A stretch of DNA of 36,624 nucleotides, from the NCBI GenBank assembly GCA_001179505.1, contig CDMY01000649.1, positions 1 to 36,624 of the forward strand. Reading direction: 5' to 3'. The DNA is from Vitrella brassicaformis CCMP3155. Taxonomy: Eukaryota; Protista; Chromerida. Positions 1 through 36,624 of this stretch are shown here, piece after piece. The translations under genes were made by a program, and so were the position numbers. A model generated the notes under the pieces. That model made no database searches. It was not told where the DNA came from and worked only from the letters and a program-made list of their open reading frames with translations. The number at the start of each line of letters is the position of its first letter. Within the stretch, counting starts at the first letter, position 1.

Positions 1-248
1 AGACGTCCCTTTCTCGTTGCATGCGCAACAGGGGGGCCCGCCGCCGTCTCGCGGGATGAGGGTAGGTGGAGGGGGTTGGGTGTAGTCCGATACACGCTCG
101 CTCATCCGAAAAGGAGGAGAAACAGCCGAGAAATCACCAACTCAATCATGGGGGTAAGTAACCTAGTGGGCCTCTTTTCACTGTTGAAGTCAGTCGGGCG
201 CCTCGTCAAACCTCGAGCTGAAGGCCGGACGCCAGAGATCTGTGCATC

Positions 249-1423
249 ATGAGCAGCCAGGGTGCCCACCAGCCACCGATGCCAGTCCCCTCTACAGGTA
301 CATCACATCACGTGCGAAGGAAGGATGCCGCCCGCAGATCAGATCCACACATGATTGATCAATCTACGTCGGGACATACAGTGTGTACGCCCACCACACC
401 ACGCCGTCTGTCTGTTTCTCTTTCTGCTGTGTGCCGTGGTTTGCAGGTGCTGTGTGCGTTAAGCAGGAGCCTCAGGCTGACAGCACAGCCCCGCGAGCCA
501 CCCCAGACCTCACTGTGTCATCCCACGGTATTTCTGGGCAGTCATCAGCCCACACCACCGACCGCTCCTCACCCACCCCCTGCCCACCTGGCCACCATCA
601 CGATGCGACCTCTTCCTGTGGTCCTCCTGGTGCTTGTGGTCGTGAGCGTGTCGAGACCGAAGCGGCGCAGACCCGGAGGGGCGGTGGTGGTCAGGGCGAG
701 GCCGCATCGTCACCACGTCACTTGAAAGGTCAGTCAGCCGCACACGACGCATTGCATTGCCGGCCCTCACGGCACCCATCGGTCCACAAATGCAATGCAA
801 CACATTGTTTATTGTGCGGACGTGGATGTATTTGCAATGTGTTGTGTGGCGTGGCGTGGCAGCGACGGAGCTTGAGGACTTTGAGGACGACGACGATGAT
901 GATGATGATGAGGCGGAGGAGGAGGAGGAGGAGGAGCAGGATGAGATGACATTGCTGATATTCCGCAGCAGCGCCGCAGCGGCGGCGGCACAAATGGCCA
1001 CATCTGTGCCTCCAGGCCTCTCAGGTACGCCGGTCGATTCTGAAAGGCGTCACAGACTGGGCACTGTCCACCATGGCCTGTCTGTCTCTCCGGGCCCTTG
1101 GCCAGATGCGGTGGCTGGCCGTGAGGACGAGCAGATGGGCGATGGCGAGCAGCAAGAGGAGGGAGATGAGGTAGCGGCCTCTGCTGCTGCCACCAATGGT
1201 CCGCCTGTGCCGCTTTGGCGGATGCCATTTCCCCCATTCCCCTTCCGCCCACCACTCGACGGTACGCGCAGACAGACAGACGGACGGACGGACGGATGGA
1301 TGGACGGACGGACGGACGGACAGACGGATGGATGGACGGACATGTGGCCGACGTCTGCGGACAGGTCGCCGCGGTGTGGTGATGGGTGGCATGGGTGTCC
1401 CCCCGCCGACGCCAGGTGAATGA
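249..1423 (+). CDS. Low-complexity acidic/Pro-rich coding segment (exons ~249-297, 447-728, 863-1261, 1365-1415/1423); either the 5' part of the multi-AP2 gene or a separate short gene
   Basis: GT-AG phase-1 introns join MSSQGAHQPPMPVPST / GAVCVKQEPQ...RHLK / ATELEDFEDDDD...PPLD / GRRGVVMGGMGVPPPTP in one frame. The link to the exon at 1531 is not phase-consistent (see findings). Confidence 0.6.
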
Positions 1424-1530
1424 ATGAATGAATGAATTAATTAGTGAATGCACACACATACAATATCCGTCCATCGAGGGATGTGTTGTGGTTGCTGCCT
1501 CGTTGTGTGTTGTGGTCCTCTCCTCTGAGG

Positions 1531-4500
1531 ATGGATGAAGATCACGAGAATGAGGCTGAGGGCGACGGCGATGAAGAGCACACGCCCGACGGACCAGGTG
1601 GGTGCCGTGCCCACAGACCCTCAGACAGGCAGCCTAGCCAGACGTGTCGCGTCGTGCATGTTGCTTCTAAGGTGGATTGCATAAATGTGCTGTGTGTGCA
1701 GATCTCGCCGCTGCCGCTGATGGGCATCTCGAGGACGTCTGCACTTCCTGCGAGCGCCACTACAAGAGCGTCAGGGATAAAGTCAAGAGCAGCGCCTTCT
1801 CCCGCCTCAACCATCATCCTCACGTGACCGCCACCTTCACCCCCGCCCCCTCTCCCCCACCAAACACAGACGAAGTCACTGTCACCATAGGGCCATTTCT
1901 CGCGGGGGATGCGAGCGACCAAAGCAGCCACAGCCACAGCGACGGCTACTTTGTGCGGGGCCTGGCCACCCGACCAAAGGGCAGCAAGAGGTGGAGCTTC
2001 TCGAAGTCGCTCACTTACAAGGTCAGGAGTGTGCTCGACCACGGCGTTGAGAAGTTTCGCTTCACTGAGGAGGCCGGCAGGCGCATCATCGGCCGCAAAA
2101 TACGGCACGGTGAGCGGACAATCCGATCTCTGTGGCGACATCCATCCCTGGTGTCTGTGTATTTGGTTCCTCCAGATGACTGCGAGATGTTAGCCGCCAC
2201 CCCGCCGGCGCCCCGCCCTCGCCATGTCCCACCCTCTGCCAGTGGATCTGCAGCCGAGGCCGCAGCAATGCGTGACGTGACCCACCATCCCCCAGCCACC
2301 GACCCTTCTCCGACTGGGGAGGTGGCCGAGAGAAGGGCCGGCGAACCCATTGAGGACTGGCAGGCGTGGTGGGAGAATGCAATCGACGACTTAGACGACA
2401 GCAGCGACGAGGGCGGCCAGGGAGAGGGGGAGGGCGGCGATGCGGCAGAGGAGCACGCTGAGCGCACTCCTCAGCCGGGTGTCCAAGTCAAGACTGAGCG
2501 TGGCCCCCGCGACGGTGGCAGAACCGGCAGGCAGCAGCAGCAGAAACAGCAGCACCACGACCAAGCACACACACCGGAGGGTACCTACCTTCCAGCAGCA
2601 CCACCACCAGCGGCAGCGGCAGCGGCAGCAGCAGCATCCTCATGCCATGGGCCACAGAGAAACAGCAATCCTCACTACCTTGGTTCGTTTGGTGGTGCAA
2701 CAGCGCTGGACAAGAACACCCTTAACCGCGGAGGGAGGCGCGGGGAGTCACCACAAGCAGCAGCTGCTGCTGCGTCAAGTACTGGTGATGGTGGCAGAGA
2801 GGGCGGTTTGCTGCGGGCGCTGCATCGGTTGCCGAGGAAGGAGAAAGGTGGCGGCGATGGGGAGGTCGGGATGGACGTTGACCACAAGGCGCGCAAGAGG
2901 GGCCGAGAGCCATCTTCAGGTGCGTTTACGGAGCCTATACAATACACCCACATGCGCACCTGTGTGTGCTGGTTTTGTGTGCGTCATGTGCAGGTTCGTT
3001 TGGCGGTGAGTTGGTGGACGCCAAGGACGCCCTCGACGTCTACGCCAAGCAGAGGCTGGCGGAGCTGCGCCGCCTCAATGGCTACGGCCGAGTAGGCTAC
3101 GGCATCTACATCGTGTGGCATCAGTTCACGTGGATGGTCCGAGTCGGCAGCCGATCAGGCCGATTAGCTGCCTGCGACACCATCAGCCCGTCAAGCCGCA
3201 CCCAAGAGGCCATCGACAAGGCTCTCGAGGAGGCCGTCGACACCCGCAACCGGCTGGCCGAGACGGCTGGGCTTCCCCCCATCCGGTCGCTGCATTCGCG
3301 GCATTGCGGTGGCGATGAGGGCGAGGGAGACGAGCAGCTGCCGGAGGGCGCGTCTGAGGACGAGAAGGGAGCTTGTGCGCTGGACAAGAAGACCTTCAAT
3401 GCCTACGGCAAGGAGCGGCAGGCCGCGCTGCGTCGCCTGAATGGCGTCAGGGGCACACACATCATGTGGCACCACAACGGATGGTTCATTCAGATCCGCC
3501 TCGACAACCAGCAAAAATCATACAGAATCGGAGTGCGAGGCCGCACACGGCAGGCCATTGACAAGGCCCTGCAGGAGGCAGTCGAGAAGCGCAATCGGCT
3601 GGCCAAGACGGTTGGCCTTCCCCCTCTCCGCTATCCCCCTGGCGAGGGCGAGGAGGAAGAGGGCAATGATGGCGATGAGATGGACATGGCCGAGCATGAC
3701 GACGAGGAGGGAGAGGAAGGGGAACACGACCAAAAGGCGCGGAAGAGGCGGAAACGGAAAGGGGGCCTTCTCGACGGCTACGCCGAGGACCGGATGAGCG
3801 AGTTGCGTCATCTCAACCGCCACATGAGCACCTACATCACTTGGCACCCCGATGGCAGATGGCAAGTCTGTGTCCGCCACGACGGCAAATCGCACTACGC
3901 TACCGTCCGCCCTCGAGCCCGTACCCGAGAGGCCATCGACGAAGCCCTCGATGAGGCCGTCGACAAGCGCAACAAATTGCTCGACACAATGGGCTGCCCA
4001 CCCATCCAGCCGCTGCCTTCGCGATGTCGGCAGAGAGGGGGCGAGGGGGACGGCGAGGGTGAGGATGGCGAGATCGAGGGCAGCAGCGTCGCGCCTGAGG
4101 AAGACCAAGACGACGAACAAGACAGTGAGCCATACAAAGGGAGGGGGGATGCCTGGATGCATGGAAAGATGGAGGGGTGTGTGGTGTTCAGGCTCGTTTG
4201 GTGGTGCCTCGGTGGACAAGGACGCCCTCGACCGCTACGCCAGGCAGCGGCTGGCAGATTTGCGTCGCCTCAACGTCCCCGAGGACATCAATTTCAGGTG
4301 GCACAAGTTCGCCTGGTCGATCCAGTTCCGCCACAAAGGAGGACGGCTCTGGCGCACCTTCCCCCCGCTACCCTTCACACAAGAGGCCATCGACAAGGCC
4401 CTCGAGGAGGCAGTGCAGGCCCGCAACCAATTGGCCAGCGACCTGGGCCGTCCACCCATCCGGTCGCTGCCGTCGGGCCATGGCCAGGGCGTCGCTGAGG

Positions 4501-6621
4501 GATCGGGGGAGGCCCATGGCGACGGCGAGGATGAGATGGAGGGCAGTGTCGGGGCGCCTGAGGTCGAGGAAGAGGAGGAGCAAGACGAGACAGACGGTGA
4601 GCCACACAGAGGGAGGGAGGGAGGGAGGGAGGGGTGCACGGGACAAACATATGGATGCATGTGCGCGCACTTGTCGGTTCAATGCAGAAGAGTACGACCG
4701 CAAGCCGCAGAAGAGGGCAAGAGGGAGAGAGACCCCTGCAGGTGGGTGACCATGCAACACAGATATGAATGGATCACCCACCCATCCACCCTATCACAGA
4801 CGTGTGGTGGTTTTGTGTGCCGGTGTTCAGGCTCGTCTGCTGATCTGGAGAAGGACGCCCTCGACCGCTACGCCAAGCAGCGCCTGGCCGAGCTGCGTCG
4901 CCTTAACGAGACCGATAGAATCAACGTCAGCTGGTACGACTTCGCATGGTCAATTCAACTCCGCCAAGGCAGCGGACGACGACGTGCCTCGCACGCCATC
5001 AACCCACGCGCCCGCACACTACAGGCCATCGACAAGGCCCTCGAGGAGGCCGTTGACAAGCGCAACCGCATGGCCAAGACGATGGGGTGTCCTCCCATCC
5101 GGTCGCTGCCGTCGGGCTGCCCGGCTGGCACCGGTGGCGTCGCTGAGGGGTCAGGAGAGGCCGGTGGCCAGGGTGACAATGACGCCGAGCATGGCCGGCT
5201 GGCGCGCGTCGGCGACGAGGAAGAGGAAGACGACGGGCACGACCATACAGGCGGTGAGCCACACAGTCACAGAGGGGGAGAGATCCATGGATGCGGTGCA
5301 CGACACAAAACACAACAGCGGATGGGACGGATGTGCGCACATCAATCACATTTGCTGGTTCAATGCGTTCAATGCAGAGCAATACGACCGCAAGCCGCAG
5401 AAAAGGGCGAGAGGGACAGAGGCCTCTGCAGGTGGGTGCCACAGGACATCGTGAGAGTCACACGCGTGTGGTTTTGTCTGCTACTGTTCAGGCTCGTCTG
5501 CTGCTGCTGCTGCTGCTGCGGTGGACAGGGACGCCCTCGACCGCTACGCCAAGCAGCGGCTGGCCGAGTTGCGTCGCCTCAATGAAAGCGGTAGAACACA
5601 GGACAGACACACGGTGGGTGTGGCTTTGTATGCGACTTACTGGTCAGGCTCCTCTGCTGCTGCGGCGGCGGCGGCGGCGGCGGCGGTGGACAGGGACGCC
5701 CTCGACGTCTACGCCAAGCAGCGGCTGGCGGAGCTGCGCCGCCTCAACGTCTCCGAGAGGATCAACGTCACCTGGTACGACTCCACGTGGGTGATCCGCT
5801 TCCGCCAAGGCAGTGGACACCGTGCCTCCCACGCCATCAACCCCCAAGCCCGCACACTAGAGGGCATCGACAAGGCCCTCGAGAAGGCCGTCGAGACTCG
5901 CAATCGGCTGGCCAAGACGATCGGTAGTCCCCCCATCCAGTCGCTCTGGTCGGACCACCCCGCTGGCGCCGAGGAGGCCAACGAGGGTGAGGGAGATGGT
6001 CATGGTGACTACGAGGTCGTCATTGAGGGCAGCGGCGGCGAGCCTGAGAATGGGGACGGGCGCGAGAAAGAGGAACAAGAAGATGATGGCGATCGTGATG
6101 ATGCCGGGCTGAGCAGCGAGAAGATACAGAAGGCCGTGGAGGTCAGGAACAAGACGCTCAAGGACAGTCCGCCCCTGTTGCTGCCCCAATGCCTCACCGC
6201 TTCGCCCACCAGCCCCGCTGCGCCGCCAGTAGCACCACCACCACCACCACCATCAGCAGCAGCTGCTGATGCATCGGCTCGTCACGACACCAACGAGCAG
6301 CAGGACCAGGCAGCCGAGATGGCTGAGGAGGGCGGGCCCATGATGGTAGGCGGGGAGCGGGGCAATGGTGATGAGCCGGGTGGTGTGCTGAATGGCTGTG
6401 ATCCGTCGTCGCCTGCTGATCAGGTGAGGGGCATGGGACGACTGATGACAGACAGGAAGACAGACAGAGAGGCAGGCAGACAGAGACACGTCCACTCACC
6501 TTGTTGTTGTTTGTTTGTGTTGTGTGTCGGTGGGTGGGCGGGTGCGGTGCGGTACGGTGCATTTATTCAGGGTGTTGCAGCCGGCGACATGCAGCCACGC
6601 GATATGGACATGGAGGTATAG
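1531..6621 (+). CDS. Putative multi-AP2-like DNA-binding protein: unknown N-terminal domain plus six AP2-like modules (exons 1531-1597, 1702-2109, 2176-~2919, 2994-4124, 4192-4596, 4688-4741, 4831-5253, 5378-5431, 5492-5590, 5648-6423, 6571-6621)
   Basis: Six ~85-aa repeats of the form DALDxYAKQRLAELRRLN-x-(I/V)xW-x3-W-x-I/V-x-R...-R-T-x-EAIDKALEEAVxxRNxL...PPIRSL, with acidic linkers and basic NLS-like motifs (KARKRGR, KARKRRKRK, KPQKRAR). Exon lengths 1131, 405, 54, 423, 54 and 99 are all multiples of 3 with phase-1 boundaries. The three-strand plus helix pattern with Trp resembles AP2/ApiAP2; this is pattern recognition, no HMM was run. Confidence 0.75.
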
Positions 6622-7399
6622 ACCTGCCCCTGCCCCCTACTGACTGAAGGGAGGGAGGGAGGGATGACCGACTGACATTTATTCGACAGACAGGGAGGGC
6701 GGGAGGGAGAGGGCTTTGTCCTTCCTTTGCCGCCTGGCTGTACCGATGGATGGGTGGCTTGACGTGGGTAAATGAATGACGTGTGTATGACGTCGTTCCA
6801 CCCCACCCACAGCTCGCTCTTTGCAGCACATGGTTGTCGTGTGTGCGTTACATCGATCATCCATCCATCCATCCATGTGTGTGTGTGTGTGTCGTGACGT
6901 GTGCTGTGGTGTCGTCTTTTCTGTGTGTGGCGAGCGTGTCGCCTGTGGGCGGACGCCGCATGAGCAACCAAGGCGACAGACGGCCTCATTCGGTGTGTTC
7001 GTGTGTTTATTGCATTGCGTGATTGGTGCCCTCTCGAAAGGGCGATGGGGAGGAGATGGAGACACTTGACATGAGCCCCGGACGAAGGGAGGGTCTGGTT
7101 GACTCATAGCTGTCCATCCACTCTATCGACACGCAGTTCACGTAGGCATCAGTCGGTTCATCTCTGACCCATCCATCCATCCATCCATCCGACTCTAGCT
7201 GTGTTCCTATCAACCAGCCAGTTCGCGCGTCGTGTCTTTCTCGGCGCTCATCGATCGCACACTTGCCGTCAGTCACGCCAACACAAACTCCCTCCATCAA
7301 CGCATTAGCTGTCGTACACTCGGTCAGTCAGTCAGTCCGTCAGTAAATTCTCCGGCCGTCTGTTGCTGTCCTGCCCGCACCATGGCAACGGAGGAACAT

Positions 7400-8745
7400 G
7401 AGAACCAACCAGAACTCACACTTCACCGTTACCACCGACAAGACCAGACAGCAGCAGTCGGGGCATCACTCTCCGTCCACTCACCCGCAGACAGCAGCAG
7501 CAAACCGAGTACACAGTGAGTGCGTATGGACAATAGAAGACGGCACGTACTCTCTCTCTCTCTCTCTGCTGCCCCAACCCACAGGTGCCTCCCTCGTCCC
7601 CGCCCTCCACGTGTGTCGCGTGACCATCCCATGGGACACACAACAGGCGTATACAGGGAGAGTGAGAGAGGCCTGTGTGTGTGCAGGCAGAGATGTATAC
7701 ACAATGGGGTAGAATGGCCGTTGGCCCAGAAAGGCATCCGGGAGGCCCAGCAAGCATGCAATTACACTGTACTCACGCACCCAAAAGGAGAATGCGCTGC
7801 ACACATCTCATGTGCCCAGAGGCGGTCATTCCCATCAGACACACGGCGGCCATCCCACAGACCATGCGGACACGTGTGACATACATCCGCGCATGCATCG
7901 AGATCAGCTCCATCAGCCGCCGACCGGTCGAATCGTCAACCAACTCTACAAGTCCCCTTCTTAACGCTGCAGACACCACACAGGACACACACCATGCACC
8001 ATCCCCCCGTCTGTCTGTGTGTGTGTGTTGTCAGCCCACCCCACTGACCCGTCGTGCGGCGAGGGAGGTATGAATGGGTCGTCGGCCTGCTGTGCCGCGG
8101 CTTCCTGAGCTTGCTGTGCCCTCGTCCCCGGCCGGCTGACGCCCCGCCGGTTGGTGGGGGGGCGGGGGGGACGACCGCCCACACCCACACCCGCACCCAC
8201 AGCCGCCTGCTGCTGTTGGGGAGGGGTCTTCTCGCCACCCACCACACGAGGCACGCCGAGCACAGCGCCAGGAGCAGCATCACCGCTGCCGACAGCACCG
8301 AGTGGATGCTGCGCCAGGCTGCCGATGGCCGGCACCGCACCAGCTCCAGATACGTTGTCCACCACCACACCCCCGCTCCGCTGCCTCCCCCGCTCCCCCT
8401 GGCTGGCGCCGTTGTCTGTGTCCATGGCATGCGCCCCGTTGCCCACGTCCATCCCACTGCCGCTGCCGCTGCCAGGCTGCAGGAGGCCCGATGCGCCCGA
8501 TGGCTTTGCGCGCTTGTGGGAAGTCACACCACCCACAGCGTCACTCACAGCATAGGGCGGGGGGCACTCCGGCTGCCGCTGGTGGGGGTGGCTCATGAAG
8601 TCCTGACACACACATGGTCAACCAACACATTCACACCCACTGCATGGGACGAGACAAGATGATTGAGGTCACGCTTGGCTCACATCGTGAGTTCGTTTGT
8701 TGCCCTGTGGTACTGCTGCAGTAGCAGCAGCAGCAGTGGCCTCCT
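7400..8745 (-). CDS. Multi-exon hypothetical protein (Gly/Ala/Gln-rich region plus short globular segment); boundaries uncertain, may continue the gene at 8930-11520
   Basis: Long exon DFMSHPHQRQPE...QQADDPFIPPSPHD (~8050-8605); upstream exon EATAAAATAAVPQGNKRTHD (~8685-8745); downstream exon AALRRGLVELVDDSTGRRLMELISMHARMYVTRVRMVCGM (~7810-7970). All are flanked by GT/AG on the minus strand. Confidence 0.5.
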
Positions 8746-8929
8746 GACATACATCTAGAGACACACACGCAGAGCAGATGACACCAACATTGTGCACCCT
8801 CGACAAGCCATTCTGCTTACCATGCCTGCCTAGGGTCCACCTGCAGAGTGGCCTCCACTCTCATCATCACCACCACCCAAACCACCTGAACACACCCGAC
8901 AAGTAGGCTTATTGGCCCTCCGCCCACTC

Positions 8930-11520
8930 TCACTCTTTCTCGTGCGGACCTGTGGGAATCGCCTGGTTGAGGTCGGGGATCAGCCATGCGTCGCTGCCCA
9001 TCCGGATGTGAGCCAGGGCCGCCGCCTGGGGATTGCCTGCGACTACACCGTCGCCCTGGGGCTCCTCAGTGCTGTAAAGGCCGATGGATATTTCCCCCCG
9101 GTAGTGCTTGCTCATGCGCACGAATGCCGCGAAGGCGTCGTCTGGTCCGTCACCACGGAAGAGGACGAATCGGCATCGGTGAGGGTTCTCGCAGCCGGCG
9201 CTGTCGGTGCTGCCGATGGTGCGGCCGCCCCACAGTGGCGTCCCGGGCCGTTGGGCGGTGAGCTCACCGATGCGGGAGGAGGGAGCAGACGACGGAGGAT
9301 GACGGGCCACCGTCACACTCTCCCAAGGTCCCCCATGGAGCATACTAGAAGATCAAAGGAGGGAAGGCACGGAATGCGACACGCTGCCTTATTGTGATCG
9401 CATGCGTTTGTTGCGTACATACCGAGTCATCACAATCTCGCGGAAGCTACGATACTCGTGATAGATGCCTGCAGACGGACAGACAGACGAACAGACAGAC
9501 AGACAGACAGACGGACATCGAAAAGTGAGCATAACACCTGCTCATGCCTCTTACATCGGCACGGAGGGTCGCTGGGGTCGAAGGTATCTCTGTACTCGGC
9601 GGGCACTGTCTCAGGTTTGTGCACCTTCACCGGTATCCCGCCCAGCCGCTCCCGACAAACAACCCATGTCCGACCCCCCCACACAACCTCACCCGCCGCC
9701 CCCCGTGTCAGCCCCAAGTCGCCATCTAGGCGATTGCCGAAGAGGCCATACTGCCGCATGCTCGCCAGTCGGCTGTCGATATCCTCCTTGGTGCCCGCAC
9801 GCCTCACATCGCCCTCACCCAGCTGGAGGGGCAGCTGTTGGATCCGCTTGAGGTTCTTNNNNNNNNNNNNNNNNNNNNNNNNNNNNNNNNNNNNNNNNNN
9901 NNNNNNNNNNNNNNNNNNNNNNNNNNNNNNNNNNNNNNNNNNNNNNNNNNNNNNNNNNNNNNNNNNNNNNNNNNNNNNNNNNNNNNNNNNNNNNNNNNNN
10001 NNNNNNNNNNNNNNNNNNNNNNNNNNNNNNNNNNNNNNNNNNNNNNNNNNNNNNNNNNNNNNNNNNNNNNNNNNNNNNNNNNNNNNNNNNNNNNNNNNNN
10101 NNNNNNNNNNNNNNNNNNNNNNNNNNNNNNNNNNNNNNNNNNNNNNNNNNNNNNNNNNGAGCTCACCGATGCGGGAGGAGGGAGCAGACGACGGAGGATG
10201 ACGGGCCACCGTCACACTCTCCCAAGGTCCCCCATGGAGCATACTAGAAGATCAAAGGAGGGAAGGCACGGAATGCGACACGCTGCCTTATTGTGATCGC
10301 ATGCGTTTGTTGCGTACATACCGAGTCATCACAATCTCGCGGAAGCTACGATACTCGTGATAGATGCCTGCAGACGGACAGACAGACGAACAGACAGACA
10401 GACAGACAGACGGACATCGAAAAGTGAGCATAACACCTGCTCATGCCTCTTACATCGGCACGGAGGGTCGCTGGGGTCGAAGGTATCTCTGTACTCGGCG
10501 GGCACTGTCTCAGGTTTGTGCACCTTCACCGGTATCCCGCCCAGCCGCTCCCGACAAACAACCCATGTCCGACCCCCCCACACAACCTCACCCGCCGCCC
10601 CCCGTGTCAGCCCCAAGTCGCCATCTAGGCGATTGCCGAAGAGGCCATACTGCCGCATGCTCGCCAGTCGGCTGTCGATATCCTCCTTGGTGCCCGCACG
10701 CCTCACATCGCCCTCACCCAGCTGGAGGGGCAGCTGTTGGATCCGCTTGAGGTTCTTAGCAAGCCGCAGCAGCGCCACACTGCCCGACCAGTCGCCCCCC
10801 ACCTCCAGCACGTACCGCAGACGGATCAGCCGAAACACACGCCGGCGACTGGTGGACTGACGCAGCGTTTGGTAGCCGATGATGTTCTCCAGTCCCTTGT
10901 TCCTGATGAGGCCGTCGATGGCCGACGTCACGGCGGTCTCGACTGCACTGCTGCCGGCGTGTGACGTGCTGGCCATGGTGTTGCTGAGCTGGGTGAGGGT
11001 GGTGGCCTCCTGGCCCTCTGGACCGATCAATTTGGCGAGTGTGTGGTGGAGCTCCGGTGGCAGCCTGCCGTACAGCCGCTGCACGAACAAGTGTGGGCTG
11101 GAGGGGACGGCACCACCACCACCTCCACCACCTCCACCAGGAGCGGCGGCGGATGACGACGTGAGTGCGAACTTCTTGAAGTTGCCCTCCAGCTGCACAC
11201 ATCGCATCGCATCAATCACACAAACGCATCCACAGAGGGCAAGATGAACACACAGCATCCATCCACTGATGCCCACCCACCCACCAGAGCCAATCCTTTG
11301 AGATCCGACACGGCAGAATTGTAAGCCTCCATGGACGCGAAGAGCTTCGAGAGCGCACCGTTGGCCATCTTGACTCGAGATGCTCTCATGGGCGACTCCT
11401 GCACACACACACACACACATGCCGCATTCACTCACACACGTCACACTTACACATCCCTCTCAGGTCGCTCACCGCGGCCTTCGTCGACAGGTAATTGAGT
11501 GCCTCCGGCGGCCCCTGACA
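8930..11520 (-). CDS. Lineage-expanded hypothetical superfamily member A (intron-containing), interrupted in this assembly by a gap and a 599-bp overlap
   Basis: Exons splice in frame: GPPEALNYLSTKAA / ESPMRASRVKMANG...SDLKGLAL / LEGNFKKF...LRYVLEVGGDWSGSVALLRLAK...MRQYGLFG...DTFDPSDPPCR / CIYHEYRSFREIVMTR / MLHGGPWES...ISIGLYSTEEP...WLIPDLNQAIPT. Motifs are shared with the genes at 17421 and 19075. Confidence 0.7.
9260..10757. other. Assembly artefact: 9260-9858 is repeated at 10159-10757 around a 300-N gap (9859-10158)
   Basis: Both copies start GAGCTCACCGATGCGGGAGG and end GGATCCGCTTGAGGTTCTT, offset 899. No differences seen by eye, including the GACA microsatellite. Each copy ends exactly at a gap edge. 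Confidence 0.9.
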
Positions 11521-11790
11521 CACACACACACAGAACACACAAATAGCGAAGGCATGGCTGATGTGGTGTGTTTGTGCCGCAGGTGACAGAGAGAGAGAGC
11601 TACCTGTGAGTGTAGTCCCTCTAGCGTAGTGAGAGTGTCGGAGATGTTGCGCAGCACACCAACCTAAACACACACATGAGGCAACACAATCAAGCGGTGA
11701 CGAGTGTCTAATGGGAGGCCTTCCATTCGTTGCAGTTACTGACCGACTCATCTACTTGCGAGTCGCTGCCGAGCAAACCGCCACCTTCAG

Positions 11791-11870
11791 CGGCTGACAC
11801 ACACACACACACACACACACACACATCGATGAGCCGTCATGTGTGTGTGTGTGTGTGTGTGTGTCAGCCG
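11791..11870. repeat. Inverted repeat CGGCTG(AC)14AT - 12-nt loop - AT(GT)12CAGCCG between divergent genes
   Basis: Arms 11791-11826 and 11839-11870 are reverse complements, including 6 bp of unique flank; they differ by two repeat units. Confidence 0.85.
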
Positions 11871-12015
11871 CAGATCGCGAGCTTTAGCAGGAGGAAGATC
11901 TCCACAGAAAATGCCTTGATCTTTCGCCCTCGTCGGCCTCTCACACTGTTGAGTCACATCCGGGCTCGTCAAGCGCGAGCCCCGGAGGCCCAGACCGGTC
12001 GGCCTTCATGCAGGC

Positions 12016-14793
12016 ATGAGCAGTCGGGCCGGCGCAAGAGGTACGACACGCAAGGATCTGTGCGTATATACACGCCTCTGCGTTGCTTCCGTACGTCGAT
12101 CGTTCCTCTATGTGCGTCTGTATATGCCTTCGTTGTGGTTTTAGTGACCGACTTTGAGGAGGAGAATGACAGTGATGAACAACACAGGCCCGACGGACCA
12201 GCAGGTGCGCATACACACTCAGGCAGGAAGGCAAGGCAGACGTGTCATCTTGGTTGCATGTGCCATACATGTAGATCTGGCTGCTGCTGGTGGCGGTGAT
12301 CCGGAGGACGTCTGTACTTCCTGCGAGCGCCACTACATGCACCTCAAGGACAGCGTCAAGGGCAGCGCCTTCTCCCGCCTCAACCAACACCCTCACGTGA
12401 CGGCCACCTTCACCCCCGCCCCCTCCCCCTCTCCCACGTCAAACATCGACGCCGTCAACGTCACCATAGGGCCGTTTCTCGCTGGGAGTGGGAGCGGCCC
12501 AAACAGCCACAGCTACTATGTCCATGGCGTGGCCACCCGCACCAAAGGCACCAAGAAGGCGTGGAGCTTCTCCCCGTCGCTCACTTACAAGGTCAAGAGT
12601 GTGCTCAAGCACGGTGTTGAGAAGTTCCGCTTCACTGAGGAGGCCGGCAGGCGCATCATCGGCCGCAAAATACCACACGGTGAGCGGAGAATCTGATGGA
12701 TGGCCGTTGGTGAATGGATGGATGAATGGATTCAACTCATCCAGTGGGTGGTGGGTCTGTCCGCGAGAGCAATCATGACGACAAGAACGGCGCTGGGAAC
12801 GGCGATGAAGGCAAGCACACACACAGACACACACACACACGCAGAAAGACGCAAAGCGATGGTGGACAAGTGTGCGTGTCTGTCATGTAGCCGAGGAGGA
12901 GCAGAGAGCACCAGCTGTACCTGTGCCTGCCGCACGGCAGCCCGATGGCGTCACCTTTGCCTTATCGGTGAAGAAGCGGGACAAAGGTGAGTGAGTGAGT
13001 GAGTGAGTGACGGACGAAGGAACAATCAGATGGGGTGGGGGAGACGCTCTCCTTTTGTGTGGGGTGTGGCTGGCTGCATTCAGGTGACGGCGATCTCGTG
13101 CTCGACGTCAAGGCGTCGGCCAAGGCCAGGCGCGCAACCCAACCTGGTGAGTCAGTGGAAGAGAGGAAGGATGGATGGATGGATGCAGTGGCTGACGAGC
13201 AGATGGGCAATGGAGACGCAGCGGCGTCTGAACCAGCCCAACCGCCGCAATGGCATGTCCAGGGTCCTCTGCCTGCCCCTGGCCCTCTCGTGGCTGCGCC
13301 CCGTTTGTCTCTTGGATCACAGTCGCACCATCCGCAGCCACATCCCAGCCGACTCGGGCAGGAGTGGTGGGAGCGTGCAATCGACGACTTCGAGGACAGC
13401 AGCGACGAGGGCGGCCAGGGAGAGGGGGAGGGCGGCGATGCGGCGGAGGAGCACGCTGAGGGCATACCACCACCACCACCAACACCACCACCACAGCAGC
13501 AGCAGCAGCATGAGCAGGCCGAAGATGCAGCAGAGATGGCCGACGCCCCACCACACACGGTGAGGCATCCAGGCAGGCAACGACATTGGCCGTCAATGTG
13601 GGTCTGGGTGCGTTCAGGGCCCACTGCTTCTTCCGCCTACTTCGGCAGCAGCTGTATCCCTCCATGGCCCATCCGCCCCTCCCCCTCCCCCTCCCCTCCT
13701 CGCGGCTGCCGTGCGCCCCCCTGTCCGGCCCCCCACACCCCGTGTGTCTGCTGCCGAGGACGCAGCAATGCCTGACGCCACCGACCACCAGCACCATGGC
13801 GTCGTTTTCCCACCACTGAACCGCCAGCCCCCAGATGCCGATCCCTCTCCGCAAGAGGACCAGCCGATGCATAACGGGCTGGAAGTGGACCGGCCGATGG
13901 ATGGCAGCAGGCAGGCACCACCAGCAGCACCGTCCAGCATCCCAGCCAGTGCTCCTCCTGCCGTCGCCAAGCAGGAGCCACGGGTGCCAAACAGGACTAC
14001 CAACCAGCCGTCCCGACCGCCACAACCACCGAAAGCAGCAGCGGCCGCTGAGCCGGCCAAGAGGGAGAGAACGGAAGAGGGAGTCAAAATTGAGCCTGGG
14101 CACCACACTACCGAGGGAGAGAAAGAGGGGCCTTCTCCTCCCGGCTGTGTCGAGATACCTCTTGGCGACGTCGACCACACCGGCCTGGTCAATTCCTTGA
14201 AGCGAGATGAGAAGAGGCAGCTGGCCAAGGACGTCCTGCAGATCATCCGAGAGGTACCTATCCTATCATTCATCGCAACACACACAGACACACTGACACA
14301 TCGTTGCTGTTGCGATGTACGTTTCTCTATCAGTGTGGCTTCAAGGGTTCCCACTTGTCCGACATGAGCGGCACGACGCCCGGCGACATCCATGAGAGGT
14401 GGTTTCGCGGCAAGCCCGAGAAGCTGGGGGCGTCGGGTGACCTCAGCGAGTGGCTCGGGCAGCTCTTCAACACACGCGGTGTAAGCCATCCACTCACCAA
14501 ACCAGCCACAAGTATAGTATCCTCCCATTGCTCTCTCTCTCTCTCTCTCTCTGCGCGCGCGTGTGTGTGTGTGGGTGCACAGGGGCGTGTGTGGGTGCCC
14601 GTAGCAGGGCCGTCAGCCCAGCCGCAGCCGCAGCAAGGCCATCCAAAAGCACCTTCTGGTGCGCGCACACACACAGGAGTGGACAGACAGACACAGATTC
14701 TGCTCCTTCGTGCGTGCGGTGCGTCTGTGTGTAGGCGGGGGCATGTCGCAGTCCATTGACAGAGTCGGACGCCGCCCTGACAGCATGGAGTAG
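12016..14793 (+). CDS. Paralog of the multi-AP2 gene N-terminus with a SAM-like C-terminal region (exons ~12016-12040, 12145-12204, 12275-12679, ~12745-12810, 12891-~12986, 13084-13146, 13188-13559, ~13618-14253, 14334-14480, ~14583-14655, ~14734-14793)
   Basis: Starts MSSRAGAR/VTDFEEENDSDEQHRPDGPA/DLAAAGGGDPEDVCTSCERHY...GRRIIGRKIPH, closely matching 1702-2109 with the same two flanking intron positions. It also shares WWERAIDDFEDSSDEGGQGEGEGGDAAEEHAE. The C-terminal LAKDVLQIIRECGFKGSHLSDM...KLGASGDLSEWLGQLF looks SAM-like (weak). Confidence 0.75.
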
Positions 14794-14879
14794 GCCAACT
14801 GCCCACTCCATGTATCATATCTATCGCGAGATCGGTCTTTGGGCTTCTGTCTGTCAGTTTCTGTCTCTTTGCTCATAGC

Positions 14880-16967
14880 CGACGTGAACTTGATATAGAC
14901 CCTTCGCACTCGCGCGACTGTCATAGCCAATACTACAGCGTACGCGAGCCGGCCCGCATCCATCCATCCATCCATCCAACCATCCATGTGTGTGTGTGTG
15001 TGTGTGCGCGTGTGTGTTTTGGACGGATGCGCGGCTTGCAGCATCGTCCTGACAGTCGGAGCCCGTGGCGTGACGACCGACGACCACTCCATCGACACGT
15101 ACAGTACATGTGATGTGCACACAGAGCAGGTTTCTGCCCATGTGTGTACTCATTGCTCAGGGCTATGACGACCGGCGTTCTCCTCCTCGCCGCCCGCTGT
15201 CTCCCCCGCATCCTTTTCGTGGGCTGCAGGGTCGCCAAGAGCGATCCTTCAGCGGAGGTGATCAGCAAAGGCAAACACACACGAGATGGACTGACGGACG
15301 GCCCATTCATTGCATGTGAATGTGTTTTGTGTCTGCAGAGATGCGGTACGTACGGCGTCTGACTCTTCAGGCACAATGACACATTCACATGAATGTCGTC
15401 TGTGTCAGGCCACATAGCCGACGGCGCCATCCCTGGTCGCCCTCCCCCCGTCGCTGCCGGCGGTCACGGTCACGCTCGCCCATGTGCACGGCAACGGACA
15501 CGGTACGCAGCAAACAACGTGGGCGGCCAAAAAGACCACACACGAGCCGAGCACTCAGCACCCATCTGTGTGTGACATCACTGCAGGTAGTGGTAGAGAA
15601 GTGGCCTTTCAATGAACCTCTTGCGAAACTGGAGAAACTGGCCAAAGAGGTACGTGCGCCGTATGTGTGTGGACGCTTCCGTGGAGATGTGTGTGTGTGT
15701 GTGTGTGTGTGTGCATGGTGCAGGGGCAGCCCGCCGACTGCCCCTCGCCATTGGATCTGCGCCGAGACTCGAGGGAGGGCAATTTGTGCTTCATTCAGTT
15801 TTCGACGCCAGACGACGCCATCATGTTCCTCGAGGTCAGTGAAGTCATCCAAAGGGGATGGAAGCATGGCGTCGACACCGTGTGTGTGTGTGTGTGTGTG
15901 TGTCAGGCGCACCGTGTCAACGCGCCGTGCCGCTATGGTCTGGTGCGGGAGGGGCACATCTACCCTCTGCAGTACTCCAAGCACAACTCCATCAAAGCCA
16001 AGAACAGTCTGGACGGCCCACCCTCACCTCGACGCACACCTCACCCCTGGTCGCCCTCGCCCCGTCGCCGCCATCGGTCACGATCCCGCTCGCCGCTGGC
16101 GCGAGTAGAGATTCCCATACACGCGGCAACAAACACGGTGGGTAGGCTAGGCAGCCAAAGCTAAGCCAAGACCCATTCGTCCGTTCTCCCAATTGGTTGG
16201 CTGTTCTGGCTGTCCTGTGTGACAGATAACTGTCTATCGGTGGTCCCCATATGAGAGCCTTAACGATCTGGAGAGGCTGGCCACAGAGGTATGGATGCAT
16301 GCATCCATGCAGCTTCCCCCCTGAGCTCTCACTCACACATGCGCCATGCTGTCTCGTTTGCAGGGAAGGAGCTGCCCTTCGCCCGTGGACGTGCGGCGAG
16401 AGAGGGGAGACGGCGGGGGACTCTGCTTCATCCAGTTCGAGTCATCAGCGGACGCAACCCAATTCCTCCAGGTGCGTGGGTGCGCCGAAGAAAGTGTATA
16501 CGCCTCCCTCCTGTGTTTTTGTCCATGCATCCATCAGGGGCACCGTGTTGTCGATCCGGATCATCAGTTCGGCCTGGTGCGGGGCGAGCAGATCTATCCC
16601 CTGTCGTACTCGAGACGCGACTCAAACCCTGCAAGCAGGTGCGTGGGGGAGAGAGAGACGCGAGAGAGCACGCCCACGGCTGTCCATCATTGCGCATTGT
16701 GTCGTCTGATGCACTGCAGGCGGCAGAGGTGAGTGAGTGTGAAGATAACCCAGCTAGAGGGAGGGAGGGAGTGTTTTTGTAGGCGTGGACGGTCATTCTC
16801 AGCTAGGCCTTTTATGTGGCAAGGTGTCACTTATCATTTGCCCCATGTGTGTGTATGTGTGTGGTGTGTACGTGGGCTTGTTCGGGGGAAGTCAATTTGG
16901 GCTCCTTTGTGGCGGGCAAATCTACCCCTTGCTGTTTTCGAGGCAAAACTCGTGGGGGCGCAAGTAG
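14880..16967 (+). CDS. RS/RP-rich segment with two tandem divergent RRMs (RBM5/RBM10 RRM1-like) and decayed extra copies; possibly the 3' half of the 12016 gene
   Basis: RRM1: VVVEKWPFNEPLAKLEKLAKE/GQPADCPSPLDLRRDSREGNLCFIQFSTPDDAIMFLE/AHRV...LVREGHIYPLQYSK. RRM2: ITVYRWSPYESLNDLERLATE/GRSCPSPVDVRRERGDGGGLCFIQFESSADATQFLQ/GHRV...LVRGEQIYPLSYSR. Each is preceded by HPWSPSPRRxxRSRSRSP, and both have identical phase-0 intron positions. Confidence 0.7.
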
Positions 16968-17420
16968 GCCAGCCCAAACACACTACGCGTGTGTTGGTGA
17001 TATCGAATCGGACAGAGGAGGGAGGGAGGGGAGGGGAGGGGAGGCGTGTGTCCGTCAGTCAGTAGCTTTATATATATATTATATGTGGCTTCATTACATG
17101 TACGGTGCGTATGTGTGTAGCCAGCCAATTTGCATACGTGTGTACGTTTTGGTGTGCGTGTGTGATATCTGGGGCTAACTAACTAACCGTGCCTGTCGCG
17201 TAGAATGCAATCAATGCACCAATCAATACATACAGGTGTGAATGATTGATTGAAATCATCATCACACAGAGGGACGGCCTGGCCTGCCTGTTCGGTCCAT
17301 GTATCGTCTCGTATCGCTATGTATGTCATCCATCGGGTCTTTCTTTCTCAGCCATCAATCAGACATCTGTCCCCCCACTCCCCCGCACACTCACATCGAC
17401 AGCCTAACCTTATCGATCTG

Positions 17421-18554
17421 TCACCACTCATCATCCCTCGCTAGAACGCTCCCCCTGTTGATGACGTCACTCTCGAGACCGAATCGCCGCAGCACACCAC
17501 ACCACAGGGGCATCGAAATGGGATAGCGGACAGCGAGCGGCTGAGGCCAATTGGCGACAGGTGCCTCGGTCGTGAACAGGTGGATGCCGCCCGACGTCAC
17601 CAACAGACGGGCAGCGACGATGTCGTTGGGCCGAAAGCCCTTCACAATCACAAGACGGCGGTCTTCGGCATCGTTCAGATCGCCCCGATTGTAGCGGCAG
17701 TCGACAGCGACGCCCTGATCCTCCGTGATGCCCTCAGTCAGCAGATGGTCATAACGACGGTCGCCATGGCCACCCCCTCTCACGACGACCCTCCTCTCGC
17801 CCACCCCCTGTTCACGGTACCACCAGGCGAGCAGCGTGTGCAGGAGGAATGCCGAGAATGAACGGAAGAGGTAACTGCTGCAGCGAATGACGGGGTCGGT
17901 CCGCTTGTAGCCCCCAACGTATGGATGGCCGGCCGGCAGCTCACCCAACGGCAGGACACGAAACAGACCCATGCTGGCGATCCAGTGGTGGCCGTTGTCG
18001 GTTTGCTGCAGCTCCAGGCTGGTCCCTCTGTGTGTGAGCTGACGGCCGACCATCTTGTAGATGGCCAATGCGAGAGGCAGCTGACAGAGGGCCGTTGCTG
18101 TGGGCAGTGCGTCAGCCGATATCTGCAGGGGCCGCGTCGTGTTGGGGGTCAGCCGGTAGATGAATGCCAGCCGAAGGAACCGCCCGATTGCCCGCCACTC
18201 CTCGCCAGTGCCCTCCTCCAGCAGATAAACGATCTTCAGGCCGCCCTCCACATCATCGCCAATGTCGAATGCGAAGACGTCCTGCAGACCGAGACGACTA
18301 ATGGCCTTGTCGATGTGCTGCTGGACGCTGTTGAGCAGCGTGCTGTTGATGGTCTCCGTGGTGTGGCCCAGCAGCTCCTGTTGCCGAGTGCGGTTGGTAA
18401 TCTGCGAGCGGAGAGCGGCTCTTCTGTTGGCGTCAGTCGACATGGCCATGGCGGCCATCTTGCTGACGGGCAATGACAGGTCAAAGAGGTCGGCGGGCTG
18501 GAAGAGGGGACGGCTGGGGGGAGAAGGTGAGGGCGGTGCAGACGGGGACTGCAT
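17421..18554 (-). CDS. Intronless member B of the lineage-expanded hypothetical superfamily (377-aa ORF; true start may be MAAMAMSTD near 18458)
   Basis: Uninterrupted globular-looking ORF with LKIVYLLEEGTGEEWRAIGRFLRLA, GGYKRTDPVIR, YLFRSFSAFL and IHLFTTEAP; no microsatellites inside. Confidence 0.85.
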   Translation of the reverse strand: MQSPSAPPSPSPPSRPLFQPADLFDLSLPVSKMAAMAMSTDANRRAALRSQITNRTRQQELLGHTTETINSTLLNSVQQHIDKAISRLGLQDVFAFDIGDDVEGGLKIVYLLEEGTGEEWRAIGRFLRLAFIYRLTPNTTRPLQISADALPTATALCQLPLALAIYKMVGRQLTHRGTSLELQQTDNGHHWIASMGLFRVLPLGELPAGHPYVGGYKRTDPVIRCSSYLFRSFSAFLLHTLLAWWYREQGVGERRVVVRGGGHGDRRYDHLLTEGITEDQGVAVDCRYNRGDLNDAEDRRLVIVKGFRPNDIVAARLLVTSGGIHLFTTEAPVANWPQPLAVRYPISMPLWCGVLRRFGLESDVINRGSVLARDDEW

Positions 18555-19074
18555 CGTAACTGGCGTGAGGTGTCAGCGAAGCGTGAGATGAGAGATCTGC
18601 AGCCACACAACAGAGGTGTTTGCAGCATTTCGATGCTTCGTCAACTTCTCTTGCTGCCTTCTGACCTCCGCGAAAAAGCGACAGGAAAGCGATGTTTGCG
18701 AGCTTGGGTTTCAGATCTCTTTCCTTCTTTGCCTTCTTTGCGATAGCAGGGCCGTGTGAAGTGTCTGGGAGATGATTGAAGAGCTGTTGTGATGCTCTCG
18801 ATCCGCACAGATCTGGGTGTCATCTCTCTGGCTCCCGCTGTTCTGACGCATTGAGGTGAGAGAGGGTGGGCAGGAGGGCCTGATGACATCAGCAATGACA
18901 GCCTTTGTGGTTGCCGCACCTCCGGTGTCATTTTGCGGCGAGTGAAAGAGGAGGACCAGCACTCCACCGCAGGTATCTGAGCCCATCAGGGAAGGCCAAG
19001 CAGCCCATTGAGGTAGGGAAGCGACAACACGCCGCTCGGATGTGGACAGATCGTCACACCTGCCATTCACTCAT

Positions 19075-19191
19075 ATGGTGGATGGAGGTACTTGCTCGAC
19101 CGACGAGCCGTCAGTATCGTCAGCTGCGTCTGCCGCCAATGGTGACCAACACATTCACTGCAGACAGACACAACCATGCAGACACACTGAC

Positions 19192-19224
<33 letters not shown>

Positions 19225-20334
19225 TGTACGTGTGTGTTGTGCAGGTGACGGCGGTGCATCGCCCGTCAACCACCACCACCACCAGCAGCGTGCCATCGAT
19301 GCCTCTGACGTGCCGCAAGATCTCGCACCCACTGTCGCCAAAAGCGTCAGGAGCTACTCACAGCTGGAGGCCCTCATCGACTCCCACCCCATTCAATTCA
19401 CCCCCGCCGTCATCCTGCCCATCCTCAGGAGCCTGCTGCCCATTGTGGTGGCGTCACTTGGCCTCGGTGTCTTTGTCGAGGTGCCCATCCCGCAGCTCGC
19501 CCAGGGTGTGGCCGTCGAACAGCTCAGCCGCTGGCTGTGGATGCTCGAGAGGGGCGGCAGGTGGGCCAGATGGCGGCCTGTGCTCGAGATGCTGTATCTG
19601 CTGAGGGGCAATACGCCTGTGGTGCTGAGTGACGACAGCTTCAGTGTGTTCGGCAGCCGGGCGGCCTTCATGAGTGAGAGGGAGGTTATCCGCCAGTGGA
19701 GGATACTCAGCTGGGGGGTCACTATCAATCGTGGAGGCCAGCAGAGATCCCTGATGGATCCATCAGGCAGCAACATTTACTCCTTCTCGCAACCTACTTA
19801 CTCCTCGCCGTCCTGACCGGCCCCGACGCATTCGACCCCGCCGACCCACCAACACTGCCGGACCAGCGGTGGGGTCACAAGGTGTACCGAACCTACACCT
19901 CAATGGTAGCTTTCGTCCTGGCGGAGTGGCTTTGGTACGGGGACCACAACCGCCGGTTGTCTCACCGTCGAGGATTCTGGCTGTTTCGCCTTCCGGCTTC
20001 TGCTGCATATCGGCGTGTAGATGATCTGCTGGCGGCCTCTCCCAGCGATGCGGCACAGTGGGGGGCAGGGGCGGCTGTGTTCGACAACAAGTCGTCTGGC
20101 TGGGTGCGGCATGATCGGCTGGTGGTGCTGGGCAGTGAGGCGATGGGCGAGGGGAACAACATGGCATTCATTCAGCTGCTGGCTTATGAGGGGTACGGCC
20201 GCCGTGTGCTTATCTCCACGACGGAGTCGGCCCCTCACGACGAGACGCGTGCCGTCGTGATGAGAGTGCTGGGGGAGCACCTGGGGGGAATGGTGTGGCG
20301 GGATGGGAGCGGGTGGTGGAATGGTCCGTCGTGA
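19075..20334 (+). pseudogene. Member C of the same superfamily with a 1-nt frameshift near 19813-19816 (pseudogene or sequencing error); exons 19075-19141 and 19245-20334
   Basis: Frame 1 reads ...RWLWMLERGGRWARWRPVLEML...REVIRQWRILS...PTYSSPS then TGA at 19814-19816. The overlapping shifted frame continues TGPDAFDPADPP...YRTYTSMVAFVL...VLISTTESAP...WWNGPS*. No plausible intron spans the junction. Confidence 0.7.
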
Positions 20335-21536
20335 AGATAGATAAGAGACACACAGATAGATAATGGCGTTTTTGCGGATCACTCGTCCGTCAGTGTACAG
20401 ATTGTCGATATATCGTCGCTTTGGAGCATGAGGGGCGAGAGATAGACCTTAAAGCAAAGCAGCTGGTTTTCTTTCGCCCTCTGTCCGTCTGCATGAGGTG
20501 CGGTGCGGTGCGTCTGTGTGTGTTACGTCGACTGTGTGCGGTGGCTGGATAGCTATGGTATGTATGTCTGAGTGTGCTCTGTGGTATAGTAGCAGACAAA
20601 GCAATGATTGGGGTATGACGGATGTGATCCATCTGATCCGTTCCAATCAGGGCAACTTGGCGAAAACTGTCTGTCCGTCTGCTTGTCTGTCTGTCTGTCT
20701 GTCTGTCTGTTGTCTGCCTTCCCATAAAGACACGCAGCAAAAACACCTTAGGGACGGTCATATCACCACTCATCTCATCACCCACTCACTCATCAGCGTG
20801 TTCACAGGCATGTGTATCTTGTGTCGTGCATAGCATATGGCCATATGTTAGTTAACGTTCCTATCATCCAGCCAGCCATCCATCCATCCATCGAAGGAAT
20901 GCGATGCGGGTCACGTCAAGCCGGCCGGCCGGGCAAGAGAGAACGAGCAATTAACATACAAAAACATGAAAACCGTTGGTTGGCAGGCAGAGAGGCAGAG
21001 AGGGAGGGAGGGAGGGAGGGATCTTCGTATGTATTTCTGTATGTGTGTGTATGTGTGCCTTCAAATTCGCCCATCCACCCAAGGACGGAAGGCAAGGCAC
21101 CCGCATTAATGTGAGAAATATTCATGGATAAAGCCAGCAGGCAGCAAAACCAACAGGGTGCGGTGCGGTGCCCCACCCCGCAATGCATTCATTAAGGGGA
21201 AGCAAGACGCACCGGCCGTCAGGCGGACCCACACAGGAAGAAAGGTGAGTCGGTGGGTGGGTGGCTGATGGGTGGATTAAAATACGCATAAAGACATCCA
21301 TCCAGGCAGACAGACAGACAGACATCCAGACGAACCCTCACTCACACACGGACACAAGACGTCCCTCCATGCTCTCCTCCCATCCCACCCCACCCCATCC
21401 TCGTCTCGTTCACTCAAGAGTCGGCGAGCTGTACCTATGAGCACACAGGCAGAGGGGCGTGGCGATGAAGGAAGGCCATCCCATCTGGTGGGGTGGGTAT
21501 TGATGTTTCTATATGTGCACGTAAGGTGTGACTTAC

Positions 21537-24500
21537 TTACTGTAGGGGCTGCTGTTGGCTGTTGCTGCCGTCGGTCGCCGGCTGGTCATCAGTCGCTGGT
21601 GGGACCACGGGAGGCTCCCCCTCACTCACACCCACACCCACACCCGCTGCTGCTGCTGCCGATGGATGCTCCTGCAAATCACTCACCACACATGGGTTTA
21701 TGGATGTATGGATGGGATGCCATGTGTGTGAGCGTTTGTATAGGCACTTGTGGCCCAGTGCCGCTGTCCGGGGGCATCTGGGGGTCGGCCAGCTGCGGCT
21801 GTGGTGGCTGTGGCGAGGGGACACCGGCAGCCTTGGCGCGCTCCGCATCCAACGCCCTCTGAACGCATCCACCCACAAGTCAATGCATCCACAAATGAAT
21901 GACCACGGACGCAGTGGCGTGTGTCTGTGTCTGTGTATGTGTCTGTGTGTATGGTAACAATTGCTACCTACCTGTAGTTCTCTGACTTGGTCGGTGAGCA
22001 TCCTGTTCTCCGTCTGCAGCTGCTGAACCCTACACAAACAAGCAAGGCAATTGACGGATGGGGGGGATGGGCACACGCATTAAATCAGTGCATTTGTTCG
22101 TGGCTCTGTGCTGTGGTGTGCTGACTTGTTTTGTGTCATGCTGAGCTCTCCCCGCAGCCTGGCCACCTCTCCGCCAGCCATCTGGTCTCCAGGCTGACCG
22201 TGGGGCATCCCGTGCGGACCAGGACCACCTGAATGCACACGCGAATGGATGCGTCGACAAGGAGATGGATGGATGGGTGGGTGGGTGTGAGGTGTGGGTA
22301 CCTACCGTGAAATGGGCCTCCTCCTCCGCCCATGAACGGCTGGCTCATGGTGTTGAGCGCCTCTGCTGATACACACACAGACAGACAGACAGACATACGC
22401 AACGAAAGCATTCCCTACATCCAATATATCCAGGTGTCTGTCTGTATTGGTGGGGTGGGAGTGACTGACCTGCGCCGGGAACGTTGTGGATGTACGTCTC
22501 CTCGCCCTGCATCCCATACACACACACACACGATTGGATGGAAGGACACACTTGTGCGGTGTGTGCGTACCTTTTTGATCTGGACCTTCAGCCTTTTGCC
22601 CCCTGCTCAGCTCACACACAAGAGAATGAACACATTCGTGTCTGTGGTGCGGTGCGTTGGTGCTGTAAGTGCAGGGAGGGCATGGCATAGCATATATGAT
22701 GGCTCATGTGGGTTAGCTAGTACCGCAGACAGCGTACGTACCCTGCACTTGGAATCCGTTCATCCCCTGCACAGCATTCACCGCCGACACAACCTACACA
22801 CACATACACACATCCATACACACACATACACATCTATACACGCGTGCGGCTAAGTAAGGTGTCACTTCCATCCGTCCAGCCATCCCATCCATGTGTGTGA
22901 TGCGATGCGATGCATGTGTGTGTGTATGTGATACGTCAGAGAAGGAGACGAATCCGAAGCCCCGGTTGCGGCCCGTCTGCTTGTCAGTCACGATGCACGA
23001 ACTGAATAAAGGCAGCACACACGCATTCCAATGTGGCACACGTACGCTTGCAGGAAGGCATCCATCCATCCATCGCATTAACCTGATGATGTTTCCATAT
23101 TTCCTGAAGTGCGTGTTGAGGTCGTTCTCCGTCCACTCGTTGGGCACATGAAATATAAAGATGTTCGCACCTGACACACACATAGACGGATGTGTGGCTG
23201 TCTGTGCGTGTGTGTGTGTGCGCGTGTGTGTGTGTGTGCCCACCAGGCGGTCCGTGGACCTGTCCGCTAGGGGTGGTGCCCCCAATGGCGCCGTGAGACG
23301 ATGACGGCACAGAACCTTCACTCACACACATCACATACACACACGACAGACAGAAACATAGAAATGGACACTCGGACACCGACAGCCTCTGTCCGTCCCT
23401 GCGGCTGTCTGTCTGTCTGTCTGTGTGTCATTCATTTGTGTGGACGCACCAGCGCCCTGCTGCAGTGACGACGAAGGAAGGGACGCCTGCATTGCATTCG
23501 GACACATACACAGACAGACAGACAGACAGACAGACGGAACACCGGTCTGTACATATGTTTGCTGTCAGCTCAGGCCAGGGGCCAGGCCAGGCTCCCTTTC
23601 CCTGTGCTGTGTGTGTGCGTACCTCAGTCTGTCTGTCGGCACCGAGCTCAGGCGGCCGCTCCCATGTGGTGATGCCCGTCGCATTGTTCTGGTAGTACGG
23701 CCTGCAGGGGGCAATCAGATCAGATCAGATGCACACACAGACCAGACAGCGGATATCATATGATATGTGTGATCGATGTGTGTGTATGTGTGAGGGTGTG
23801 TATGTGTGAGTCTGTACCTTCCCTCTGGCGTCTGGTACTCGGTCCACAAAGGCGTCGCGGTCTGCAGCCATTCCATGCACACACACATGCCATGTGTGCA
23901 CTACTGACTGTTGTTGTGACTTTGGTTGGTGGTTGTGCGGTCGGTGAGAGTGTGACCTGACTGACTGACCCGTGCTGCTGCCGCTGCCGCTGCCGCCGCT
24001 GCTGCTGCTGCTGCTGCTTGTGGTGCCATTGCCGGTGGACCGCCCGCCGCCTAAATTGATTCAAGCATACAGACATACACACAAGGATGACGCACAGCAC
24101 AGCACACTGTGTCCGGTCGGAATCGACCCACTTTGGCCATCGCTGAGGGCATTGCAGACGCAGACGTCTGTGGACACACACACACACACATACAGACACA
24201 CACGGACAGACCCCATACCCACTACAGATGGTCGTCTCCTTGGCCAGTTCAGTTTGTGCGTGTGTGGGTATACAGCTATCCCCCCAGCCGTTGACTCACT
24301 GACCTCTTTCTCCAGTTCAGGTGGCCGCTCCCACGTCGTCACACCGGTAGCTGGATTATAAAAGTAGGGCCTGTACGGACAACACACACGCCACGCCGTC
24401 CAACCGCAATTCAATGCATTGCAATGCAATGCACACAGTTGTCATTCATGTGTTGACCCACCTGCCCTCCTGGGTGGCATACTCCTGCGGACAGGAAAGG

Positions 24501-24690
24501 TCACAAAACCATCATCCATCAAGACAGGGCGCTTTTCCTCACTGCTGGTGTGTCACCCACCCCACCCCGACCCACCTGCCACTGTGGTCTGGCCGGTACT
24601 GTGTGTGGTGGCTCCTGCTGCCCATACCCTCCACCACCGCCCGCCATACCACCACCCACCGAATTCATCTGCAGTGTACACACATTTTAT
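21537..24690 (-). CDS. WW-WW-RRM RNA-binding protein (CELF/Bruno RRM3-like RRM) with a C-terminal coiled-coil/low-complexity tail; start uncertain
   Basis: WW1 PQWQ/EYATQEGR/PYFYNPATGVTTWERPP; WW2 PLWTEYQTPEGR/PYYQNNATGITTWERPP. RRM: GANIFIFHVPNEWTENDLNTHFRKYGNII...IVTDKQTGRNRGFGFVSFSD/VVSAVNAVQGMNGFQVQG/KRLKVQIKK. Tail includes VQQLQTENRMLTDQVRELQ. Confidence 0.85.
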
Positions 24691-25159
24691 GAATGCCAAC
24701 ACACACACACACAGAGGGAGGGAGGGAGGGAGGGAGGGAGAGAGACGATGCTCGCGGTGTGCAGTGATGGCCGTGTGTGCTACAATTGTGTGTGACGGCT
24801 CACCACGCACCCCACAGGCAAGAGTCAAAAATGACGCAAAAATGGGCAGTGGCAGCTCTCAGTCAACTCATGACAAATCGATCACCTAGTGGCTGCACAC
24901 CAACACACACAGGGAAACACACACACCCAGGCAGGCACGAGTCAGTCAGCCCATTGATTGCTATGCTTCTCTCTCTTTCCGGTGCGCAGCGTGCTGCCAC
25001 GTCATCCATTGTGTGTGCTCTGCTTCTGGCTGTTCTCTCCTCTCTGTCTGTGCGCGTCAAGAGCAGCCCCTCCTCTCTGGTGGTCTGTGTGCCGCCATCG
25101 CCTGCCTCTTTGCGGCCCCAAACACGTAATGCACGAGTGAGAAGCATACCTCTTGTGTC

Positions 25160-27921
25160 AGATCTGCCACTGCGCTGTCGAAAAAACCTCCCTTCGTCGA
25201 GCGTCCCTCCCTGAGCTCGCACGCAAACCCTGCAACCCTACGAAATCGCCTCTCTCTCCTTCACCACCAGATTCCACCGCTGACAGACGCTGACGTACGT
25301 AACAGACGCCGACCGAACACATACCTGCGCGCGTATGTCTGTCTGTCTGTGTGTGTCTGTGTGCATCTGTCTGTGTGTATGCAGCAGGCAGGGATCTCAT
25401 CTTTCCCTTCTTCGTTTTGTCACTGCAGCAGTGCGCTGGTACGCACACACAAAAGACACACGGAGGGACGGACAGAGGCTGCCGGTGTGTGGGTGTTCAT
25501 TTCTGTGTGTGAGTAGAGGTTAATTCTGTGCCTCCCCGCCCGAACAACTCGCGCCAGAGCGCCGGGGGACGGCTACACCCCCACCACCAGGCACCAGAGC
25601 ACATAGCCGGCTGCGGCGGGTATGCCATTGGGTGTGGATGGCTCGGTCTGTGCGTCGATGTCTGTCTGCAGGCGCGTCTGTCGTCCCAGAGGCTCCACTC
25701 TCGGTGTGGTCGGTCAAAGAGCTGAGAAGAAGCCCCCTCAGGAGGGAAATGGCGGTGCGTCTGGAGGATGACCATCTGGTTGGCCACTGCCTGTGGAAGC
25801 GCTACGAGGGCAGGAAGTACTGGGGAATAGTCTGCTTCAAGGTAGGTCGGCATGCTGGTGGCCAATAAGCCAGGAATGACGGACGCTTCTACGCAGCACA
25901 GCGGCCGGTCAGGTGTGATGTCGTGTTGTGGTTCCTTGTTTGTTTGTGTGCAGGAGCTGGCGGGGTCTGGGTCGAAAACAGACCCATCCAAGACAGATCA
26001 ACCCAAGGTGATTATATTGAGCAGCCAGCCGTGACAGACAGACACTTCTCAGCCCTCTCACTCTCGCCACTGACTGACTGTGATGGTCTGTCGGTCTGTG
26101 TGCGTGTTTCTTTCTATCTTCCTTTATCTTTGAAGGAGACGTACTATGTCAAGTACACGGATGGAGATGTGGAGCGGATGCTGCCGCAGATTGTCAAGTA
26201 AGGAACCAACACACACAGACAAACGAACGAACAGGCCAGCCACAATATGCACAACCGGCGTGAGAGAAAGGCACCAAACAGCCATGTTTGTTGGGTGCGT
26301 TTGTTTGTTTCATCAGGCTGCAGTCTGGGTTCGGCCGCATAGAGGCGGCTGACTGGGAGGCCTCCGACGCACAAGGGGAGCTCCGGCCGCCGGCCGAGCT
26401 CAGCAGGCAAGGGCTATCTCGCAGCACCTACTCTCAGCTCATCCAGACCTTTCGCGACGTACGGGAGGAGCACGGCCTCTCCAAGACACTCGTCAGACCG
26501 AAAGATGCCCCAATCAGGTCTCGTCAGCCCCCATCCAGCGGCAAGGACGGCACCGTCCCACCAATGTCATCAAGCGGCCCAGCTGGTGAGCGTGACGATC
26601 TTGTCAATGGCAACAGCTACTACGGGCGATATGGCCCCCTTGCCAGCACACGACGCTCCAGTCGTGTGCGCGAGAGCACCAGAGCTGGAGGCCCGAGGAG
26701 GTCGCCTGTGAGGCCTGAGGACGATGAAGAAGCTGGGCCGATCGCTGAACAAGTTGATATGGATGGAGATGTCCTCATGGACGAGGAGTGGGCCGGGCAG
26801 CCGTCGTCGAATGCTGCTGCTGCTGCTGGTGGTGGAGATGGGAAGCCCCCCACCAGAAGTGCCGTCTTCAATCGCAAACAGGCTGTCGCCTCGCGTACGT
26901 CGGGGGGAGGCAGGGGCAGGTACCTACCGACATGCGGGAGTACAGGGCTGTCCTCCCTCTGTCTGTCGCAGGTTCCAAGATGGATCACGTTGAGACCTAC
27001 TTGGAGCTCTGCGCCACAATGTCAGTCAGGACAGCAGGGTCTTCGTCGTCGCGCTGTATCTCCGTCTTACTCTCCCTTCATTGCTTCGATCGTGATGTCA
27101 CTGCAATCCTTGCCTGTAGGTATCATGGTCAAGCTTACAGCAGCACTCGCGAAGCCATCCAGGCACAAATACTCCGTACGTCAGACACACACGGGCACCA
27201 TGCCACTCAGCTGGAGAGAATGCCGCAGATAGACGCCGCCTCTAGCTGTCGTGTGTTGTGTGTTGTGTGTTGCAGCCAACGAGAAGCGGCTACGAGTGTC
27301 GTCTGCGTCGGCGGCGACGAACAGTGCGACCAAGATGACGCCCTTCGACCTGCTCATCTCAAAATACAGACACAGCCACACAATAGGTAGCTGGGCACTC
27401 GTGCGACCTGAGCTTGGAAGCAGCTTCCATTTTGATCTATGTATATATGTATGTGTTATTTATTTATGTACAGATCTGTGGGGGCCCAAGGAGGTCATGA
27501 TATTTGAGGTCAGTGCGGAGTGGGCGGGGCGGGCGACAAGAGGGAGGGATGTATGTGACATCGTGCCTGCCTGCCTGCCTGCCTGCAGGGTGCGATATGT
27601 CGGTACGGCAAGGACTTCCACAAGATCGCCAAACTGGTACACACCAGAAGACGACAAGAAACCATGGCCGGCACCTTCTACTTAGGTGACACCCCTGTGT
27701 TTGTGGTGGTGTGTCAGGTCGAGACGAAGACAACAAAGGAGTGCATCGACTTTTACTACCTCTGGTGAGGCCAACCACGATGTCTCGGCACGTGCTTGCA
27801 TCGCCTCTGCACCTCACCTGTGGTCATCCATCCTGTCGTGTTTAGGAAGAAGACGTCTCGTTACAGGCATTGGAAGGACCTCCGCGACCTGTCCGACACG
27901 ATCAAGAACACCTGGGACTGA
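25160..27921 (+). CDS. Chromatin-associated protein: Tudor-like domain plus MTA/MIER/RERE-type SANT domain (possible degenerate ELM2); start uncertain
   Basis: Tudor-like: HLVGHCLWKRYEGRKYWGIVCFK.../ETYYVKYTDGDVERM. SANT spliced from four exons (27474-27921): LWGPKEVMIFE/GAICRYGKDFHKIAKL/VETKTTKECIDFYYLW/KKTSRYRHWK. Stop TGA at 27919-27921. Confidence 0.8.
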
Positions 27922-28362
27922 CTGACTGACTTGACTAGACCTTTATCAATCATGTCATATATGGATGGATGGATGAGTCTCTCTCGGCCGACCGTCGCTC
28001 TTCAGCCGCCTCACCTGCATGCCCTTGCCCATGCCCATGGTGGATCGATGGATGCGAGAGATGTAGACGCGGCTGACAGACGAGACAACGCAGAACTGCC
28101 TGCGTGTGTGTCTGGGCCGTGAAGTAGAATAATGTGATGGATAATGGATATCAACAGACAGATCAGTCGCCGGTTGCTGCTTTGCCGCTGGGCTGCCGAG
28201 TGTGGGGTAGAGATGCGGCTGCGCTTTAAGGTGGGGGCGCCCCCAGGCTCCCGAGTCTCGGAGATGCTGCAGTCTTTCTCCCTCTCAGCAGAGGACAACA
28301 TACACAGCAGCCGATAGCCCCGCCAGGCTGACAGTGCGTGCAGCGTTCATTGCAAGGGAAGG

Positions 28363-31300
28363 ATGGCACATCAGCAGCAACAACAACAACAACCATCAGA
28401 GGGCCCTGTATTTGACTATCGGTTGCCGTCGTACGACCCCAGCTTCATCTTTGCACAGAGAACCCTGCGCAAACTGCAAGTAGGTACCTACTTATGTGCG
28501 TGTCCATCTACTGCAGTCAACGATGAGCACTCGTGTGTGATGCCATGCACGTACGTTGTGTGGCTGCCAGTGCATGTTGAAGGAGGGCCTCATTGACAGC
28601 GGCGGGAGAGTCACCACACAACACGGTCTGACAGTCAGGCTTTTTTGCAATGTGTGCCTGCAGGGCAGATACATATATACACGTGGTTGTGTGTGTCGAT
28701 CCGTCTTGTCTTGTGTGCACTGGCTGCAGATGGGAGTGTGTATCGCCACCACAGCGGCACCCACCAGCGACGCCACCAGCCGAGAGACATCCTGCACTTC
28801 CCCCTCACACTCGACGCACAAGTAACCACACCACATGTACCCTCACTCGCCCCCACACACTCACTGGCAGTCGTCGGGTCTGCTTGCTATGTCTTCAGGT
28901 GGTCCCCAACAAGCGTCAGCAGCCGTCTTTCGCCCCGAACCCCTACTCGCAGCCAGTGCCGGGGTCCGTGCGCATCAACAGGTTCCTGCAGAAGGTAGAC
29001 ATCAATTGAGATGAATGGAATGACAGACAGACAGACAGACAGAGAGGGACAGACAGACACAACAGACAGACAGACAGACAGAGGCTCTTGTGATGTGAAC
29101 TCACGGCACGGCACTCATCCCCTCCCCTGCCTGCCTGCAGATGGAGAAAGAGCTTCGGAAAGAGATGGACAACACATACACCTATGCACAAAGGTGCATG
29201 GCTTAGTGGGCGGCTGGGTGGGGTGGGCGGGGACGTGGCTCGCTGGTGGGTGGCGTGGTGCGCATTTGTGTGTGTGAGTGAAATGCAGGCGCAGGAGTCC
29301 GCCCGCCACACACAGGAAAAGGAACGGCTGCACTCTCGTCACGGACACACACACAAGGTACACTACCTGCCCTTCCAAACATCCATCCCTCCATCCGCTC
29401 ACTCATTTCTGTCTGTCTGTCTGTCTGCCTGCACACCCCACCCTACCCAGCCCCTTCACCACCACCGACCCCAGTGTCGCCCCGTGTGACCACACGGGCA
29501 TCGGCAGCACCTTCCTGACCCAGATGATGGGAGCACACTACGACAGCTGCCCAAACACGCCCTACAGGGGACACCAAAGGTACCTAGCTTGTGACATGTA
29601 TGGGGGCCAACACGCATTCTGTCCACGCGTGTGTGTGTGTGTGCATACGTATACACAGGAGGGCCCCCCGTGGTCACTCTCAAGCCACCCGGCCACGGTC
29701 GGCCTGCAATCGCCCTCCTTACACACGGGCCGACAGGTGACTGACCTACCCCCCACAATAATATACACACATCACATGTGTGTGTCTCTCATCCCTTCCT
29801 TGATCGTGCCTGCCGGGCCACCCATCCCATCGATGGCATCCATCCATCAGTGTGCCGCCCTCCCGCGCCCGCCGTACGGCCAACAGGCGGAGCAAAAGCG
29901 TCGAAAACACTCCACTGGCACGTACGATACGATACGAACGGACAATGTCTGCCTGCGTCTAGTCTACACACCCACTGTTGCACTGCACGCCCTTCTGCAT
30001 GGCATGCAGTGGGTGACGATCCACACGCATCCTTCTTCCGGTCGCTGCGAGGAGCCAGGTCGCCCGACGGGAGTGTGCGGATGGACTTCTCGATGCTGAG
30101 GATTCGCAAGACGCCCAACCCCAACCCAATACTCACATGTACTCATTCATTGCCCCATCCACACACACAAGACACCCGCATCCACCGAGTCGTCCATGTC
30201 ATGTTGTGTTGTGTGTCCGTTCGTTCCTATCTAGGTGTGTCAGAGTGGCTCAGAGACACGGGAAGGAGACGCGTCTTCGTCATTGAGCGGGTGGGTGGGT
30301 GGGTGCGGACAGTACAGTCAGTACATGCATCAAATTCACTGTCTGTCTTGTGGCCACACGCCATGTGTGTTAAGTTAACCAACCATCCATCCAATTTATT
30401 CATTGGTGAATGTAGGCCAATGGTGCTCTCTATCGGCCCACTGCAGCGGACGAGAGCGACTCCGGTGCGGTGCGCACCGCATGTCATGTGTGATGGATGG
30501 ATGGATGGATGGATGATGTGGGAATAAATGTGGCTGGCTTGGCTTGGCTTCATGAAGTGAATGTGTGTGTGTATTTGATTTGTATGTATACAGGTGAGCG
30601 TCTCTTGCGGCCAAACGGCGTTGAGGAGGCAGGTATGTATGTAACTGACCACACTGGCTGGACACCGTGGATTGACACACAACTAACTACAGGCAGCGCA
30701 GCGTTCGGTTCGCTTGTGTGTGGTTATGGTATGACTGCAGTGAGGTCGACGCTTCTCTCGATGCACTGGCTGGGTACGGTCGGTACCCACGCACAGCACA
30801 CCTACAGTACACACATTAATTATACTTATTGTATGATTGATATGATGTGTGTCACTACCCCATGTGATGTGTACAGAGGCGCCGCCCTCTCAGTATCAGT
30901 CGCCCTTCTTTGACCTCAAGTGGTCCATACGGGACGACCAGTCGGAGTACAACCGCCTCATCGACGGTCAGCACACATGCATACAATGCAATGCAGCTAT
31001 ACGCTATCGACTCGACTCGACAAGGAAGGCAGCGTATACATTTCCCTGTGTCTCTGTGTGTGTGTGCGTGTGTGTGTAGGTCAGTGCTTCAATCACTTTC
31101 GTGGAAACAGGGAGCTGACGACCAAGGGGGGCCTCACGCGCACACTGCTGCGCTACTCGTCTGAGGCGCTCGTCAACACAGACACGTTCTTCCCGACATC
31201 GTACGACCTCGGTAATATATAACCACACACGTACATACCTACGCACGCNNNNNNNNNNNNNNNNNNNNNNNNNNNNNNNNNNNNNNNNNNNNNNNNNNNN

Positions 31301-34300
31301 NNNNNNNNNNNNNNNNNNNNNNNNNNNNNNNNNNNNNNNNNNNNNNNNNNNNNNNNNNNNNNNNNNNNNNNNNNNNNNNNNNNNNNNNNNNNNNNNNNNN
31401 NNNNNNNNNNNNNNNNNNNNNNNNNNNNNNNNNNNNNNNNNNNNNNNNNNNNNNNNNNNNNNNNNNNNNNNNNNNNNNNNNNNNNNNNNNNNNNNNNNNN
31501 NNNNNNNNNNNNNNNNNNNNNNNNNNNNNNNNNNNNNNNNNNNNNNNNGGGGGGGGGGGGGGGGGGTCTGGTGTCTTGTGTGCGCAGGGAATGCGATTGA
31601 CCGGCAGGATTTCCTCCACTGCTTTCGGGTGTCGGCTGCTTATGGTATGTACGCCTACACCACACACTTTCTGATGTGTGTGTGTCTCTCTCTCTCTGTG
31701 TGTGTGTGTGTGTGTGTCTCTGTGCCTGTGGGCGTGGCGAGCAGGTGTGTTGAAGCGGCATCTGTCGATCCGCGCTCTCCTCATTCGCACCTGTACGCAC
31801 AGATACGATACGTGTGTTGGTGGTGTGTGTGCATTGCATTGGTGTCTATGCATTGCATCCCATGTGTATGGACTGCCAGGCGGCAGTGTGGAGGACACGT
31901 ACGCCCACTATGCGCGGCTGGACCGACCAAAGACGCACACAAATGGTGGTGTTTGTAGTCACAGACACAGCACATATCAACAACAGAACAAAGGATAAAA
32001 TGTCTCTGTAAAGGTTCATCTGGCCAGCAACATCAGCAGGAGTGGCCGTGTGTGTACTACTGCAACCGTCGGCTGCTGCAGCTGGCATACAAGATTGTGG
32101 AACAATTCGCAGCTGAAGTGGACCCAAATGAACTCAGAGAAGTACACACACACACACAGACACACACACACACTCATCATCAAAGACGCCCGTTGCGTCT
32201 CTGTGTGTGTTTGGGGACAAATGGATAGTCGGCCGATGTGTTTCTGACCGACACCGAGTGGATGGCCCTCCTGCACTACGCACAAGTGAGCAGGCAGAGA
32301 AGCCCATCAAGCCAAGCCCATCACATCTATGTCCCTCCCTGTGTGTGTCAATCACTACCTGCAGTGTCTGCAGGACGACCTCTACAGAGAGGAGTCGCCC
32401 TACGCACAGCCGCCATTCGTCAGATACATACGCGAACGGGTGAGGCTATCCTATTTTCACCGACTCATGCATGCTGCATCCAATTACCCTTTCTCTTACC
32501 TTTTCCCGCTTTCCAGGGGGTGCCCGATGCCGATTGGGGCCCTCCCACACACGGTCAGAAAGCAGTGGGGGTGTTGTGCCGTTCTCTGTACATGAATGAA
32601 TGAGTGTTGTATTCTTTTCGTGTGTGTGTCCCTCCCTTCATGAGCAGCTTTCGATGTCTCTGTTGAGCGTCTGATGGACGATCTGGCGGAGCGGTGGCCG
32701 CAGATGGGCTTACACGGATCCATGTGCACCATCTGGATCCTCAAACCATCGTCCTGCTCCAAGGCCTCGGGGGTGCAGTGTCTCAGCGACCATGCCGAGA
32801 TATGCAAGGCGGGATCGCAGCTGTCCAACCGAATCATACAAAAGTACACGCACATGCTCGACATGCGCATAGAATCTCATCACAGCATCTCTCTCTCTCT
32901 CTTTCTCTCTCTCTCTGTGTGTGTGTGTGTGTGTGTGTAGGTATATTGAGCGGCCTTTGTTGGTGGCGAGTGGGCGAAAATTCGACGTGCGACAGTGGGT
33001 ACGATCCGTGCATGACATCTGACATCCACACAGACAGACAGACAGACAGAAAACTCTCTGCTCGCGTGTGTCAATGGCTTTCTTTGTTTCTTTGTTTCTT
33101 TCCCAGGTGTTGGTCTCGTCCATCAGCCCACTCACCATCTACATGTGCGTTGCGTACCTAAAGACATACACACATCCCTGACTGCAAATCAAATGAGGCC
33201 GTCCGATGGATGATCATTTGTGTGTGTTGTCTGTGTGTCTTACTTACATTCACTCACTGCAATGCATTGCAGGCACACTCAGCCGTATCTTCGCTTGTGC
33301 AACTTGCCGTTCGATTTGGGGGACCTCAAAAACAGACAGAAACACATATCCAACTGGGAGGTAAGTTCAGTAGGTGGGGTGGGCAAGGCAAAGCAGACAC
33401 ACTGTCTGGCACGGCACGTCGTCTTGTGTGTACTGCACACACAGGTCAACCGTGGCGGCTCGTATGTCTGCGAGGGCGCCGTCAAACCACTGTACGTTCC
33501 GTATACACCCACCCGGGGACACGAAGATGTGTGTGCGTGTGACTGGTCATTGTCCGTTGGTTGATGCGATGCAGGTCTGCGCTGATCGACGAGCTGCCGA
33601 AGGGTGCGTGGGAAGGCCGTTTGCTGCCGCAAATACGATACATCATACTACACGTGAGCTGAGCACGTCAGCCTAGCCTCCACTCGTCCGTACAGATCGG
33701 ATCATCTCTCATGTGCGTGCTGTGCCGACACATTAATGGCACGGATGGATGCAGACCATTCTCGCCGCGACACATTCGCTGACTGGCCGGGAAAAATCTT
33801 TTGAGCTCTATGGTAATTAAACCATAAATGCATGGGCATCCTCTCTCCTAAAATGGAGCATTGTTGTGCACATGCGTGCAGGTTTTGACATTTTGATCGA
33901 CGAGGATCTGCACCCCTGGCTGCTGGAGGTCAACCTCTCCCCCGCGTGCTCCCCGCGGACGGCATGGCTGAAGGAAATGTGCACTCACATGGCCAGAGGC
34001 ATGATTGACATCGCATTACACGTACACACAGACAAACGCACACAGATGTCTAGACAGGGATGGTGCACCTTACGCACAAGTCTGTGCGTGCAGGGTCGGT
34101 GCGAAGGTGGGTCTCCATGGCAGCTCATATTGGATGAAGACCCCACAGGCATGCCATGCACAGCACTCCTGTCTGTCTGCACGCCATGTGCAGTGCATGT
34201 GTGTGGGTAATGTATGTATGGCATGTACGTATGTGTAGATGAGTGGGAGCAGCCCAAGATGTGCGTGCCGGGCAGCGATGAGACATACACACACAAGTGA

Positions 34301-36411
34301 GTGAGGTCAAGCAAAGGAGACAGCAAAGCAGACACTCCCACGCACCATGCATACATGTTTGCATGTAAGCAGGATCGACAAGGAGACTTCTTCCGCCGAC
34401 GACAAATCCACATGCACCTCACGTAAGCAAACAGAAACACATCCATGAGTGGATGGGATGTGATGATTGATGTGTTGCAGCCCCCATGTCGATTGTGCCT
34501 TATGCTGACGAGCCCCTGAAGGTCACGGGCAGGCGGATCGACATAGAGGTGGAGCGGCGCTTCGACACTAGAGTGACGCGACACACGGCGGCCATCGTCA
34601 TACAGAGACACGTCATGTAAGTTCGCGCACACATTCATGAAGGCGGTTGAGGTGTGCCCAGCCCACACACGGGCATGTGTGTGTGGATGGGATGCAGCCC
34701 CTACCTGCAGCGGATTCGCATTGACCACTTCATCAAGATGCCCGCCATCGTACGCATCCAGAAAGCCATCCGCAGATATATCGGTCTGAACACTCAATCA
34801 TCGATGGCCCAACTCATTGCACAGTGTGTGTGTCTTTGTATGTGCTGTCTTTGTGCGAGCAGCAAGGCGTCGGATGGCGTGTCTGCGGCTGAACAGCCTG
34901 CTGTCGATGCTGCAGCCACTCGGCAGACAATACATACTCAGAAAACGGTTCCAGCGTCAGCAGCAGCAGCAGCCGCCGTCAGTGCCCGTGCCCCCTCCCC
35001 CGCCCCCTCCCTCCCCACTTGTCGTCATGAACAGGGCCGCAATACGCATACAGAGGTACATACAATCGACATGTCTCACATGTCTACCCACACACATTGA
35101 TGTGTTCTGCAATTGCAGCCACTACAGGGGTCATCTGACCAGAAGGCGAAGCAAACAGACCAGGGAGGCAATCGCACGACGGCGAGAAACACCCGACCCC
35201 CCTGTGGCCCCCTCCCTCTCACTCTCACCGCCCACCTCCCCCCGACCCCATACACACCATGCACACGCACGCCCATCGCCGGCTGTCTCGCCGCGTGTGC
35301 GGACGGCATACTCATACAAGCGGGTCCCTCGGCCGTCGCGCTATCGTGTCCCAATGAGCATCGCTTTGGAAAGCGACCACTCGAGTGTGTCTCCGGAAAG
35401 ATCACCCGAACGAAAAAGGTCATCCGTAGGGGGACACTCACCCACACGGAGAGGGAAAAAGGGGTTTCGGACAGCACACGTGTGTGTGTATGTGTGTGTA
35501 TGTGTGTGTACGCAGACGACCGTCGCGTGTCAGGATGTGTCTCGAGAGCGACTCTTCCCGAGACGTCTCGCGCCAGCCATCCCCTCTTCTCCTACGCCAA
35601 AGCAACGCGTACCCCGTGTCGATATGCAACAGCCCTGTTGCACTGTCACCCGTCCGCAACTCGCCCAAGAGCGTGAGGCGACGGTCGATTGTGGGCTGGC
35701 CTTATTTGGAGGGGCTCGAAGAGAAGGACTGGAAGCCGATTGTGTTGAGGGCCCATCAGGGGAGGGTGTATGTCAGCCCTAGGAAATGATTCTGTCTGTG
35801 TCTCTCGTGTGGCTGTGTGTGTTCGTCTACACTTGTTGCATCTGTGTGTTACCGATGCGTTGTTTGCTGCCAGGTGGCGATAGGAGCTGTGTGTTGGCGA
35901 ACGAGACATATGATTGGACCGGTTTCCTTTTTCTGTGCAAAGATGAAAATAGACAAAGCCACGTTGCACTTGAGAGGCAACACAGCCACAGCAACAGCCG
36001 CAGCCGCCGCTCTGTCGCTGTGTGTGTCACCGTTCGCCTGCAGGTATCCACACATGCTCGCAACAAGGCGAGAGACCTTCAAGTTGTGGAGGTGAGTAGC
36101 AGCGGAAAAACGTGGCCAGCGAATCCATAACGTGTCTGTCCGTTTTGTTTCTTCGATTCATCAGTCAGTTCTCCATTGCGCATATGCATATGTCTCTTTC
36201 AGTCGGTCTTTTTGTAACAGTGCATTGCATCGTGTCGTTCGGCCATCGTTCGGTGTCTTCATCTGCACTGAAGCTTGGTCAATTGGGCTGGTCCAAATGG
36301 ATGTGTCTCTGTCGGTTTCAGGGCTGGGAAGCTAGTCAATCCGCTAAAGCACGACCCCGAAGGAGTCCTTTTTGCCTGCAGCAAACAGCATGTCTCAATT
36401 TTAGGGCTTAG
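28363..36411 (+). CDS. TTLL3: Tubulin-tyrosine ligase-like protein, TTLL3/TTLL8 (tubulin monoglycylase) type, with C-terminal IQ motifs; many exons; stop at 36128-36130 or 36409-36411
   Basis: FNHFRGNRELTTKGGL...FFPTSYDL; RQDFLHCFRVSAA; FLTDTEWMALL; WPQMGLHGSMCTIWILKP; IIQKY/IERPLLVASGRKFDVRQW/VLVSSISPLTIY; YLRLCNLPF; FELYG/FDILIDEDLHPWLLEVNLSPA. IQ-like motifs AIVRIQKAIRRYIG (~34745-34790) and AAIRIQRY (~35035-35060). Confidence 0.88.
31249..31548. other. Assembly gap (300 N) inside a TTLL intron, followed by an 18-nt G run (31549-31566)
   Basis: N run seen directly; coding motifs on both sides follow the expected TTLL3 order. Confidence 0.95.
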
Positions 36412-36624
36412 GGTTTAGGGCTTAGAGCTTAGGGCTTAGGGTTTAGGGCTTAGGGTTTAGGGCTTAGGGTTTTAGGTTAAGGGTTAGGGTTTAGGGTTTA
36501 GGGTTTAGGGTTTAGGGTTTAGGGTTTAGGGTTTAGGGTTTAGGGTTTAGGGTTTAGGGTTTAGGGTTTAGGGTTTAGGGTTTAGGGTTTAGGGTTTAGG
36601 GTTTAGGGTTTAGGGTTTAGGGTT
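36400..36624 (+). repeat. Telomeric repeat array (TTTAGGG)n with proximal variant repeats
   Basis: 36400-36489 mixes TTTAGGG, CTTAGGG, CTTAGAG, TTTTAGG, TTAAGGG and TTAGGG. 36490-36624 is pure TTTAGGG. The G-rich strand points 3' toward the end of the window. Confidence 0.98.

What the first reader, a model, noticed from the sequence alone, without database searches (positions are those of the whole stretch)
2994..5950. Six-module AP2-like array with an extra conserved N-terminal helix
Six repeats (starting ~3025, 3380, 3767, 4220, 4854, 5695) each pair a DALDxYAKQRLAELRRLN helix with an AP2-like three-strand/helix unit ending AIDKALEEAVxxRNxL. The strand residues, which read DNA in AP2 domains, differ strongly between modules while the helices are conserved. 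That is the pattern expected of a modular multi-specificity DNA reader. ApiAP2 factors usually have only one to a few AP2 domains and lack this helix. The AP2 assignment is my pattern match.
Basis: partly seen in the sequence, partly recalled or inferred. Interest (0 to 1): 0.75.

Follow-up and report, generated by a model that had tools for sequence, protein, structure and literature searches.

The report
Divergent six-module AP2-like array gene
A gene of the alga Vitrella brassicaformis, a free-living relative of malaria parasites, strings together six copies of a very divergent AP2-type DNA-binding fold, each carrying an extra front helix; standard domain scans miss them, so it is an unannotated member of a known regulator family rather than a new kind of system.

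Summary
The window holds six ~90-aa modules plus a seventh, helix-only copy, inside an annotated 15-exon gene (CEM28282.1, 1652 aa, "uncharacterized"). The genome is Vitrella brassicaformis CCMP3155.

The AP2 reading is supported, but only as remote homology:
- Pfam AP2 finds none of the modules.
- A profile of the modules matches a profile of genuine Vitrella AP2 domains (hhalign 93%, E 3.4e-7; 200 shuffled controls peak at 17.5 against 35.4).
- The module profile lands on Pfam-certified AP2 domains in dinoflagellate and Picomonas proteins.

The helices are conserved among the six modules (65% identity) and the sheet is not (30%). The sheet is kept between same-position modules of three paralogous genes (70%; dN/dS 0.4-0.5).

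- Arrays of six or more AP2 domains are not rare in this genome.
- The extra helix also occurs in relatives from Cryptosporidium, Piridium and a dinoflagellate.

DNA binding is inferred, not shown. The scan had already met the same divergent AP2 family on other DNA of this genome (s1-212012, s1-226915).

The parts
249..6621 (+). Whole gene, 15 annotated exons, product CEM28282.1 / UniRef A0A0G4GFJ2 (P0002, 1652 aa, 'uncharacterized protein')
   Evidence: The database protein lies on a contig of 36624 b. It maps exactly onto window frames.
1701..2108 (+). N-terminal ~135-aa Vitrella family domain of unknown fold (aa 253-388)
2920..2993 (+). Phase-1 intron (GT..AG) ahead of the exon holding modules 1-3
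   Evidence: Read from the sequence. Agrees with the annotated protein.
2994..4126 (+). Exon encoding modules 1-3 with acidic linkers and a KARKRRKRK basic cluster
3017..3298 (+). Module 1 (type 1)
   Evidence: HMM hit E 1.9e-40. Groups with C653_1 and C465_1 in the tree.
3380..3640 (+). Module 2 (type 2), net charge +13
3755..4021 (+). Module 3 (type 3)
4212..4475 (+). Module 4 (type 4), in its own exon 4192-4597
4687..4743 (+). Annotated mini-exon with an NLS-like RKPQKRARG peptide; repeated at 5377-5433
   Evidence: Direct repeat D9, 89% identity..
4845..5114 (+). Module 5 (type 5), the sequence used for the structure model
5377..5433 (+). Second copy of the NLS-like mini-exon
5521..5598 (+). 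Seventh, helix-only copy (N-terminal helix without sheet), followed by a possible short intron 5591-5646 that the annotation reads through
   Evidence: HMM positions 1-26, E 3.4e-8..
5686..5952 (+). Module 6 (type 5, recent duplicate of module 5; dS 0.38)
5953..6423 (+). Acidic, proline-rich C-terminal tail (the 173-aa tail has net charge -29) with a degenerate remnant of the C-terminal helix near 6112-6174
   Evidence: Weak matches to the helix at the same relative place in the paralogues.

Best explanation
This is a real, intact, multi-exon nuclear gene of Vitrella brassicaformis. Its product carries six tandem copies of a divergent AP2-superfamily domain. Each module is a three-stranded sheet plus C-terminal helix, which is the AP2 core. 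An extra amphipathic N-terminal helix is predicted to pack with it into a helix-sheet-helix unit. The two conserved helices and the alternating hydrophobic strand residues form the common scaffold. The other face of the sheet is polar, basic and different in each module type. That is the face that reads the DNA major groove in AP2/ERF and ApiAP2 proteins. The most likely function is therefore a nuclear DNA-binding protein. Its five module types would each contact a different short DNA element, strung together by long acidic linkers and imported through its basic NLS-like clusters. Shown here: the repeat anatomy, the gene model, the fold prediction, the homology to AP2 and the positional conservation of module types across paralogues. 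Inferred: nuclear location, DNA rather than RNA as the ligand, and different specificities per module.
For: Identity of the genome: 72,700,666 b in 1064 contigs equals the published Vitrella CCMP3155 assembly (PMC4501334).

Fold: AF2 pLDDT 91, pTM 0.82, with H3-21, E28-31, E34-41, E46-52 and H59-80.

Homology to AP2:
- hhalign of the module profile A3 against 19 canonical Vitrella AP2 domains gives 93% probability and E 3.4e-7 over AP2 positions 4-52.
- The narrow profile A1 gives 53% and E 1.3e-4.
- 200 column-shuffled controls have a mean score of 8.5 and a maximum of 17.5, against 35.4 and 24.9 observed.
- The aligned columns keep the AP2 core residues: V in strand 1, W in strand 2, a hydrophobic residue in strand 3, and A..A..R in the helix.
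- Profile A1 contains no AP2 sequence, yet it hits the Pfam-certified AP2 domain of the Pyrodinium protein P0148 and the same domains as the AP2 profile in P0014.
- A3 hits the six Pfam AP2 domains of Picomonas P0022.

Specificity surface: sheet identity is 0.30 between modules but 0.70 between positional orthologues in three paralogues. Sheet dN/dS is 0.40-0.53. Buried and exposed columns alternate. Each sheet segment has net charge +3 to +5, while linkers are -7 to -15.

Chromatin context of relatives: modules occur together with canonical AP2 (P0004, P0137), Chromo (P0007) and a SANT-named protein (P0016).

NLS-like clusters.
Against: - No module reaches any Pfam AP2 score.
- No coordinates were available, so the face covered by the N-terminal helix is inferred from the strand pattern and from which folds align. 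It was not seen directly.
- dN/dS of 0.5-0.6 indicates only moderate constraint.
- No transcript-derived copy of this particular protein was found; its cluster has a single member from the genome annotation.
- The closest solved relatives, the mitoribosomal AP2 proteins, do not act as transcription factors (PMC11652630).
- One family member is fused to an RNA-binding RAP domain (P0139).
Confidence: 0.6

Rival explanations
1. The modules are AP2-derived but bind RNA, or scaffold a ribonucleoprotein, as the four mitochondrial AP2 proteins of Toxoplasma do in the mitoribosome.
For: Two of the three best structural neighbours are exactly those mitoribosomal AP2 proteins, and the third, 9g6k_UG, is a chain of the same mitoribosome that I did not identify. 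They are shown not to act as transcription factors (PMC11652630). The helix-sheet-helix topology equals that of dsRBD and resembles HPF, both RNA binders. Vitrella P0139 joins one module to a RAP domain.
Against: The Vitrella orthologues of the four mitoribosomal AP2 proteins are other proteins (CEM08875.1, CEM02754, CEL93516.1, CEM17867.1; PMC11742926 supplement). This protein has NLS-like clusters and long acidic linkers. Most partner domains of relatives are chromatin or DNA domains (AP2, Chromo, SANT). In the mitoribosome the AP2 folds serve mainly as scaffolds from which extensions contact rRNA, rather than using their canonical DNA-binding surface, and nothing comparable was seen here: the regions between these modules are acidic.
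Confidence: 0.13
2. The fold is an unrelated alpha-beta-beta-beta-alpha sandwich (dsRBD-, HPF- or frataxin-like), and the similarity to AP2 is convergent.
Confidence: 0.07
3. The array is a fast-evolving, weakly constrained lineage-specific gene family with no nucleic-acid ligand. The conserved helices would be the functional surface (protein-protein contacts or oligomerisation) and the sheet would merely be tolerant of change.
For: dN/dS is 0.5-0.6 and dS only 0.2-0.3 between paralogues. Decayed copies exist: C911 carries a TGA and the fifth module of C461 is split between frames. Surface residues of the helices (R13, R18, D63, R73, N74) are invariant in the 20 modules of the four arrays, more than a pure scaffold needs. 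No expression evidence exists for this gene.
Against: The sheet is as constrained as the helices between positional orthologues (identity 0.70 against 0.77-0.78; dN/dS 0.40-0.53 against 0.51-0.60). The exposed sheet face is basic in every module. All six modules and all exons are open.
Confidence: 0.15

Closest known systems
AP2/ERF domain (Pfam PF00847), in particular apicomplexan and chromerid ApiAP2 domains
   Same: Three-stranded sheet followed by a helix of the same length and order. The conserved V (strand 1), W (strand 2), hydrophobic residue (strand 3) and A..A..R (helix) are in register. There is profile-profile homology, and modules co-occur with canonical AP2 domains in the same Vitrella proteins.
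   Different: Below every Pfam threshold. The G of the GV motif is lost. A conserved 19-residue N-terminal helix and a C-terminal R-N-x-L-A...G-x-P-P extension are added, so the module is ~90 aa instead of ~55-60.
Mitoribosomal AP2 proteins of Toxoplasma gondii (mS130/AP2IX-6, mL161/AP2XII-10; PDB 9hqv, 9i05)
   Different: They carry one or two AP2 domains in small mitochondrial proteins that are built into the ribosome. Their Vitrella orthologues are other genes. No six-module array or acidic linkers are described for them in the parts of the two papers I read.
Multi-AP2 proteins: PfSIP2 tandem AP2 (PDB 6sy0), and canonical AP2 arrays of Vitrella (six in tandem on contig C781) and Picomonas (P0022, six AP2)
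   Same: Several AP2-type domains in one chain. In SIP2 each domain reads its own half-site, which is the model for a multi-site reader.
   Different: Those arrays use canonical, Pfam-detectable domains with short linkers. Here the domains are the helix-extended divergent type, separated by 27-129-aa mostly acidic linkers.
Other divergent AP2 arrays of the same genome already met by this scan (s1-212012, s1-226915)
   Same: Same species and the same kind of Pfam-invisible AP2-like module in long arrays. P0004 has ten such modules plus two canonical AP2 domains.
   Different: Different genes and subfamilies. The present four-gene subfamily (C649, C653, C465, C461) has the most conserved helices and its own ~135-aa N-terminal domain.

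Membership tests
AP2/ERF domain superfamily (PF00847; AP2-integrase DNA-binding fold) | Three-stranded antiparallel sheet followed by one helix packing on it | tested here: met
   AF2 model pLDDT 91: E28-31, E34-41, E46-52, H59-80. AP2 chains are among the best neighbours.
AP2/ERF domain superfamily (PF00847; AP2-integrase DNA-binding fold) | Score above the curated Pfam PF00847 gathering threshold | tested here: not met
   No AP2 hit at E up to 10 for three ORFs, 21 single modules or the full protein. The same model finds at least 150 domains elsewhere in this genome.
AP2/ERF domain superfamily (PF00847; AP2-integrase DNA-binding fold) | Statistically supported sequence homology to bona fide AP2 domains | tested here: met
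   hhalign 93%, E 3.4e-7, score 35.4 against a shuffled maximum of 17.5. Module-only profile A1 hits the Pfam AP2 domain of P0148. A3 hits the six AP2 domains of P0022.
AP2/ERF domain superfamily (PF00847; AP2-integrase DNA-binding fold) | Conserved core residues in register (V strand 1, W strand 2, hydrophobic strand 3, A..A..R in helix) | tested here: met
   Alignment. Invariant or near-invariant W35, A65, A69 and R73 in the modules against W15, A40, A44 and R48 in canonical domains. The G of the GV motif is not kept.
AP2/ERF domain superfamily (PF00847; AP2-integrase DNA-binding fold) | Sequence-specific binding of double-stranded DNA through the sheet | not testable with these tools
   Only indirect support: the exposed sheet columns are basic and module-specific.
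ApiAP2 transcription factors | Nuclear protein regulating transcription | not testable with these tools
   NLS-like clusters KARKRRKRK and RKPQKRARG (twice) and acidic linkers are suggestive only.
Mitoribosomal AP2 proteins (mtAP2-1 to 4) | Orthology to mS130, mL143, mL153 or mL161 | tested here: not met
   The Vitrella orthologues listed in the PMC11742926 supplement are CEM17867.1, CEM08875.1, CEM02754 and CEL93516.1, not CEM28282.1.
dsRBD (double-stranded RNA-binding domain) | alpha-beta-beta-beta-alpha fold with dsrm sequence signature | tested here: inconclusive
HPF/YfiA ribosome hibernation factors | beta-alpha-beta-beta-beta-alpha fold and family sequence signature | tested here: not met

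The most novel reading that the evidence does not exclude
The helix-extended AP2 module is a distinct, ancient myzozoan domain family (Vitrella, Piridium, Cryptosporidium, dinoflagellates) with two functional surfaces. One is a variable sheet that reads nucleic acid. The other is an invariant helical face (R13, R18, D63, R73, N74) that docks a common partner. Arrays such as this one would then act as natural programmable multi-site readers that recruit one effector to composite DNA addresses.
Probability: 0.15. Interest if true: 0.65.

Novelty: new variant of a known kind. Interest (0 to 1): 0.4.

Why it matters
ApiAP2 proteins are the main specific transcription factors of malaria parasites and their relatives. 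Their numbers in chromerids have been counted with AP2 profile HMMs (PMC4501334). This gene and its relatives show that Vitrella holds a further layer of AP2-derived domains that Pfam's AP2 model misses. There are at least about 100 matches in the genome and 145 representative proteins in 1.84 billion. Those counts also take in some canonical, Pfam-detectable AP2 domains, because the wide profile reaches them too. The domains often form long arrays or sit beside chromatin domains.

If the modules bind DNA, the repertoire of DNA readers at the base of the apicomplexan lineage is larger and more modular than reported. The array would also offer a natural set of module types with different sheets on a constant scaffold, useful for studying how AP2 specificity is encoded.

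It is not a new kind of system. The scan had already found the same family elsewhere in this genome.

Tried and rejected
- Pfam scans of the ORFs, of 21 single modules and of the full protein gave no AP2 and nothing else above threshold.
- A profile search of PDB sequences gave nothing below E 0.36.
- Foldseek against PDB gave nothing below E 0.3.
- The word-based protein search with the three-module exon returned one hit only, a near-identical fragment of a paralogue.
- The subtelomeric-family idea was dropped. The window ends in TTTAGGG repeats, but contigs C461 and C465, which hold paralogues, do not appear where they should in the ordered list of telomere-repeat hits. C653 could not be judged because the list was cut.
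- Diversifying selection on the sheet was rejected: dN/dS is 0.40-0.53, no higher than in the helices.
- A literature search for the accession numbers found nothing, and a keyword search for divergent chromerid AP2 arrays turned up no description of this family.
Full report
**What is there.** The window is the whole contig C649 of an assembly with 72,700,666 bases in 1064 contigs. These are exactly the figures published for Vitrella brassicaformis CCMP3155 (PMC4501334). Between 2994 and 5952 the + strand encodes six ~90-aa modules: 3017-3298, 3380-3640, 3755-4021, 4212-4475, 4845-5114 and 5686-5952. A seventh copy at 5521-5598 has only the first helix. Module 1 matches the other five at E 1.5e-15 to 5.9e-26, so the repeat is far beyond chance.

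The modules sit in three frames because the gene has GT..AG introns of phase 1. The public annotation has a 15-exon gene at 249-6621 whose product (P0002 = CEM28282.1, UniRef A0A0G4GFJ2, 1652 aa, "uncharacterized protein") maps exactly onto the window. I searched exon by exon by reference and used the database's own protein for whole-protein statistics.

**Family in the genome.** Three further loci carry arrays of the same modules: C653 (5 modules), C465 (5) and C461 (4-5). There are also single or decayed copies on C879, C295 and C911. A maximum-likelihood tree groups modules by position, not by gene. Types 1, 2 and 3 each form a well-supported clade across C649, C653 and C465 (type 2 also holds a C461 module), type 5 a weaker one (82/87), and the type-4 modules lie unresolved at the base of the tree. 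Window modules 5 and 6 are a later duplicate of type 5. The five-type array therefore predates the gene duplications.

**Is it AP2?**
- Pfam says no. No AP2 hit appears at E up to 10 for the ORFs, for any of 21 modules or for the full protein. The same model finds at least 150 domains elsewhere in this genome.
- Remote-homology methods say yes. An alignment of 29 modules (A3, including divergent ones from C628, C698, C320 and C456) was compared with an alignment of 19 canonical Vitrella AP2 domains (A2). The result is 93% probability and E 3.4e-7 over AP2 positions 4-52.
- The narrow 21-module alignment A1 gives 53% and E 1.3e-4.
- Two hundred column-shuffled versions of A2 score 8.5 +/- 2.0 with a maximum of 17.5, against 35.4 and 24.9 observed. 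The reversed alignment scores 10.3.
- The register keeps the AP2 core: V of strand 1, W of strand 2, a hydrophobic residue of strand 3, and A..A..R of the helix.

An all-against-library HMM search with A3 found 145 representative proteins at E <= 1e-3 among 1.84 billion. In several of them the module profile falls on Pfam-certified AP2 domains. Examples are Pyrodinium P0148 (Pfam AP2 323-372; A1 312-378; AP2 profile 318-373), P0014, and the six AP2 domains of Picomonas P0022.

**Structure.** The AlphaFold2 model of module 5, built with A1 as its alignment, is confident (pLDDT 91, pTM 0.82). It has H3-21, E28-31, E34-41, E46-52 and H59-80. Foldseek finds nothing significant.

**The extra helix and the variable sheet.** Among the six window modules, mean identity is 0.65 in helix 1, 0.30 in the sheet region and 0.65 in helix 2. 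Within the strands, conserved hydrophobic columns (28, 30, 35, 37, 39, 52) alternate with high-entropy polar or basic ones (29, 36, 41, 48, 50). This is the pattern of a sheet with one buried and one exposed face.

Only one face is hydrophobic, and the full-length structural matches are folds with both helices on one face. I therefore infer that both helices cover the same side and that the variable basic side is free. I could not inspect coordinates.

The variable sheet is not drifting freely:
- Between positional orthologues in the three paralogues it is 70% identical.
- Concatenated dN/dS is 0.40-0.53 for the sheet, 0.51-0.60 for the helices and 0.50-0.62 overall, at dS 0.21-0.28.

The constraint is real but moderate, and there is no sign of diversifying selection.

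**Rest of the protein.**
- Modules carry net charge +2 to +13, and their sheet segments +3 to +5.
- The linkers (27-129 aa) carry -7 to -15, and the 173-aa tail -29.
- NLS-like clusters occur before module 3 (KARKRRKRK) and in two repeated mini-exons (RKPQKRARG).
- The N-terminal ~135-aa domain (1701-2108) belongs to a Vitrella family of about ten copies, one of them at 12256-12696 in this window. It folds confidently in part (pLDDT 79) but matches no Pfam family or solved fold.

**Range and partners of the family.** Named hits are mostly Vitrella. Others come from Piridium (P0067), the dinoflagellates Polarella, Pyrodinium, Fugacium and Prorocentrum, and gastric Cryptosporidium species (P0035).

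In Cryptosporidium, Piridium and Fugacium the alignment extends over the N-terminal helix. The helix-plus-AP2 unit is therefore older than Vitrella and not peculiar to this gene.

Within Vitrella the module occurs as follows:
- nine times in P0146;
- ten times in P0004, together with two canonical AP2 domains;
- three times in P0007, which also gives a weak Chromo-domain hit (E 0.0012, below the Pfam cut-off) and is named a Chromo protein by UniRef;
- once in P0016, a protein named SANT-domain-containing;
- once in P0139, next to a RAP domain (E 5.6e-5, just under the cut-off; named RAP by UniRef).

A canonical six-AP2 tandem exists on C781. So "six modules" is not exceptional here.

**Mechanism and rivals.** The best-supported reading is a nuclear multi-AP2 DNA-binding protein in which five module types present different basic sheet faces on a constant helical scaffold (about 0.6). 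AP2 ancestry itself I put near 0.85-0.9.

The main rival is an RNA or ribonucleoprotein role, as in the mitoribosomal AP2 proteins, which are not transcription factors (PMC11652630). Against it: the Vitrella orthologues of those proteins are other genes, and this protein has NLS-like and acidic features. A non-AP2 convergent sandwich is unlikely given the sequence links. A weakly constrained family whose conserved helices are the real functional surface cannot be excluded.

**Novelty.** No paper mentions these accession numbers, and a keyword search turned up no description of the family. UniProt-style names call the protein uncharacterized. The kind of system is known: ApiAP2 expansions in chromerids (PMC4501334) and AP2 repurposing (PMC11742926). 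The scan has already reported the same divergent family on other DNA of this genome (s1-212012, s1-226915). I rate it a new variant of a known kind, of moderate interest.

**Limits.** No model coordinates were available. No expression data for this gene could be reached. E-values from my sandbox HMM runs refer to tiny databases and serve only to locate domains.

Noticed in passing
window 36400-36624: The contig ends in (TTTAGGG)n telomere repeats, preceded by degenerate variants (GGGCTTA units). The array gene therefore lies about 30 kb from a chromosome end.
   Followed up: partly
window 12256-12696: A second copy (75% identical, one in-frame TGA in the raw match) of the ~135-aa N-terminal domain heads a neighbouring gene with a different C-terminal part. 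The acidic WWE-x-AIDD...SSDEGGQGEGEGG stretch is also shared (ORF 13035-13775).
   Followed up: partly
window 4598-4830 and 5255-5491: The two introns after modules 4 and 5 are themselves repeats (families D9, D10, D6). Each contains a 57-nt annotated mini-exon encoding an NLS-like peptide. The whole unit of module, linker, intron and mini-exon was duplicated together.
   Followed up: partly
window 5521-5646: A helix-only pseudo-module is followed by a plausible 56-nt GT..AG intron that the public annotation reads through as coding. Either splice form keeps the frame.
   Followed up: no
G000 C781:223045-224617: Six canonical, Pfam-positive AP2 domains lie in tandem within 1.6 kb. Four-domain arrays occur on C708 (two loci) and C640.
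   Followed up: no
L043 (G000 C628:17000-25000, - strand): An array of about nine to ten very divergent helix-AP2 modules (protein CEM27122.1, 1793 aa) has no Pfam domain at all.
   Followed up: partly
P0139 (Vitrella CEM09858.1, aa 1674-1820): One helix-AP2 module sits directly after a RAP (RNA-binding) domain at the C-terminus of an 1825-aa protein. This hints that some family members work on RNA.
   Followed up: no
G000 C911:8433-8679 and C461:6202-6463: Decayed copies of the module: one carries an in-frame TGA and one is split between two frames.
   Followed up: no
window about 9500-10200 and 31300-31800: Runs of N (assembly gaps) interrupt ORFs on both strands.
   Followed up: no
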